Assembly: GCA_014191855.1 (NCBI GenBank)
Contig: BJHF01000017.1
Coordinates: 5,255-69,254, forward strand
Length of the DNA stretch: 64,000 nucleotides
Source: Deltaproteobacteria bacterium
Lineage (GTDB): Bacteria > Myxococcota_A > UBA796 > SXON01
Direction of reading: 5' to 3'
Part shown: piece after piece, positions 1-64,000 of the stretch
Layout: the number at the start of each line of letters is the position of its first letter
How positions within the stretch are numbered: the stretch's first letter is position 1
Made by a program: the position numbers and the translations under genes
Notes under the pieces: model-generated
What the model was told of the DNA's origin: nothing
The model's database searches: none
What the model saw: the letters and a program-made list of their open reading frames with translations, nothing else

Positions 1-2698
1 CGCCCGCGGGGATGTCGAGCAGCGCGCCCGCGTGGGTCGCGGCTGGGGCCCAGAGGAAGGACTCGGCGAGGTCGAGGCTCACGTGCAGATCGTTGGGAAG
101 GTCCACGTCCATCTGGCCGACCGCACGAACGCCAAACCAGCCGCCAACGGCGATGTTCGCCGCGGTGCGCGCCTCGTCGGTGTACGTGAAGTAGGGCGCC
201 GACACCGACTGGATGTCGAGACCGCCGCCCACGCTGATGCTCTCCGCGACGGGGTGAAGGTAGCGCCCGCCGGCCGTGATGTCGCGGAGGAACACGAGGT
301 ACGCATCCCCATTGACGTCGTAGACATGGGCGGTGAACCGGCCGTTTGCGTCAAAGAGTACGCGCCCGGGGCCGACCGGGATGCCGTAGGTGCCGCCCAC
401 CGTGAGCCCCCAGAAGCCCGCGTCGGGGGCGACAAGGTCGGCGTCGGAGAGGCCTGCCCCGCCATCGGTGTGCTGCCCGTAGGGGCCGCGCAGGTTCACG
501 AGGGCGCCGCCGAAGCGACCCGGCGCGATGTCGCCGCCGTTATCGCGCGCGGGCCCGCTCTTCTTTGCGGAGCTTCCGCCGCCGCCGAAGCCGCCCCCGC
601 CGGCCGGAGTCTTGCTTTCGGCGGTGGTGGAGGCCGTGGACGACGTCTTCCCCGAGCCCACCTGTTCGAGGGTCGAGAGCTTCAAGCTGGTGATCGCGGT
701 GCCGGCCGCGACCGTGACCGTGATCGGCCCGTCCTGCCCCGGGGCGAGCTGGGCCGTGAAGCCGTAGTTGCCATCGCGCGTGTCGCGGATCGGGCCGATC
801 GAGGCGGGCGCGGCGCTGATCTGGAGCTTCTGGCCCGCGACGCCGACGCCGTTGTCGTCCGTGATGCGCACCTGCACGAGGATCGCAGCGCCCGGCGTGG
901 TGTAGCCGGGGGTGGCGCTGAGCTGCATGTCGGCGGGGGGGCCGCTCGGCGGGACCACGCCTTCGCGTACGATCGTGAGCGAAGGGGAGGCGTGCTGCCA
1001 ACGCTCGAGCGCCGCGAGGTGCGCGGGCCCGCCGCCGGGGGTCGGCGACACGAACATCTTCGGGCCGACCTGGAACATCGGCAGCTCGGTGGTGAGGCCG
1101 CCGGCCTCGACGCGCAGCGTTTGCAGTCCTGGCGTTGTGCCGGCGCGGTAGGTCGCGTGGGCCACCCCGCGCGCATCGGACTTCACCGACGGCGGGAGGC
1201 TGCCATCGCCCTGGGGCACCGCGAGCTTGAACTCGACGTTCGCGACGGGAAGATCGTAGGCATCCACCGCCACCAGGGTGAGGGCCGTGCCCTCGAGACC
1301 GTTCGCGCTCACGGTGGCCGAGCCGGTCCAGGCGAGGATGCGGGCGGGGGCGAGCGACGAGACGTCCATCGGCGGGGTCCCGAACACGCGGGCGCGCTCG
1401 GTCTTGCTCGTGCCGGAGACGCCGATGGTGTAGCTTCCATCCTTGTTATCGGTGAGCTTGCCGGAGGTGGAGGCGCCGTCGGCGACGAGGGCCGGCGAGC
1501 GCCCGGCGAGGGCTGTGCCGCCGGCATCCTTGAGCCGGGCCACGACCTTGACCGTGCCGCCGCCCTTGGGGAAGTCCGCGGGCTCGGCCGCGAGCGTCAT
1601 CGTGGGGAGCGGCGCCAGGATCCGCAGCTTGCGGCTCGCGATCAGGCCGTTCCATTGGGCGCCGAGGGTGACTTCCTGCGCGGTGGCGGGGGAGGTGAAC
1701 TGGGACACCATGACCTTGCCGTCGGGGCCGGCGGCGCTCACGGCACCGGCGGAGGCGGTGATCCTCAGGTCGGAGGCGGGCACCTGGTCACCGTTGGGGG
1801 CGAGGGCAACCACGCGAACGGGGAGGAGGCGCGTGGGGTCGGCGACGACGCTCGCTGGCATTGGCAGGAAAACGAGCTGCCCGACCTGGGGAACGCCGGG
1901 CATCGGAACTTCGCGCTCAACCCGGGAAGTATCGGCGTTCACGGTTTGCAGGCGCCCGACCGGGTTGCGCGGATCGAGATCGACCTCAAAACTGACCTTG
2001 TTCTTGCTGTCGGCCTTGAACGGACCGTACTGCTTGCCGCCGACGCTGAGCACGTTGTTGCTGCCCGAGGGCGCGTCGAGGCCAATGGTCTTGTGGAGGG
2101 TGACGGGGAGGCCGGCCAGCCCCTGGATGCTGGGCGCCGCCGCGTCTGCCGCCGTGATCGCGACCATGACCGGACCCGCCATCGTTTTCGGGGCGGTGTA
2201 CCGGGCGGAATAGGTGCCGTCGCCAAGCGGAATCGGGCTATCCACCGTGCCGACGCTGGCCGTGAGCACAAAGCGCCGTTGCGGGGTGGCTACGGGCGTG
2301 GTGCCGGTCGGCTTGAGCTTCACGGTGGCGCTGCCGCCGGCCGCGATGACCGGGGGATCGAAGGAGATGCCGACGTCCCCGGTGAAGGGCGGCGCCACGG
2401 GGATCTGCACCGTGTACTCGTCGGATTGCACCTGGATCGTGACCGGCAAGGACTTCGGTGCGCTCAGGCTCGGCGGCGCGTAGGTGAAGCTGACGATGCA
2501 ATCCGCGCCGGTGGCGACCGCAGTGACCTTCCCAGACTCGGCCTTCACCCGCGCCCGTGCATTCGCCGGGCACCGCTCTACGTAAACATGGACCTCCGAC
2601 GCCGTGACTCCGTCTGCCGGGAGGGGAGCGGTGCCGACGAGCAGGGCTCCGGCGAGGGCGGGCGCGACGAGGGAGACGAGCGCAAACAAAAGGGTCAC
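1..2698 (-). CDS. Secreted protein with bacterial Ig-like repeats and a C-terminal beta-barrel-like region (3' end runs off the window)
   Basis: Absent from the ORF track because it has no stop in the window. My translation of the minus strand from GTG 2698 (GAGG 8 nt upstream) gives VTLLFALVSLVAPALAGALLVGTAP (signal peptide). Repeated Ig-like segments follow (GKVTAVATGADCIVSFTY, GSATVKLKPTGT, GTVKVVARLKDAGGTALAG...DNKDGSYTIGVSG). Then come a Gly-rich linker and an alternating-hydrophobic tail (YFTYTDEARTAANIAVGGWFGVRAVGQMDVDL). The + ORF 32..2818 is its same-phase antisense shadow. Confidence 0.7.
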   Translation of the reverse strand, partial: MTLLFALVSLVAPALAGALLVGTAPLPADGVTASEVHVYVERCPANARARVKAESGKVTAVATGADCIVSFTYAPPSLSAPKSLPVTIQVQSDEYTVQIPVAPPFTGDVGISFDPPVIAAGGSATVKLKPTGTTPVATPQRRFVLTASVGTVDSPIPLGDGTYSARYTAPKTMAGPVMVAITAADAAAPSIQGLAGLPVTLHKTIGLDAPSGSNNVLSVGGKQYGPFKADSKNKVSFEVDLDPRNPVGRLQTVNADTSRVEREVPMPGVPQVGQLVFLPMPASVVADPTRLLPVRVVALAPNGDQVPASDLRITASAGAVSAAGPDGKVMVSQFTSPATAQEVTLGAQWNGLIASRKLRILAPLPTMTLAAEPADFPKGGGTVKVVARLKDAGGTALAGRSPALVADGASTSGKLTDNKDGSYTIGVSGTSKTERARVFGTPPMDVSSLAPARILAWTGSATVSANGLEGTALTLVAVDAYDLPVANVEFKLAVPQGDGSLPPSVKSDARGVAHATYRAGTTPGLQTLRVEAGGLTTELPMFQVGPKMFVSPTPGGGPAHLAALERWQHASPSLTIVREGVVPPSGPPADMQLSATPGYTTPGAAILVQVRITDDNGVGVAGQKLQISAAPASIGPIRDTRDGNYGFTAQLAPGQDGPITVTVAAGTAITSLKLSTLEQVGSGKTSSTASTTAESKTPAGGGGFGGGGSSAKKSGPARDNGGDIAPGRFGGALVNLRGPYGQHTDGGAGLSDADLVAPDAGFWGLTVGGTYGIPVGPGRVLFDANGRFTAHVYDVNGDAYLVFLRDITAGGRYLHPVAESISVGGGLDIQSVSAPYFTYTDEARTAANIAVGGWFGVRAVGQMDVDLPNDLHVSLDLAESFLWAPAATHAGALLDIPAG

Positions 2699-2833
2699 AC
2701 CAACCTCGTGGGGGAGCGGGGAGCCCGGACTGGGCACGGGCAATGTACCGCGATGGCGACCGCGATGCGCAGCGGAGCCCGCCTGACAAAGGTCGGCGGG
2801 CCGCGCGCATCGCCCTGAACGGCCGTTTGCGGA

Positions 2834-3628
2834 CTAAAGCAGGTCCAACGCCTCGTCGGAGTTGGCGCCGCTCATGATGGTCTTGATCTTCACGCCGCGG
2901 TCGATCACCACCGTGAACGGAAGACCCACGGAGCCGCCCGAATCCGCCGCGTACTGCCACATGATCTCGCCGCTCGGATCGCTCAGGACGGGCATCGTGA
3001 GGCCGTAGTTGTCGGCCCAGTCTTCCAGCCCCGACTGCTTCATCGGGCGCCCCTGCGCGTCTTCAATCATGACTTCGAGCACCATCAGCCCGTCGTCCTT
3101 GTTCTTCTTGTAGAGCGTTTCGAGGCCCCCGGCCTCGCTTTGGCACGCGCCTCACCACACGGCCGCGAAGACCATGTACACCACGTTCTCGCAGAACGCG
3201 TGCAGCTCCACTTCTTCACCAAACTGGTCTTCCATGTTGAAGTTATCGCTGATGTCCCGCTCGGAGAAGCCCTCACCCTGGACGTCGTTCCGGCAGGCGC
3301 CGATCGGCCAGCCGCCCTCGTAGGGGTGGTCTGAAGCCTTGTTTGGGTCGGTGTTGCCCTCCACCTCGTCGGGGTCGTCGAACCCATCGCCGTCGCTGTC
3401 GGCTTTGTCGGGATCGGTGCCGAGATCGTCCTCTTCGGCGTTGGTGAGGCCGTCGCCATCCGAGTCCGTCTTCGCGGGATCTTCTTCCTCTTCGCCGCTC
3501 CCGGTGTCGTCCCCGAGGCCGAGGAAGCCGCCGCCACCTCCACCGTTCTCCGCGGTGTCGGCCCCTACGCCTGCGCAGCCCAGCAGAAAGATGCCCCCGA
3601 AGAGCACCGTGATCGGGAGCGCCTTCAC
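2834..3628 (-). CDS. Thioredoxin-fold (TlpA/redoxin-like) lipoprotein, predicted selenoprotein with U-G-A-C motif (in-frame TGA at 3152-3154 read as Sec)
   Basis: Track pieces 3152..3628 and 2834..3085 share one frame (795 nt total). The upstream piece ends VVYMVFAAVW-TGA. Read-through gives W-U-GAC-QSEAGGLETLYKKNKDDGLMVLEV, which places the TGA at the first Cys of a WCxxC motif. The Cys paralogue at 60155..60718 reads TIWCSPCQAMAAGLQ. Other features are the lipobox LLGC and TSP3 repeats (DSDGDGLTNAEEDDLGTDPDKADSDGDG). The GTG start overlaps the upstream stop (GTGA). Confidence 0.75.
3121..3137 (-). promoter_or_regulatory. Candidate bacterial SECIS hairpin for the TGA at 3152-3154
   Basis: In mRNA sense the hairpin is CGAGGCC-GGG-GGCCUCG, beginning 14 nt after the UGA. 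The 21-nt block AGCGAGGCCGGGGGCCUCGAA (3119-3139) is identical to 3910-3930 in the paralogue. Flanking codons differ between the copies, including at synonymous sites. Confidence 0.6.
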
Positions 3629-4317
3629 AGCAGACCGACCGCTTTGTCGACTTGCGTGCCGCTGTTGATGCTGTCGATCACCACGCCACGGTCGATCACG
3701 ACGGTGAATGGCAGGCCCACGCTGCCGTCAAAGCCGGCCGCGTACTTCCACATCAGCGCGCTCTCCGGATCGGCGACGACGGGCATGGTGAGCCCGAATT
3801 CGTCTGCCCAATCCTGCAGATCGGACTGACCGGCCGCCGAGCCGTCGTCGATCTCGGTGATCGCCTCTACGACCATGAGGCCGTTGTCCTTGTTGTCCTG
3901 GTAGATGGCTTCGAGGCCCCCGGCCTCGCTTACGCAGCTGCCTCACCAGAAGGCGGCGAAGACCAGGTATACGACCTTGTCGCAGAAGCTGTAGAGGTGC
4001 ACGTTCTGGCCGTTCTGGTCGGCCAACGCGAAGTCTTCGGAGACGTCGCCTTCAGCGAGGCCTTCCCCGGTGATGTCGTTGTGGCAGGAGCCGATCTCCC
4101 AGCCGCCCTTGTAGGGGTACTCGGCCCCATCGAGCGGATCGGTGTTTGCGGCGAGCTCGGCGCCGTCGCTCGCGCCGTCTCCATCGCTGTCGTCTTTGTC
4201 GGGGTTGGTGCCGAGATCGGCCTCTTCGCTGCCAAGCAAACCGTCGGCGTCGGCATCGACGTCGACGTTCACTTCGGCCGCGCAGCCGACGAACGAGAGA
4301 GTGAGCAGGAGAGTCAT
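3625..4317 (-). CDS. Thioredoxin-fold lipoprotein, predicted selenoprotein with U-G-S-C motif (in-frame TGA at 3943-3945 read as Sec)
   Basis: Track pieces 3943..4317 and 3625..3876 share one frame (693 nt). The sequence reads DKVVYLVFAAFW-TGA-GSCVSEAGGLEAIYQDNKDNGLMVVEA...GLPFTVVIDRGVVIDSI. The lipobox is FVGC, and TSP3-type acidic repeats are present (DADADGLLGSEEADLGTNPDKDDSDGDG). It is a paralogue of 2834..3628. Confidence 0.75.
3912..3928 (-). promoter_or_regulatory. Candidate bacterial SECIS hairpin for the TGA at 3943-3945
   Basis: The hairpin CGAGGCC-GGG-GGCCUCG is the same as at 3121-3137 and has the same 14-nt spacing from the UGA. Confidence 0.6.
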
Positions 4318-4386
4318 GGTCAGCCTCCGGACGCGGGAGAGTGTACCATAACCAGCACCCAGCGGATCGGATATGTGCGTGAAACG

Positions 4387-4746
4387 ATGCGTTCACGAGA
4401 GGCCGCCCAGCGCGTTCGACACGACCTCGGCAAGTACGTTCACCTCGAAGCGCGGTGGCTGGGGGAAGATGCGTTAGAGGCGGATTATCGCGATGCGCTC
4501 CGCACTGACCTGCTCCGTACTCGCCGCGGGCCGGAAGGTGACGTGGACTGCGTGACCGTGTGGGCTGGCCTGCGGCCCTCCGTCGAAGGTTTTGACACGC
4601 GTGAGGTGGACCACCTCGTGGGCAGCCTCGGCGCCCGGATGCACTCGCTCGATCTGCTCGGCATGGTTGCGCTCCGCGCGCTCGCCCACGACGCCTACAC
4701 CCTCGGCGAAGCCTGTCGCCGGCTCGCGGAGCAGGCGGAGGATTAG
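4387..4746 (+). CDS. Hypothetical protein (119 aa), probably co-transcribed with the sigma-54 activator
   Basis: Only the 3' part of ORF 3652..4746 looks like real coding sequence (MRSREAAQRVRHDLGKYVHLEARWLGEDALEADYRDALRTDLL...). The 5' part is antisense to the selenoprotein genes. ATG is at 4387, with an alternative GTG at 4375. The stop lies 2 nt before the next gene. Confidence 0.5.
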   Translation: MRSREAAQRVRHDLGKYVHLEARWLGEDALEADYRDALRTDLLRTRRGPEGDVDCVTVWAGLRPSVEGFDTREVDHLVGSLGARMHSLDLLGMVALRALAHDAYTLGEACRRLAEQAED

Positions 4747-4748
4747 GC

Positions 4749-6365
4749 ATGGCCACCGTGCTGGTGATCGACGACCAGGATCGGTACGCGGCCTTGTGCC
4801 GAAAGGCGATTCCAGGCCACGAATATCTCGGTCCGGCGCGGAGTTGGCGGGAGGCGGAGGAGGTGCTGCGGGCGCGGCGTCGCGACATCGACGTGGTGCT
4901 GCTCGACGTTCACTTCGAGATCCCTGAGTCGGACCTCGTCGGGCTGCCGCCGGGCGCGGATGCGAAGGCGGTCGCGCGGGTGCGGCGTCGTCAGGGGCTG
5001 GAGATCCTCGCACGGCTCCGACGCCGCTTGCCCGACCTGCCCGTGGTGCTGATGACCAGCCGCAACGAGGTGGCGCTGGAGAAGGTTCCGGAGCGGCTCG
5101 GGGCCGAAGAATACACCTACTTCCTGGATGATGACTACGTCGATGCGCGCTCGTTGCGGGTGCAGATCGAGAACGTTTTGTCCGCCCGGCGGGGCCGGGA
5201 GTCGGAGGGGCCCGTGTTCTGGGGGCGGTCCACGCCGATGCGGAAGCTACGCGCGCGGCTGCACGTGCTCGCGAAGGGGCGTTTGCCGGTGATCCTGGGC
5301 GGGCCGACCGGGACCGGGAAGTCGCTCATCGCCCGTCATGTGGTGCATGCGCGCTCCGGGCGAAAAGGGAAGTTCGTTCCTGTGGACTTGAGCACGCTCC
5401 CCCGCGATCTGGTCGCGGCTCAGCTTTTCGGCGCGGTGCGCGGCGCCTATACCGGCAGCGTGGCCGACCGAAAGGGGGCGTTCGAAGAGGCGGACGGCGG
5501 CACGCTGTTCCTAGACGAGATCGGGAACCTGCCCGAAGAAGTGCAGAAGATGCTGCTCACCGTGCTGCAGGAGGGGGTGCTCACTCGCATCGGCGACACG
5601 GTGGAGCGGCGGGTGGACGTGAAGATTGTGGTGGCGACGCACGAGGACCTGCCCGCGATGGTGCGCGCCGGCCGGTTCCGCGCCGACCTCTACATGCGCC
5701 TGAATCCAGCTTGCACCGTGATCCTACCCTCGTTGGTGGAGCGCCGCGGGGACTTCAGCCGGCTGTTGGAGTGGAGCACGCTCCGCGCGGTGGAATCTCC
5801 GGCGTTGAGCAGCCTGGTGCTGGAGTATCGGGAGCAGGCGGGCCTGGGCCCGGGGAGCCCCACGCGGATCGCGGGCGACGTAGCGGTGGGCCTGTCCGGA
5901 GAGGTGCCGGCCGCAGTGGCGGGGCAGCTCCTGTTGATGTTTCCTGAGCGCACCCAGCGTTTGCTGCGCCGCCATCGATGGTCGGGAAATCTTCGGGAGT
6001 TCTCGATGGTTATCGAGAATGCCCTCACCTTTACCTTTGCGGAGTTGGCGGCGCTGCCGGGAGGTGGGCGGGCGGACCTGGTGCAGGTGCGACCGAAGCT
6101 GGTGCAGGACCTGCTCCGCGCGGTGCGGGTGGATCGGCCCTCGGCGGAGGACGGATGGCGCTGCGAGATCGTCGTGCGCCCCGACCCCACGCTAAACCAC
6201 CTCGCCCAGGACGTTGAACGCCAGTATTTTACGCGCCTCTGGGAGCAGGAGGACGGGGACTTTGGCGCGATGGCGCGGATCCTGGTGGGCGACGACACGG
6301 CGGCGCGGAAGGTGCAGCTTCGATTCAATCAACTGGGGTTGAAGGTGCGGGAGATGAAGAAGTAG
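4749..6365 (+). CDS. Sigma-54-dependent transcriptional activator with N-terminal receiver domain (NtrC family)
   Basis: Receiver domain VLVIDDQD...[12 protein letters not shown]+ core with Walker A ([14 protein letters not shown]) and Walker B ([12 protein letters not shown]), plus [11 protein letters not shown]. The GAFTGA loop appears as GAYTGS. Confidence 0.9.
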
Positions 6366-6383
6366 GGGATGGGGGCAGCAGAA

Positions 6384-6414
6384 GGTTCACGCAAAGTCGC
6401 AAAGTCGCCAAGGG
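6384..6414 (+). repeat. Dispersed intergenic motif GGTTCACGCAAAG(N)CGC..AAG, copy 1
   Basis: The sequence ggttcacgcaaagtcgcaaagtcgccaaggg has related copies at 21156-21179 (+) and 22261-22291 (-). All three are intergenic and flanked by purine-rich tracts. Confidence 0.5.
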
Positions 6415-6528
6415 AAGACGCGCCGATCGAGCAACGGGTGCAGTCCCCCAGCCTCCACCGCGATTCGCTCCTGGCCGATCCTGATGAAGGGGGTTGGGCC
6501 TTGCGAATCGCCCGAAGGCTCGCCCCAT

Positions 6529-7752
6529 TCAGCCGCCGGTACCGCAGAGGGGATCGGGGTCGTCGTGATCCGAATCGGTGCCCGGGGTCGTGTCACACGG
6601 GTTTGCGTCTGTTCGCCCTGGAGCGTCGTCGTTGCAGTCCACCCCGAAGGGAAAAGTGGGCTCGCCATCCCCGTCGGCGTCGGTGCCGTTGGCTTCCAGC
6701 GTGCCAAGCTCCACGCAGGTGCCGACCTCAGCGGTGGCCTTGCCAAAGGACCAGTAGACGTCCACATCATCGGCTGCAGACGCGAATTGACCGTCGATCA
6801 CCGCGAGTACGGAGACGGATCTTCCGGTCGGAACCTGGATCTGCACCGCCCCCGTGGAGTCGGACGTGACGACCTGGCGCGTTTGGTCGCTGAGCCACAC
6901 GCCCACCTCGAGGTTCGACACCGCTTCGCCGTGCAGGGTGAGCACCGCGTTGGCGCAACCCTGGTACCGAATGGTCGCATCGCAGTTCCACCAGGAGAAC
7001 TGCTCGACCGAGGCGTAGAAGCGATTCGCCTCAAACCACCCCAATTCGCTCTCACCCCACAGGCCGGTCTCGGGGTCGAAGCCATACAGCCGAAACGGCG
7101 TACCGCAGGCGCCTCCGACCTCCGGATCCGGAATTTCCAGCGTCGGGAAGGAGATCACGACGCTCCTCGACACGTCGACAGGACGCCCGGCTTGCGTGAG
7201 CGTTACCTCGACCATCCCGTTGCTCACCATCTGCCACGTGTCGCCATCGTCGCGAAGTGCGAGGAGGTTCCCGGGGGCGTAGGCCATGGACTCGAAGGTG
7301 TTGAGCAGCGCGTAGTCGATGTCCACCGCGCCGGAGAGGTCGTCGCCGGCCTCGTTCGCCAGGCCGTCGGGTGGGAATACCAATTCCAGTCCCGATTCGG
7401 TCACGATGGTACCGCCCGCCGCCGCGTCCGCCAGCTGGGCGTGCCGGAGCGCCATCACCCGAATGGTGGTGTGCGTCGTTTCGCCCTCGTCTACCGCCAC
7501 GAATTTTGAACTTGATGTGCCTCCAGCCGGATGGACCCGCAGAGACGTCTGTGCGTCCGGCGGGAGGTCCGGCAGCGTGAACGCGCCCTCCTCGTCCGTG
7601 ATCGCGATAGCCCCAGTTGTCGCGACCTCAGCCCCCGCCGCCGGAGCGCCGTCGTCGAACAGCACGCGCCCTGAGATTGCGCCGGGTCGAGGCGCGGTGC
7701 TCGAGACGGGCGTGTCAGACGTGCACGCGGACAACGCCAGGTGGAGGAACAT
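6529..7752 (-). CDS. Lipoprotein with carboxypeptidase-regulatory-like N-terminal domain and Cys/Asp-rich C-terminus
   Basis: Lipobox LSAC. GRVLFDDGAPAAGAEVATTGAIAITDEEGAFTLPDLP resembles a CarboxypepD_reg fold. The C-terminus reads TDADGDGEPTFPFGVDCNDDAPGRTDANPCD. Confidence 0.65.
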   Translation of the reverse strand: MFLHLALSACTSDTPVSSTAPRPGAISGRVLFDDGAPAAGAEVATTGAIAITDEEGAFTLPDLPPDAQTSLRVHPAGGTSSSKFVAVDEGETTHTTIRVMALRHAQLADAAAGGTIVTESGLELVFPPDGLANEAGDDLSGAVDIDYALLNTFESMAYAPGNLLALRDDGDTWQMVSNGMVEVTLTQAGRPVDVSRSVVISFPTLEIPDPEVGGACGTPFRLYGFDPETGLWGESELGWFEANRFYASVEQFSWWNCDATIRYQGCANAVLTLHGEAVSNLEVGVWLSDQTRQVVTSDSTGAVQIQVPTGRSVSVLAVIDGQFASAADDVDVYWSFGKATAEVGTCVELGTLEANGTDADGDGEPTFPFGVDCNDDAPGRTDANPCDTTPGTDSDHDDPDPLCGTGG

Positions 7753-7797
7753 CGGCTGCCGCCGGGGAGTAGCCCAGACTGTAGCCGGGATTCGTGC

Positions 7798-8424
7798 TTA
7801 TGGCAGAGCGGTCTCGCCGCTTGGAGGCTCCGCCCGCAGCGCCTCCTCCAACCCCAAAAACCCCCCGATCCACCCTGCTTCGTGCGCGGGGTTGCCCACG
7901 TCGTCCAACGTCGTGAACGTGATCGCCAGGTTCGCCGCCGCGCCGGGCATCAGGATCCCGTGGCGCGTCGGCTCGTCGGGGAGCGTCCAGACGCGGCTGC
8001 CGAATGGGGCTTTCTGTACGCTCACCCGGGTGCCACGCTCCTCCTGCCAAACGAAGGCAAGGTGCGGTCGGGCGCGCCCGGACCACACGTTTCCGCGCCC
8101 TGGTTGGTCATAAAGCAGGAGGAACGTCTGATTGGCGTAGGTGGCCGCCTTCAGCGGCGCGGTCCAGCGCCACACGAAGTCCAGCTCGCCGTCCCGAACC
8201 TCGGCACCGCCCTGCACGTCGAGCGCCCCCTGCTCCCGCATGGCAGCGGCCTGGTTGGACACCTCCGTGCGAATCGCGTCGAGGCAGGTCGGGGTGTCGG
8301 TGCACGTGATCGCCCGCCGCCAAACGTTCACTTCGCGCGATTCGCCCACCACGCGATCGGCCTTGAGGTCGAGGTGGGCCACGATCTCCACCTTGTCGTA
8401 GCAGCCGAGCAGCACGAGGAGCAT
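7798..8424 (-). CDS. Hypothetical lipoprotein
   Basis: MLLVLLGCYDK lipobox. Composition looks coding and there is no in-frame upstream start. It is divergent from the gene at 8509. Confidence 0.6.
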   Translation of the reverse strand: MLLVLLGCYDKVEIVAHLDLKADRVVGESREVNVWRRAITCTDTPTCLDAIRTEVSNQAAAMREQGALDVQGGAEVRDGELDFVWRWTAPLKAATYANQTFLLLYDQPGRGNVWSGRARPHLAFVWQEERGTRVSVQKAPFGSRVWTLPDEPTRHGILMPGAAANLAITFTTLDDVGNPAHEAGWIGGFLGLEEALRAEPPSGETALP

Positions 8425-8508
8425 CGGCGCAGCGTAATGGTGTTGCCGTCCCTTCGGGCCGGATTAGTCACGCGACCCCGCCGACAGCCCGGCGGGGATG
8501 GAGTGTTC

Positions 8509-10911
8509 ATGCGGTTGTTCGCGCTCTCGCCCCTGTTCACCCTGCTCGCGGCCTGTGACACCGGCGGCTTCACCCCGGAAGAGCGCCGCGAAGACACTGC
8601 AGACACGGCTGACTCCGGCGATACGGGCTTTGATCCGGGGGATGACACCGTCGGCCCCGCGCTGCCCGACTGCACGGCGACGACCGGTGACGGCGACTAC
8701 GTTGCGCTCTCGGGGGTGGTGTTGTTGCCCGATGGCGCAACGGCCGGCGTCGTCGTGTACCAACGGAGCACCGGCCTCGTCACCTGTGCTGGGGCAACGT
8801 GCGATACCTCCCGGGCGAGCGTCGTGTGCACCGAGGGCGTGATCAGCCCGGGGTTGATCGATCCGCACAACCACCTCCAGTACAATTCCCTGCCCCGTTG
8901 GGAGGTCCCCGCCGAGTTTGAGGACCGCTACGACTGGCAGGGCGATGATCGCTACGACGACTTCAAGGATGCCTACAACGACATCGAAGACGCCTACAAC
9001 TGTGAGATCATGAAGTGGGCGGAAGCCCGCGAAATCGTTCACGGAACTACCTCGGCGGTGGGCAGCTCCGGGAGCGGGTGTATCGACCGCGGCGTGCGGA
9101 ACCTCGATGAAGACGCGGACGCCAGCCACCTCGAGTCGTACGACCTCTCCTACAGCTCCGGCAACGTGGACAGCTCCATCGAGGACGGAGACGGTCAATA
9201 CTACAATGATAAGCTGGCTTCCGGCAGCCTCGACGCGGTCATGAATCATGTCGCCGAGGGTCGGGACGGCAACGTGCAGGGCGAGATCGACACGATGCTC
9301 GACGCCGGGATGACCGGCCCAGGGCAGGTTTATGTGCATGCAACGGACGCTTCGACGGAGCAGCTCGCGCAGCTCGGCGCCACGCAGACGGGGATCGTGT
9401 GGTCCCCGCGCAGCAACCTCGTCTTGTACGCGACGACGACGCCGATCGAGATTGCCGATAACCTGGGTGTGCCCTGGGCGATCGGCAGCGACTGGACGCC
9501 GAGCGGCAGCATTGGGCAGCCGGCTGAGCTGGCCTGTGCCGAAGCGTGGCTGGCGGGGAAGGGGAGCCCGTTCTCGGACGTAGACCTGTGGCGAAAAGCG
9601 ACCGAAGACGCGGCGAGGTTGGTCGGTGCCGACGGCGTGCTCGGCGTGCTCACCCCCGGCGGCGCCGCCGACATCGCCGTGTTCGACTACAGCCCGACGC
9701 CGTACCGAGCGATCATTGGCGCGGATGAGGCGTCCGTACGGCTCGTAGTGGTGGCCGGGGAAGCGGTGTACGGGCGGACGGCTCTGGTGGAGCCGCTCGC
9801 GGAGAACGTAGCTTGGTGCGATACGATCGACGCGTGCGGGGAGTCGCGCAGCTACTGCCTCAAGGATGGAGAGAGCGGCGACAACGCCGACACGCTCGCC
9901 GAGGTGGAAGCCACCCTTGAAGCCGCACTTTCGGCGCACTCCATGCCGTCCGGCTACGAGTACGCCGGGGAGCTGTTTGGCCTGTACGCGTGCGCGGACG
10001 AGCGGAGCATCTGCGACTTGCGCGAGCCCGCGAGCGGCGATGACGACGGCGACGGCGTGGCCGACAGCGGCGACGTATGCGCGGGGATCTACGACCCGAA
10101 TCAGTGGGACACGGACGGGGACGGGCTCGGCGATAGTTGCGACGAATGCCCGATGGTTCCCGGCACGGACTGCGAGCTGGACGTGAACGACGTGGACGGC
10201 GATGGTACGGCGGATGACGTGGACAACTGCCCTGGCGTCAACAACGATCAGACGGACACCGATGGCGACGGCGCGGGGGACGCGTGCGACGCCTGCCCGG
10301 ACGAGCCCAACCCCGACGGCGGCGGCTGCACCGCCACCGTGTACGACCTGCGTACTGGCGTTTTCCCTGACCTGTCGCCGGTTTCCATCGAGGGCGTGGT
10401 CGTTACCGCGATTCGCGCGGGGGCGGGCTTCTTCGTACAGGTTCCGGGCGCGACGGAGTACGGCGGCATCTACGTGTACGACGGCGGCGACAACGTCGTG
10501 AGCGTGGGCGACCTTGTCACGGTTTCCGGCACGTACACCGAGTACTACGAGATGTCCGAGTTGACGGACGCGACCGCGACGATCACCGGCGTTGGCGAGG
10601 TGCCGGCGCCGCTGGCCCTCGACACCTGCGCGGTCGCCGCCAACGCGGAGCCGACGGAGAGCATGCTCGTGACCTTCAGCAACGCTCGCGTGACGGACGA
10701 GAACGCCGACGCGGACGCCGGTGTGGACACGCCGGACTACGATGAGTACGTCGTGGACGAGTGTCTCCGCGTGGACGACTTCCTCGACGAAACCCTCGAT
10801 CAGCCCGCGCAGGACACGCTGTTCAACACGTTGACTGGCGTGATGATCTATAGCTTCGACAACGTGAAGTTGGCCCCTCGCGGGACTTCGGACCTTGAGG
10901 TGGCGATCTGA
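8509..10911 (+). CDS. Amidohydrolase-family lipoprotein with TSP3 Ca-binding repeats and a C-terminal OB-like domain
   Basis: The real start is ATG 8509 inside ORF 7741..10911 (MRLFALSPLFTLLAAC lipobox). Metal-binding motif PGLIDPHNHLQYN. TSP3 repeats DDDGDGVADSGDVC...WDTDGDGLGDSCDECP...DVDGDGTADDVDNCPGVNNDQTDTDGDGAGDACDACP. Confidence 0.8.
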   Translation: MRLFALSPLFTLLAACDTGGFTPEERREDTADTADSGDTGFDPGDDTVGPALPDCTATTGDGDYVALSGVVLLPDGATAGVVVYQRSTGLVTCAGATCDTSRASVVCTEGVISPGLIDPHNHLQYNSLPRWEVPAEFEDRYDWQGDDRYDDFKDAYNDIEDAYNCEIMKWAEAREIVHGTTSAVGSSGSGCIDRGVRNLDEDADASHLESYDLSYSSGNVDSSIEDGDGQYYNDKLASGSLDAVMNHVAEGRDGNVQGEIDTMLDAGMTGPGQVYVHATDASTEQLAQLGATQTGIVWSPRSNLVLYATTTPIEIADNLGVPWAIGSDWTPSGSIGQPAELACAEAWLAGKGSPFSDVDLWRKATEDAARLVGADGVLGVLTPGGAADIAVFDYSPTPYRAIIGADEASVRLVVVAGEAVYGRTALVEPLAENVAWCDTIDACGESRSYCLKDGESGDNADTLAEVEATLEAALSAHSMPSGYEYAGELFGLYACADERSICDLREPASGDDDGDGVADSGDVCAGIYDPNQWDTDGDGLGDSCDECPMVPGTDCELDVNDVDGDGTADDVDNCPGVNNDQTDTDGDGAGDACDACPDEPNPDGGGCTATVYDLRTGVFPDLSPVSIEGVVVTAIRAGAGFFVQVPGATEYGGIYVYDGGDNVVSVGDLVTVSGTYTEYYEMSELTDATATITGVGEVPAPLALDTCAVAANAEPTESMLVTFSNARVTDENADADAGVDTPDYDEYVVDECLRVDDFLDETLDQPAQDTLFNTLTGVMIYSFDNVKLAPRGTSDLEVAI

Positions 10912-11726
10912 TGCGGTGGATCTTCCTTGCGACGCTGGTCGCGTGCGACTCCGAGCCGGCGGCGCCCTCGCCGGAGCCGGCCCCGACCGTGGTTGACCCC
11001 GCGCCCGCGTCGACGCCCGCGCCCACGCCCGCTGCGGCGAGCACCCACCCGGACGCGCCCCGGGTTCCGGCCCGGAGCAAAGACCGGCTCGCGGCACGCC
11101 ACATCCTCGTCGCGTATGCGCAAGCGATGAAGGCGAAGCCGGAGATCGTGCGCACCCGTGAGGAGGCGCGGGCTCGCGCGGCAACGCTGCGCGAGGAGGC
11201 CCTGGCCCCCGGCGCCAACTTCGCGGCCTTGGCCAAGAAGAACAGCGACGATCCGACGGCGAGCCGCGGCGGCGATCTCGGCTCGTTCGCGCCTGGCAAG
11301 ATGGTCAAGGCGTTCGAGGACGCGGTGGCGGCCGTGCAGGTTGGCGAGGTCACGCCGGTGGTGGAGACGCCGTTCGGGTTCCACGTGATCCTGCGCGAGG
11401 AAGTTGTGGAAGTTCACTGTGCGCAGTTGATGGTCGGCTTCGCCGGCGCGGAGCGGGCCCTGCCCGGCGCGACGCGCAGCAAGGACGATGCGCGCAAGCG
11501 GATCGAGGCCGCCAAGGCGGATCTCGCCGAGGGCAAGCCCTGGGAGGGCGTCGTGCGCGCCTACCACGACGGTCCAACCAAGGAAGATGGCGGCGATCTC
11601 GGCTGGTTTGCCCGGAGGCAGCTCATGCCGACGCTCGACGAGGCCGCGTTCGATCTGGACATCGGGGCCACCTCCGACGTGATCGAGTCGCCCGCCGCGT
11701 TTCACCTGCTCCGCCGCCTCGAATAG
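10911..11726 (+). CDS. Parvulin-type peptidyl-prolyl cis-trans isomerase lipoprotein (two rotamase domains)
   Basis: Lipobox LVAC. The rotamase motifs are GGDLGSFAPGKMVKAFEDAV...TPFGFHVI and GGDLGWFARRQLMPTLDEAAF...SPAAFHLL. ATGA overlap with the upstream stop. Confidence 0.85.
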   Translation: MRWIFLATLVACDSEPAAPSPEPAPTVVDPAPASTPAPTPAAASTHPDAPRVPARSKDRLAARHILVAYAQAMKAKPEIVRTREEARARAATLREEALAPGANFAALAKKNSDDPTASRGGDLGSFAPGKMVKAFEDAVAAVQVGEVTPVVETPFGFHVILREEVVEVHCAQLMVGFAGAERALPGATRSKDDARKRIEAAKADLAEGKPWEGVVRAYHDGPTKEDGGDLGWFARRQLMPTLDEAAFDLDIGATSDVIESPAAFHLLRRLE

Positions 11727-12608
11727 ATGCGCCCGGGGGAGCCGAGCCGCACGGCGCAGTGGGTTGCGTTCGCGCGGGGACTCGCGCAGTACGAGGCCCC
11801 TGCGATCGCGCAGGACCCGCTCGCGATCGAGCTGCTGGGCTCGTGGTACGCGGGCGGTTTGCGCGCCGCCGCCCTGGCCCCCGCGGCGACCCGGCTGCTG
11901 ATGCGGGTCGGGGACACGGTGACCGGCGGCCGCAGCCGGTTCATGGCCTACCGCACGCGAGTGCTCGACGACGTGGTCTCTGAGGCTGCGGCGAAGGGGA
12001 TCGACCAGCTCGTGATCCTCGGCGCAGGGCTCGACGCGCGCGCGTGGAGACTGGGGGATTCGGTCGCTGGGATGGACGTATTCGAGGTTGACCACCCCGA
12101 CACCCAGGTGTACAAACGCGAGCGACTCGGGGACCGGCCGCCCGACGCGCGCTCGGTAGTGTTCGTGGGCGTGGACTTCGAACACGACGCGCTCGACGCG
12201 AAGCTGCTGGCCGCCGGCTTCGATGCCCGGCGACCCGCGGTTGTGCTCTGGGAGGGCGTCGTGATGTACCTGCCCGCCGAGGCGATCGACGCGACGCTGC
12301 GCACGCTCTGCGGCTTGCTCGCCCCTGGTTCTCGGCTCGCGATCAGCTACTCGCGAACCGGGGAGGGGTCGGGCGCGTGGCTTCGCACCGCGCTCGGCGT
12401 GGTGGTTGCCGCTGCGGGCGAGGTGTTCCGCCATCACGAGGAGCCGGCGGCGATGCGGGCGCGCGTGGAAAAAGCGGGCTTCGCCGTGCTCTGGGACGAA
12501 GGGCATCCGGACTGGGCGCCGCGTTACTGCCACCGAGATCAGCCCTGGGACGTGCAGCGGATCGTGCTCGCGGAGCGCACCGGCGAGGTAGGGGGCGAGG
12601 GTGCGTGA
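11727..12608 (+). CDS. Class I SAM-dependent methyltransferase (TIGR00027 / leucine-carboxyl-MTase-like)
   Basis: RTAQWVAFARG...DPLAIELL...RTRVLDD...QLVILGAGLDARAWRL...VFEVDHP...VVLWEGVVMYLP. Confidence 0.8.
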   Translation: MRPGEPSRTAQWVAFARGLAQYEAPAIAQDPLAIELLGSWYAGGLRAAALAPAATRLLMRVGDTVTGGRSRFMAYRTRVLDDVVSEAAAKGIDQLVILGAGLDARAWRLGDSVAGMDVFEVDHPDTQVYKRERLGDRPPDARSVVFVGVDFEHDALDAKLLAAGFDARRPAVVLWEGVVMYLPAEAIDATLRTLCGLLAPGSRLAISYSRTGEGSGAWLRTALGVVVAAAGEVFRHHEEPAAMRARVEKAGFAVLWDEGHPDWAPRYCHRDQPWDVQRIVLAERTGEVGGEGA

Positions 12609-13260
12609 GATCGCGATCGCTGTGGACGGTCCTGGCAGCTCCGGAAAGGGCACGGTGGCGCGTCGTGTGGCTGAAGTGCTCGGCTACCAGCTCGTGGACA
12701 CGGGGACGATGTACCGGACCGTCGGGCTCTTCGTGTTGCGGGCGGGGGAAGACGTGAGGGACGAGGCGGCGTGCGCGCGGATCGCCGCCTCGATCCAGTT
12801 TCGCTTTGCGTTCGCCGGCGGCGCGCTCTCCATCGAGGCGAACGGCGAGGACGTGAGCGCAGAGATCCGGGGGGAGGCCGTCGGTGCGGCGGCCTCCGCG
12901 GTGGCCGTGCATCCGGGCGTCCGCAGCGCGCTGTTGGGGCTGCAGCGCTCGCTGGCGGGGCACGGGGGCGTGGTGATGGACGGTCGCGACATCGGTACGG
13001 TCGTGCTGCCCAACGCGGAGCTGAAGATCTACCTCGATGCTTCGCTCGACGAGCGCGCGCGCCGCCGTTGGAAGGAGCACGAGGAGCGCAGCTTCGAAGC
13101 GGTGAAGGAGGAGCTCGCCGCGCGGGACTATCAGGACACCCACCGCGCCGTCGCTCCCCTGCGATGCGCCGACGATGCGATCCGGATCGACAGCACCGGC
13201 CTCACCATCGAGGCCGTCGTGAAGCACATCGTCGCGCTCGCCCGGGCGCTTCGCGCGTAG
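12601..13260 (+). CDS. cmk: Cytidylate kinase
   Basis: IAVDGPGSSGKGTVARRVAEVLGYQLVDTGTMYR...GGVVMDGRDIGTVVLPNAELKIYLDAS...RARRR. Confidence 0.9.
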   Translation: MREIAIAVDGPGSSGKGTVARRVAEVLGYQLVDTGTMYRTVGLFVLRAGEDVRDEAACARIAASIQFRFAFAGGALSIEANGEDVSAEIRGEAVGAAASAVAVHPGVRSALLGLQRSLAGHGGVVMDGRDIGTVVLPNAELKIYLDASLDERARRRWKEHEERSFEAVKEELAARDYQDTHRAVAPLRCADDAIRIDSTGLTIEAVVKHIVALARALRA

Positions 13261-14679
13261 ATGCTGTTCATCAGCGACGAATTCTTCGTCTTCCTGGTGC
13301 TCGCCCTCCTCGGCGCCGCGGTCGCCCCCAGCGCGCGCATCCGGGTGTGGCTGCTGGTGGGGTTCTGCGTGTGGTTCTACGCGAGTTGGAGCCTGCCGTT
13401 CATGGGGTTGCTCGCGGCGAACATCGTCGCCGACTACTTCCTCGCGCTCGGCATCCACCGCTCCGGCTCGGCCTTGCGCCGCTGCGTGATGGTCACTGCA
13501 AGCGTGACGATGAACCTCGGCATGCTGGGCGTGTTCAAGTATGCGGGGTTTGCGGCGAGCACGACCAACGACGTGCTCCACCTGCTCGGCACCGGCGTGG
13601 CGCTCCCCGTGCCCCACCTGCTCCTGCCCCTCGGGATCTCGTTCTACGTGTTTCAGGCGATCTCCTACACGGTGGACGTGTACCGGGGATTGCTTGACCC
13701 CACCCGCAACCTCCGCAAGCTCGCCACCTTCATCCTGTTCTTTCCCCATCTGGTGAGCGGTCCGATCGTGCGCGCCGCCGAGATCCTCCCGCAGCTCGAC
13801 CGGCTTGAACGGCCACCGACGCTGGACGACCTCACCGCCGGCGCGAAGGACTTTGTCATCGGCTTCGCGCGGAAGGTCGTGTTTGCCGATGCTTTTGCCC
13901 AGCTCGCGGACGCGACTTTTGACCACACTGCGGCCTACGGGAGCCTGAACCTGTGGATCGGGCTGTTCGCCTACGCGCTTCAGATCTACTTCGACTTCTC
14001 GGGCTACTCGCAGATGGCCGTCGGTCTGGCGCGGATGTTCGGCATCCACTTTCCAGACAACTTCGATAGCCCGTACATCGCGCGCTCGCTCCAGGAGTTC
14101 TGGCGGCGCTGGCACATCTCGCTGAGTCGGTTCCTCAGGGATTACCTGTACATCCCCCTGGGCGGCAGCCGCCACGGCACCGGGCGAACCCTGTTCGCGA
14201 TGTCAGCGACGATGCTCATCGGCGGTTTCTGGCACGGTGCGAACTGGACCTTCGTGGTGTGGGGGGCGATCCACGGTTTTGGCCAGGCCGGCGCGTGGCT
14301 CTATCGGGAGCGTTTTCGTACGGCGCACGCCGCGTTCTGGGATAGCCCGCTGGGGAACTTCGCCGGTTGGACGCTCACGATGACGACGGTGATGGTGGCC
14401 TGGGTGTTCTTCCGCTCGCTCACCCTCGGCGCGAGCGTCGACTACCTCTCCAGGATGTTCGCCGGTGAAGCTGGAACGGCGACCCTCGGGGTCAGCTCGC
14501 TCCAGTTCGGGCTGTTTGGGGCCGCGGTCGCGCTCCATCTCGTTGCCTACTTGCGGCCACAGGCCCAAGTTCCATGGCCGAAAGCTCCGTTCTTGCAGGG
14601 GCTCGCCGTGGGAGCAGCCTATTTCGGGTGCGTGGCCGTGAAGCAGGCGGATGCGCCGTTCATCTACTTCAACTTCTGA
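13261..14679 (+). CDS. MBOAT-family membrane O-acyltransferase (AlgI/DltB-like)
   Basis: Polytopic protein with GISFYVFQAISYTVDVYRG, FFPHLVSGPIVRA, FWRRWHISLSRFLRDYLYIPLGGSR and FWHGANWTFVVWG (the conserved His). Confidence 0.9.
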   Translation: MLFISDEFFVFLVLALLGAAVAPSARIRVWLLVGFCVWFYASWSLPFMGLLAANIVADYFLALGIHRSGSALRRCVMVTASVTMNLGMLGVFKYAGFAASTTNDVLHLLGTGVALPVPHLLLPLGISFYVFQAISYTVDVYRGLLDPTRNLRKLATFILFFPHLVSGPIVRAAEILPQLDRLERPPTLDDLTAGAKDFVIGFARKVVFADAFAQLADATFDHTAAYGSLNLWIGLFAYALQIYFDFSGYSQMAVGLARMFGIHFPDNFDSPYIARSLQEFWRRWHISLSRFLRDYLYIPLGGSRHGTGRTLFAMSATMLIGGFWHGANWTFVVWGAIHGFGQAGAWLYRERFRTAHAAFWDSPLGNFAGWTLTMTTVMVAWVFFRSLTLGASVDYLSRMFAGEAGTATLGVSSLQFGLFGAAVALHLVAYLRPQAQVPWPKAPFLQGLAVGAAYFGCVAVKQADAPFIYFNF

Positions 14680-14700
14680 CTTCGGATAGGAGCCCGCGCC

Positions 14701-15693
14701 TTGCCTCGCGTCCTCCAGTTCCTCGCCGGCCTCGCCGTGGCGCTCGTCGCGCTGCCTGCGGCCGTGTGGTGGACCATGTCCGTTCACGAACCGTTCTGCC
14801 CATGGGAAGAGGCGTTTTGGGACGGGGACCTGCCCGCGGGGGAGGGGGAGGTGAGGGGGCTCCTCCTCGGCAGCAGCCGCACCGGCGCCGATGTGGACCT
14901 CGTGGCCCTCGCCGCGGGCACAGGCTTCGCCTGGCAGCGCCTCGCGCGGCACACGTTGAGCGGGAACTCGCTGGTTCCGACGTACCCGGAGCTGCTCACC
15001 GCGTCGGACGCCGCAGCCGGCCTCGACGTGCTCTTCATCGAGGTTTCCCCATTGTTGTTCGATGAGGTGAGCTGCGGGAGGGCGCCGATCCCGCACGTCG
15101 CGATGCAGCCGCAGTGGTTCGGGGCGGCGGTGGCGTTGGGCATCGAGAACCGACCGAGCGCCATGGCGGTGACGATCCTGCCGCATCGGTGGCTGGCCGG
15201 GAGCGGGCGGCGCCACGATCTGGTGGAGCACCTGAAGGCACCGGGGCACATGCTCGCGGCCGTGGCGGACCTGCGTCACGGCACGCGAGGTCGAATCCCC
15301 CGTTGGGTCGGCGAGCCCGCGCCGCCGCTCACCGCAGCAAACGCCAAAAATCGCCGGGAATTCCTGCTGGGTCGGCCACTCGCCGCGTGGGTGCCGAAGG
15401 TGAACACAGCGTGCCTCGCCACCCTCGAAGCGGTGGTCCGCGTCGCCGCCGCCAAGCGCACGTTTCTGGTGATGTTGCCGATGCGGGGGATGCTTCGGGA
15501 TACGGTGGAGCCTGAATATTGGAGCGCGGCTCGCCTCGCGTTGAGGGACTCGGCCGGGCGGCTGCCCCGCACCGCGATGCTCGACTTCACCACGCGCTTC
15601 GACGATCATCCCGAATCCTTCAACGACTTCGACCACCTCACCGCCGAAGGTGCCACCGCCTTCACGGCCGAGCTCGTCGACCTCTTCCAGTAG
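14701..15693 (+). CDS. Membrane-anchored hypothetical protein, possible SGNH/DltD-like partner of the MBOAT enzyme
   Basis: TTG start followed by an N-terminal TM segment (LAGLAVALVALPAAVWW). GLLLGSSRTG resembles SGNH block I, and DFDHLTAEG resembles block V (DxxH). The function is inferred mainly from position after the MBOAT gene. Confidence 0.55.
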   Translation: MPRVLQFLAGLAVALVALPAAVWWTMSVHEPFCPWEEAFWDGDLPAGEGEVRGLLLGSSRTGADVDLVALAAGTGFAWQRLARHTLSGNSLVPTYPELLTASDAAAGLDVLFIEVSPLLFDEVSCGRAPIPHVAMQPQWFGAAVALGIENRPSAMAVTILPHRWLAGSGRRHDLVEHLKAPGHMLAAVADLRHGTRGRIPRWVGEPAPPLTAANAKNRREFLLGRPLAAWVPKVNTACLATLEAVVRVAAAKRTFLVMLPMRGMLRDTVEPEYWSAARLALRDSAGRLPRTAMLDFTTRFDDHPESFNDFDHLTAEGATAFTAELVDLFQ

Positions 15694-15699
15694 GACGCC

Positions 15700-18435
15700 A
15701 TGGCCAAGAAAGACAAGCCTTTCGCCTTTGAAGACTGGGTGGAGGCCGATCTGAGCGCGGCGTGTGCGGAAGGGCGGCTGCAGCCGGTGTTCGGGATGGA
15801 GGACGTGATCCGGCAGGTCGAAGACGTACTGGTAGCGGAGGGCAAACGCTCACCAATCCTCGTCGGCCCCGCGGGCGTTGGAAAATCGGCGGTGATCCAC
15901 GCGTTGATCAGCTCCGCGGCGGCCGGGAAGGGGCCCGTGGCCCTGCGCGGTGCCCGGTTCGTGCAGCTCTCGTTCCGCAGCATCGCGAGCCACTTCAAGG
16001 ACTCGAGCGAGGGCACCGACACCGTGCAGTCGGTGTTCGACCACATGCTCAAGTCCCCGACGCCGATCATTCCGTTCATCCGGGACATGCACCTCGCCTA
16101 TTCGCTCGACTGGGAGTCGTTGTTGTTGCGCTTCAGCTCGGCGTCCACGCGGCCGCTGCTGGGGGAGGCCAGCCGTCGCGAGATGCAGGCGATGCTCGAC
16201 TTCACGCCGGATCTCGGCGAGTGGCTGGTCGCGATCACCATCGATGAGCCATCCGTTGAGAAAACACGGAAGATCGTGGCGAAGTGGGCCGACGCCCAGT
16301 GGGCCAAAAGCGGCCGCGCGATCACGCCAACCGCTCAGCGCGCCGCGATCGATCTCACGGGCCGCTTCATCGGCAACCGGCACTTTCCTCGAAAGGCGCT
16401 CGATCTGCTCCGCGAAGCGCGGGATTTGGGGCCGGGCGGCGAGCCGGTCGGACTGCGCGAGGTGATCCAGCGCTTCAGCGAGAACACCCGCGTGCCCGCG
16501 CCGCTCGTAGACCCGGCGATCGACCTCGACATCGCGGCCACCCGCCGGTTCGTGACCGAGCGGCTGCTTGGCCAGGAGGAGGCGGCGGACGCGGTGGTGC
16601 GCGTCGTCGCGCTCATCAAGGCGAACCTCGCCGATCCTCGGCGACCGTTCGGGGTGTTCCTGTTCGTCGGGCCGAGCGGCGTGGGCAAGACGCACACCGC
16701 CCAGCTCCTCGCAGAGTACTTCTTCGGCGACAAGTCGCGGATGATCCGGGTGAACCTCTCCGATTTCGGCGGGCCGGAGTCGCACGGGCAGCTCTTCGGG
16801 AACCCGAGCGCCCACGTCGTGGAGCAGCGCCGCGGCGAGTTGGCGCGTCGCCTTGGAAACGCGCCCTTCGGCGTGCTGCTCTTCGATGAGCTCGACAAGG
16901 CCCACTCGGCTGTGCACGACGGATTGCTGCAGCTCGTGGATGAAGGCCGTTACATCAATGGAAACAACGAAACCGTCTCGGTGCGAAGCTTGATCGTCAT
17001 CGCGACGAGCAACGCGGGCGCGGAGGTGTACCGGGAAACGGGCGTGGGCTTCGCGGAGTCGCGCGACACCCGCGCGCTCGACGCGGAGCTGGATCGCCGC
17101 ATCCTCCAGGTGTTCCGCTTCGAGTTCCTCAATCGCTTCGACCGGGTGGTCCACTTCCACCCGCTCTCCCGCGCGACGATCCGGGCCATCGCCCAGCGCG
17201 AGCTCACCTGGCTGCTCGATCGGGAGGGCGTGGCCGGTCGCGAGCTGAAGGTGATCGTGGACGCCGACGTCCTCGATTGGCTCGTCGCCCACGGCTATCA
17301 CCCGCACTTTGGGGCGCGTTTCCTGCGCCGGGAGATGGAGCGAAACCTGGTCGGGCCGCTCGCGACGTTCATCGTGGGCCATTCCGTGCGGGATGGGGAG
17401 TCGCTGGTGCTGGGTGTACGGGGCGGTCGAATCGACGTGCGCCGCGTTGTGGAGGAAGAACCCGCACCTCCGGCTGCGGAGCCCATCGTTCCCGTGGCGG
17501 ATGCAGACGTGCAGGCCGCGACCGCCGCTTGGACGCCGCTTCGGGATGCCCACGAAGCTCGCCGCCTCGAGGCCGCTTCGCTGCTGGACAGCAGCACCAC
17601 GCCAAACTTCTGGTCCGACCCCGCGAAGGCCCACGCTGTGCTCGCCCGCTATCGCACGCTGGACGCCCGCATCGCCGCCGACTCCCGGCTCTTGTGGGCG
17701 CTTCGACGTCTGGAGGAGCTGCCGCCCGGCGCCGAAGAGGACCGCGTGCGCCGCGCGCTGGTTGAGGCCGAGGCGGCGCGGCGGCGCTGGCGCCTGCTCG
17801 ACGCGGACACGGGCGAGGATGGCGCGTTTGTGCTCATCGGACCGGCCGAAGCGACCGGACATGTAGACGCCGAATGGCTCACCGAGCTGGTGGCCGTTGA
17901 AGCGGCGTGGCTGCGCCGGATGGGCCTGGACCCGACCCTTGTGGCGGAGGAGACCGTGGGAGAGCACGTCGTAGGCGCCGTGTTTGAGGTGGAGGGTCCC
18001 GGACTGGTGCACACGCTCGCGATGGAGGCGGGGGTCCATCGGCGCCGCCGCCGCGACGGGGAGGCGGACCGATTGTTCATCGAGGTGGTGCCGCGCCGGG
18101 CGGGTGTGGTGTCGGGCGCGGTGACGGATGCGCGCCGCGGCGCCGGGCTGTTCGTACCGGAGGTGCGCGCCCGGGTGGTGGTCACCCTCGCGGATCGGGG
18201 CAACGCCCGGGCGTTCCGGGGCGTTGATCGTGACGTTCTGGCGCTGCTCGGCGGGGCGCTCACCAGCGTGCGTCCGGCGGAGGCCTCCCCGGCGCGGAAC
18301 TACCACTTCGACGGGGTGGCGGTGCGCGACCTCCGCACCGGCGCGTTCGTGACGTTGGCGAAGGATCTCAAGCGGGGCGCGCTCGAAGCGCTTCGGAAGG
18401 CCTGGGACGCCCGAGAGTTGCCGCGCAGCCCTTGA
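15700..18435 (+). CDS. Clp/Hsp100-type double AAA+ ATPase fused to a degenerate class-I release-factor (RF2-like) module
   Basis: D1 has Walker A LVGPAGVGKSAV, and its Walker B is degenerate (IPFIRDMH). D2 has FVGPSGVGKTHTA, VLLFDELDKAH and IVIATSNAG. The C-terminal ~300 aa parallels RF2: TPNFWSDPAKAHAVL; FVLIGPAEATGHVDAEWLTELV...WLRRMG...EAGVHRRRRR; NYHFDGVAVRDLRTGAF. GGQ is replaced by GAGLF, and no SPF tripeptide is present. Confidence 0.85.
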   Translation: MAKKDKPFAFEDWVEADLSAACAEGRLQPVFGMEDVIRQVEDVLVAEGKRSPILVGPAGVGKSAVIHALISSAAAGKGPVALRGARFVQLSFRSIASHFKDSSEGTDTVQSVFDHMLKSPTPIIPFIRDMHLAYSLDWESLLLRFSSASTRPLLGEASRREMQAMLDFTPDLGEWLVAITIDEPSVEKTRKIVAKWADAQWAKSGRAITPTAQRAAIDLTGRFIGNRHFPRKALDLLREARDLGPGGEPVGLREVIQRFSENTRVPAPLVDPAIDLDIAATRRFVTERLLGQEEAADAVVRVVALIKANLADPRRPFGVFLFVGPSGVGKTHTAQLLAEYFFGDKSRMIRVNLSDFGGPESHGQLFGNPSAHVVEQRRGELARRLGNAPFGVLLFDELDKAHSAVHDGLLQLVDEGRYINGNNETVSVRSLIVIATSNAGAEVYRETGVGFAESRDTRALDAELDRRILQVFRFEFLNRFDRVVHFHPLSRATIRAIAQRELTWLLDREGVAGRELKVIVDADVLDWLVAHGYHPHFGARFLRREMERNLVGPLATFIVGHSVRDGESLVLGVRGGRIDVRRVVEEEPAPPAAEPIVPVADADVQAATAAWTPLRDAHEARRLEAASLLDSSTTPNFWSDPAKAHAVLARYRTLDARIAADSRLLWALRRLEELPPGAEEDRVRRALVEAEAARRRWRLLDADTGEDGAFVLIGPAEATGHVDAEWLTELVAVEAAWLRRMGLDPTLVAEETVGEHVVGAVFEVEGPGLVHTLAMEAGVHRRRRRDGEADRLFIEVVPRRAGVVSGAVTDARRGAGLFVPEVRARVVVTLADRGNARAFRGVDRDVLALLGGALTSVRPAEASPARNYHFDGVAVRDLRTGAFVTLAKDLKRGALEALRKAWDARELPRSP

Positions 18436-18628
18436 CGAATGGTGACAGCGCGATAGTCGCGCGGGCCTCCGGGGGCTTCGGCCGCCGGATCAGCTCGGCG
18501 CGGGCGTGTTGAGGACACGTTCTCCGCTGCGGAAGTCCCCCATCCCGGGGGTTCCAGTCCGCATCCACAGCCTCCTCATCGACCTCAACCCACGCGACGG
18601 CCCGCCCGTCGCCGAGACATATCCCTTC

Positions 18629-20350
18629 ATGAGCACCACGACCCTCAACCTCGACTCCCCCCTCGACGAAGTCTCCCGCGCAGACTTCGAGAGCTTCTTC
18701 AACGAATTCCTGAACGACCGCTCGGTTCGCGAGCAGAGCGTGGTTCGGGGCACGGTGCTCGAGGTCGGCGATGAGTTTGTCACGGTAGATGTCGGCTACA
18801 AGGCCGAGGGCGTCATCCGCCGCTCGGAGTTCGTGAACGAAGCGGGCGAGATCACGGTCAAGGTTGGCGACGAGATCGATGTCTACCTCGACCAGATGGG
18901 CGAAGAAGACGGGTTGCTTGAGCTCTCCAAGGAGAAGGCCGACCTGATGAAGGCCTGGGAGGAGATCTCCAAGGCGGTTGAGCGCGACGAAACCGTGCGC
19001 GGCCTCATCACCAGCCGCGTCAAGGGCGGCCTGGCCGTCGATATCGGCGTCAAGGCGTTCCTCCCCGGCAGCCAGGTGGACCTGCGCCCGGTGAAGAACC
19101 TCGACAAGCTCATCGGCGAAACCCACGACTTCAAGATCATCAAGTTCAACAAGAAGCGCGGCAACATCGTGTTGAGCCGCCGCGTCCTGTTGGAGCGCGA
19201 GCGCGAAGACAAGAAGAGCGAGACCCTGAAGTCCCTCAAGGTCAACGCCGTGATGCTCGGCACCATCAAGAACATCACCGACTACGGCGCGTTCGTCGAT
19301 CTCGGCGGGATCGATGGCCTGCTCCACATCACCGACATGTCGTACGGGCGCATCCAGCACCCCAGCGAGATGTTCGAAGTGGGCGCGCAGATCGAGGTCA
19401 AAGTGCTTCGTTACGACGAAGACAGCGGCCGCGTTTCCCTCGGCTACAAGCAGATCCGCCCCGATCCTTGGGAAGATGCCGAGTACAAGTACCCGGTCGG
19501 CGCCACCATCCGCGGTCGCGTGGTCAGCCTCCCCGACTACGGTGCGTTCGTCGAGCTGGAAGATGGCATCGAGGGCCTCGTGCACATCAGCGAGATGACC
19601 TGGAACAAGCGGGTCAAGACGCCCAGCAAGCTCGTGAACATCGGCGACATCGTCGAGGCGCGCGTGCTCGGGATCGATCTCGAGAACCGTCGCATCAGCC
19701 TCGGCATGCGTCAGCTCGAGCAGAACCCCTGGGAAGCGGCGGCGGACAAGTACCCGCCGGGCACCGTGGTTCGCGGCAAGGTGCGCAACATCACCGACTT
19801 CGGCATCTTCATCGGCATCGAAGACGGGATCGACGGCCTCGTGCACGTCAGCGACATGAGCTGGGGCCAGCGCGTTCGTCACCCCTCCGAGAAGTACCAG
19901 AAGGGCGACGACGTGGAGGCGCGCGTGCTGAACGTGGACGTGGACAACGAGCGCTTCAGCCTCGGCATCAAGCAGCTCCACGACGACCCGTGGAAGAGCG
20001 TCTCCGGGCGTTACTTCCTCGGCCAGGTCGTGAACGGCAAGATCGTCCACAAGGTCGACTTCGGCGTGTTCGTCGAGATCGAGGATGGTGTCGAAGGCCT
20101 CGTGCACCACAGCGAGCTGGCGAACAGCAGCGGCGATTGGCAGACCACCTACGTGGAGGGCGCCACGATCGCGGCCGAGATCATCAACATCGACGTGGGT
20201 GATCGCAAGGTCTCCTTGTCCGAGAAGTCGGCGCAGGACCGCGCGCGCGGCGGCGACATGGGCGAAGTGCTTCGCAAGCAGGGCGACAGCTCGGCGAAGT
20301 TCGGCGACATCATGGGCGACCTCAGCAAGCGCATGAAGACCCGCGAGTAA
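18629..20350 (+). CDS. rpsA: 30S ribosomal protein S1
   Basis: The real start is ATG 18629 (MSTTTLNLD) inside ORF 18506..20350. Six S1 repeats are visible (GTVLEVGDEFVTVDVGYKAEG, GLITSRVKGGLAVDIG, GTIKNITDYGAFVDLGGIDGLLHITD, and so on). Confidence 0.95.
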   Translation: MSTTTLNLDSPLDEVSRADFESFFNEFLNDRSVREQSVVRGTVLEVGDEFVTVDVGYKAEGVIRRSEFVNEAGEITVKVGDEIDVYLDQMGEEDGLLELSKEKADLMKAWEEISKAVERDETVRGLITSRVKGGLAVDIGVKAFLPGSQVDLRPVKNLDKLIGETHDFKIIKFNKKRGNIVLSRRVLLEREREDKKSETLKSLKVNAVMLGTIKNITDYGAFVDLGGIDGLLHITDMSYGRIQHPSEMFEVGAQIEVKVLRYDEDSGRVSLGYKQIRPDPWEDAEYKYPVGATIRGRVVSLPDYGAFVELEDGIEGLVHISEMTWNKRVKTPSKLVNIGDIVEARVLGIDLENRRISLGMRQLEQNPWEAAADKYPPGTVVRGKVRNITDFGIFIGIEDGIDGLVHVSDMSWGQRVRHPSEKYQKGDDVEARVLNVDVDNERFSLGIKQLHDDPWKSVSGRYFLGQVVNGKIVHKVDFGVFVEIEDGVEGLVHHSELANSSGDWQTTYVEGATIAAEIINIDVGDRKVSLSEKSAQDRARGGDMGEVLRKQGDSSAKFGDIMGDLSKRMKTRE

Positions 20351-20382
20351 GCTCCGCTTCGGCGCAAGCCGAGGCGAACCGG

Positions 20383-20421
20383 GGCCGTCACCCTTCGCGG
20401 GGTGGCGGCCTCGCTGCTTTT
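20383..20421 (+). terminator. Possible rho-independent terminator after rpsA
   Basis: An 11-bp stem pairs ggccgtcaccc (20383-93) with ggtggcggcc-containing 20400-10. The loop is ttcgcg and a short T-run lies at 20417-20420. The T-run is separated from the stem by 6 nt, so this is weak. Confidence 0.35.
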
Positions 20422-20444
20422 GCGCAACGCGCTACGTGGGGCGG

Positions 20445-20774
20445 ATGCGATGGTTCAAGCTCGGCCTGTTCCTCGGGGTGGCGCTCACGGTCACCGCGTT
20501 CGTGGTCCAGAACAGCTCCCGGTCTACGGAGCTCTCCTTCGACGCGTACTTCGCGGCGTGGAAGCTGTCTTCGCCGATCTCAGTCCCCGCGGTGATGGTG
20601 TTCTGCTTCGGGAGCGGGGCGTTGGCCGCTTGGGCCGTGGGGCTCCGGGCTCGGGTGCAGCTCGCGCGGCGGGTGCGGCAGTTGGAGCAGGAGATGGCGC
20701 TGCGGGGCATGCCGCCGGCCTCGGGGGAGGGGAGCGGCGCGGGTAGCGGGGACGGGAAGGGGGGGTGGGGGTGA
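20445..20774 (+). CDS. LapA-family (DUF1049) inner-membrane protein
   Basis: MRWFKLGLFLGVALTVTAFVVQNS...ELSF......VPAVMVFCFGSGALAAWAV, followed by the coiled segment RVRQLEQEMA. The position after rpsA fits the family. Alternative GTG start at 20436. Confidence 0.65.
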   Translation: MRWFKLGLFLGVALTVTAFVVQNSSRSTELSFDAYFAAWKLSSPISVPAVMVFCFGSGALAAWAVGLRARVQLARRVRQLEQEMALRGMPPASGEGSGAGSGDGKGGWG

Positions 20775-21155
20775 TGGTGGGCGTTGACGACGCGGTGCCG
20801 GGGGACGAGCCTCTCGCCCTCCGCGGACTGCCGATTGGCGTCGCCGAGGACTTTGACGCTCCGATGGACGGGGAGTGGGCCGCGCTGTCGTGTGCGCATG
20901 AAAGCATGATTCGAGCAGGATTCTCGTTACCCGGGGATGGTGACTGAGGAGCCGAGAATTCATACCACGGAGGGCGCGGAGATCACGGAGGGGAGAGGGG
21001 AGGCGGAAGGCAAGGTTCAGGGCGGAGTGGTGTAGGGGCGGGCCCCCGTGCCCGCCCGAGCGTTTCGCCGAGAGGCGGAGAATCGGTTGGGCGAGTGCCC
21101 GGAGCCAGGTGACTGGGCCAAGGTGGGTAGGGGGGCATCGCGGGGGAGCGGAGAA

Positions 21156-21179
21156 GGGTCACGCAAAGCCGCGAAGGCG
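21156..21179 (+). repeat. Dispersed intergenic motif GGKTCACGCAAAGCCGC.AAG, copy 2
   Basis: gggtcacgcaaagccgcgaaggcg, preceded by the purine-rich gggggagcggagaag. Confidence 0.45.
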
Positions 21180-21233
21180 AGCGGGCGGGCGGCGGTGGTG
21201 GCGTGCGCCGACTCTCTTTGCGCGATGGGTGGC

Positions 21234-21368
21234 GCCTCACCGTTGGGGCAACGAGAGGAATTCGAGGCGTTTTCTCTCGTTGCTCGGTGGGTGAGGCCTC
21301 ACCTGACAGGCAACGGGAGCCCTGAGGGCCGGATCGCTCCCGTTGCGCGGGGGGTGGCCGGCCACCCC
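21234..21368. repeat. Two tandem related long hairpins plus a perfect 18-bp palindrome in a convergent intergenic region
   Basis: Hairpin 1 (21234-21297) has outer stem GCCTCACC/GGTGAGGC and inner stem GGCAACGAGAG/CTCTCGTTGC. Hairpin 2 starts again with GCCTCACC (21296) and has stem GCAACGGGAGC/GCTCCCGTTGC (21310-21346). The palindrome GGGGTGGCC/GGCCACCCC lies at 21351-21368. Confidence 0.5.
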
Positions 21369-21425
21369 GGTCGCGCCGAGAGTTCAGCGGGGCGGGGGAG
21401 GCGATCGGATCGGGCCCCGGCACCC

Positions 21426-22163
21426 TCACCCGAATTCGCAAACAAACCCGACGCCGTAGACGTCACTGCAGCCGGCATCGTTCCACGCCCCGCTTGGGAG
21501 CTGCTCAAGGCAATCTTCGCCGCCGTTGGTGTCGTTGGGCTCGCCGCCGGCCCACTTGGTCTCGGCCACGGCTTCCCCGGTGATCCAGACCCACTGGCCC
21601 TCCGCACCCCCATCGCAAGCGCCGAGATGGGCGTGCGCCACAAGGCCAAAGAGGAACACCCCCTCGTCCTCGTCTGAGACTGTGGCGAGGAAGCCACCGG
21701 CCGAGCGGCATGTCGCTCTAGCATCCACCCAGGAGTAATCGGCTTTGGAGGGCCAGTAGCAGCTCGATCCGTGGGAGGTAAACCCAGCGGCGCCTTCGCA
21801 GAGTCCCGACCAGGCGGGCACGGTATCGTGGTTCTCGCCCACAAGCCCGGAGCACGCGAAGGGGTCGTCGGCCGGATCTCCGGGGACACCCGTTTCGTCG
21901 GCGTCGGAATCCTCGCCGAAGGCGGTATCGCGGTCCGCCGAATCCGTTTCGCCGCTGTCGTCACCTCCCCCGCGGCCGCTGTCGTGCCCGACCTCGCTTG
22001 CGGAAGGGTCGAAGCCCGGAACGGGCCGCTCGGACGGGCCTGTCGCGCGGCAGGCGACAGCCAATAGCAGAACACCCGGCGTGGTCCACCTCCGGTCCCC
22101 GAGGGGAAACGATGGCTGCATCTTGCACTTCACCCGATCCGCTATGTCGACGGCGCTCGCCAT
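21426..22163 (-). CDS. C-type lectin domain lipoprotein (EPN...WND carbohydrate-binding motifs)
   Basis: The C-terminus reads WVWITGEAVAETKWAGGEPNDTNGGEDCLEQLPSGAWNDAGCSDVYGVGFVCE. Also present are WVDARATCRSAGGFLATV and the lipobox LAVAC. The likelier start is ATG 22121 (MQPSFPLGDRRWTTPGVLLLAVAC). Confidence 0.8.
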   Translation of the reverse strand: MASAVDIADRVKCKMQPSFPLGDRRWTTPGVLLLAVACRATGPSERPVPGFDPSASEVGHDSGRGGGDDSGETDSADRDTAFGEDSDADETGVPGDPADDPFACSGLVGENHDTVPAWSGLCEGAAGFTSHGSSCYWPSKADYSWVDARATCRSAGGFLATVSDEDEGVFLFGLVAHAHLGACDGGAEGQWVWITGEAVAETKWAGGEPNDTNGGEDCLEQLPSGAWNDAGCSDVYGVGFVCEFG

Positions 22164-22232
22164 GCCAAACGCGTCTAAGCCCCCCTCCCTGTTTCCCTCC
22201 GTGTCCTCCCCGCCCTCCGTGGTGCACCTCTG

Positions 22233-22340
22233 CTCTCCCTCTCCCTCTCCCTCTCCCTCTCCCTTTGCGTCTTAGCGGCTTTGCGTGAACCTTTCTCCCT
22301 CTGCTCTCCCTCTCCCTCTTCTCTCCCTCTTCGCTCCCTT
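22233..22340. repeat. (CTCTCC)n microsatellite tracts flanking copy 3 of the CACGCAAAG motif
   Basis: Five perfect CTCTCC units lie at 22233-22262. The inverted motif ccctttgcgtcttagcggctttgcgtgaacc follows at 22261-22291. An imperfect CT-rich tract runs to ~22340. The whole region is intergenic. Confidence 0.8.
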
Positions 22341-23637
22341 ACCATTGCCCCACATGTGCATCCATCCAAATCAGCCGCTCGTGCAACCAAGCCCGCACAT
22401 GCGCGTCCTCCTCGTCGTAGCTGCTCACCGGGTAGAAGTAGTTGCCATACCCGATCTCCCCGATGGGCCAACGCTCCAGGTTCCGCCCCAACGCTTCCCC
22501 CATCGTCGCCTGCATCGTATCGATCCGGGAAAACACCGCATCCTCGGCCAACACCCCTTTCCGCAGCTCCGCCCACCGCGCCGCCATTCGCGTGTGCGTT
22601 TCCGCCGCGCTCCCCGGCAACGCGAACAGCTCCGGTCGGTAGTCGATCCACGTGTCCGTCGTGCCGTAATCCTCGTAGTTCGCCAGGTTCCCATACCCCA
22701 TGTCAAGATCCCACGGCGTGAACTGCAGCAGCCCGTCGTGGTCCTTCCACGAATGCAGGCTCGTCCAACAGAAGTCCTCGTTCTTCACCAGCTCTTCGAG
22801 TAACAGCACGTCGATGAAGCTGTCCTCGTCGAGGTACGCCCACGCCCCGTTTGCGTCACTCGGGTCACCCCGCCGCACCGCATCTTCCATCTCCGCCAAC
22901 CACCCCGCCGCCCCCGCGCTCGACTCCGCCGTGATGGTCGATTCGTTTGGATACACCAGCTTCCAGCACCCGTGTGTCGTCTGGTTCATATAGAAACACT
23001 CGTCGTCGTCCTGCTTGAGCACCATGGAGAGCCCGTCTCCGGGATCGGGATCAATGTCAATTCGATCGCCGTCGCGTTTGATCCGCTCTTGGAGCAGGTA
23101 GATCCCTTCATAGTCGCCATTGAGCGTGAGCTCGCAGTACCGACTCTCCGGAGCGTAGCGGACGCCCCCGCCGAACGAGCGGAACAGGTCGTAGCCGAGC
23201 TTGTTTCTCACGAGCGATCGGTCGTACCAGTTGCCGTTCACGATCCAGTCGCTCTCGTCCCCCATCCCCAGAAGATCGGCGTTCGTGTCCGTCCCGAGCT
23301 CGTCGTGAAGCTCCACACCATACTGATGTTTTTCGATGTACCGCGAGCTGCGGCCGCGCTGCCACACCCTCGCCAACCCGTCGTATTGTACCTCCCCCGG
23401 CTCCGTTGTCACCGAAAACGTACACTCAGTCTGTGCCCCGTCCCCGATGACCGTGGCGCACTCCAACGCAAGCTGACACAGTTGGCCGTCGTAGTCCGGC
23501 GCGGGAGGCTGCTCCGCCGCGGGGAGCGGTTCGGCCTCCTCGGCCCCGTCAACCGCCTGGTCGCCGCCCCCCGACGACGCTGGTTCCGACTCCCGAATGC
23601 ACGCCAGCAGCGACAGCCCGAAGCTCAGAGCCCCCAC
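22339..23637 (-). CDS. CotH-family (atypical kinase) lipoprotein
   Basis: The real start is probably GTG 23637 (VGALSFGLSLLAC) inside ORF 22339..24036, overlapping the upstream stop. The body reads YGVELHDELG...DRSLVRNKLGYDLFRSFG...YCELTLNGDYEGIYLLQERIKRD...LLLEELVKNEDF...FTPWDLDMGYG. Confidence 0.75.
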   Translation of the reverse strand: MGALSFGLSLLACIRESEPASSGGGDQAVDGAEEAEPLPAAEQPPAPDYDGQLCQLALECATVIGDGAQTECTFSVTTEPGEVQYDGLARVWQRGRSSRYIEKHQYGVELHDELGTDTNADLLGMGDESDWIVNGNWYDRSLVRNKLGYDLFRSFGGGVRYAPESRYCELTLNGDYEGIYLLQERIKRDGDRIDIDPDPGDGLSMVLKQDDDECFYMNQTTHGCWKLVYPNESTITAESSAGAAGWLAEMEDAVRRGDPSDANGAWAYLDEDSFIDVLLLEELVKNEDFCWTSLHSWKDHDGLLQFTPWDLDMGYGNLANYEDYGTTDTWIDYRPELFALPGSAAETHTRMAARWAELRKGVLAEDAVFSRIDTMQATMGEALGRNLERWPIGEIGYGNYFYPVSSYDEEDAHVRAWLHERLIWMDAHVGQW

Positions 23638-24932
23638 GTTGCTCGCACCTGAGCGTCGCGACCGCTGATCCAGGACCGCATGTAGTCCTGCGTGGACCAA
23701 ACGCTGCTCGTGCCGCACTCGCGGCGGGGATCGTCGGAGGCGTCGTCGTGGGTGAGCTCTGCCATCGCGTCGAAATAGGTGCGGAGCGCGTCGGGATCGA
23801 CACCGGCGAGCATGGTGTCCACCGCCGCCACCTGGGCCTCGCGGCAGCTTGCGTCGAGGAAACATCGTGAGGCCAGGGTGCCGAGCGGCCCTGTCCAACC
23901 CACACCCCAGCCGCCGTCGGACAAGAACCCGTAGTCGAAGTCGGTGGGCAGGTAGATCATCTTCCCGTCGGAAGGGCGGAAGTACACGCGGTAGTTGTTC
24001 TTGTTCATCTGGTAGCCGTCGAGGTGGCCGACCCACTGCTCAACCGCCCAGGAGGTGTGCCACTGGTTCCAGTCCACCAGCGGGTCCATGACCTCTACGA
24101 AGCCGCCGCCCCGCGGTGCGCCGTCGATGGCGTCGCTGATCGCGGCGATGTCGGCGTGGCCGACGTCCGTGCCTTCTTCGAGTCCGAACATGTCGTCCAC
24201 GCCGGAATCAAAATCGAGCAAGGTGTAGGAGCCGAAGTCCCAGTTGTAGATGTATTTCCCGTCGTAGAGGTTGCCTTCGTCGTCCCCCGGGAACCGGTCC
24301 TCGAGGAGCTGGGAGTCGGGCACCTCGATGATGACGTAGAGCCCGTACACCTCGTCGTTCACGCGCACCCGCGCGAAGCTGGTTCGGGACGCGGCGATGC
24401 CCGCTTCGCGGAACACTTTGTAGGCGAGCGGCTCACGGAGGTAGGAGCAGTCCACCACCTCGTTGTTGAGCGCCATCGAATGCAGGCCGTGGAACTTCTG
24501 GCCGGCCACGAATTGGCTCATGTCGATCTTGAACTTGGGCTTACCAGAGATCTCCCGGTAGGAGCCGATCTTCCCTCGCAGGCGGAGGCCTATGCCGGTG
24601 ATCGTTTCGCCATCCACCGTCACGTCGCCCATCACGTAGGTGTGCCCGTCGCGACGGATATCATGGTAGGCGTCGTCGCTCAGGGTGATGTCGATGTCGT
24701 GAATCATCGTGTCGACGAAGAACTCGTCTTGCCAGGCGGCGTTCGCGGCCGTGTCTTCGACCTCCTCGCCCGTGTCGGTGTCCTCGCTCGTGTCTCCAGG
24801 GAGGGCGTCGGTGCCGGTGTCCCCCTGCACCGCCGGCGCGTTGGAGTCCTCCTCTCCGCCACCCACGTTGATGGTCTGGGTGCCGTCGCACGCGATGATC
24901 AGCAGGGCGACGAGCGGGAGTGTGCGGTACAT
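23625..24932 (-). CDS. CotH-family (atypical kinase) lipoprotein
   Basis: The start is likely ATG 24932 (MYRTLPLVALLIIAC). The body reads GIGLRLRGKIGSYREISGKPKFKIDM...SMALNNEVVDCSYLREPLAYKVFREAG...VRVNDEVYGLYVIIEVPD...YLPTDFDYGF. Confidence 0.8.
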   Translation of the reverse strand: MYRTLPLVALLIIACDGTQTINVGGGEEDSNAPAVQGDTGTDALPGDTSEDTDTGEEVEDTAANAAWQDEFFVDTMIHDIDITLSDDAYHDIRRDGHTYVMGDVTVDGETITGIGLRLRGKIGSYREISGKPKFKIDMSQFVAGQKFHGLHSMALNNEVVDCSYLREPLAYKVFREAGIAASRTSFARVRVNDEVYGLYVIIEVPDSQLLEDRFPGDDEGNLYDGKYIYNWDFGSYTLLDFDSGVDDMFGLEEGTDVGHADIAAISDAIDGAPRGGGFVEVMDPLVDWNQWHTSWAVEQWVGHLDGYQMNKNNYRVYFRPSDGKMIYLPTDFDYGFLSDGGWGVGWTGPLGTLASRCFLDASCREAQVAAVDTMLAGVDPDALRTYFDAMAELTHDDASDDPRRECGTSSVWSTQDYMRSWISGRDAQVRATWGL

Positions 24933-25000
24933 CGCCGCGAGCTTACCCGAAGCCGCGGCGGTTCGCACGGGCGCGCTCGCAGGGAGTTAACCGCGCCGCC

Positions 25001-26035
25001 ATGTCCCAGAACGCGACGATCTTCGGTCTCCTCGGTTTCGCGGTGGTCCTCGGAGGCCTCGGTGCCTACGGGGGATACACGGTTGGCTACAACCAGGCTT
25101 CGCTTGAGGCGAAAGTGGAGCTTGCGGCGAAGGATACGCAGATCGCCGCCGCCGCGGCCGCCCCGGCGCCCCGCTCCAAGGGCGAGGACGGCGGGGGGGG
25201 GGAGAAGAAGGAAAAGCCTGCCTTTGAGCCCACGACGTATACGGCAGAGGAGCTCGCAGCCCTGGTGCCCGAGATGGCGGGGCTCTCAGGGGAAGCCGCG
25301 ACGAAGGCCACGTACGCGCTCAACAACATCGTCGGGAGCTGCGTGCCCTGCCTGGACCAGCAGTACAGCATGGGCAAGTGCCTGGAGCGGGCGCCGAAGC
25401 TGCTGGACAAAAGCATGTGCGCCAACATGCCCACGTTGGCCAAACGGGTCGTGCGCCTCGCGAAGCAGGCGAAGTCGCCCGACGAGCTGCGTACCGCCGC
25501 GGAATTCACGCAGCCGTGGATCCCGCTGGATCCGGGGAAGTCCCCATCCCTCGGGCGAGTGGATGCGCCGATCACCATCGTCGAGTACAGCGACTACCAG
25601 TGCCCCTACTGCAAGAAGGCGCAGCCGAACATCAAAGCGGTCGAGGCGAAGTACGGAGACAAGGTGCGGGTGGTGTTCATGAACCAGCCGCTCGCGATGC
25701 ACAAGATGGCGCGCCCCGCGGCGCTCGCGGCGATGGCGGCCGACAAGCAGGGGAAGTTCTGGGAGTACCACGACGCACTCTTTGCCTCGGAGGGGCTCGA
25801 CGAAGCCCGCCTCGGCGCGATCGCAAAGGAAATTGGGTTGAACGTGGCTAAGTGGGAGACGGATCGGAAGTCCACGGAGGTGGACGCGGCCGTGGCGGCC
25901 GACGTGGCCCGGGCCGAGAAGTACAAGATCACGTCGACTCCGACCTTCTTCGTCAACGGCTACAAGGTGAAGGGCGCACAGCCGCCGGACGTGTTCGCGC
26001 GCATCATCGACGCCGAGCTGGCCGATCGTGAGTGA
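25001..26035 (+). CDS. DsbA-family thiol:disulfide oxidoreductase (membrane-anchored)
   Basis: ATG 25001 (MSQNATIFGLLGFAVVLGGLGAY, a TM segment). The redox motif is ITIVEYSDYQCPYCKKAQP, followed by FWEYHDALF and ITSTPTFFVNG. Confidence 0.85.
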   Translation: MSQNATIFGLLGFAVVLGGLGAYGGYTVGYNQASLEAKVELAAKDTQIAAAAAAPAPRSKGEDGGGGEKKEKPAFEPTTYTAEELAALVPEMAGLSGEAATKATYALNNIVGSCVPCLDQQYSMGKCLERAPKLLDKSMCANMPTLAKRVVRLAKQAKSPDELRTAAEFTQPWIPLDPGKSPSLGRVDAPITIVEYSDYQCPYCKKAQPNIKAVEAKYGDKVRVVFMNQPLAMHKMARPAALAAMAADKQGKFWEYHDALFASEGLDEARLGAIAKEIGLNVAKWETDRKSTEVDAAVAADVARAEKYKITSTPTFFVNGYKVKGAQPPDVFARIIDAELADRE

Positions 26036-27290
26036 GCCCGCGGTGGTGGCGGTCAAGCGCGCGCCGCGCCGGCCCGCGCGCCCGAACACCCGGTCGCGCG
26101 CCAACCCCGGCCGCGTGGCCGCCGCCCGCGCGCTCTTGGCGGTAGACGACGAGGGCCGCAACGTTGAGGAGGCGCTCGCCGAGTTCGTGCCGGGCGATCC
26201 TGCAGATCGTGCGCTCGCGTGGAACCTCGCTCTCGGGGTGCTTCGCCACCGCGCCGCGCTCGACGAAGCGATCACCACCGCGGCGCGCCGCGCCGTGTGG
26301 ACGCTGGATCCGCCTGTCCTCTCGGCGCTCCGGGCGGGGCTTTACGAGCTCGCGTTCACCCGTACGCCGCCCCACGCCGCGGTGGATCAGGGTGTGGAGC
26401 TCGCGCGGGCCCTCGGCGCCGCGCACGCCGCCGGGTTCGTGAACGCGATCCTGCGGCGCGGCGTGGTTCCGCTTGAAGGCGATGTCTCCCTGGGCTTTCC
26501 CGCGTGGATGATCGCCCGGTGGCGGTCCCGGCTGGGCTCCCCGCGCGCTGATTCGTACATGCGCGCTTGCGCCGAGCCGGCTGCGGTGCACCTCGTGGTG
26601 AAAGAAGATCCGGCGGGGGTCGCAGCGAGTTTTCAGAAAGCGGGGATCGTGCTGGTGCCGGCAGGTGAGGGGGTGTTTCGGCTCCCGGCGCGCTCGGGGC
26701 GCGTCGACGAGCTGCCCGGCTTCGCCGAGGGACGTTGGTGGATCATGGATCCGGCCGCCGTCGCCGTCGCAGACCTCGTGCCAAACGTGGCGGAGGTGCT
26801 CGACGTGTGCGCTGCGCCTGGTGGAAAAAGCCTGCGACTCGCGGCGAGGGGCATGAGGGTGACGGCAACCGACCTTGACGCCGAGCGGCTGGCGCGGATC
26901 GCGGAAAACGCGGCGCGAGTGGGCCTTTCGGTCCCCTCCAACGTCCACGACTGGAGCGCGGCTCCCATGGCGGGTGCGTGGCCGGCGGTGCTGGTGGATG
27001 CACCCTGCACCGCGCTCGGACTCGTACGTCGGCACCCGGAGATCCGCTGGCGCCGCACCGAGGCGGACGTTGCGATCGCCGCCGCGCGACAGGCGAAGAT
27101 CCTGAGCAACGCGGCGAGCTGCGTGGCGCCGGGTGGCGCCCTGATCTATGCCGTTTGCTCTCCTGAGCCGGAAGAGGGGCCGATGATCGCGGCGAAGCTC
27201 GGCTGGCCGGTCGAGGCCACCTACAGCAATGAGGGCAACCCCGAAGGGGCGGATGTGTTCTGGGGCTGCCGGATGCGGAGGCCCGCGTGA
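26028..27290 (+). CDS. rsmB: 16S rRNA (cytosine967-C5)-methyltransferase
   Basis: NusB-like N-terminus (AARALLAVDDEG...ALGVLRHRAALD...FVNAILRR). The methyltransferase core reads DVCAAPGGKS...VLVDAPCTALGLVRRHPEIRWRR. Confidence 0.85.
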   Translation: MSEPAVVAVKRAPRRPARPNTRSRANPGRVAAARALLAVDDEGRNVEEALAEFVPGDPADRALAWNLALGVLRHRAALDEAITTAARRAVWTLDPPVLSALRAGLYELAFTRTPPHAAVDQGVELARALGAAHAAGFVNAILRRGVVPLEGDVSLGFPAWMIARWRSRLGSPRADSYMRACAEPAAVHLVVKEDPAGVAASFQKAGIVLVPAGEGVFRLPARSGRVDELPGFAEGRWWIMDPAAVAVADLVPNVAEVLDVCAAPGGKSLRLAARGMRVTATDLDAERLARIAENAARVGLSVPSNVHDWSAAPMAGAWPAVLVDAPCTALGLVRRHPEIRWRRTEADVAIAAARQAKILSNAASCVAPGGALIYAVCSPEPEEGPMIAAKLGWPVEATYSNEGNPEGADVFWGCRMRRPA

Positions 27291-28084
27291 GGCGCTTGGG
27301 CCGCGGTGGCGAGCCCATGGCGCTCGGCCTGTCAGCCTGTGCGCTCGCTGCGTTCAACGTCGCGCTCGCGGCGGACAGTCCTGCCCCGGTGGAGGCCGAG
27401 CCGGTCGTCATCGCGATCGCCAATCTGAAGGCCGGCAACACCGAGGCGCGCGCGGCGGCCGAGGCGATCGCCGCGAAGCACCCGGATCTTGTGCTTCTGA
27501 CGGAGTGCAGTCGGGTGAGCCTCGCCGAGGCCACGTTCGCCTCCAATGGCTTGCAGCTCGTTCTTGACGGTAGGGACCCTTCTCCCTGGGGCATCTGCGT
27601 TGCTGCCCGGGTGGAAGGAGATGTTGCGCTGATCCCGGCCGCCTGGAAAGGGCCCTGCGTCGGCCCGATGGTGGTCGGCCGCTTTGAGCTGGGGCGCGGC
27701 CCCGTCGCGCTCATCGGAGTGCACCTCCCGCCGCGGGTGCCGAACTGCGAAGCCACGACGGACGCCGCGGTGGCTGCGCTCGCGGTTCTTGTTTCGAACG
27801 GGCGCCTGGTGGCGGATCTCGGGCCCGCCAAGGCAGGGGACGCGGTCATCCTCGCCGGGGACCTCAACTCGTACGACAAGAAGCTCGCGCCGCTTCGGGT
27901 GGCCGGCCTCGCCGACACCGGGGAGATCGAGGGGGTGAAGCTGACGACGTGGCAGGTCGGCCCGATCAAGCTGTGGCTCGATCACGTCCTCATCCCGAAG
28001 TCCTGGCCCGCCGAAGGCACGCGCGTCTTCGAGGTCCCGGGCTCCGATCACGCGGGGCTCGTCACCACGATCTCGCCGGAGTGA
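27287..28084 (+). CDS. Endonuclease/exonuclease/phosphatase (EEP) family protein, secreted
   Basis: The sequence reads VVIAIANLKAGN...PDLVLLTEC...IGVHLPP...ILAGDLNS...LDHVLIP...GSDHAGLV. GTGA overlap with rsmB. An alternative ATG at 27317 gives the signal peptide MALGLSACALAAF. Confidence 0.75.
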   Translation: MRRLGRGGEPMALGLSACALAAFNVALAADSPAPVEAEPVVIAIANLKAGNTEARAAAEAIAAKHPDLVLLTECSRVSLAEATFASNGLQLVLDGRDPSPWGICVAARVEGDVALIPAAWKGPCVGPMVVGRFELGRGPVALIGVHLPPRVPNCEATTDAAVAALAVLVSNGRLVADLGPAKAGDAVILAGDLNSYDKKLAPLRVAGLADTGEIEGVKLTTWQVGPIKLWLDHVLIPKSWPAEGTRVFEVPGSDHAGLVTTISPE

Positions 28085-28111
28085 GGCGCCGGGGATGCGC
28101 TATGATGGCGC

Positions 28112-29080
28112 ATGCTCCTCCTGATCGCGTGCGTGGGCGTTGGCACCACCGTGGTGGGAAGCGGCGGTGATACGGGCGTTGGCGCGGATTCGGGCACCCT
28201 CGACTCCACCCTCGATACGGCGGACACGGCGGACACCGCGGAGACGGGCGATACCGGCCTTCCGCCTCCGTGTACGGCCTGGGGTGATCCCGTGCAAACG
28301 GGGCTGGTGGAGGACGTCGAGCTGAATGAGATCTCCGGCGTCATTCCCTCGCTCCTCAACCCAGGAGCGCTGTGGGTTGTCGAGGACCACGGGAACGAAG
28401 CGGCGGTGTATGCGCTGGATGAGCTGGGTGTGTTGCTCGCGACGGTAACGATCGAGGGTGTTGAGAACGAGGACATGGAAGATCTGGACCTCGTGCCGTG
28501 CGGGGAGGCGACGTGCATCGTGGTGGCCGATGTCGGAAACAACGGGAAGGACCGGGACGATCTCGCGCTGGTGGTGTTCGAGGAGCCGAAGCTCGACGGC
28601 GTTACCCTAAGTTTCAGCGTCGTTGCCGATCGGTACCGATTCACGTTTCCCGGTGTTGAGGATAGTGAATCCCTCACTCACACGAACGACGGGCGGTTCG
28701 TCATCGCGACGAAGCGCACGGACAAGACCACGGGCGTGTACACCATCCCTGCGTTCACGGATGACGCGGTTGCGAGCCTGATCGGCGAGTTGGTCACGGC
28801 CGATGAAGATGACGAGGGCGCCGGTGGGCTCGTGACCAGCGCGTCCATGTGGCCGGATCAATCCAGGCTTCTCCTGCGTACCTACCAGTACGCCCGCGAG
28901 TGGACCTTGCCCGACGGCGTCGATACCATCGGCACCGCCACGTACACGGACATCGAGGCGCCGGTGATGCCCCACGTCGAGGCCGTCGGGTACGACACGG
29001 TGCGGCTGGGGTACTGGACCATCCCCGAAGCGCCGCTGGACGCGACGTCGCCCGTATGGTGGGTGCCGTGTACGATGTGA
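28112..29080 (+). CDS. Hypothetical lipoprotein (beta-propeller-like)
   Basis: Lipobox LLIAC followed by an acidic TADTADTAETGDTG linker. The body reads NEISGVIPS...LWVVEDHGNEAAVYALD...VADVGNNG. Confidence 0.65.
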   Translation: MLLLIACVGVGTTVVGSGGDTGVGADSGTLDSTLDTADTADTAETGDTGLPPPCTAWGDPVQTGLVEDVELNEISGVIPSLLNPGALWVVEDHGNEAAVYALDELGVLLATVTIEGVENEDMEDLDLVPCGEATCIVVADVGNNGKDRDDLALVVFEEPKLDGVTLSFSVVADRYRFTFPGVEDSESLTHTNDGRFVIATKRTDKTTGVYTIPAFTDDAVASLIGELVTADEDDEGAGGLVTSASMWPDQSRLLLRTYQYAREWTLPDGVDTIGTATYTDIEAPVMPHVEAVGYDTVRLGYWTIPEAPLDATSPVWWVPCTM

Positions 29081-29218
29081 AAAGTGTGCTGCCGGCGCGT
29101 GAGGGTTGCCCGACTCGCACCTCGATCGGTTAGCAGGCGGGACTATGCGGCTGTCGGCCCCCGCTTGACAGCGCCGCCACGGTTTTCTACAAAGGCGTCT
29201 CTCCCCGGAGCTCCCCGA

Positions 29219-30337
29219 ATGGACAAGGCTGAACTGCTCGGCAACCTCAACGGTCTGGTCGACAAGTACGAACAGCACCGTAAATACATCGAGAAGGCTC
29301 GGGCGCAGGCGGCCAAGTTCTCTTCGGGCGTCATCGAGAAAGTCATCCTCGATCACGAGATCAAGTCCACGGACGTTGCGGAGGGTGTAGGCCCGTTGTT
29401 GCCGCAGATCCGCACCTTGGTCGCAGAATTGGATGCGGACAAGGCCAAGATCGGCGCCTCCAAGGGCACCGTCGATGAGCAGATCCAGGAGCTGGAGCTG
29501 CGGCAGGCCATCGGCGAGCTTGAGGATGCCGACTTTGAGAGTCAGGTGGGCGAGCTGCGCAGCAACGCCTCCTCCGCAAATGAGCGGATTGCGGCGATCG
29601 ATGCGGATCTTGGCGAGCTGAACGCCGCGTTGGAGCGCTGGATCGCCCTTGCGGAGCCCGCGGGCCACTACACTGCGCCGTCCGCTCCCGCTGCCGTCCC
29701 CGCCCCGCTGCCTCCCCCGGTCACGGAGGATGGCGAGGCCTACAGCGGTCGTGTCGAGCTCAAAGAAGACATGAGCTCGGTGTTTGTCGATGCTTCCGAG
29801 GGCCCCGCTACCGTTCGCGTGAGCGACGCGGGGGACGATGTGGCGATCGAAGCCGGGGAGGTCGGTGAGGACTCCGGCGACATCGTGAGCGCCGAGGTGC
29901 AGTTCTCGGCCGGCTTGGGTGATGGGCCGGTGATTGGCGAGGTGGAGATTGAGATTGGGGGAGACGAGCCGAAGAGCAGCGGTGCTGCGATCGAGCTCTC
30001 TGAGCCCGCGCCGATCCCCGCGTCGGATGATGGCACCCAGCGGCGCGCGTTGCTCATCTACCAGGAGAGCACGGCCGAAGAGCAGATCTACCCGTTCACC
30101 AACGACCAGCTCACCATCGGGCGCGGCCGTGAGAACGACATCCAGATCAAGAACGACAGCAAGGTGAGCCGGTACCACTGCAAGCTGTTCCGCCGCGGCA
30201 ACAACTTCTACGTTGAGGACATCAAGTCCAGCAACGGCACGTTGGTGAACGGCGAGCTGATCACCGATCGGCGGCTGTTCGGCGGCGAAGAGATCGTGGT
30301 CGGGGAGACCTACTTCCGCTTCCGGATCATGGAATGA
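29219..30337 (+). CDS. FHA-domain protein with N-terminal coiled coil
   Basis: ATG 29219 (MDKAELLGNLNGLVDKYEQH). The C-terminal FHA domain reads LTIGRGRENDIQIKNDSKVSRYHCKLFRRGNNFYVEDIKSSNGTLVNGE. Confidence 0.85.
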   Translation: MDKAELLGNLNGLVDKYEQHRKYIEKARAQAAKFSSGVIEKVILDHEIKSTDVAEGVGPLLPQIRTLVAELDADKAKIGASKGTVDEQIQELELRQAIGELEDADFESQVGELRSNASSANERIAAIDADLGELNAALERWIALAEPAGHYTAPSAPAAVPAPLPPPVTEDGEAYSGRVELKEDMSSVFVDASEGPATVRVSDAGDDVAIEAGEVGEDSGDIVSAEVQFSAGLGDGPVIGEVEIEIGGDEPKSSGAAIELSEPAPIPASDDGTQRRALLIYQESTAEEQIYPFTNDQLTIGRGRENDIQIKNDSKVSRYHCKLFRRGNNFYVEDIKSSNGTLVNGELITDRRLFGGEEIVVGETYFRFRIME

Positions 30338-30357
30338 CCGGCCTTCGCGCCGCGTGA

Positions 30358-32628
30358 ATGACGAAAAACCCTGCCGCGCTGGTCGTTGTCGACGACCCCG
30401 AGTTTCTGGCGAGAGCTGAACCCGGACTGCGTGAGCAGGGTTTTGTCGTCCGTACGGCCACGACGGCGGAGGCCGCGAGGCGCGCGCTCGCGATCGGCGA
30501 CGTGGTGGCCATGGTCGTAGCGGCGGTGCTGCCGGATGACGACGGGCTCGCGTTCGCGCAGGAGCTTCGCGGCCTCGCGCCCGAGTTGGTCACGATCCTG
30601 CTCGCCTCGGGGAGCGCGCCACATGGCGACCCGCTCGCGGCAGGTTTCGACGATGTTGTGGGCCGAGAGCACGGCGCGGCGGAGCTCGGCTGGCGTGTAC
30701 GGCTCCGTGTGGCCGAGGCGCGGCGCGGCGGGGCGCTGCGTCACCGGGAACGGTTCCTTCGCGGCGTGGTGAGGCTGGCCGATCTGATCAATCCGCACAC
30801 CGAGCTGTCTTCGCTGGCTTCGGTGCTCGCGCCGGCGTTGGTGGGGCTCCCGGGGGTAGAGGGCGCACGGATCGAGCTCGACCCGGACACGCTTGGCGAG
30901 GCGACGTCGGTGGTTTTGGAGGCGGGGCGCGTGCCAGCAACTTCACAGCCTGAACCTGGGTATGCTGTGAGCGACGTGCCGCTCCGGGGCGCCGGTGGTG
31001 GTCGTGTTCAGCTCGTGCATCGTGCGGATCAGCAGGTGGATGTCGAAGTGCGGGAGGCCTTGGGCGCGATCCTGGGCTCGGCGATCTCGGGTGCGAGGCA
31101 GTTTGATGCATCCAAGCAGCGCCAGCTCCGCCTCGAGCGTGGCTACGTCGACCGCCACCGAAAGCTCTCGCGCGTGAGCAACCGGCTGGAGCGGCTCTCC
31201 GAAGCGCGCGATAGCTTCCTGGCGTTATTGAGTCACGACTTGCGCAGTCCGCTGGCGGTCGTGCTCGGGCAGGTGCAGCTCCTCGAAGAAGGCTTGATCG
31301 CGCCGCCACAGATCCCAAGGGTGGCGGCCACGGTGCGGCGCCAGTCGGAGCGGATGGTGCAGATGGTGGAGGACTTGCTCGATCGATACCGCCACGACGA
31401 CGCGGTGCGCAGCGTTCCCGAGAGCGGGGATGCCATGCGGATCGTGGCCGAGATGGCGGAGAACTTGCGTCCACTGGCCTCTGCTCGTCGTCAGTCGCTC
31501 GTCGTGAACGGACCCGCCGCGGCGCCGATTGAGGCGGAGATTGGCGCCATCCGCGAGGTCTTGGCGAACCTCCTGGAGAACGCCGTGCGCTACTCCCCCG
31601 AGGGCTCCGCCATCACGGTGGAGGTGGCGACGAGCGACACCTCGGTGACCATCTCGATCCTTGACCAGGGAGCGGGTTTCGCTACCCGGCCGACGCCCGG
31701 CGGGAGCGGCGCGAAAATCGGCCTTCAGGCCAGCGCTCGGATCCTGGCCGACGCAGGCGGGGCGCTGCGGACGAGCAGCGCGCCGGCCGGTGGGGGTCTC
31801 GCGGTCGTGACGCTGCCGCTCGCGATGCCCCAAGCTGCGGCGAGCGCCATCGAACTCTACTGCGCCGATGAGCGCCTCGCTTCGCAGGTGGTGGGCCTGC
31901 TCGCAAAACACTGGGAGGTGAGGGGGTTCAAGACGATCGGTGGCGCCGTGGACCGGATGCGTCGCCAGCCCCCGGCAGTCGTCGTGATCGATGCGGCGGT
32001 CGATCCAGAGGGGATTGCGTTCGTACGCCGGCTCAAGTCGGATGCGGAGTTGGCGGCCGTTCCGGTGCTGGCGATCGGGGAGGACTCCACCCCGTTGTAC
32101 GATGCCGGTGCGCTCGCGGTGCTTCGGCGCCCTGTCGATCCGGTGCTGCTGCTCGGACACGTGCGGCGGGCATTGAGGCTTTTGGGGGAGGCGCCCGAGC
32201 CCGGAGAGGGCCCGCCGGACATGCTGACCGGGCTGCCCACTGCGCGAATGCTGTTGTCGCGACTTGACGCCGCACTCACGGACGCGCGGGCGGCGGGCAA
32301 GGTGCTCCCGGTGGTGCTCGTGCGGGTGGACGATCTCCGGTTGATCAACCGGCGGCATGGCTGGTTGGTGGGCGATCAGCTCTTGATCTGGCTGGCCGCT
32401 CAGCTTCGGGAGCGCACCCGCCCCGGGGAGCTCGCCGCGCGGGTGGATGCCGAGAGTTTCGTTTTGGCGTTGCCCGGACGATCTGTGCAGGAGGCCACCA
32501 CCCTGGCCGCGGAGATCGGCGCGGCGATCGGCCGGTCGCGACCCCGCCTGGGTGTTGCGCGCGTCGATGTTCGGGTTAGCGCGCAGGCGCTCGACTTGAC
32601 CACACTCGCGATTGGGGAGGATACTTAG
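30358..32628 (+). CDS. Hybrid sensor: receiver - histidine kinase (HisKA+HATPase) - receiver-like - degenerate GGDEF domain
   Basis: REC domain LVVVDDPEF. H-box FLALLSHDLRSPLAVV. HATPase region EVLANLLENAVRYSP...ILDQGAGF. The C-terminal DMLTGLPTAR...LLIWLAAQL...ARVDAESFVLALPG is GGDEF-like, with the signature replaced by DAESF. Confidence 0.85.
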   Translation: MTKNPAALVVVDDPEFLARAEPGLREQGFVVRTATTAEAARRALAIGDVVAMVVAAVLPDDDGLAFAQELRGLAPELVTILLASGSAPHGDPLAAGFDDVVGREHGAAELGWRVRLRVAEARRGGALRHRERFLRGVVRLADLINPHTELSSLASVLAPALVGLPGVEGARIELDPDTLGEATSVVLEAGRVPATSQPEPGYAVSDVPLRGAGGGRVQLVHRADQQVDVEVREALGAILGSAISGARQFDASKQRQLRLERGYVDRHRKLSRVSNRLERLSEARDSFLALLSHDLRSPLAVVLGQVQLLEEGLIAPPQIPRVAATVRRQSERMVQMVEDLLDRYRHDDAVRSVPESGDAMRIVAEMAENLRPLASARRQSLVVNGPAAAPIEAEIGAIREVLANLLENAVRYSPEGSAITVEVATSDTSVTISILDQGAGFATRPTPGGSGAKIGLQASARILADAGGALRTSSAPAGGGLAVVTLPLAMPQAAASAIELYCADERLASQVVGLLAKHWEVRGFKTIGGAVDRMRRQPPAVVVIDAAVDPEGIAFVRRLKSDAELAAVPVLAIGEDSTPLYDAGALAVLRRPVDPVLLLGHVRRALRLLGEAPEPGEGPPDMLTGLPTARMLLSRLDAALTDARAAGKVLPVVLVRVDDLRLINRRHGWLVGDQLLIWLAAQLRERTRPGELAARVDAESFVLALPGRSVQEATTLAAEIGAAIGRSRPRLGVARVDVRVSAQALDLTTLAIGEDT

Positions 32629-32633
32629 TTCCG

Positions 32634-33257
32634 ATGGCGCGCCGAAGGCAACCGAGCGATGGTCCGACCTACTTCACGACTTTTCAGGTCGCGAAGTTCT
32701 TGGGTGTGTCGCCTCCCACAGTTGTAAACTGGGTGAACAGCGGCCTGTTGGTCGCCCACCGCACACCGGGCGGGCACCGTCGCCTGCGCTCGGGGGATGT
32801 GGTCGCCTTCGCTGGCGCCTACAACTACCCGGTGCCTCCCCAATTGTTGGACGGTGACGTTGAGCCCGTACCGGTCGCGCGAAGAGTGATGATTGTCGAC
32901 GATGAACGTGACTTTGCGCAGACAGTTGGCGATTACTTGCAGCTCAAGGGCGGCTTTGAAGTGGAGATGGTCGACAGCGGGTTCGCCGCAGGCCTCACCC
33001 TCGCCCGGTTCCGTCCGTCCGTCGTGTTGCTGGACCTGCTGATGCCCGACATGGATGGTTTCGATGTCCTGCGGATGATCCGCCAGGATCCCGAAATGCG
33101 TCGCATCCCGGTGATCGCGTGCACCGCCTATCGGGACTCGGCGATCGAGGAGCGCGCTCGGGTCGAGGGTTTCGACGGGTACATGGAGAAGCCGATCAAG
33201 TTCGAGCGGCTCCTTGAGTTGGTGGAGGAGGCGGTTCGCGGCGGCGTTCGGGCCTAG
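32634..33257 (+). CDS. Response regulator with N-terminal excisionase/MerR-type HTH
   Basis: HTH region YFTTFQVAKFLGVSPPTVVNWVNSGLLVAHRTPGGHRRL. REC domain VMIVDDERDF...VVLLDLLMPDMDGFDVL...PVIACTAY...GYMEKP. Confidence 0.85.
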   Translation: MARRRQPSDGPTYFTTFQVAKFLGVSPPTVVNWVNSGLLVAHRTPGGHRRLRSGDVVAFAGAYNYPVPPQLLDGDVEPVPVARRVMIVDDERDFAQTVGDYLQLKGGFEVEMVDSGFAAGLTLARFRPSVVLLDLLMPDMDGFDVLRMIRQDPEMRRIPVIACTAYRDSAIEERARVEGFDGYMEKPIKFERLLELVEEAVRGGVRA

Positions 33258-34045
33258 CGGATCAGGCGCATCGGTGCCGGAGGGCGACTCACGCCGCGTC
33301 GCGTGTGGATCATCTCGGCGAGCACGGAGATGGCGATCTCTTCTGGGGTCTCCGCGCCGATGTCCAGCCCCACCGGGGCGCTCACCCGGGCGAGCCGCGC
33401 CGGATCGACACCCGCCGCCCGCAGGCGAAGATGGAACTTCGTCACCTTGGTGCGGCTGCCGATCAGGCCCAGCCACGCCCAGTCGCGGGCGACGAGTAAT
33501 TCAAGCAGATCCTGGTCGAGCTGGTGGTCATGGGTCACCAGCAGGATCCAGGTACGAGCGTCGCTCTCCAGGGCGCGAGCGACACCTCGCGGATCCCGAA
33601 CGAACCGCTCGCACTGCGGGAAGCGCGCCTCGGTGTTGAGCTCCTCCCGGTCGTCCACGACGGTGACCGACCAGCCGGCCTCCCGCGCGAAGCTCGCGGT
33701 CGGCCGCGCGACGTGGCCGGCGCCGAAGATCACCAGCCGATCCAGGGGGCGGAGGGGTTCGATAAAAACGTCCATTGCGCCTCCACAACACATGCCCAGA
33801 TCGCGGGTGAGGTGAACGCTGTAGCGGCGGGGCAAGCCCGTCGTGAGCGCCGAGAGCGCGGCTTCGATGACCTTGGCTTCGAAGTTCCCGCCACCAACCG
33901 TGCCGGCGATGCGCCCGTCGGGCCACACCACCATCCGCGCGCCGCTGCTGCGCGGCGCCGAGCCATCCACGCCGATGACCGTCGCGAGCGCAACGGTCTC
34001 GCCGCGCTCCGATGCCGCCACGAGCGTGCGCCAGACGTCGGTCAC
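33254..34045 (-). CDS. XdhC-family accessory protein
   Basis: The sequence reads LATVIGVDGSAPRSSGARMVV...GTVGGGNFE...LGMCCGGAMDVFIEP...LVIFGAGHVA...LVTHDHQLD...GLIGSRTKV...PVGLDIGAETPEEIAISVLAE. Confidence 0.85.
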   Translation of the reverse strand: MTDVWRTLVAASERGETVALATVIGVDGSAPRSSGARMVVWPDGRIAGTVGGGNFEAKVIEAALSALTTGLPRRYSVHLTRDLGMCCGGAMDVFIEPLRPLDRLVIFGAGHVARPTASFAREAGWSVTVVDDREELNTEARFPQCERFVRDPRGVARALESDARTWILLVTHDHQLDQDLLELLVARDWAWLGLIGSRTKVTKFHLRLRAAGVDPARLARVSAPVGLDIGAETPEEIAISVLAEMIHTRRGVSRPPAPMRLIR

Positions 34046-35347
34046 TCAGATCCCGGTGCGGGCGCGAACCCGGGCCAGAGCCGCGTCGGCCTCGCCCGCC
34101 AGCCGAGTCGGATCCACGCCAACGGCGTTCCCCGCTTCGGCAGCCAGCACCCCGCCTACATACACCCGATCCACCGCGCGCGCGTCGAGCTGGTAAACGA
34201 CCGCGGAGTACGGATCCCCGCCGCTCCATTGTCGGCGGGGATCGAGCACGATCAGGTCGGCGAGTCGCCCCGTCTCTACCACCCCGGCGTTGAGGCCGAG
34301 CGCAGCAGCGCCCTCCCGAGTCATCAGTCCCAGGACTGCCCGCGCGCTCATCGCGGTCGCGCCCAGCCGCGGCTTCTGGATGAGCGCAGCGAGACGCATC
34401 TCGGCGAAGGCATCCAGGCGGTTGTTGCATGGCGCGCCGTCGGCGCCGATCGACACGTGAACGCCCCGCTGGAGGAGCTCCGGAATCCGCGCGATGCCGC
34501 TCGCGAGCTTGAGATTGGAGGAGGGGCAGTGCAGGAGTCGGGTGCCCGTGCGCGCCAGCAGCGCCTCCTCCGCGTCCGTGAGGTGGATGCAATGGGCGAG
34601 CAAGACGTCGGGGCCAGACAGGCCCAGGCTGTCGAGGTGCTCGACGTTGTCCCGCCCCGTCAAGGCCCGCACCAGCTCCACCTCGTCGCGGTTCTCGCTG
34701 GCGTGGGTATGGATCAGCGCGCCGCGTTTCCGGGCTTCTTCGGCGCATGCACGGAGGAGCGTGTCCGTGCAGCTTGGGACGAACCGAGGGGCGTAGGCGT
34801 AACGACTGCGCCCGCGACCATGCCAGCGGTCGGCGAGATCGTTGGCCGAGCGCATGGAGGTGTCCGTGTCCTCCGAGAGCCCCGCCTCGTTCGCGCGATC
34901 CATCTGCGCTTTTCCGCAGAACAGGCGCAGCCCTGCGGCGGCGGCGACCTCGAACACGGCGTCGGTGTGCGCCACGGTGGCCATGTCCAACGCTGCCGTC
35001 GTGCCGCCGCCGAGGAGCTCGTTCACACCAAGCCGGGCCGACGTTGCGGTGCTGTCTACATCGTGCCCGCGCTCCAGCGGCCAGATGCGAGTGCGAAGCC
35101 AGTCCAACAGCACGAGATCGTCGGCGAGCCCGCGAAACAGGGTCTGGACGAGGTGGATGTGGGTTTGGACGAAGCCCGGGAGCAGCCACTTCCCCCGGCA
35201 ATCCACCTCATCGAACCCGTGGAGTCCCTGACCCATCGCGACGATGTGCTCGCCCGAAACCGCAACGTCTCCTTCGAAGGAGGAGCCGGCCGGATCACAC
35301 ACCAGAACGCGTGCATCCTTGAACACGAGGGGCCACGGACGCTGCAT
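34046..35347 (-). CDS. Amidohydrolase (MtaD / nucleobase-deaminase-like)
   Basis: The real start is ATG 35347 (MQRPWPLVFKDARVL) inside ORF 34046..35545. Motifs include LLPGFVQTHIHLVQT, IHTHASEN, LLAHCIHL and VSIGADGAPCNN. Its stop abuts the XdhC GTG start. Confidence 0.85.
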   Translation of the reverse strand: MQRPWPLVFKDARVLVCDPAGSSFEGDVAVSGEHIVAMGQGLHGFDEVDCRGKWLLPGFVQTHIHLVQTLFRGLADDLVLLDWLRTRIWPLERGHDVDSTATSARLGVNELLGGGTTAALDMATVAHTDAVFEVAAAAGLRLFCGKAQMDRANEAGLSEDTDTSMRSANDLADRWHGRGRSRYAYAPRFVPSCTDTLLRACAEEARKRGALIHTHASENRDEVELVRALTGRDNVEHLDSLGLSGPDVLLAHCIHLTDAEEALLARTGTRLLHCPSSNLKLASGIARIPELLQRGVHVSIGADGAPCNNRLDAFAEMRLAALIQKPRLGATAMSARAVLGLMTREGAAALGLNAGVVETGRLADLIVLDPRRQWSGGDPYSAVVYQLDARAVDRVYVGGVLAAEAGNAVGVDPTRLAGEADAALARVRARTGI

Positions 35348-35423
35348 GGCGGCCGCCTTACCGCAGTGAACGCTCGGTGTCGATTTGACCCGAGCGGCGC
35401 GGGCGCGTAGGCTGAGCGCCCCG

Positions 35424-37310
35424 ATGTGGTCGAGCCTGCTCTGTCTGGTGTTGTTGGCGCGCGCGCAAGATGTCGCGCCGGACGCGCCGGCGTTGGCGCC
35501 TGCTTCGATCGGCGAAGCCGCCGCGTGGCGCGAGGAGCGGGGCACCGCCCAGTTCGAAGCCGGCCCTCCGAGTCTGGTGCGGTTCGCGGCTGGCGGAAGT
35601 TGGCTGCTCGGCTTGGAAGATGGGGCGATCTACCGGTCGATGGATGGGGCTCGGACCTGGTCGCGCGTGTTGCGCGCCCCGAGCGAGCGCGAGGACGTGG
35701 ACGTCGAAGCAGCGTTGCTTGAAGGCGAAACCGTCGTCACGGAAGACGAAGAGCGGGTCGAGAGCAGCGCGGACAGCTCTGAGGATGCCGAGAGCGCGGC
35801 CGACACCAACGAAACCGTGGTGGAGGACCCGGAAGCGGAGGCCGAGGTGGTGGACCACGCCGAGGCTCCCACGGAGGGGCCCGACCGGGTGGCGGTCGAT
35901 GTGGACAAGGCGAGCGCAGACACGCTGCTGCACACGGCTGTCGAGAGCTCCGGCGGGGCCGTCGTTTGGTTCAACCCGGAAGATTCGACGGTCGCCTTGG
36001 CTGGCCGCAGCGACGGGATCTGGCGCTCTACCGACGGCGGGCTGCACTGGGCGCGGGTGGACTCCGCAGCCGATGCCCTGCGCTTTCTTGCTGTTCCCTC
36101 CATGGGAATCACCTTGGCAGGTACGAGCGCCGGTGTCCGCGTGTCGCCCGACGGCGGCGAGCGGTGGTTCGACACGGTGGACGTGACGGACGGCGCCGCA
36201 GTGGAAGCCCTGGTCGTGCTGGGGGACCGCATTCTCGCGGGTACGTCTCGCGGTTTGTACGCAAGCGCGGAGGGCTTACGCTGGAAGAAGCTGCCGCTCG
36301 ACGCGCCGGTCCTGGCGCTGCTCCCCGATCCGGGGTGGAAGGGCGGCTTGTGGGTTGCCACGCCAACGGGGCTGCGCCGCTCCGATGACGGCGGTGCCAC
36401 GTTCTACCAGTCGGGTCGGCAGATCATGCCGGGCCTGCGCGGCCTCGCGCAGCTCGAAGGGCAGGGGCACGTGCTGATCTGGGGGCCAGACGGCGTGTGG
36501 GAGTCCATGGACGGAGGCGTGACATGGCACCCGATCTACCAGGGTCTTCGTGATCCCGACGTGAGAGACGTCGTCGTCGTTGGGGCGCAGCCCGTGGCCG
36601 CGGCCTCGCGGTCGATCTGGCGCCTTGGCCTCGGAGGCGTCGCGGCCACGGGCGCGGCAGGCCGTCGTCAACGCAGTCCGCTCGCGCCGGAGGAGACGGA
36701 GCTGCTCGGCTTCCTCGTCGACACCGCCACGCGTCGGCAAGGTCTGGACCTCAATACCCTCAATCCGGGCGCGCTCGCAGCGAAGGCCTACCTGCCGATG
36801 TTGATGGTCACCGGGCGCTACGGGTTTGTGGAGGGGCGCGACAGCACCTTGCTCACCAGTCAAACTACCGAGCGCGCGGATGGGGACTGGTCGGTGTCGG
36901 CGATGTTGTGCTTTGGCGGCTGCTCTACCTCGGCAATCTACGACGTTGCCGATGCGATCGACTCCTCGGCCGGCGTGGTGGACACACAGGGTTTGGAGAC
37001 GCTCGGCGTCGACACGCTCCCCCGCCAGATCGACTCGCTGTACGCGCTCGGCGACGAGCTGGTCGGCGAGGGATCCGAGGCGTTCGCTGCCACGAACACG
37101 GCCCAGAACATCCGCAAGTACCGCCAGCAGGTGGCCGATCAGGTCGCCGGTGCCTGGTCTACCATTCAACGCCTCGACCACACACCGCCGCCGCCCTCGC
37201 TGCAAGGCACGGTGGACCGACTCCTCGACATCGCGGAGGCGGAAGCCCGCCTCGACCTCTACACCGACGGCGCCTACACCCGCGCTCGCACCTCGGAGAC
37301 CGCACTATGA
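35424..37310 (+). CDS. Secreted BNR/Ycf48-like repeat (beta-propeller) protein
   Basis: ATG 35424 gives the signal peptide MWSSLLCLVLLARAQD. The S-x-D-x-G-x-x-W motif repeats (YRSMDGARTWSRV, WRSTDGGLHWARV, VSPDGGERWFDT, RRSDDGGATFYQS, WESMDGGVTWHPI). Confidence 0.7.
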   Translation: MWSSLLCLVLLARAQDVAPDAPALAPASIGEAAAWREERGTAQFEAGPPSLVRFAAGGSWLLGLEDGAIYRSMDGARTWSRVLRAPSEREDVDVEAALLEGETVVTEDEERVESSADSSEDAESAADTNETVVEDPEAEAEVVDHAEAPTEGPDRVAVDVDKASADTLLHTAVESSGGAVVWFNPEDSTVALAGRSDGIWRSTDGGLHWARVDSAADALRFLAVPSMGITLAGTSAGVRVSPDGGERWFDTVDVTDGAAVEALVVLGDRILAGTSRGLYASAEGLRWKKLPLDAPVLALLPDPGWKGGLWVATPTGLRRSDDGGATFYQSGRQIMPGLRGLAQLEGQGHVLIWGPDGVWESMDGGVTWHPIYQGLRDPDVRDVVVVGAQPVAAASRSIWRLGLGGVAATGAAGRRQRSPLAPEETELLGFLVDTATRRQGLDLNTLNPGALAAKAYLPMLMVTGRYGFVEGRDSTLLTSQTTERADGDWSVSAMLCFGGCSTSAIYDVADAIDSSAGVVDTQGLETLGVDTLPRQIDSLYALGDELVGEGSEAFAATNTAQNIRKYRQQVADQVAGAWSTIQRLDHTPPPPSLQGTVDRLLDIAEAEARLDLYTDGAYTRARTSETAL

Positions 37311-37969
37311 ACCTCATCTTCGCCCTCAGCCTCGCCGCCCAGCCGGTCTACGCGGCCGACTTCAACTCGCCGGAAGAGGTGCTTTCGCAGTTCAAGGACG
37401 AGCCCTCCATCGCCGCCGTGCAGGGCATGGCGCTGGATTACAGCAAGACGGACCCGAAGTACCTGGACGCATGGATGAAGGCTGCGAAGTCTGCTGCCGC
37501 CCTCCCCTCAGTCACCTTGTACTACAACTACAAGAACAGCTACGGCACCGACTACGGCTACTACACGCCCGAAGAGATCTCGGACGACGTGGCGGCCGAC
37601 AACGAGGCGCTGAGCGAGAGCGACGCCTCCGATCTCGCCTTCGGGCCGTTCGAAACCGCCAAGGGTATCGACATCTACCATGTGGGTTCGGTGCGGGCAA
37701 CCTGGCAATTAGACGAGCTTGTGATGTCGAGCAACGAGATCCGGGTGATCAATGAGGCCCAGGACATCGTGAAGCTGCGCGACAAGGTGATGGAGGAGGT
37801 GACGCGGCTGTACTTCGAGCGGCGCCGTCTCCAGGTGGACCAGCTCCTCGGCAACGGCGGCGAGCTCAAGAAAAAGGTTTCGGATGAGCTGCGCCTCGCG
37901 GAGCTCACGGCCCAGCTCGACGCGTACACGGGCGGCCGCTTCAGCCGAGAGCTCAACAAGAAGCCGTAG
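37307..37969 (+). CDS. Hypothetical secreted protein
   Basis: ATG 37307 overlaps the upstream stop (ATGA). The signal peptide is [18 protein letters not shown] and the C-terminus is coiled ([18 protein letters not shown]). Confidence 0.6.
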
Positions 37970-38000
37970 GACACGTGCGGGGCGGGTTAGCCCCGGGGCG

Positions 38001-39518
38001 ATGTCGGCCCATCAGCTCGTCCTCATCCTCGACTTCGGCTCGCAGTTCACCCAGCTCATCGCCCGGCGCGTGCGAGAGCTGGGCGTTTACTGTGAGATCC
38101 ACCCCTGCACGCTCGAGCCCCGGGCTTTGGATGGCCTCGTCGGCATCATCCTGAGCGGGGGCCCGAGCAGCGTGTACGACCACGACGCGCCGCCGTTCCA
38201 CGATGGGTGGTTGGCGCAGGGCGTTCCCATCCTGGGCGTTTGCTACGGCATGCAGTTGCTCACGCATCGCCAGGGTGGCGAGGTTTCGCCCGCCGGCGCG
38301 CGAGAATTCGGGTTGGCTCAGCTCAGCGTCAGCGGCGGGGCGGTGTTCACCGGTCTGGGCGGCCAGCTGCCCGTCTGGATGAGCCACGGTGATCAAGTCG
38401 CCAGGATGCCGGAGGGATTCGTTATTGCCGCGTCGACCGAAACCTGCCCGGTGGCCGCGTTCGAGGATCCGGTGCGGCGCCAGTACGGCATCCAGTTCCA
38501 CCCCGAGGTCACCCACACTCGCGACGGCATGCGGATGTTATCCAATTTCGTGCGCGGGATCTGCGGCGCGCGTGGCGACTGGACGATGCGCGGGTTTGTT
38601 GGCGAGCAGGTCGAGCGAATTCAGGAGCGGGTCGGCACAGGCGAGGTGATCTGCGCCTTGTCCGGCGGTGTGGACAGCTCGGTGACGGCGGCGATCCTGC
38701 ACAAAGCGCTGGGGGACCGGCTGCACTGCATCTTCGTGGACAACGGTCTGCTCCGAAACGGCGAACGCGAGGCGGTCCGGGCCGAGTTTGGAGACTTCGA
38801 CCTCACGGTGGTTGACGCGACGGACCGTTTCCTCAACGCGCTGGCCGGCGTCGTGGAGCCGGAGCGCAAGCGCAAGATCATCGGGGAGACGTTTATTCGG
38901 ATCTTCGAGGAACAAGCCCGGCGCTTCGAGAACGCCCAGTGGTTGGCGCAGGGAACGCTCTACCCGGACGTGATCGAGTCCGTGAGCTTCCGGGGCCCTT
39001 CGGCGACGATCAAGTCGCACCACAACGTGGGTGGCCTGCCGGACGACATGAAGCTGCAGCTCATCGAGCCGCTCCGCGAGCTGTTCAAGGACGAGGTTCG
39101 GGTGCTTGGACGCGAGCTTGGGCTCAGCGCGGGTCGCGTGGACCGGCAGCCGTTTCCCGGCCCCGGGATGGCGGTGCGCTGCCTTGGTGAGCTCACGCCC
39201 GCGCGCCTCGCCGTGCTGCGGGATGCGGATGCGATCGTGCAGGCGGAATTGGAGCCCCTGAACCTGGGCCTCTGGCAGGGCTTCGCGGTGTTGCTCCCGG
39301 TCAAAAGCGTCGGCGTCATGGGGGATGCGCGCACGTACGAAGAGGTGTGCGCGATCCGCTGCGTGCACAGCACGGACGGGATGACGGCCCATGTCGCCGA
39401 CATCCCGATGTCGGTGCTCACCCGCATCGCGAACCGCATCATCAACGAAGTGCGAGGGATCAACCGGGTGGTTTACGATGTATCCACCAAGCCCCCGGCC
39501 ACCATCGAGTGGGAGTAG
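38001..39518 (+). CDS. guaA: GMP synthase (glutamine-hydrolysing)
   Basis: ATG 38001. The sequence reads [28 protein letters not shown]...GVCYGMQL...[10 protein letters not shown]...HHNVGGLP...KPPATIEWE. Confidence 0.95.
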
Positions 39519-40861
39519 GGCGCCGCGCTGCCGGTTGGGTCGCGAGCCTCGGGGGGCTCGGGTTCATTGGCATCGCAGCGTCGCCCATCGCGTGGCACCA
39601 GGCGGTCGTCGCGGGGATCTGCGGGGGCGTCGCCCTCGTCGCGCCGCCGTACCTGGCGCGCCTATGCCTGGCGATGGGCCTCGCGGCCGCCGTTTCCGCA
39701 GCCGACGTGGCGGCGCAGGCGGCTGCGGGGGGGCTTGCCGCGCTGGTGGTGATCACGGGGCTGGTGTCCGGGCAGCAAGGGGAGCCGGCGGAGCGGGAGG
39801 CGCGCAAGATTCTCCTGCAGGTCGCACTGGCGGCAGGCCTGCTCGGGCTCATACTGGCCGCGAAGCAGGGGATCGCGGCGAGCGCGCTGCCCGCCGCAGC
39901 CGGAGGATCGGCCCGGGCCTGGGCGATGGGGCTCGCTGTGGCGGGCTCGGCTGCCGTGGCCGCCGCGGTGCCCGCCAGCCGGTCGGCGCTCGCGGAGGAA
40001 GATCCACGCGGGCTCTCCGTCCACGCGCCGCCCCGCGCCTCGCTGGGTCTTCGGCTCCGCGCCTTCGCCGGGGGTTTGGGCCCGTTGGCGCTCGCGCTCG
40101 TGCTCATCGGCTTCGGCGCGCTCGGACGCTTGGCGCGGCTGCCGCAGCTCGCCGCGCCAGCGCGTCTGGCGGCCGCGATCCCCCTCGACGGCGTGCCGCT
40201 CGTGATCGACGGGGTGGTCGAGCAATCCAAGGAAGATCCGACCACCTTGACTGCCGCGTTGAGGGCGGCGCCGACCCACGACGGGGCTGCGCTCGCCCTG
40301 GGCTGGGAGGCTGCGCTCACCGCAGGTTGGCGTCCCCATCGCGCCGACGGGGTCGTGACCGAGGTCGCGCGGGCACTGGAACGCGCCGGTCGAGGCGGAG
40401 AGGCGATCCGCCTGCTGGCGAAACACCCGCGGGTCGGCGAGGTGGATGCCCTCCGCACCCTCTTCGAGCGCACGCAAGGCCTCCCTGAAGACTGGCGCGG
40501 CGGGCGGCTCGGGCTCGTCATCGAGTCCCACACCGGCTCGCTATGTGACTCGTGTTTCGTGTTCATGCACAACGAGAGCCGGGAAATCGAATTCACGACG
40601 CTGGCGGAGCCGTTCGACGCTTGGCTGGTGGTTGGCTGCGACGGCGCCGCGTTCGAGGGTCAACCAGAGCTTTCGTTTACACTGGACGGGCAGACCCCAT
40701 GGGTCGTGGAGTGTCCAGCCGAGGCTGAGCGCAAGACGGCGTGGCTGGCCCCCGGCCCGCACCGCCTCCGCATCGCGTTCGAGAACGACCGGGAGGGCCC
40801 CGGCGGCGACCGCAACGTCGGCGTCACCGCGCTGACCGTCCTTCCTTTCGCGGGGCTCTGA
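39509..40861 (+). CDS. Polytopic membrane protein with C-terminal carbohydrate-binding-like domain (hypothetical)
   Basis: The part of ORF 39347..40861 beyond the guaA stop has Ala/Gly/Leu-rich TM segments. Its tail reads [23 protein letters not shown]. The start is uncertain; GTG 39509 is the first candidate. Confidence 0.5.
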
Positions 40862-40910
40862 CGATCGTCAGCGGGTTAGGCGGCTCCCTCGCAGAGTCCG
40901 CACCGCCCCA

Positions 40911-42683
40911 ATGCCGATCCCCGCCACCCTCGTTCACGCGCTGCACGCCGCCCCGGCGAGCGAAACTCGCGGTTTTCACTTCGTTGCCGGGCGCGGGGAG
41001 GATGTTCGGCTCTCGTATGCGGAGCTGGCCGCCGAGGCGGATCGGCTCGGGCGGAAGCTGCGCGAGGCGGGGGCGCTCCCAGGCGAGCGGATTGGCCTGA
41101 TCTTCCCCGATCCGCGCGACTTCGTGGTGAGCTTCTTTGGCGCCTTGCGCGCCGGCCTCGTGCCCGTGCCGATGTACCCGCCGCTCTCGATGGGCAAGCT
41201 CGACGCGTACATGGAGAGCGCCACGCGGATCCTCGCTACGGCCGGCGCGCGCCGCCTGCTGGTCGCGGATTCGATGGCGAAGTTGATGTGGGCGCTGGTC
41301 GGGTCGGCCAAGCTCGCCGATCTGCACACCGTCAGCGGGCTCGCCGGCCCAGCAAAGCCGATGGATCTGCCGTTGCCTGAGCCGGGCGACGTATGTTTTC
41401 TTCAGTTCACCTCCGGCAGCACCTCCGACCCGAAGGGGGTCGTCGTCAGCCACGCCAACCTGATGGCAAATACCCGGGCGCAGGCGGTGGACGGCGCCGC
41501 GCTCGACCCGGAAACCGATCGCCTCGTGAGCTGGTTGCCGCTGTATCACGACATGGGGCTCATTGGTTTTGTGGTTACGCCGGTGGTGATGGGGATGGAC
41601 ACCTGGTTGATCCCCACGATGAGCTTCGTTCGGCAGCCCAATCTCTGGATGGAGACGGTCCATCGAGTGGGGGGGACGATCAGCTTCGCTCCCAACTTTG
41701 CGTTTGCGTTGGCGGCGCGCCGGGCGACAGACGAGCACCTCGCGCGTTGGGACCTCTCGAAGCTGCGTCTGGTCGGGTGTGGCGCCGAGCCGATCCAGGC
41801 CGGTACGCTCCGTAATTTCCACACGGTCTTCGCCAGGGCCGGGATGCCCGCCACCGCCGCGTTGCCCGCCTATGGCATGGCCGAGGCGACCCTGGCCGTG
41901 TCCTTCAAGCGCCGGGCCAACGAATTCCGCAGCCTGAGGGTCGATGCCGTGGAGCTCTGCGAGAGCGGACGCGTCGTGGAGGTCCCGGCCGACCACGCCG
42001 GCCCGATCCAGGAATTCGTTTCGTGCGGCCACGTGTTGCCGCACCACCGCGTGGAAATCGTCGATGACGCCGGCGCGCTCCTTGGTGAGGGCGTCGAGGG
42101 CGAATTGGTGGTGTACGGTCCGAGTGTCACGGCCGGCTACTATGAAAACCCGGTTTCTACTGCGGCATCGTTCATTGGCGGGGGCGTTCGCACCGGCGAT
42201 CTTGGATTTATCCACGACGGCGAGCTGTACGTCAGCGGTCGCCTCAAGGATCTGGTCATCCTCAATGGCAAGAACGTTCACCCCCAGTCCATTGAGTGGG
42301 TGGCGGCGGAGGTTCCCGGCGTTCGCCGTGGAAACGTCGTTGCGTTCTCCCGGCCGGGCGAAAATACGGAGGAGCTCGTGCTCGCGGTCGAGCGCACCAC
42401 CGATGGGCCCCCCGCCGACGAGCTGGCGAAGGCCGTGGCCGCCCACGTGCAGGAGTCGATGGGGTTGGCCGTCGCCGACGTGGTCGTGATCCAGGCCGGG
42501 GCGCTCCCGAAAACCAGCTCTGGCAAGCTCCAACGCCGCAAGACGCGGGATCACTACTTGGCGGGCGCCCTGGGCACGGAGGGGGTCCGTACGATGGGTG
42601 CGGGCGCCGAGCGCCTCACCGCCGCCAAGCACCTCGCCCGGTCGTTGTTTGCCCGGGTGAAGCACGGGATCACGGGGGGCTGA
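40911..42683 (+). CDS. Fatty acyl-AMP ligase / AMP-dependent synthetase
   Basis: The sequence reads CFLQFTSGSTSDPKGVVVSHANL...WLPLYHDMGLIGFV...GYYENP...TGDLGF...GRLKDLVILNGKN...PKTSSGKLQRR. Confidence 0.85.
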   Translation: MPIPATLVHALHAAPASETRGFHFVAGRGEDVRLSYAELAAEADRLGRKLREAGALPGERIGLIFPDPRDFVVSFFGALRAGLVPVPMYPPLSMGKLDAYMESATRILATAGARRLLVADSMAKLMWALVGSAKLADLHTVSGLAGPAKPMDLPLPEPGDVCFLQFTSGSTSDPKGVVVSHANLMANTRAQAVDGAALDPETDRLVSWLPLYHDMGLIGFVVTPVVMGMDTWLIPTMSFVRQPNLWMETVHRVGGTISFAPNFAFALAARRATDEHLARWDLSKLRLVGCGAEPIQAGTLRNFHTVFARAGMPATAALPAYGMAEATLAVSFKRRANEFRSLRVDAVELCESGRVVEVPADHAGPIQEFVSCGHVLPHHRVEIVDDAGALLGEGVEGELVVYGPSVTAGYYENPVSTAASFIGGGVRTGDLGFIHDGELYVSGRLKDLVILNGKNVHPQSIEWVAAEVPGVRRGNVVAFSRPGENTEELVLAVERTTDGPPADELAKAVAAHVQESMGLAVADVVVIQAGALPKTSSGKLQRRKTRDHYLAGALGTEGVRTMGAGAERLTAAKHLARSLFARVKHGITGG

Positions 42684-42687
42684 GCGC

Positions 42688-43611
42688 GTGGCAACGCCGA
42701 CCCCGGCCGAATCGGAGGCTCGACCGGTGCCGCCGGCGTGGGACGACGCGATGGAGGGCTACCTGGCTTGGACGCGGGTCGAGCGCGCCCTCTCCAAAAA
42801 CACCCAGCTCGCGTACCGAGCCGATCTTACCCGCCTCGCGATCTGGATGGGCGACAACGGTCGCCCCGACCCGGTTGGCGTTCGCCACGAGGATCTCGCC
42901 GCCTACCTGGTCGCCCTCCATGCGGCATCCCTGGATAGCCGCTCCATGGCGCGCCATCGCAGCTCGCTTCGTCAGTATTTTCGTTGGCTCGTGGCCGAAA
43001 ACTTGATCGCCGATGATCCAAGCGGCTTGTTGACGTCACCGAAATTTGGCCTGCGCATCCCGACGGTGCTCAGCGAGGCCCAGGTGGAGAAGATCCTCGC
43101 CGTACCGGACGAGGGGAATCCGCTGGCCGTGCGTGACCGCGCGATGATCGAGCTCATGTACGCTACGGGGCTGCGTGTGAGCGAGCTGGTGGGGCTCCCG
43201 CTCTCGGGGGTGCACCTCGAAGGGGGCTTTTTGCGCGTGCGCGGCAAGGGCAACAAGGAGCGGCTGATCCCGATGGGGGATCAGGCCCGGGAGCTGATTG
43301 TCCACTACGTCGCTGAGGTGCGGAAGCCGGGGGGGAGCACGCTTTTCCTCACGCGGCGCGGCACAGCGATGACCCGCCAGAACTTCTGGGAACGACTGGT
43401 GACGTACGCCCGCCTCGCGGGGGTGCGCGGGAAGGTGAGCCCGCACGTGATCCGCCACTCGTTTGCCACGCACCTGCTCAACCACGGGGCCGACCTTCGC
43501 GCCGTGCAGGCGATGCTCGGGCACGTGGACATCTCCACGACGCAGATCTACACCCACGTTACGCGCGAGCGCCTCAAGCGGCTGCACGCGGAGTTCCACC
43601 CGCGGGGGTAG
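42688..43611 (+). CDS. xerD: Tyrosine site-specific recombinase XerD
   Basis: The sequence reads YLAWTRVERALSKNTQLAYRADL...ELMYATGLRVSELVGL...VRGKGNKERLIPMG...VSPHVIRHSFATHLLNHGADLRAVQAMLGHVDISTTQIYTHV. Confidence 0.9.
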   Translation: MATPTPAESEARPVPPAWDDAMEGYLAWTRVERALSKNTQLAYRADLTRLAIWMGDNGRPDPVGVRHEDLAAYLVALHAASLDSRSMARHRSSLRQYFRWLVAENLIADDPSGLLTSPKFGLRIPTVLSEAQVEKILAVPDEGNPLAVRDRAMIELMYATGLRVSELVGLPLSGVHLEGGFLRVRGKGNKERLIPMGDQARELIVHYVAEVRKPGGSTLFLTRRGTAMTRQNFWERLVTYARLAGVRGKVSPHVIRHSFATHLLNHGADLRAVQAMLGHVDISTTQIYTHVTRERLKRLHAEFHPRG

Positions 43612-43690
43612 GCGCCGGCGGGCGCGTGTCCGACCCACTTTCCGCGTAGGGGCGGACCCCCCTGTCCGCCCTCGATGTTAGCCCTTCTCC

Positions 43691-44140
43691 ATGTTCATCC
43701 TCACCCTCTGGAGCTGTGCCGACGCCCTCGTGGTGGGGGATGGAAAGCGGGGAGCCCCCGATAGCGGTGGCGAGGACACGGCGCGGGAAGCGCCCGTCGC
43801 GCCCGTCGCCGGCGAGTACGCCGGCACCCTCACCGCGCAGGTAACCGTGAACGGGCGGGTGGGGAGCTGCGAGGGGGAAGCGACGCTTACCGTCGCAGCC
43901 GATGCCTCGTTCTCTGGCACGGCCGGCTGCACCTCCGATCTGATCGACCCGCTGGAGGGCCCGCTGTCCGGGAACGCCGTCGGCGGCGATGTGAGCGGCA
44001 CCTGGGCGGTCGTCTACGCCGACACCGAGTTCACCCAGATCCTCGCAGGTTCCACCACGGCCTCTTCGATTGAGCTCTCGTCCCAGTTCGAAGGGGAGGA
44101 AGTGCGAGTCATCTCGACGATGCTGCTCAACAAGCTGTAG
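43691..44140 (+). CDS. Hypothetical lipoprotein
   Basis: MFILTLWSC lipobox and coding-like composition. Confidence 0.55.
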   Translation: MFILTLWSCADALVVGDGKRGAPDSGGEDTAREAPVAPVAGEYAGTLTAQVTVNGRVGSCEGEATLTVAADASFSGTAGCTSDLIDPLEGPLSGNAVGGDVSGTWAVVYADTEFTQILAGSTTASSIELSSQFEGEEVRVISTMLLNKL

Positions 44141-44160
44141 GCGGCTGGATAGCTGCGCGG

Positions 44161-46692
44161 ATGTCGTCCGCTTCGCCCTCGTCCTTTGTCGTGCTCAAGT
44201 TTGGCGGCACCAGCGTGTCGTCGCTGGTTCGTTGGCAAACCATTGCCTCGCTGATTCGGCGCCGCCAAGAGGAGGGATTCCGCGTGGTGGTCGTGTGCAG
44301 CGCCGTCAGCGGCGTGTCGAACCTGTTGGAGCGCCTGCTTCCGGAGGCGGTGGCGGGGACCGCGGCGGGCACGCTCCACGCGATCCGGTCGCGACATGAG
44401 TCGCTCGCTGCCGAGCTCGGCGTACCGCTGGGCACCGCCACGGCCGAGCTGGAAGAGGTGGAGCGCATCGCGAGCGGCGTGGCGCTGCTCGGTGAGTTCG
44501 GGCCGCGGCTCCAAGCGCGCGTGATGGCGACAGGGGAGCTGATGTCCACCCGACTGGGGGCCGCATGGCTTCAAAGCGAGGGCGTTTCGGCCGAATGGCG
44601 CGACGCGCGTGAGCTGCTCTCCAGCGAGGAGGGACCAAACGAATCGAGGCACTTCCTCTCCGCGACGTGCCCGTGCGCTCCCGACGCCACGATGCAACAG
44701 GCGCTGAGCTCCGTCGTGATCACCCAGGGCTTCATCGCTCGCGACGCAGCCGGGCGAACGGTGCTGCTGGGGCGCGGCGGCTCCGACACGTCAGCGGCGT
44801 ACCTCGCGGCGAAGTTGTCGGCGTCGAGGCTGGAGATCTGGACCGACGTGGCCGGCATGTACACGGCCGACCCTCGGGTCGTCCCTCACGCCCGCCTGCT
44901 GCGTCGCCTGCACTTCGACGAGGCCCAGGAGCTGGCCGCGACCGGCGCGAAGGTGCTGCACCCCCGATCGATCTCGCCCTGCCGCGACGCCGGAATTCCC
45001 CTCTGGATCCGCTCCACGCCGGAGCCCGAAGTGGAGGGCACCATCCTCGGATCGGGCGCCGCGTCGGGCGCGCGGGTTCGAGCGATCACCGCACGGAGCG
45101 GCATCCTCCTGCTCTCGATGGAAACGCTCGGAATGTGGCAGGAACCCGGCTTTCTCGCCCGGGCGTTCGCGGTCCTGGCCCGCCACGGCTTGTCCGTGGA
45201 TCTGGTGGCCACCAGCGAGAGCAACGTCACCGTATCCTTGGACTCCCTCGCGAACGCGCTCGATGCGCGCGTGCTCGACGCCGCCGTCGCCGAGCTGCGT
45301 GGGCTCTCCGATGTGCGCGTCATCGGGCCATGCGCGGCGGTGAGCCTGGTTGGCCGCCAGATCCGTTCGATCCTGCACGAGATCGGCCCGGCCCTCGAAG
45401 CGTTCGCCGAGCACCGCATCCACCTCGTTTCCCAGGCGGCGAGCGACCTGAACCTCACCGTCGTCGTGGACGAGGATCAGGCTTCGCGGCTCGTGTTGGC
45501 GCTGCACCAGCGGCTGCTCGAGGGCGGCGACGCGACGGATCTGGGGCCGGCGTGGCGGCCGCCCGTCGCGAGCGAGCCGGGCTGGTGGACGGCGCGTCGC
45601 GACGCACTTCTGAGCGCCGCGGCGGTGGGAACGCCGGTGTACGTTCACGACCTGGCTGGGGTGCGTGAGCAGGTCTCAGCGGTCCGAAAGCTACCCCTCG
45701 ATCGACGCTTCTTCGCGATGAAAGCGTGTCCGGTCCCTGAGGTTGTCGCGGCGATCGCGGGCGCGGGCCTCGGCCTCGAGTGCGTGTCCGCCGGGGAGAT
45801 CGCGCTCGCGCGGTCCGTGGCGCCCACCTCCGAGCTGTTGTTCACGCCAAACGTGGCCTCACGCGCCGAGTATGTCGAAGCCATCGCGGCCGGCGCGCAG
45901 CTCACGGTGGACAGCGAGTTTCCGCTCCGTGCCTGGCCCGAGCTGTTCTCGGGTCGCGACATCCTATTGCGGATCGACCCCGGCGAGGGGAGGGGACACC
46001 ACCGCCACGTCCGCACGGCAGGCGGCGCGTCGAAGTTCGGGCTGCTTCCCGACGCGGTACCCGCGCTCGCGGCGCTCGCCGCGCAGGTCGGAGCGCGCAT
46101 CATCGGCGTTCACGCTCATGCGGGCAGCGGCGTGAACGACCCGGGCGCCTGGGCGGAGACCGCCGAGTTTCTCCTCGGGTTTCGCGACATCCTCCCCGAC
46201 CTCCGCATCCTCGACCTCGGCGGCGGGCTCGGCATCCCCTACCGACCCGGCGATCCGCGGCTCGATCTCGCCGCGGTAGCCGCATCCCTCGCCCCGATCC
46301 GGGCGAAAGCGCCCGGACTGGGGCTGTGGATGGAGCCGGGGCGCTTCCTCGTCGCCGAGGCGGGGGCGTTGCTCGTGCGGGTGACGCAAGTTCGTCGGAA
46401 GGGGGAGCGGTGCTTCGTCGGCGTAGACGCGGGGATGAACGCGCTTTTGCGCCCGGCGCTCTACGGAGCTTGGCACCCGATCGTAAACCTCTCTCGGCGC
46501 GTTGGCGCGTCTGTGGTGTGCGATGTGGTGGGTCCCATCTGCGAGTCGGCCGACGTCCTCGGTCGCGACCGCACGTTGACAGACCCCCAGGAGGGGGACG
46601 TGCTGTTGATCGGGTTGGCCGGGGCCTATGGGCTCGCGATGGCGTCTACGTACAACTCGCGGGCGCTGCCGCGGAGCGTGGTGTTTGGTTGA
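44161..46692 (+). CDS. Bifunctional aspartate kinase / diaminopimelate decarboxylase (LysC-LysA fusion)
   Basis: The N-terminus reads VVLKFGGTSVSS...VVVCSAVSGVSN...LGRGGSDTSAAYLA...ACT-like region. The C-terminus reads TPVYVHDL...FFAMKACP...GAHAHAGSG...LDLGGGLGIPY...EPGRFLVAEAG...GPICESADVL. Confidence 0.9.
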   Translation: MSSASPSSFVVLKFGGTSVSSLVRWQTIASLIRRRQEEGFRVVVVCSAVSGVSNLLERLLPEAVAGTAAGTLHAIRSRHESLAAELGVPLGTATAELEEVERIASGVALLGEFGPRLQARVMATGELMSTRLGAAWLQSEGVSAEWRDARELLSSEEGPNESRHFLSATCPCAPDATMQQALSSVVITQGFIARDAAGRTVLLGRGGSDTSAAYLAAKLSASRLEIWTDVAGMYTADPRVVPHARLLRRLHFDEAQELAATGAKVLHPRSISPCRDAGIPLWIRSTPEPEVEGTILGSGAASGARVRAITARSGILLLSMETLGMWQEPGFLARAFAVLARHGLSVDLVATSESNVTVSLDSLANALDARVLDAAVAELRGLSDVRVIGPCAAVSLVGRQIRSILHEIGPALEAFAEHRIHLVSQAASDLNLTVVVDEDQASRLVLALHQRLLEGGDATDLGPAWRPPVASEPGWWTARRDALLSAAAVGTPVYVHDLAGVREQVSAVRKLPLDRRFFAMKACPVPEVVAAIAGAGLGLECVSAGEIALARSVAPTSELLFTPNVASRAEYVEAIAAGAQLTVDSEFPLRAWPELFSGRDILLRIDPGEGRGHHRHVRTAGGASKFGLLPDAVPALAALAAQVGARIIGVHAHAGSGVNDPGAWAETAEFLLGFRDILPDLRILDLGGGLGIPYRPGDPRLDLAAVAASLAPIRAKAPGLGLWMEPGRFLVAEAGALLVRVTQVRRKGERCFVGVDAGMNALLRPALYGAWHPIVNLSRRVGASVVCDVVGPICESADVLGRDRTLTDPQEGDVLLIGLAGAYGLAMASTYNSRALPRSVVFG

Positions 46693-46750
46693 CACGCTTG
46701 ATCCGGCGACCATACTGAGGACCCATCGCTTGCGCGCACCGATCGAGTCG

Positions 46751-48313
46751 CTACGGAGCCAGCTCCGCCCCTGATTCAGCCACCACCCACCACGTCGTCT
46801 CCCCCTCCGTCGTCCCCGATCCAAGCGCCTCGACGAGGCACGCCCGGTCGCGATCCCGCAGCTTGCAGGTGGGGTGATCGTGGGCGACCACCGCTGCGTA
46901 GTCGGCCAGGAGCGGGGTCAAGGCGGTGGGGCAGTCTGCCGCTGCAAAAGCCGCATCCAGCGCCGGGAGCGCTGAGGGATCTGGACCCCACGCATCCGCC
47001 CCGGAGCGCAACAGCAGCGGCGATCGCAACCCGCTCCTTCCCGCTTCGGTGAGGTAGTGCGCGGCGGCTTCACGGCAGGACTTGGACACCAAGGGCACAT
47101 CCAAAACCGGTCTTGTCCCTTTGGGATCTGGCCGCACGGCCGATCGCAGCGCCACGCTCGACGCGTCTTGCGGCACCGTCGTGAGCGCGAACGGCAGCGG
47201 GCGCGGGTCCACCAGCACCGCTTCAACCAGGGAAATCGCGACCACCAGCGGCGCCCATCGGGTGCGCGCCACGACGATGGCGAACGCGAGCACCGCCCCG
47301 AGCATGAAGCGGTACGGGGTGCCGCTGGCCGCCAGCGAGGGCGAGAGCGCGCTGAGCAGCCGGAAGGGACCTGCGTCGCCGAACGCGAGCGCCACCAGCA
47401 CCAATCCTGCGACAAACGCCCACTTCGTGGCGCGGGCGCCGAGCGCGGCGGCGATCACCAACGCGGGGCCGAGGTACGCGAGGTGCACGACCCAGGGGCT
47501 GCGCCCGGGGGGCAGGCGCGCCCGGAAGAACAGGTCCGCGAGCAGGGCGGCGCGCTTGGGTTGGGGACCGTTCTTCGCCTCCAACAAGCCGAACGGCGTG
47601 AAGAAGTGGGGGAGGGAGCGATCGAACCCGGGGCCGTGGTAGGCGGCGACGGCGAGGGCGCCGGCCCCTGCGAGGCCCAGCACGACGAGCCGGCGAGGCT
47701 CCGAACGGACCCCGGCCAGCGCCCAAACGCCGATCACGACTAGGCCGGCGAGGACGACGTGGGGCGCAGAGATGCCGGCCAGCGCCACCGCTGGCGACAC
47801 GCACAGCAGGCGCCAACGAGGGCCCTTCGACGCCCAGATCGTGAGCGCGAGCAGCGCCGCCGCCAACCCGAGCAGCGCCTGTTCGGGCTGGCCGTTCTGC
47901 AACGTGGTCCGGACCCACGGCGGGAACGCCAGCAGCGCGCCGAGCCAAACCGCGCTCCGGGTCTCAGGGAACAGTGCCTTCCCCAGCGCCCACCCGCCGA
48001 GCACGTTGACCACCGGCACCAGCAGGATCGTCAGGTTGTAGGCGGTAAGCGCGCCGACGACGTGGGCGAGCGCGATGGAAGGCCACAACAGCGGTCGGAA
48101 GTCCACGCCGCTCGGCCACCCCGCGAGATCGGTGTGCGTGGACCATGGCGGCACGTGCGTCGCGACCGACAGGGCCGCCACATGCCCGCCCGTGAACGTA
48201 GAGAGCGCTGCTTGATCGCCGAGGTGCAGCGCCAACGGCCAGGTGCACGCCGTGATCACGGCCAGCGCGGCGAGGCAGGTGATCGTGAGGGCGGCGGCCG
48301 GGCGCGCGGTCAT
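46751..48313 (-). CDS. Polytopic membrane protein, possible ArnT/PMT-like glycosyltransferase
   Basis: The real start is ATG 48313 (MTARPAAALTITCLAAL), in an ATGA overlap with the upstream gene. About 10 TM segments are followed by a soluble C-terminal domain. The functional call is weak. Confidence 0.6.
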   Translation of the reverse strand: MTARPAAALTITCLAALAVITACTWPLALHLGDQAALSTFTGGHVAALSVATHVPPWSTHTDLAGWPSGVDFRPLLWPSIALAHVVGALTAYNLTILLVPVVNVLGGWALGKALFPETRSAVWLGALLAFPPWVRTTLQNGQPEQALLGLAAALLALTIWASKGPRWRLLCVSPAVALAGISAPHVVLAGLVVIGVWALAGVRSEPRRLVVLGLAGAGALAVAAYHGPGFDRSLPHFFTPFGLLEAKNGPQPKRAALLADLFFRARLPPGRSPWVVHLAYLGPALVIAAALGARATKWAFVAGLVLVALAFGDAGPFRLLSALSPSLAASGTPYRFMLGAVLAFAIVVARTRWAPLVVAISLVEAVLVDPRPLPFALTTVPQDASSVALRSAVRPDPKGTRPVLDVPLVSKSCREAAAHYLTEAGRSGLRSPLLLRSGADAWGPDPSALPALDAAFAAADCPTALTPLLADYAAVVAHDHPTCKLRDRDRACLVEALGSGTTEGETTWWVVAESGAELAP

Positions 48314-48714
48314 GCCGGTCGGCGCGCCGCCCCCATCACGGCCGCCAGGGTGACCGGGACGAACGTGACGGTGGTGAGCACGGCGAACCACATCGGGTGG
48401 GGGATCGACGCCATGTTCATGAAGTTGGCCGCCGTGAACAACACGCCGACGCCCACGCCGAGCGCGACGTGCCGCGACGCGGCCACGCGAGCGATGACCG
48501 CCCCGGCGCCGGCGCTCGCCGCCACATAAGAGAGCTCCACGCCCATGAACGCGCCCAGCGGCATGGAGGCGACCATGGCGGCCACCGCTTCAGCGTCGTT
48601 GAAGTCGAAGCCCGGCGGGGCCGGGAAGATCATCATGTTCACGGCCTGAACCGCCATGATCACGACGTTTCCGACGACGAACGAGAGGACCACGGCGAGC
48701 ACGTTTCGCAGCAT
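48310..48714 (-). CDS. Small membrane protein (hypothetical)
   Basis: Four hydrophobic segments are visible (MLRNVLAVVLSFVVGNVVIMAV...). The start may instead be the upstream codon at 48753. Confidence 0.55.
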   Translation of the reverse strand: MLRNVLAVVLSFVVGNVVIMAVQAVNMMIFPAPPGFDFNDAEAVAAMVASMPLGAFMGVELSYVAASAGAGAVIARVAASRHVALGVGVGVLFTAANFMNMASIPHPMWFAVLTTVTFVPVTLAAVMGAARRPA

Positions 48715-48777
48715 GCGCCTCACTAACCGCGCGGGTAGCGGGCGGCGCGCCACGGCAGCACCGGGATAACCCCGGGC

Positions 48778-50010
48778 GTGTCCCCGTTTCGGCGTACGCT
48801 GCCCACCCTGACCCTCGTGGTCGCCCTGTCGGCGCTCGCTGGATCGTGGTGGACGGCGAGTCGGCCGGCCCTCCGCGCCCCTCCCACCGCGGCCGTCGAT
48901 TTGCTCCCACTCTGGCTCGGCGCGGGCCTGGTCTTGGAGGGTGCCGATCCCACCGATTCGAAGGCAGCCGAGGCCCGATTCACCGCAGAAGGGCTCCCGA
49001 TGCGCCCGGGCGGCTTTTTCAGCTATTATCCGCCGACAGCGTCGCTGCTCGCGCTGCCGTTGCGTGCGTTGAGCTTCCGCAACGCGGTCGAACTGTGGCG
49101 GGTCGTGTGTAGCCTTTCCACGCCGTTGGGCGTGATGCTCGCGGCGTTAGCTGGGTTCGCAGCGCTCGATTCCGGGTTGCGGCTCAGGTGGCGGCAGGCC
49201 CTCACCACGGCGGCGCTGATCGGAGCCCTGGCTGTTTTGGCGCGCCCGGCCCGTATTGTGCTTCCAACGGGGCAACCTGGCCCGATCGTGGTGCTGTTCA
49301 CTGGCGCCGCGCTGTTGTTCCTGGCGTTGGACAAGCCGCGTTCGGCGGCGGTGTTGGCCACGCTCGGCGCGGCGGTGAAGCTGGTTCCGGGGGTGATGTT
49401 GCCGATTTTCCTGGTCCGTCGCCAGTGGGGCGCGGCTGTGGCATCGGCCGGCGTGGTCGTTGGGTTGGGCGCCGGATTGTTCGCGTTTGGCGTTGCTGTG
49501 CACCTGGTCGAGTGGGTGCGCGAGCTGGTCGGCTTCGTTGGGCGCGGCCCTCTGCCAAGCTGGAGCGCCGAGCCGCCCTGGTTGTTGGCGCTCTGGCGCT
49601 GGCGTGTTGTGTTGGTTACAGTGGGGTTTGTTGTTGCGTTGGCGGTTGCGTGGAGGCGCGGGGTGGTGACCGCGACCGCGCTCGATCTCGCCGCGTTGGC
49701 CGTGGCTTCTGTGGGGGTGGTGCTCGCGGGATCGCACCATTATCACGAGGCGCTGATCCTGCTGCCGGCGTTGGCACACGCGCTCGCCTGGCCGGCGCAG
49801 ATGCCGAGATCACGCGTCGCTTGGCTTGGGGCGGTGGCGCTGTGTCTGGTGTGCGCGTTGGGTTGGCCGGCGTTCGCGCCTCGGGGTCGGCCGGACTCGC
49901 TGCACTGGTTGGCGATCGGGGCGGCGCTTTGGGGTGTGTGTTGCGTGCGGGCGGTGGGGATGGCCGCACCCCGTCCTCGCCCGGCGGCTGCGGGAGGAGG
50001 TGTCCCGTAG
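48778..50010 (+). CDS. DUF2029 / GT87-like polytopic membrane glycosyltransferase
   Basis: GTG start and many TM segments. GAAVKLVPGVMLPIFLV resembles the family loop. It is divergent from the two membrane genes at 46751-48714. Confidence 0.6.
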   Translation: MSPFRRTLPTLTLVVALSALAGSWWTASRPALRAPPTAAVDLLPLWLGAGLVLEGADPTDSKAAEARFTAEGLPMRPGGFFSYYPPTASLLALPLRALSFRNAVELWRVVCSLSTPLGVMLAALAGFAALDSGLRLRWRQALTTAALIGALAVLARPARIVLPTGQPGPIVVLFTGAALLFLALDKPRSAAVLATLGAAVKLVPGVMLPIFLVRRQWGAAVASAGVVVGLGAGLFAFGVAVHLVEWVRELVGFVGRGPLPSWSAEPPWLLALWRWRVVLVTVGFVVALAVAWRRGVVTATALDLAALAVASVGVVLAGSHHYHEALILLPALAHALAWPAQMPRSRVAWLGAVALCLVCALGWPAFAPRGRPDSLHWLAIGAALWGVCCVRAVGMAAPRPRPAAAGGGVP

Positions 50011-50152
50011 GGACGGCGGGGGTTGGCAGACCATTATCGCACGGAAGGCAGCGCTGGGCGATGCGACAGGCCCGGTCCCTGGGGCCAGGTTGGGTCGCGA
50101 CGCATCGCGGCGCCGCCGAAGGCCGGTCGCGACACACGCGCGGCGCGGTGTT

Positions 50153-50350
50153 GCAACCGATTTCGACCTACTCGCGGGAGTAGCCTCACCTCGGTTGAAC
50201 CTGGCAACCGATCTCGACCTACTCGCGGGAGTAGGGTCACCTCGGTTGAACCTGGCAACCGATCTCGACCTACTCGCGGGAGTAGGGTCACCTCGGTTGA
50301 ACCTGGCAACCGATCTCGACCTACTCGCGGGAGTAGGGTCACCTCGGTTG
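50153..50350 (+). repeat. Array A: four tandem 51-bp hairpin repeats without spacers
   Basis: The unit is gcaaccgatctcgacctactcgcgggagtagggtcacctcggttgaacctg, at 50153, 50204, 50255 and 50306. Units 2 and 3 are identical full 51-bp copies. Unit 4 matches them over 45 nt and lacks the linker, and unit 1 has 3 substitutions. Each unit folds as CAACCGA / internal loop / CCTACTC-gcgg-GAGTAGG / TCGGTTG. The linker aacctgg is invariant. Confidence 0.9.
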
Positions 50351-50421
50351 GGCACCCCCCCAAACAAAAAAAACCGCTCGCCGTCCACGCGCGCTCGCGG
50401 CACACTCTTCACGAGGTGCCC

Positions 50422-51651
50422 ATGCCGGACGCCACCCTCCTCCTCGACGTCGCCCGCCACGAGGCCCGCGTGGGCGAGCGCACCCTTCGGGCCAAGTGGT
50501 TCGTCTTCTGGTGCGCCCTCGCCACCGCCGGCCCCGAGGGCCTCACCACCGACGACATCCGGGCGTATCGACCGTGGAACCATGAACGTTGGGCGTCAAT
50601 CGGCAAAGAGATGAGCCGTCACCTCCGCGCTACCCGCACGGCGGCGCTGCTCAAGCCCGGGCAGCACACGCGCCGCTGGGTGCTCAACGCGCCGGCGGCG
50701 TGGATCCCGGGGGAGTGGGCGGGGCGGGAGTGGCTGGCGGCACAGCGCGCCGCGTCGGACGCCGGCGGCCAACTCAACGAGCTTGTGCGAGCGACGGTCG
50801 GGCTCTTGTGTGGGGACGAAGGGCTGCTGGCGGGCCGGCTCGCGGAGGCGGCCGAGCACCGCGACCGTGGCTCATCGGACGAGTGGACCGCCGCCGCGTG
50901 GACGCTGCTCGACGCGCGGGCGCTCGCCCGCGCCGAAGACCACGAGGCCCTCCTCACTCTCCTGGAACGCCAACCCAAGCCACGTAGCGCCGCCTCCCGG
51001 GCCCTTGCCGCGCGCCTCGACGCCATAGACGCCCTCGTTCGGCGCAGCGACGACCCGGTCGCTGCGCGCGAGCGGGTGAGCCGGGCGGTGTGTCGCCTCG
51101 AGGGCACAGGCGATCACGCCGGCCTCGCTACATGTCTCAACGTACGCGGCGTACTCGACCTTCGGTTGGGGGATCCCGCCGCAGCGGAGACTGCGTTCGC
51201 GCAGGCCGCCACCATCGCGTTGCTGGTCGGCGACCACTACCTGGTGCAGGGCGCGCTCACGAACCTCTCCCTGGTGCAGGCCAGGCTCGGCAAGGAGGTG
51301 GACGCGGATCGTTCCCTGGAAACCGCGCTTTGGTTATCCGACAAGCTCGGCGTCGGACGCGACTCCGCCCAAACGGAGGTTTGGGCGGCGCTCCGCGCGC
51401 TCCGGCGCGACGACGGTGAGGCCGCGCACCGGTGGATCGCGCGTGCGCTCGGCATCGTGGCCCACCTCCAGTCCGACTGGGAGCACGGGCACTTTCTGGC
51501 CGCGCGCGCCGCCGTATGCCAACGCTGGCCGGAGGGCGCGACCAACCCGGATCGGGATCTCGCCGCGGCGGAGCGGCTCTTCGGCCTCGCCGGGGACGAA
51601 GTGAACCGGGAACGCGTGGCCCGTGCTCGCCGCACCGGGAGGCGCGGGTAG
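50422..51651 (+). CDS. OmpR/PhoB-type winged-helix + TPR-like transcriptional regulator (SARP/BTAD-like architecture)
   Basis: The real start is ATG 50422 inside ORF 50023..51651. LLLDVARHEARVGERTLRAKWFVFWCALATAGPEGLTTDDIRAYRPW...RRWVL fits the Trans_reg_C pattern. The C-terminal helical repeats read AETAFAQAATIALLVGDHYLVQGALTNLSLV. Confidence 0.65.
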   Translation: MPDATLLLDVARHEARVGERTLRAKWFVFWCALATAGPEGLTTDDIRAYRPWNHERWASIGKEMSRHLRATRTAALLKPGQHTRRWVLNAPAAWIPGEWAGREWLAAQRAASDAGGQLNELVRATVGLLCGDEGLLAGRLAEAAEHRDRGSSDEWTAAAWTLLDARALARAEDHEALLTLLERQPKPRSAASRALAARLDAIDALVRRSDDPVAARERVSRAVCRLEGTGDHAGLATCLNVRGVLDLRLGDPAAAETAFAQAATIALLVGDHYLVQGALTNLSLVQARLGKEVDADRSLETALWLSDKLGVGRDSAQTEVWAALRALRRDDGEAAHRWIARALGIVAHLQSDWEHGHFLAARAAVCQRWPEGATNPDRDLAAAERLFGLAGDEVNRERVARARRTGRRG

Positions 51652-52532
51652 CGGGGCTGAGCCTGAGTGTCGCCAGGCGGCCGCCCCCGCAGGTGTGCGG
51701 CCACGAACCCGGGCGACCGGGAGCCCCGCGGGTTGGGCACCAAGGCCGCCCAACCTCCAGTCAGGCAATTCTTGGCACCCCCTGCGTGCGGGAAGTGATA
51801 ACCACCTGAGCGGCGGGAAGGAGCCCGCTGCTTTGGCACCTGTGGTGTCTGGCAAAGCCAAACAGCACACACATCGCGGCCCTGCAACCCGTGAGCAGGC
51901 GCGCGTGTTTGCTCCACGATGCGAAGCAAGTGCGGGAAGAGAGATAACGAGCGAGGCGTCGGGAGCGGGAGGCTGACCGCGACTCGCGGACCATTCGAAT
52001 TCGGACTGTCAAGGAGCGCTGCGGAGGCGGTGGTTCACTGCGAAGGATATGGGGTTTTCGTATTTGACATAAGATTCGTTATCAGAACCGCCGTTCTTCC
52101 TGGCCAGGGACGGGAGCGAAGCTGGCCAGACCTCATCATCCCCCACAGCATAGCACGGTTTCCCGTGAGGAGCGATCCTCGTGCGAAAGTTTCGGACCTT
52201 CAAAAAAGAGCCAGGGAGTCTCTGTGGCAAAGGTAGTACGCCCATAGTTCAGGGGTGCCTGCGAGCGCCCCCCGTCGCAACGCCGCCGCCCCGCCCGTAG
52301 ACCGCCCCTGAGGATACGTGAGACTCCCCGCCCTCTCGGTGCGAATCGGGGCCTTCGCATCCGGTGCCGACGGCTAAACGCTCGGGAGCGGCGCCGCCCA
52401 GCGCCCTGCCGGGGATGCCCGCTCGCTCCCGGCGCTGCCACGCGCCTGTGCCGGGCCAAGCCGAACCAGAGCGGGTAAGGCCTGCTCAAGCCGACCCTCA
52501 CCTTGCGGCGCTACGCCGACGTCACCGCCGCT

Positions 52533-52769
52533 TCACCAGCGCTGCACGCCCAACTTACCCACAGGGCACGCGAGGATTCGTCCCAGGCCGCCGCGCCGGG
52601 CGCGCATCACCGTGGCCTTGAGCTTGGCCTGGTCCAACGGCCCGAAGCTGGTGACAAACACACACGGCAGCGCCTCCGCGAAGCCCAGGTCGCGCAGCGC
52701 CCTACTCACGCGCTCGGCGACGGCCCGCGGCGCAATGTCAACCGCGACCACCCACTCGGACTTCACCAC
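52533..52769 (-). CDS. cas2: Cas2-like protein (78 aa)
   Basis: The GTG start overlaps the RT-Cas1 stop (GTGGTGA). The beta-alpha-beta-beta-alpha-beta pattern reads WVVAVDIA / RAVAERVSRALRDLGF / ALPCVFVTSF / LDQAKLKATVMRA / LGRILACPVG, with Asp in the first strand as in Cas2. The protein is short and divergent. Confidence 0.65.
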   Translation of the reverse strand: MVKSEWVVAVDIAPRAVAERVSRALRDLGFAEALPCVFVTSFGPLDQAKLKATVMRARRGGLGRILACPVGKLGVQRW

Positions 52770-60727: not shown

Positions 60728-63286
60728 GTGGTGATCCCCGTTTTTCTCGCGTTGTGGGTCGCGACCGCGCACGCCGATCCGCTCGACGCGCTCGATCTCG
60801 CCGCCCGGGGCTTCTACGCCCGCGCCGAGGAGCAGGAGGCGGCGGGGCGCTTCGGGTCGGCGGCGAGCTTCTACCGGCTGGTCCTGGAGCACGACCCCGG
60901 GTTTGTGCCGGCGCTGCTCGGCTATGGGCGGGCACTGGAGGCCCAGGGACTCCGTGCGGAGGCCGAGCGCCTGTACCGGGAGCAGCCCAGCGATCCGGAC
61001 GTGATCGAAGCGCTCGCGACGCTCATTGAGGCCGAGCACCCCGACGAGGCGTTGAGCCTGTGGCGGCAGCTGGAGATCGCCCACCTCGGCGATCCCACGC
61101 CCTTTCTGCACCAGGCACGGCTGCTGCTCCGCGGAGCGGACCTCGCGGCGGCGCGAGGGGCGTGGGAGACGTATGTAACCCTGCTTCAAGGCTCAGAACC
61201 CGACGGTGCTACGCTCCTCGCCCTCGCGGACGCCGATCCCGCCGGCGCCGAACCGCTCCTGCGCGCCTACGTCGAGCTCTTCCCGGAAGGCGGGCAAGCT
61301 GCGGAGGTGCACCAGCGGCTCGACCGCCTGGAGCTCGAGGCCGCGGCCGCGCTTGTGGATCTCGGTGCGGACGAGCCGCTCACCGCGGAATTGACCGCGT
61401 TGGCCGTGCGCGTGGAGGCGGCGCTTGCGCAGGGGGACGTCGTTACCGCCACGGCGGTGGCCGGAGAGCTGGTCACGCGGGCACCCGGCTCGTCGCAGGC
61501 CCACGGCGCCTACGCGGATGCGCTGGCGGCGGGTGGGGCGTGGAGCGAAGCCGAGGTCCAAGCTCGGATCGCGCGGCGGCTTGCGCCGGACGACGCGGGT
61601 GCGAGGGCGCGCCTCGGTCGGCTGCTCGCGGATGCGTACGGGGGGCGGGGCAACGCGGAGGCGCTCGATGAGCTGGTAGCCGCCTGTCGGCTGCGCAGCG
61701 GGGACGCGGCGCTGCGGTTCCAACTCGCGGAAGTGCAGCAGGCGACCCTACGCTTCGACGATGCCGTGGCCTCGTATCGGGCCGTGCTCAGCGCCGATCC
61801 GCACGGGGAATGGGCGGCTCCCGCCGCCGAGCGCCTGGTTGCGCTCACCCGGGACGTGCCTGAGCTCCCGCCACTGGCAGCGGGCGCAGCTCCCCCGGTT
61901 TCCCCCGAGGCGATCTACCACTGGAAGTTAGCGAACGAGCTGCTACGGCGAGGGCGGCGTCCCGAGGCGGAGGCGGAGTTGGACCTGGCGCTTGCCGCGG
62001 AGCCCACGTTCCCCCGGCTGCTGAACGTCCGCGCGGCGCTGTACAACGAGGCTGGCCAGCGCGCGGAGGCCGTGGCGTTGTGGAAGCGGTCTCTCGGCGC
62101 CGCACCCGACCAACCCGACGTATGGCGCAACCTCGCTGGCGTCGCGACGGACCGGGCCGAAGCGTCGGCCTGCCTGCGGGAGGCTGCGGCGCTCGGGGAT
62201 GCAGACGCGAGCTACTTGCTGGCGAAGCAAGCGCGGGACATCGGCGACTGGAGCACGGCGGAGTCGGAGCTCGATGCCTACGAGGCCACCGCCTCGCTCG
62301 GCTCGGGCTCCCGCGAGGCGGCGCGGGCGCTGCGCACGGAGATCGAGGGGCGCCAACGGGCCTTTATCGGCCTGGGCCTCGCGGTGGGTGTCGTGGGTGT
62401 CGGCGCGCCGGCGGTGTGGTGGTGGCGGCGCCGATCGGGGCGCACGCTGCGCGAGCTGCTCACGGCGATCCCCGAGAACTGGCACGAAGCGGCGCGGTAC
62501 CTCGCCGCGATCCGGCATGAGGTGCTGAAGCACAACACGACGGTACTTCCCGAGGTGGCGGCGGCGATTGAAACGGGGGACCTTGCCCCGTGGGAGGCGC
62601 TCTCGCAGCGGCTGCCCGAGCTCTCCGACAAGCTCCACGCGTACGAGGATGCGCTGATCACCCTTGGTCGCACCCGCGGCGTTCGGTTCGTTCCGGAGCT
62701 TGACCCGACCGTGGGCCCGCTCAATCGGGCGTTTGCGCGACTGTTACGAATCCGTCGCCCTGATCCGGATGAATTACTCGACCTCAGCCGAATCATCAAT
62801 GAGGACGCCTACGTGGCGTTGGGCGCCATCGTCCGCGAGATTTGTGTACTCCGTTGCGACGAGGCGCTGGTTCGCGAGGTCTATCAGCGCGTTTGCGCCG
62901 AGCCGGGCTTCGCCGGCGCGCCACTGCCAGACCTTTGGGTCACTGGCGACACGTTGACACTCCGCCTCTTTCGCCCCGATCTCGAGGACATCCTCGCCAA
63001 TCTGCTGCGCAACGCGCTCTCGGCCGGCGCCACCACGGTGGCGGTTTCACTCGCAGATACGGAGGATGAGGTGACCGGGCATCCGCTCGCGGAGATCGCG
63101 ATCATCGACGATGCGCCCGGTACCTTGACCAATGCCATGATCCGGAGCCGGTTTATCGGGCGCGGCCTGGGCCTGGCGGTAGACCTGACGAATCGGCACG
63201 GCGGGAGCATCCGGGTGGACAGCCGCGCGGAGGGGGCGAAGGCGGTGGTCGTGCAGTTCCAGCTGGCGGAGGGGGGAGGGGAGTAG
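60728..63286 (+). CDS. TPR-repeat / transmembrane / HATPase_c-like protein (no recognisable HisKA)
   Basis: Signal peptide VIPVFLALWVATAHA. Many TPR-like helices are present (AASFYRLVLEHDPGFVPALLGYGRAL...). The TM segment is FIGLGLAVGVVGVGAPAVWWW. The C-terminus reads ILANLLRNALSAGATTV...IIDDAPG...GRGLGLAVDLTNRHGGSIRV. Confidence 0.7.
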   Translation: MVIPVFLALWVATAHADPLDALDLAARGFYARAEEQEAAGRFGSAASFYRLVLEHDPGFVPALLGYGRALEAQGLRAEAERLYREQPSDPDVIEALATLIEAEHPDEALSLWRQLEIAHLGDPTPFLHQARLLLRGADLAAARGAWETYVTLLQGSEPDGATLLALADADPAGAEPLLRAYVELFPEGGQAAEVHQRLDRLELEAAAALVDLGADEPLTAELTALAVRVEAALAQGDVVTATAVAGELVTRAPGSSQAHGAYADALAAGGAWSEAEVQARIARRLAPDDAGARARLGRLLADAYGGRGNAEALDELVAACRLRSGDAALRFQLAEVQQATLRFDDAVASYRAVLSADPHGEWAAPAAERLVALTRDVPELPPLAAGAAPPVSPEAIYHWKLANELLRRGRRPEAEAELDLALAAEPTFPRLLNVRAALYNEAGQRAEAVALWKRSLGAAPDQPDVWRNLAGVATDRAEASACLREAAALGDADASYLLAKQARDIGDWSTAESELDAYEATASLGSGSREAARALRTEIEGRQRAFIGLGLAVGVVGVGAPAVWWWRRRSGRTLRELLTAIPENWHEAARYLAAIRHEVLKHNTTVLPEVAAAIETGDLAPWEALSQRLPELSDKLHAYEDALITLGRTRGVRFVPELDPTVGPLNRAFARLLRIRRPDPDELLDLSRIINEDAYVALGAIVREICVLRCDEALVREVYQRVCAEPGFAGAPLPDLWVTGDTLTLRLFRPDLEDILANLLRNALSAGATTVAVSLADTEDEVTGHPLAEIAIIDDAPGTLTNAMIRSRFIGRGLGLAVDLTNRHGGSIRVDSRAEGAKAVVVQFQLAEGGGE

Positions 63287-63359
63287 GGGCGGATTCGCAC
63301 GCCAAGGACCGCTGGACGCGGGCACGCCCGCGACTACTCTCGTAGCAGTGGGGTTTGGT

Positions 63360-64000
63360 ATGCGTCGTGGGGCGCGGGACTTGAACCTGGAGGTTCGCTG
63401 GCGCCGGCGATTCGTTCCGGTGGGCACCGTCGCCGATCCGACTCCGGATGGCGTGTGGCTGGATGTCGGGGGTCGCCTCCAGCCGGGAATGCTGGATGCC
63501 CATCAGGGGGGCTCGGCCACCACCGCGGAGCTGGTCGTGCGGCATCCGGAGCTGGCCTACGGGCACCTCATGTCCGAGTGGCTCCGCCGCTACGACGACG
63601 GTCAGGATCTCCGTGGTCGAACGTGGTCGCCGACGCTCATCCTGCACACCGAGCCGGACTTCGACTGTGTGGTTGCTACGTTCCTCGTTGAGCGCCTGGT
63701 GGAAGAGGGCGCGCTTCCCGACTACGCGCCGGCCTTGGCGGCCTACTCCGCGGAAGTTGACGCGGGACGGTACCCAATCGATCTTGCCGTGCCCGCTTCG
63801 TACACGGCCCCCGTTCACATGGCCTATCTCCTCCTCCAGCGCCTGAAACGGGACCTGGGGTTGGATGACACGGCCATCCTTGAGCTGGGCGCGCACATGG
63901 TGGCAACGGTGTGTGAGGCCATCGTTCGGGCAAAGGGCAGGGCGGCGCCCTGGGACTTCACGCCGCATCGCCTCCCCGCCGGCGCGCTTGACGGGGGGCA
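63360..64000 (+). CDS. Hypothetical protein, 3' end runs off the window
   Basis: Absent from the ORF track because it has no stop. My translation from ATG 63360 gives MRRGARDLNLEVRWRRRFVPVGTVADPTPDGVWLDVGGRLQPGMLDAHQGGSATTAELVVRHPELAYGHLMSEWL...LILHTEPDFDCVVATFLVERLVEEGALP. The frame stays open to the window end with coding-like composition. Confidence 0.5.
   Translation, partial: MRRGARDLNLEVRWRRRFVPVGTVADPTPDGVWLDVGGRLQPGMLDAHQGGSATTAELVVRHPELAYGHLMSEWLRRYDDGQDLRGRTWSPTLILHTEPDFDCVVATFLVERLVEEGALPDYAPALAAYSAEVDAGRYPIDLAVPASYTAPVHMAYLLLQRLKRDLGLDDTAILELGAHMVATVCEAIVRAKGRAAPWDFTPHRLPAGALDGG

Follow-up and report, generated by a model that had tools for sequence, protein, structure and literature searches.

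Tandem lipoprotein genes with in-frame TGA codons predicted to encode UxxC thioredoxin-fold selenoproteins

Organization of the gene pair

The window analyzed here is a 64,000-nucleotide stretch of contig BJHF01000017.1, assigned to a Deltaproteobacteria bacterium. Two adjacent reverse-strand genes, designated A and B, each contain a single internal in-frame TGA on translation of 3625-4317(-) and 2834-3628(-). These genes, their associated elements and a Cys-type paralogue located elsewhere in the window are as follows.

3625..4317 (-): gene A, a read-through open reading frame of 230 codons with a lipoprotein signal, a TSP3 repeat region and a ResA/TlpA-like thioredoxin-fold domain with U-G-S-C
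4282..4317 (-): gene A signal peptide and lipobox, MTLLLTLSFVGC; FVGC by inspection, n-region without positive charge
4120..4263 (-): gene A acidic Ca-binding TSP3-type repeats, residues ~19-66; Pfam TSP3_bac match over residues 43-63
3943..3945 (-): gene A in-frame TGA, predicted selenocysteine (Sec) codon 125, FAAFW-U-GSC
3912..3928 (-): gene A SECIS-like hairpin, CGAGGCC-GGG-GGCCUCG, 14 nt after the TGA
3625..3628 (-): GTGA overlap between the gene A TGA stop and the gene B GTG start, with the same boundaries called on independent assemblies
2834..3628 (-): gene B, a read-through open reading frame of 264 codons with a GTG start; architecture as in gene A, with U-G-A-C
3575..3628 (-): gene B signal peptide and lipobox, MKALPITVLFGGIFLLGC; LLGC by inspection, LGC consensus kept in 43 homologues
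3335..3490 (-): gene B TSP3-type Ca-binding repeats, residues ~47-98; Pfam TSP3_bac match in two stretches
3152..3154 (-): gene B in-frame TGA, predicted Sec codon 159, FAAVW-U-GAC; predicted Sec-spanning stretch ...VFAAVW-U-GACQSEAGGLETLYK
3121..3137 (-): gene B SECIS-like hairpin, CGAGGCC-GGG-GGCCUCG, 14 nt after the TGA
60155..60718 (+): Cys-type paralogue, a lipoprotein with WCSPC reading MWLSLLTGC...TIWCSPCQAMAAGLQ, used for Sec/Cys comparison

Around the TGA, gene A translates as ...FAAFW*GSCVSEAGGLE... and gene B as ...FAAVW*GACQSEAGGLE.... As the first-pass annotation had anticipated, automated annotation splits both genes, with open reading frames of 124/158 aa and of 83 aa being called and GenBank listing a 'hypothetical protein LBMAG42_16110'. 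Gene calling on independent ENA and Logan assemblies, representing three different runs, yields identical truncated products, and the TGAs are therefore not assembly errors. A GGAGG Shine-Dalgarno sequence lies 7 nt 5' of the gene A ATG. The GTGA overlap reported earlier for the two genes was found at 3625-3628, the translational coupling ascribed to them being a reading of this 4-nt overlap. No sigma-70-like promoter or convincing terminator was detected in 2500-4800, and a sigma-54 promoter search 5' of gene A returned no match at two or fewer mismatches near 4318-4748. The gene divergently transcribed from gene A encodes a sigma-54 activator.

The N-termini of both products end in a lipobox-like Cys, which is at least 90% conserved in an alignment of 43 homologues, and on these sequence features A and B are predicted to be lipoproteins. 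The Ca-binding TSP3 repeats initially recognized by eye in both proteins were recovered as Pfam TSP3_bac matches (2.8e-08 in A and 3.2e-09 in B), and the D-x-D-x-D-G columns of these repeats are invariant in the family alignment.

Thioredoxin fold and conservation of the TGA codon

Profile searches place a thioredoxin-fold domain across the TGA. In gene A, the Pfam AhpC-TSA match (7.7e-15, residues 91-214) spans the TGA and is accompanied by a Redoxin match, while gene B matches AhpC-TSA at 9.8e-17 (residues 129-249) and Redoxin at 5.8e-12; PF00578 (AhpC-TSA) scores above the gathering threshold in both. A phmmer comparison of gene B with PDB sequences aligned ResA across the Sec site (~1e-7), and the AF2 model of a Cys homologue (47% identical, pLDDT 95), which places the CxxC at the N-terminus of a helix, yielded ResA, DsbE and Etrx2 as top Foldseek matches (target TM ~0.8). 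The Cys-type proteins ResA, TlpA, DsbE (CcmG) and pneumococcal Etrx thus provide the closest solved structures, by sequence (ResA) and by fold. They are membrane-anchored or lipoprotein, extracytoplasmic proteins with WCxxC at the start of helix alpha-1; A and B differ from them by a predicted Sec in place of Cys. The NCBIfam cut-offs for ResA, TlpA and StoA were not reached (49-51 vs 170, 27-32 vs 230 and 24-29 vs 210 bits, respectively), and scores so far below the cut-offs indicate that A and B are not orthologues of these proteins and are related to them only at the superfamily level. Among the 40 window open reading frames scanned, none encoded cytochrome-maturation, CcdA/DsbD or Msr proteins.

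The position of the TGA within this fold bears on whether it might end one protein and precede another. Under such an arrangement, an N-terminal TSP3 lipoprotein would terminate at the TGA and a separate C-terminal polypeptide would start at an internal ATG, as suggested by the 83-aa ATG open reading frames that gene finders call after each TGA (2834-3085 and 3625-3876), one of which carries a weak AhpC-TSA match. The split would nonetheless fall between strand beta-1 and the active-site helix of the thioredoxin fold, and the 21 codons between TGA and ATG would be untranslated despite being conserved at the protein level, resolving Cys included. Moreover, full-length Cys homologues are single chains and many relatives have no Met at the equivalent position, making a two-part system extremely improbable.

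The TGA had been proposed to occupy the position of the first Cys of a CxxC motif, and alignments with homologues and with the window paralogue bear this out. BLASTP aligns gene B with the paralogue at 60155-60718 at 32% identity over 118 aa (E 3e-19); no gaps interrupt the alignment across the site, and the TGA lies opposite the first Cys of WCSPC. Across ~95 homologous metagenome genes fetched as DNA, the homologous codon is TGA in 79, TGC/TGT in ~16 and a His or Glu codon in 3, with no instance of TAA or TAG, counts that overstate the number of independent events because the sequences are phylogenetically related. Cys at this position was found, besides the ~16 fetched genes and the window paralogue, in ~70 database proteins. 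The metagenome homologues were gathered using as query a narrower alignment than the full-length one; a profile search of genome contigs with the full-length alignment, keyed on the TSP3 repeat, returned mostly unrelated TSP3 proteins, only L003-L007 being relevant. The residues following the TGA vary among homologues (UGGC, UGPC, UPGC, UTGC, USAC and others), and the resolving Cys is present in all TGA genes examined but one. Approximately 44 of the best 120 database homologues end exactly at ...FW.

The retention of TGA across a large and diverse clade, with Cys codons as the main alternative, indicates that it is not a strain-specific nonsense mutation, the possibility that the first-pass annotation had named as one that would refute its reading. 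A broader version of the same objection holds that the TGA terminates translation and that the downstream halves are decaying remnants of pseudogenes, in line with gene callers and GenBank giving truncated products only and with the lack of visible Sec machinery in the 64-kb window. The comparative data effectively refute this. Diverged homologues carry TGA at this codon in 79 cases, with neither TAA nor TAG ever in its place, and the thioredoxin-fold half stays in frame after every TGA, as initially described for A and B, with 96-112 open codons up to the common, homologous C-terminus and no downstream frameshifts or stops in close relatives. The TGA is likewise kept in both tandem paralogues and in tandem gene pairs at at least eight other loci. 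Between genes A and B, dN/dS is 0.43 downstream of the TGA, no higher than the 0.53 observed upstream; ungapped NG86 comparisons with distant homologues gave values of ~1, attributed to saturation or misregistration, and only the A-vs-B and A-vs-L084 values were used. We accordingly assign pseudogenization a negligible probability. Reassignment of TGA throughout the genome was also considered and rejected, since TGA is the ordinary stop of 18 of 32 window genes, gene A among them.

SECIS-like hairpins and Sec machinery

The hairpin CGAGGCC-GGG-GGCCUCG described earlier is present 14 nt past each TGA, at 3121-3137 and 3912-3928, and consists of a 7-bp G+C-rich stem closed by a G-rich triloop (GGG). 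The block around it is identical in the two copies, as previously noted, but extends over 22 nt (3119-3140 and 3910-3931) instead of 21. Like the bacterial SECIS of the E. coli fdhF type, it is a hairpin within the CDS that closely follows the UGA and has a G in its small apical loop. The minimal fdhF element comprises 17 nt and begins 11 nt after the UGA, compared with a 17-nt stem-loop at 14 nt in the window; the latter differs from the fdhF element in its stem sequence, in having no obvious bulged U and in its loop, which is GGN and not GU-containing.

Identity between two copies had been put forward as evidence of constraint at the RNA level. Taken alone this comparison is weak, since the SEAGGLE peptide combined with GC-rich codon bias already yields a comparably stable hairpin, but the proposed constraint itself is upheld by fixed synonymous sites in the stem and by covariation in a sister clade once many homologues are considered. 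Of 72 Sec genes, 55 have a perfectly paired stem of 6 bp or more whose loop falls 18-40 nt past the UGA, against a background of 13.5% at other codons of the same genes, and the enrichment of SECIS-like hairpins over background in homologues is 5- to 12-fold. The loops of these hairpins are almost all G-first. Within the hairpin class of the window, the stem codons are fixed (GAG in 24/24, GCC in 23/24, GGC in 20/20 and CTC in 24/24), while the loop Gly codon is free at its synonymous site, and the stem is retained in 19 of 24 genes against a retention probability of 0.14 under synonymous resampling. Only one covarying pair was detected in this class, as expected from its near invariance. A sister subclade (class 2) has a different stem located 8 nt further downstream, which is 97% paired and shows double-sided changes in five of seven pairs, values reached by none of 500 shuffles. 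In total, at least five different stems were identified among homologues, with loops 20-32 nt from the U of the UGA.

At 68% G+C, generic thermodynamic tests are not informative, and position-specific, covariation and synonymous-site tests were used in their place. For their G+C content, the 60 nt following the TGA fold with unremarkable energy in the two genes (z of -1.1 and -0.1), and scoring the best hairpin anywhere against synonymous-codon resampling gave mean z values of -0.46 (Sec genes) and -0.09 (Cys genes). Rfam returned no match in the window at the gathering threshold.

No selA, selB, selD or tRNA-Sec gene was detected within the 64-kb window, where ARAGORN reported no tRNA and 40 open reading frames were scanned. 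In three relatives, a contig carrying Sec-type homologues also contains selB, whose product has SelB-specific winged-helix domains. Searches of fetched flanking regions were performed by tblastn with approximate E. coli SelD, SelA and SelB sequences; the SelB query identified two loci, subsequently confirmed by Pfam, whereas the approximate SelA and SelD queries returned nothing in 1.2 Mb of relatives' flanks. ARAGORN found no tRNA-Sec in any fetched homologue locus. The SelB proteins associated with Sec-type homologues are labelled Myxococcota, and none of the best 120 SelB relatives could be traced to LBMAG42, candidate P0196 coming from another sample.

With SelB seen in relatives and not in the window, the UGA might be read through without Sec, either by a near-cognate tRNA (Cys, Trp or Arg) or by SelB-delivered Cys-tRNA(Sec) at low selenium, giving a CxxC-like or inactive product; Cys misincorporation at UGA Sec codons under selenium limitation is known from other systems. 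Such decoding leaves unexplained a conserved, covarying hairpin at SECIS distance, and is at odds with the presence of selB on the same contigs in relatives and with the use of TGC/TGT by lineages that have Cys at the site. We regard it as quite unlikely.

Codon conservation, constraint on the hairpin, the fold and the presence of SelB in relatives together support the original prediction of UxxC selenoproteins, and on this comparative basis it is highly probable that A and B are each translated into a single full-length polypeptide, with selenocysteine inserted at the internal UGA. By analogy with known bacterial Sec biology, the hairpin 14 nt downstream of the UGA would recruit SelB-GTP-Sec-tRNA(Sec) to the ribosome, and Sec would be inserted in place of termination. 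The predicted product would consist of a cleavable signal with a lipidated Cys, an acidic Ca-binding TSP3 tether and a ResA/TlpA/DsbE-like thioredoxin-fold domain with U-x-x-C replacing C-x-x-C in the active site, where Sec would be the exposed N-terminal nucleophile at the start of helix alpha-1. A role as extracytoplasmic thiol:disulfide reductases, or perhaps as thiol peroxidases, is proposed for both proteins. The selenolate would attack its substrate (a disulfide, sulfenate or peroxide), the xxC cysteine would resolve the selenenyl-sulfide so formed, and re-reduction may proceed via a membrane CcdA/DsbD-type relay.

Relation to known selenoprotein families

Among predicted bacterial selenoproteins, UxxC proteins with a thioredoxin fold form the commonest class. 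Members of the Prx-like and TlpA-like UxxC types have been listed since 2004-2005 (PMC13188914, PMC9312934, PMC1088965). Most likely, A and B fit this known bacterial selenoprotein type, which automatic annotation mis-splits, a result that is real and not surprising. Its value lies mainly in annotation correction, and current understanding is unchanged by it. Once the two genes are recognized, two complete redox enzymes with predicted export are regained, and the organism stands out as a probable user of selenium. Public databases likewise contain dozens of fragmentary homologues, annotated as 'hypothetical protein' with lengths of 147-190 aa.

By domain and motif description, A and B resemble the Prx-like thiol:disulfide oxidoreductase selenoproteins, defined by PF00578 AhpC-TSA and UxxC/UxxU (Kryukov & Gladyshev 2004, as listed in PMC13188914 Table 1 and PMC9312934), in having an AhpC-TSA domain and a UxxC motif with Sec for the first Cys. 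Published type members of UxxC families include WP_010940744.1 (Prx-like) and MGB1650493.1 (thiol-disulfide isomerase-like), both named in PMC13188914, the latter type also being represented by MAK15852.1. Both the Prx-like selenoproteins and A/B are predictions with Cys-containing homologues and a hairpin inside the coding region, and both occur commonly in lineages of the Deltaproteobacteria type. Relative to the Prx-like family, A and B have as features of their own a lipoprotein signal, a 50-90-aa TSP3 Ca-binding tether, a tandem Sec pair and an N-terminal extension with two extra near-invariant Cys.

A comparable relation is apparent with the thiol-disulfide isomerase-like selenoprotein of the Sargasso Sea selenoproteome, described in 2005 from four sequences as cd02966 TlpA-like with UxxC (PMC1088965), the text consulted giving no domain architecture for it. 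By that description it shares with A and B the TlpA-like thioredoxin fold, the UxxC motif and an origin in aquatic metagenomes, and marine metagenomes are the source of many A/B homologues; the two may well be the same family. Criteria applied in the field (PMC1088965) comprise pairing of Sec with Cys in homologues, a TGA conserved in two or more sequences, and a hairpin whose small apical loop contains G, each of which was found for A, B and their homologues.

No NCBIfam selenoprotein model covers proteins of the A/B type. NF041054 (ResA-like WAxxUGC) and NF053656 (redoxin TUGYCR) scored 19.2 against a cut-off of 300 bits and 16.6 against 100, respectively. Both models are, like A and B, thioredoxin-fold selenoprotein families of the TlpA/redoxin type, but their motifs are U-G-C and T-U-G-Y-C-R, in contrast to the W-U-G-x-C (UxxC) of A and B.

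At least 79 Sec-type genes were identified in freshwater and marine metagenomes. It is possible, if somewhat doubtful, that A and B belong to a distinct, large and uncatalogued clade of Ca-binding, TSP3-tethered UxxC TlpA-like surface lipoproteins, often in tandem, in which the SECIS has been rebuilt several times within the coding sequence. If so, the clade would provide a natural series for the co-evolution of SECIS position and sequence with the encoded peptide. The homologues offer a compact case of a SECIS hairpin conserved in structure while shifting in position and sequence within the CDS, and A and B add predicted lipid-anchored surface proteins with a Ca-binding-repeat tether to the architectures in which Sec replaces the attacking Cys of a thioredoxin fold. 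In one subclade, selB lies ~2 kb from the homologous gene, a proximity that hints that a protein of the A/B type could be a principal reason why the Sec trait is kept there.

Tandem predicted lipoprotein genes interrupted by TGA

Genes A and B lie in tandem in a genome that was assembled from a Lake Biwa metagenome and bears the label Deltaproteobacteria bacterium; translation revealed a single internal stop in each, in both cases TGA.

Layout of genes A and B
4317..3625, minus strand: gene A, 230 codons, ATG start, GGAGG 7 nt upstream
3943-3945, minus strand: in-frame TGA of gene A, context FAAFW-TGA-GSCVSEAGGLE
3628..2834, minus strand: gene B, 264 codons, GTG start
3152-3154, minus strand: in-frame TGA of gene B, context FAAVW-TGA-GACQSEAGGLE
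3625-3628, minus strand: GTGA overlap of the TGA stop of A and the GTG start of B

With the TGA read as Cys, the Pfam domain AhpC-TSA spans the interruption in both A (E 7.7e-15) and B (E 9.8e-17), Redoxin is also matched in the two genes, and bacterial TSP3 repeats occupy their N-terminal part. The N-termini, MTLLLTLSFVGC and MKALPITVLFGGIFLLGC, close with lipobox-like cysteines that are at least 90% conserved in an alignment of 43 homologues. Alignment of B with a Cys-type paralogue in the same window (60155-60718, plus strand; MWLSLLTGC...TIWCSPCQ...; 32% identity over 118 residues, ungapped, E 3e-19) pairs its TGA with the first Cys of WCSPC, the position to which the first-pass annotation had assigned it. 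The same annotation had anticipated that automated pipelines would split these genes, and the N-terminal piece of B is indeed deposited in GenBank as 'hypothetical protein LBMAG42_16110'. Identical truncated products are called on independent ENA and Logan assemblies, which rules out assembly errors as the origin of the TGAs.

Searching at the protein level gave 311 homologues. About 44 of the top 120 are fragments of 147-234 aa, all ending at ...FCDxxVxLVxAAFW, and the full-length proteins carry WCGPC where the fragments end. DNA of 80 metagenomic loci was obtained with an alignment covering the stretch that immediately precedes the TGA, and a few additional loci came from a genome scan.

Codon aligned with the TGA of A and B
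TGA (Sec-type): 79 genes
TGC or TGT (Cys-type): about 16 genes
His or Glu: 3 genes
TAA or TAG: 0 genes

Apart from one spurious pattern match, all of the TGAs are followed by an open frame of 96-112 codons and then a homologous C-terminus; where the end of the frame is unseen, the contig ends first. The residues following the putative selenocysteine (U) vary (UGAC, UGSC, USAC, UGGC, UGPC, UPGC, UTGC, UKGC, UDGC), the second Cys of the motif is retained in all genes but one, and Sec-Sec tandem pairs resembling A-B occur in at least eight other loci. Between A and B, dN/dS is 0.53 for the part before the TGA and 0.43 for the part after it. TGA also serves as an ordinary stop, terminating 18 of the 32 window genes, gene A included, which excludes its genome-wide reassignment. 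Aligning homologues had been proposed as the check on a strain-specific nonsense mutation, and the presence of TGA in 79 genes and of TAA or TAG in none, together with the open downstream frames and the dN/dS values, excludes both such a mutation and pseudogenes. That each gene instead encodes two separate polypeptides split at the TGA is very unlikely given the codon counts, intact downstream frames, tandem pairs and dN/dS taken together.

Several loci depart from the common motif. One Sec-type locus (L155, match 3125-3562) has TGA without the resolving Cys (VACAFW-U-GPNN) and a Cys four residues before U. In three others (L114, L143 and L144) His or Glu occupies the Sec/Cys position, and a Cys is displaced upstream by three or four residues (GCTSWHPVC, PCARWHPVC and GCAGWEGSC). 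Two further cysteines, C112 (~3293-3295) and C146 (~3191-3193) in B, lie in an N-terminal extension of the thioredoxin domain; these residues, set in the motifs ...GGWxIGxC... and ...LHxFC..., are invariant in 43 aligned sequences (A and B with N-terminal fragments of Sec-type relatives), and the pair may possibly form a structural disulfide.

A hairpin downstream of the TGA

The hairpin CGAGGCC-GGG-GGCCUCG noted exactly 14 nt after each TGA was located at 3121-3137 (gene B) and 3912-3928 (gene A), both on the minus strand. The block in which it is embedded is identical between the copies, as first described, and measures 22 nt (3119-3140 and 3910-3931) rather than 21. Folding z-scores (-1.1 and -0.1 for the two copies) carry little information at 68% G+C, and synonymous-codon resampling yields equally good hairpins somewhere within the 60 nt, so the two-copy comparison initially offered as an argument for RNA-level constraint is weak by itself. 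The conclusion itself is upheld by three sharper, family-wide tests, of position, covariation and synonymous sites, which support RNA-level selection on the hairpin.

Of 72 distinct Sec genes, 55 have a perfect stem of 6 bp or more whose loop starts 18-40 nt past the U of UGA, against a rate of 13.5% when the remaining codons of these genes are taken as the starting point; for stems of 7 bp or more the values are 40 of 72 and 4.7%. The loops found are GGU, GGA, GGC, GGG, GUC or GUU. The sequences behind all of these hairpin tests are related to one another, so the counts should not be read as independent events. The family has five or more distinct stems.

Stem classes, with loop start counted from the U of UGA
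SEAGGLE (class of A and B): CGAGGCC-GGN-GGCCUCG, 24 nt
APELEAL: CAGAGCU-GGA-AGCUCUG, 32 nt
APGWG: GCCCCA-GGU-UGGGGC, 27 nt
EAP: GCGGA-GGC-UCCGC, 20 nt
ASGLEA: GCCUCC-GGUCU-GGAGGC, 27-28 nt

In the APELEAL class (n=19) the 7-bp helix is 97% paired, with double-sided changes in five of seven pairs and a covariation score of 0.48 vs 0.11, a value reached by none of 500 shuffles; when the register is slid, no more than 32-49% of cells pair. In the class of A and B (n=24) the stem codons are nearly fixed relative to their usage elsewhere in the same genes: GAG in 24/24 (0.73 elsewhere), GCC in 23/24 (0.51), GGC in 20/20 (0.59) and CTC in 24/24 (0.54). The loop Gly codon varies (GGT 12, GGG 7, GGC 5). 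The outer six stem pairs are present in all 24 sequences and the full 7-bp stem in 19, compared with a probability of 0.14 under synonymous resampling; a single pair covaries, from C-G to G-C in SEAGSLQ variants. The geometry of the family hairpin matches the recognition features of the bacterial SECIS, a hairpin immediately 3' of the UGA whose small apical loop contains G (PMC1088965), and the stem classes provide a tidy example of SECIS plasticity. The Glu codon directly 3' of the stem (alignment A6, columns 34-36; window 3119-3121 and 3910-3912) is GAA in 17 of 21 sequences, although GAA makes up just 27% of the Glu codons in the rest of these genes, suggesting that A is preferred next to the stem.

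Selenocysteine machinery, fold and proposed function

Searches of the window revealed no tRNA gene, and no SelA, SelB or SelD domain in any of the 40 ORFs scanned. In relatives the search was positive, with SelB encoded on contigs of Sec-type homologues. A tblastn search with E. coli SelB matched two fetched loci; on PJEL010000034.1 a 618-aa protein with GTP_EFTU, Beta-barrel_SelB, WHD_2nd_SelB and WHD_3rd_SelB domains stands ~2 kb from a Sec-type gene, and a 638-kb contig of another relative carries SelB and a Sec-type homologue ~110 kb apart. The closest SelB relatives bear the labels Myxococcota, Myxococcales or Deltaproteobacteria. SelA, SelD and tRNA-Sec were absent from 1.2 Mb of homologue flanks. 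A marine subclade with hairpins of the APGWG/APVWG class has selB just ~2 kb upstream of its Sec-type TlpA-like gene. The segments concerned in these selB observations are L163 6167-8023 (minus strand) and 10001-10831 (plus strand) and L126 125-1615 (minus strand).

The closest solved structures by sequence are ResA, pneumococcal surface lipoprotein thioredoxins and StoA (E ~1e-7 to 1e-4), and the TGA aligns with the first active-site Cys. In an AlphaFold model (pLDDT 95) of the Cys homologue P0005, which is 47% identical, WCGAC stands where a strand ends and a long helix begins; Foldseek matches this model best to ResA, DsbE, Etrx2 and Mycobacterium DsbE/F (target TM ~0.8). A and B score far below cut-off against the NCBIfam equivalogs ResA, TlpA and StoA and the selenoprotein models WAxxUGC_long and redoxin_TUGYCR, so that, judged by sequence, the family is a separate branch of the TlpA-like superfamily.

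The conserved TGA, hairpin tests, fold and SelB in relatives support the original prediction, and A and B very probably both encode UxxC selenoproteins, the Sec-gene search of their own organism covering the 64-kb window; this reading is useful for annotation. Thiol oxidoreductases of the UxxC sort make up the majority of predicted bacterial selenoproteins, and selenoproteome reviews list a 'Prx-like thiol:disulfide oxidoreductase' (PF00578, UxxC/UxxU) and a 'thiol-disulfide isomerase-like protein' (TlpA-like cd02966, UxxC), both dating from 2004-2005 (PMC13188914, PMC9312934, PMC1088965). Compared by description, A and B share both defining features, domain and motif, with these families; the lipoprotein-TSP3 architecture, the tandem Sec pair and the clade size, with no matching NCBIfam model, seem particular to their own.

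We regard the architecture and fold of the A and B products as shown, and the chemistry, electron donor, substrate, Ca binding, lipidation and export of the putative enzymes as inferred. The product would be an exported, lipid-anchored reductase, possibly a peroxidase, whose presumed Ca-binding TSP3 tether would keep the catalytic domain off the membrane. The Sec selenolate would act as the attacking nucleophile, the xxC cysteine would resolve the selenenyl-sulfide, and a CcdA/DsbD-type relay may recycle the enzyme.

Genomic neighbourhood and other window features

Next to A and B lie genes for an invasin/Big_1 surface protein, a sigma-54 activator, a CarboxypepD_reg lipoprotein and an amidohydrolase-TSP3 lipoprotein. 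These neighbours lack conservation in relatives and yield no functional clue. The Invasin_D3/Big_1 surface-protein ORF (2-2833, minus strand) continues in the same frame directly after the TAG stop of B and runs off the window start; it probably begins ~130 nt further on, at the signal-peptide-like VTLLFALVSLVAPALA. The Cys-type TlpA-like lipoprotein gene (60155-60718, plus strand) divergently adjoins a GCS2-family glutamate-cysteine ligase (58796-~60170, minus strand; 3.5e-56), both being thiol-redox genes. At L165, on the 638-kb contig mentioned above, a methionine sulfoxide reductase A gene (PMSR, 13852-14379) lies 3.4 kb downstream of the Sec-type homologue, a pairing reminiscent of pneumococcal Etrx-MsrAB that was not seen in the window or at L163.

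Elsewhere in the window, an RT-Cas1 fusion of 1182 aa (52766-56311, minus strand; RVT_1 4.8e-32, Cas_Cas1 2.8e-55) is flanked by arrays of a 51-nt head-to-tail unit (50153-50350 and 57297-57442; 3.9 and 2.9 copies, 95-97% match). Each unit is a nested palindrome and the inter-unit gap is only ~6 nt, so an ordinary spacer-bearing CRISPR array was rejected. An Rfam search of the arrays gave no match; the units fold with z of -3.3 to -5.8, and the outer stems of the two arrays differ by compensatory-looking changes. Two adjacent CotH-kinase-domain proteins (22342-24039 and 23628-24986) and a C-type lectin-domain protein (21429-22271) are encoded on the minus strand.
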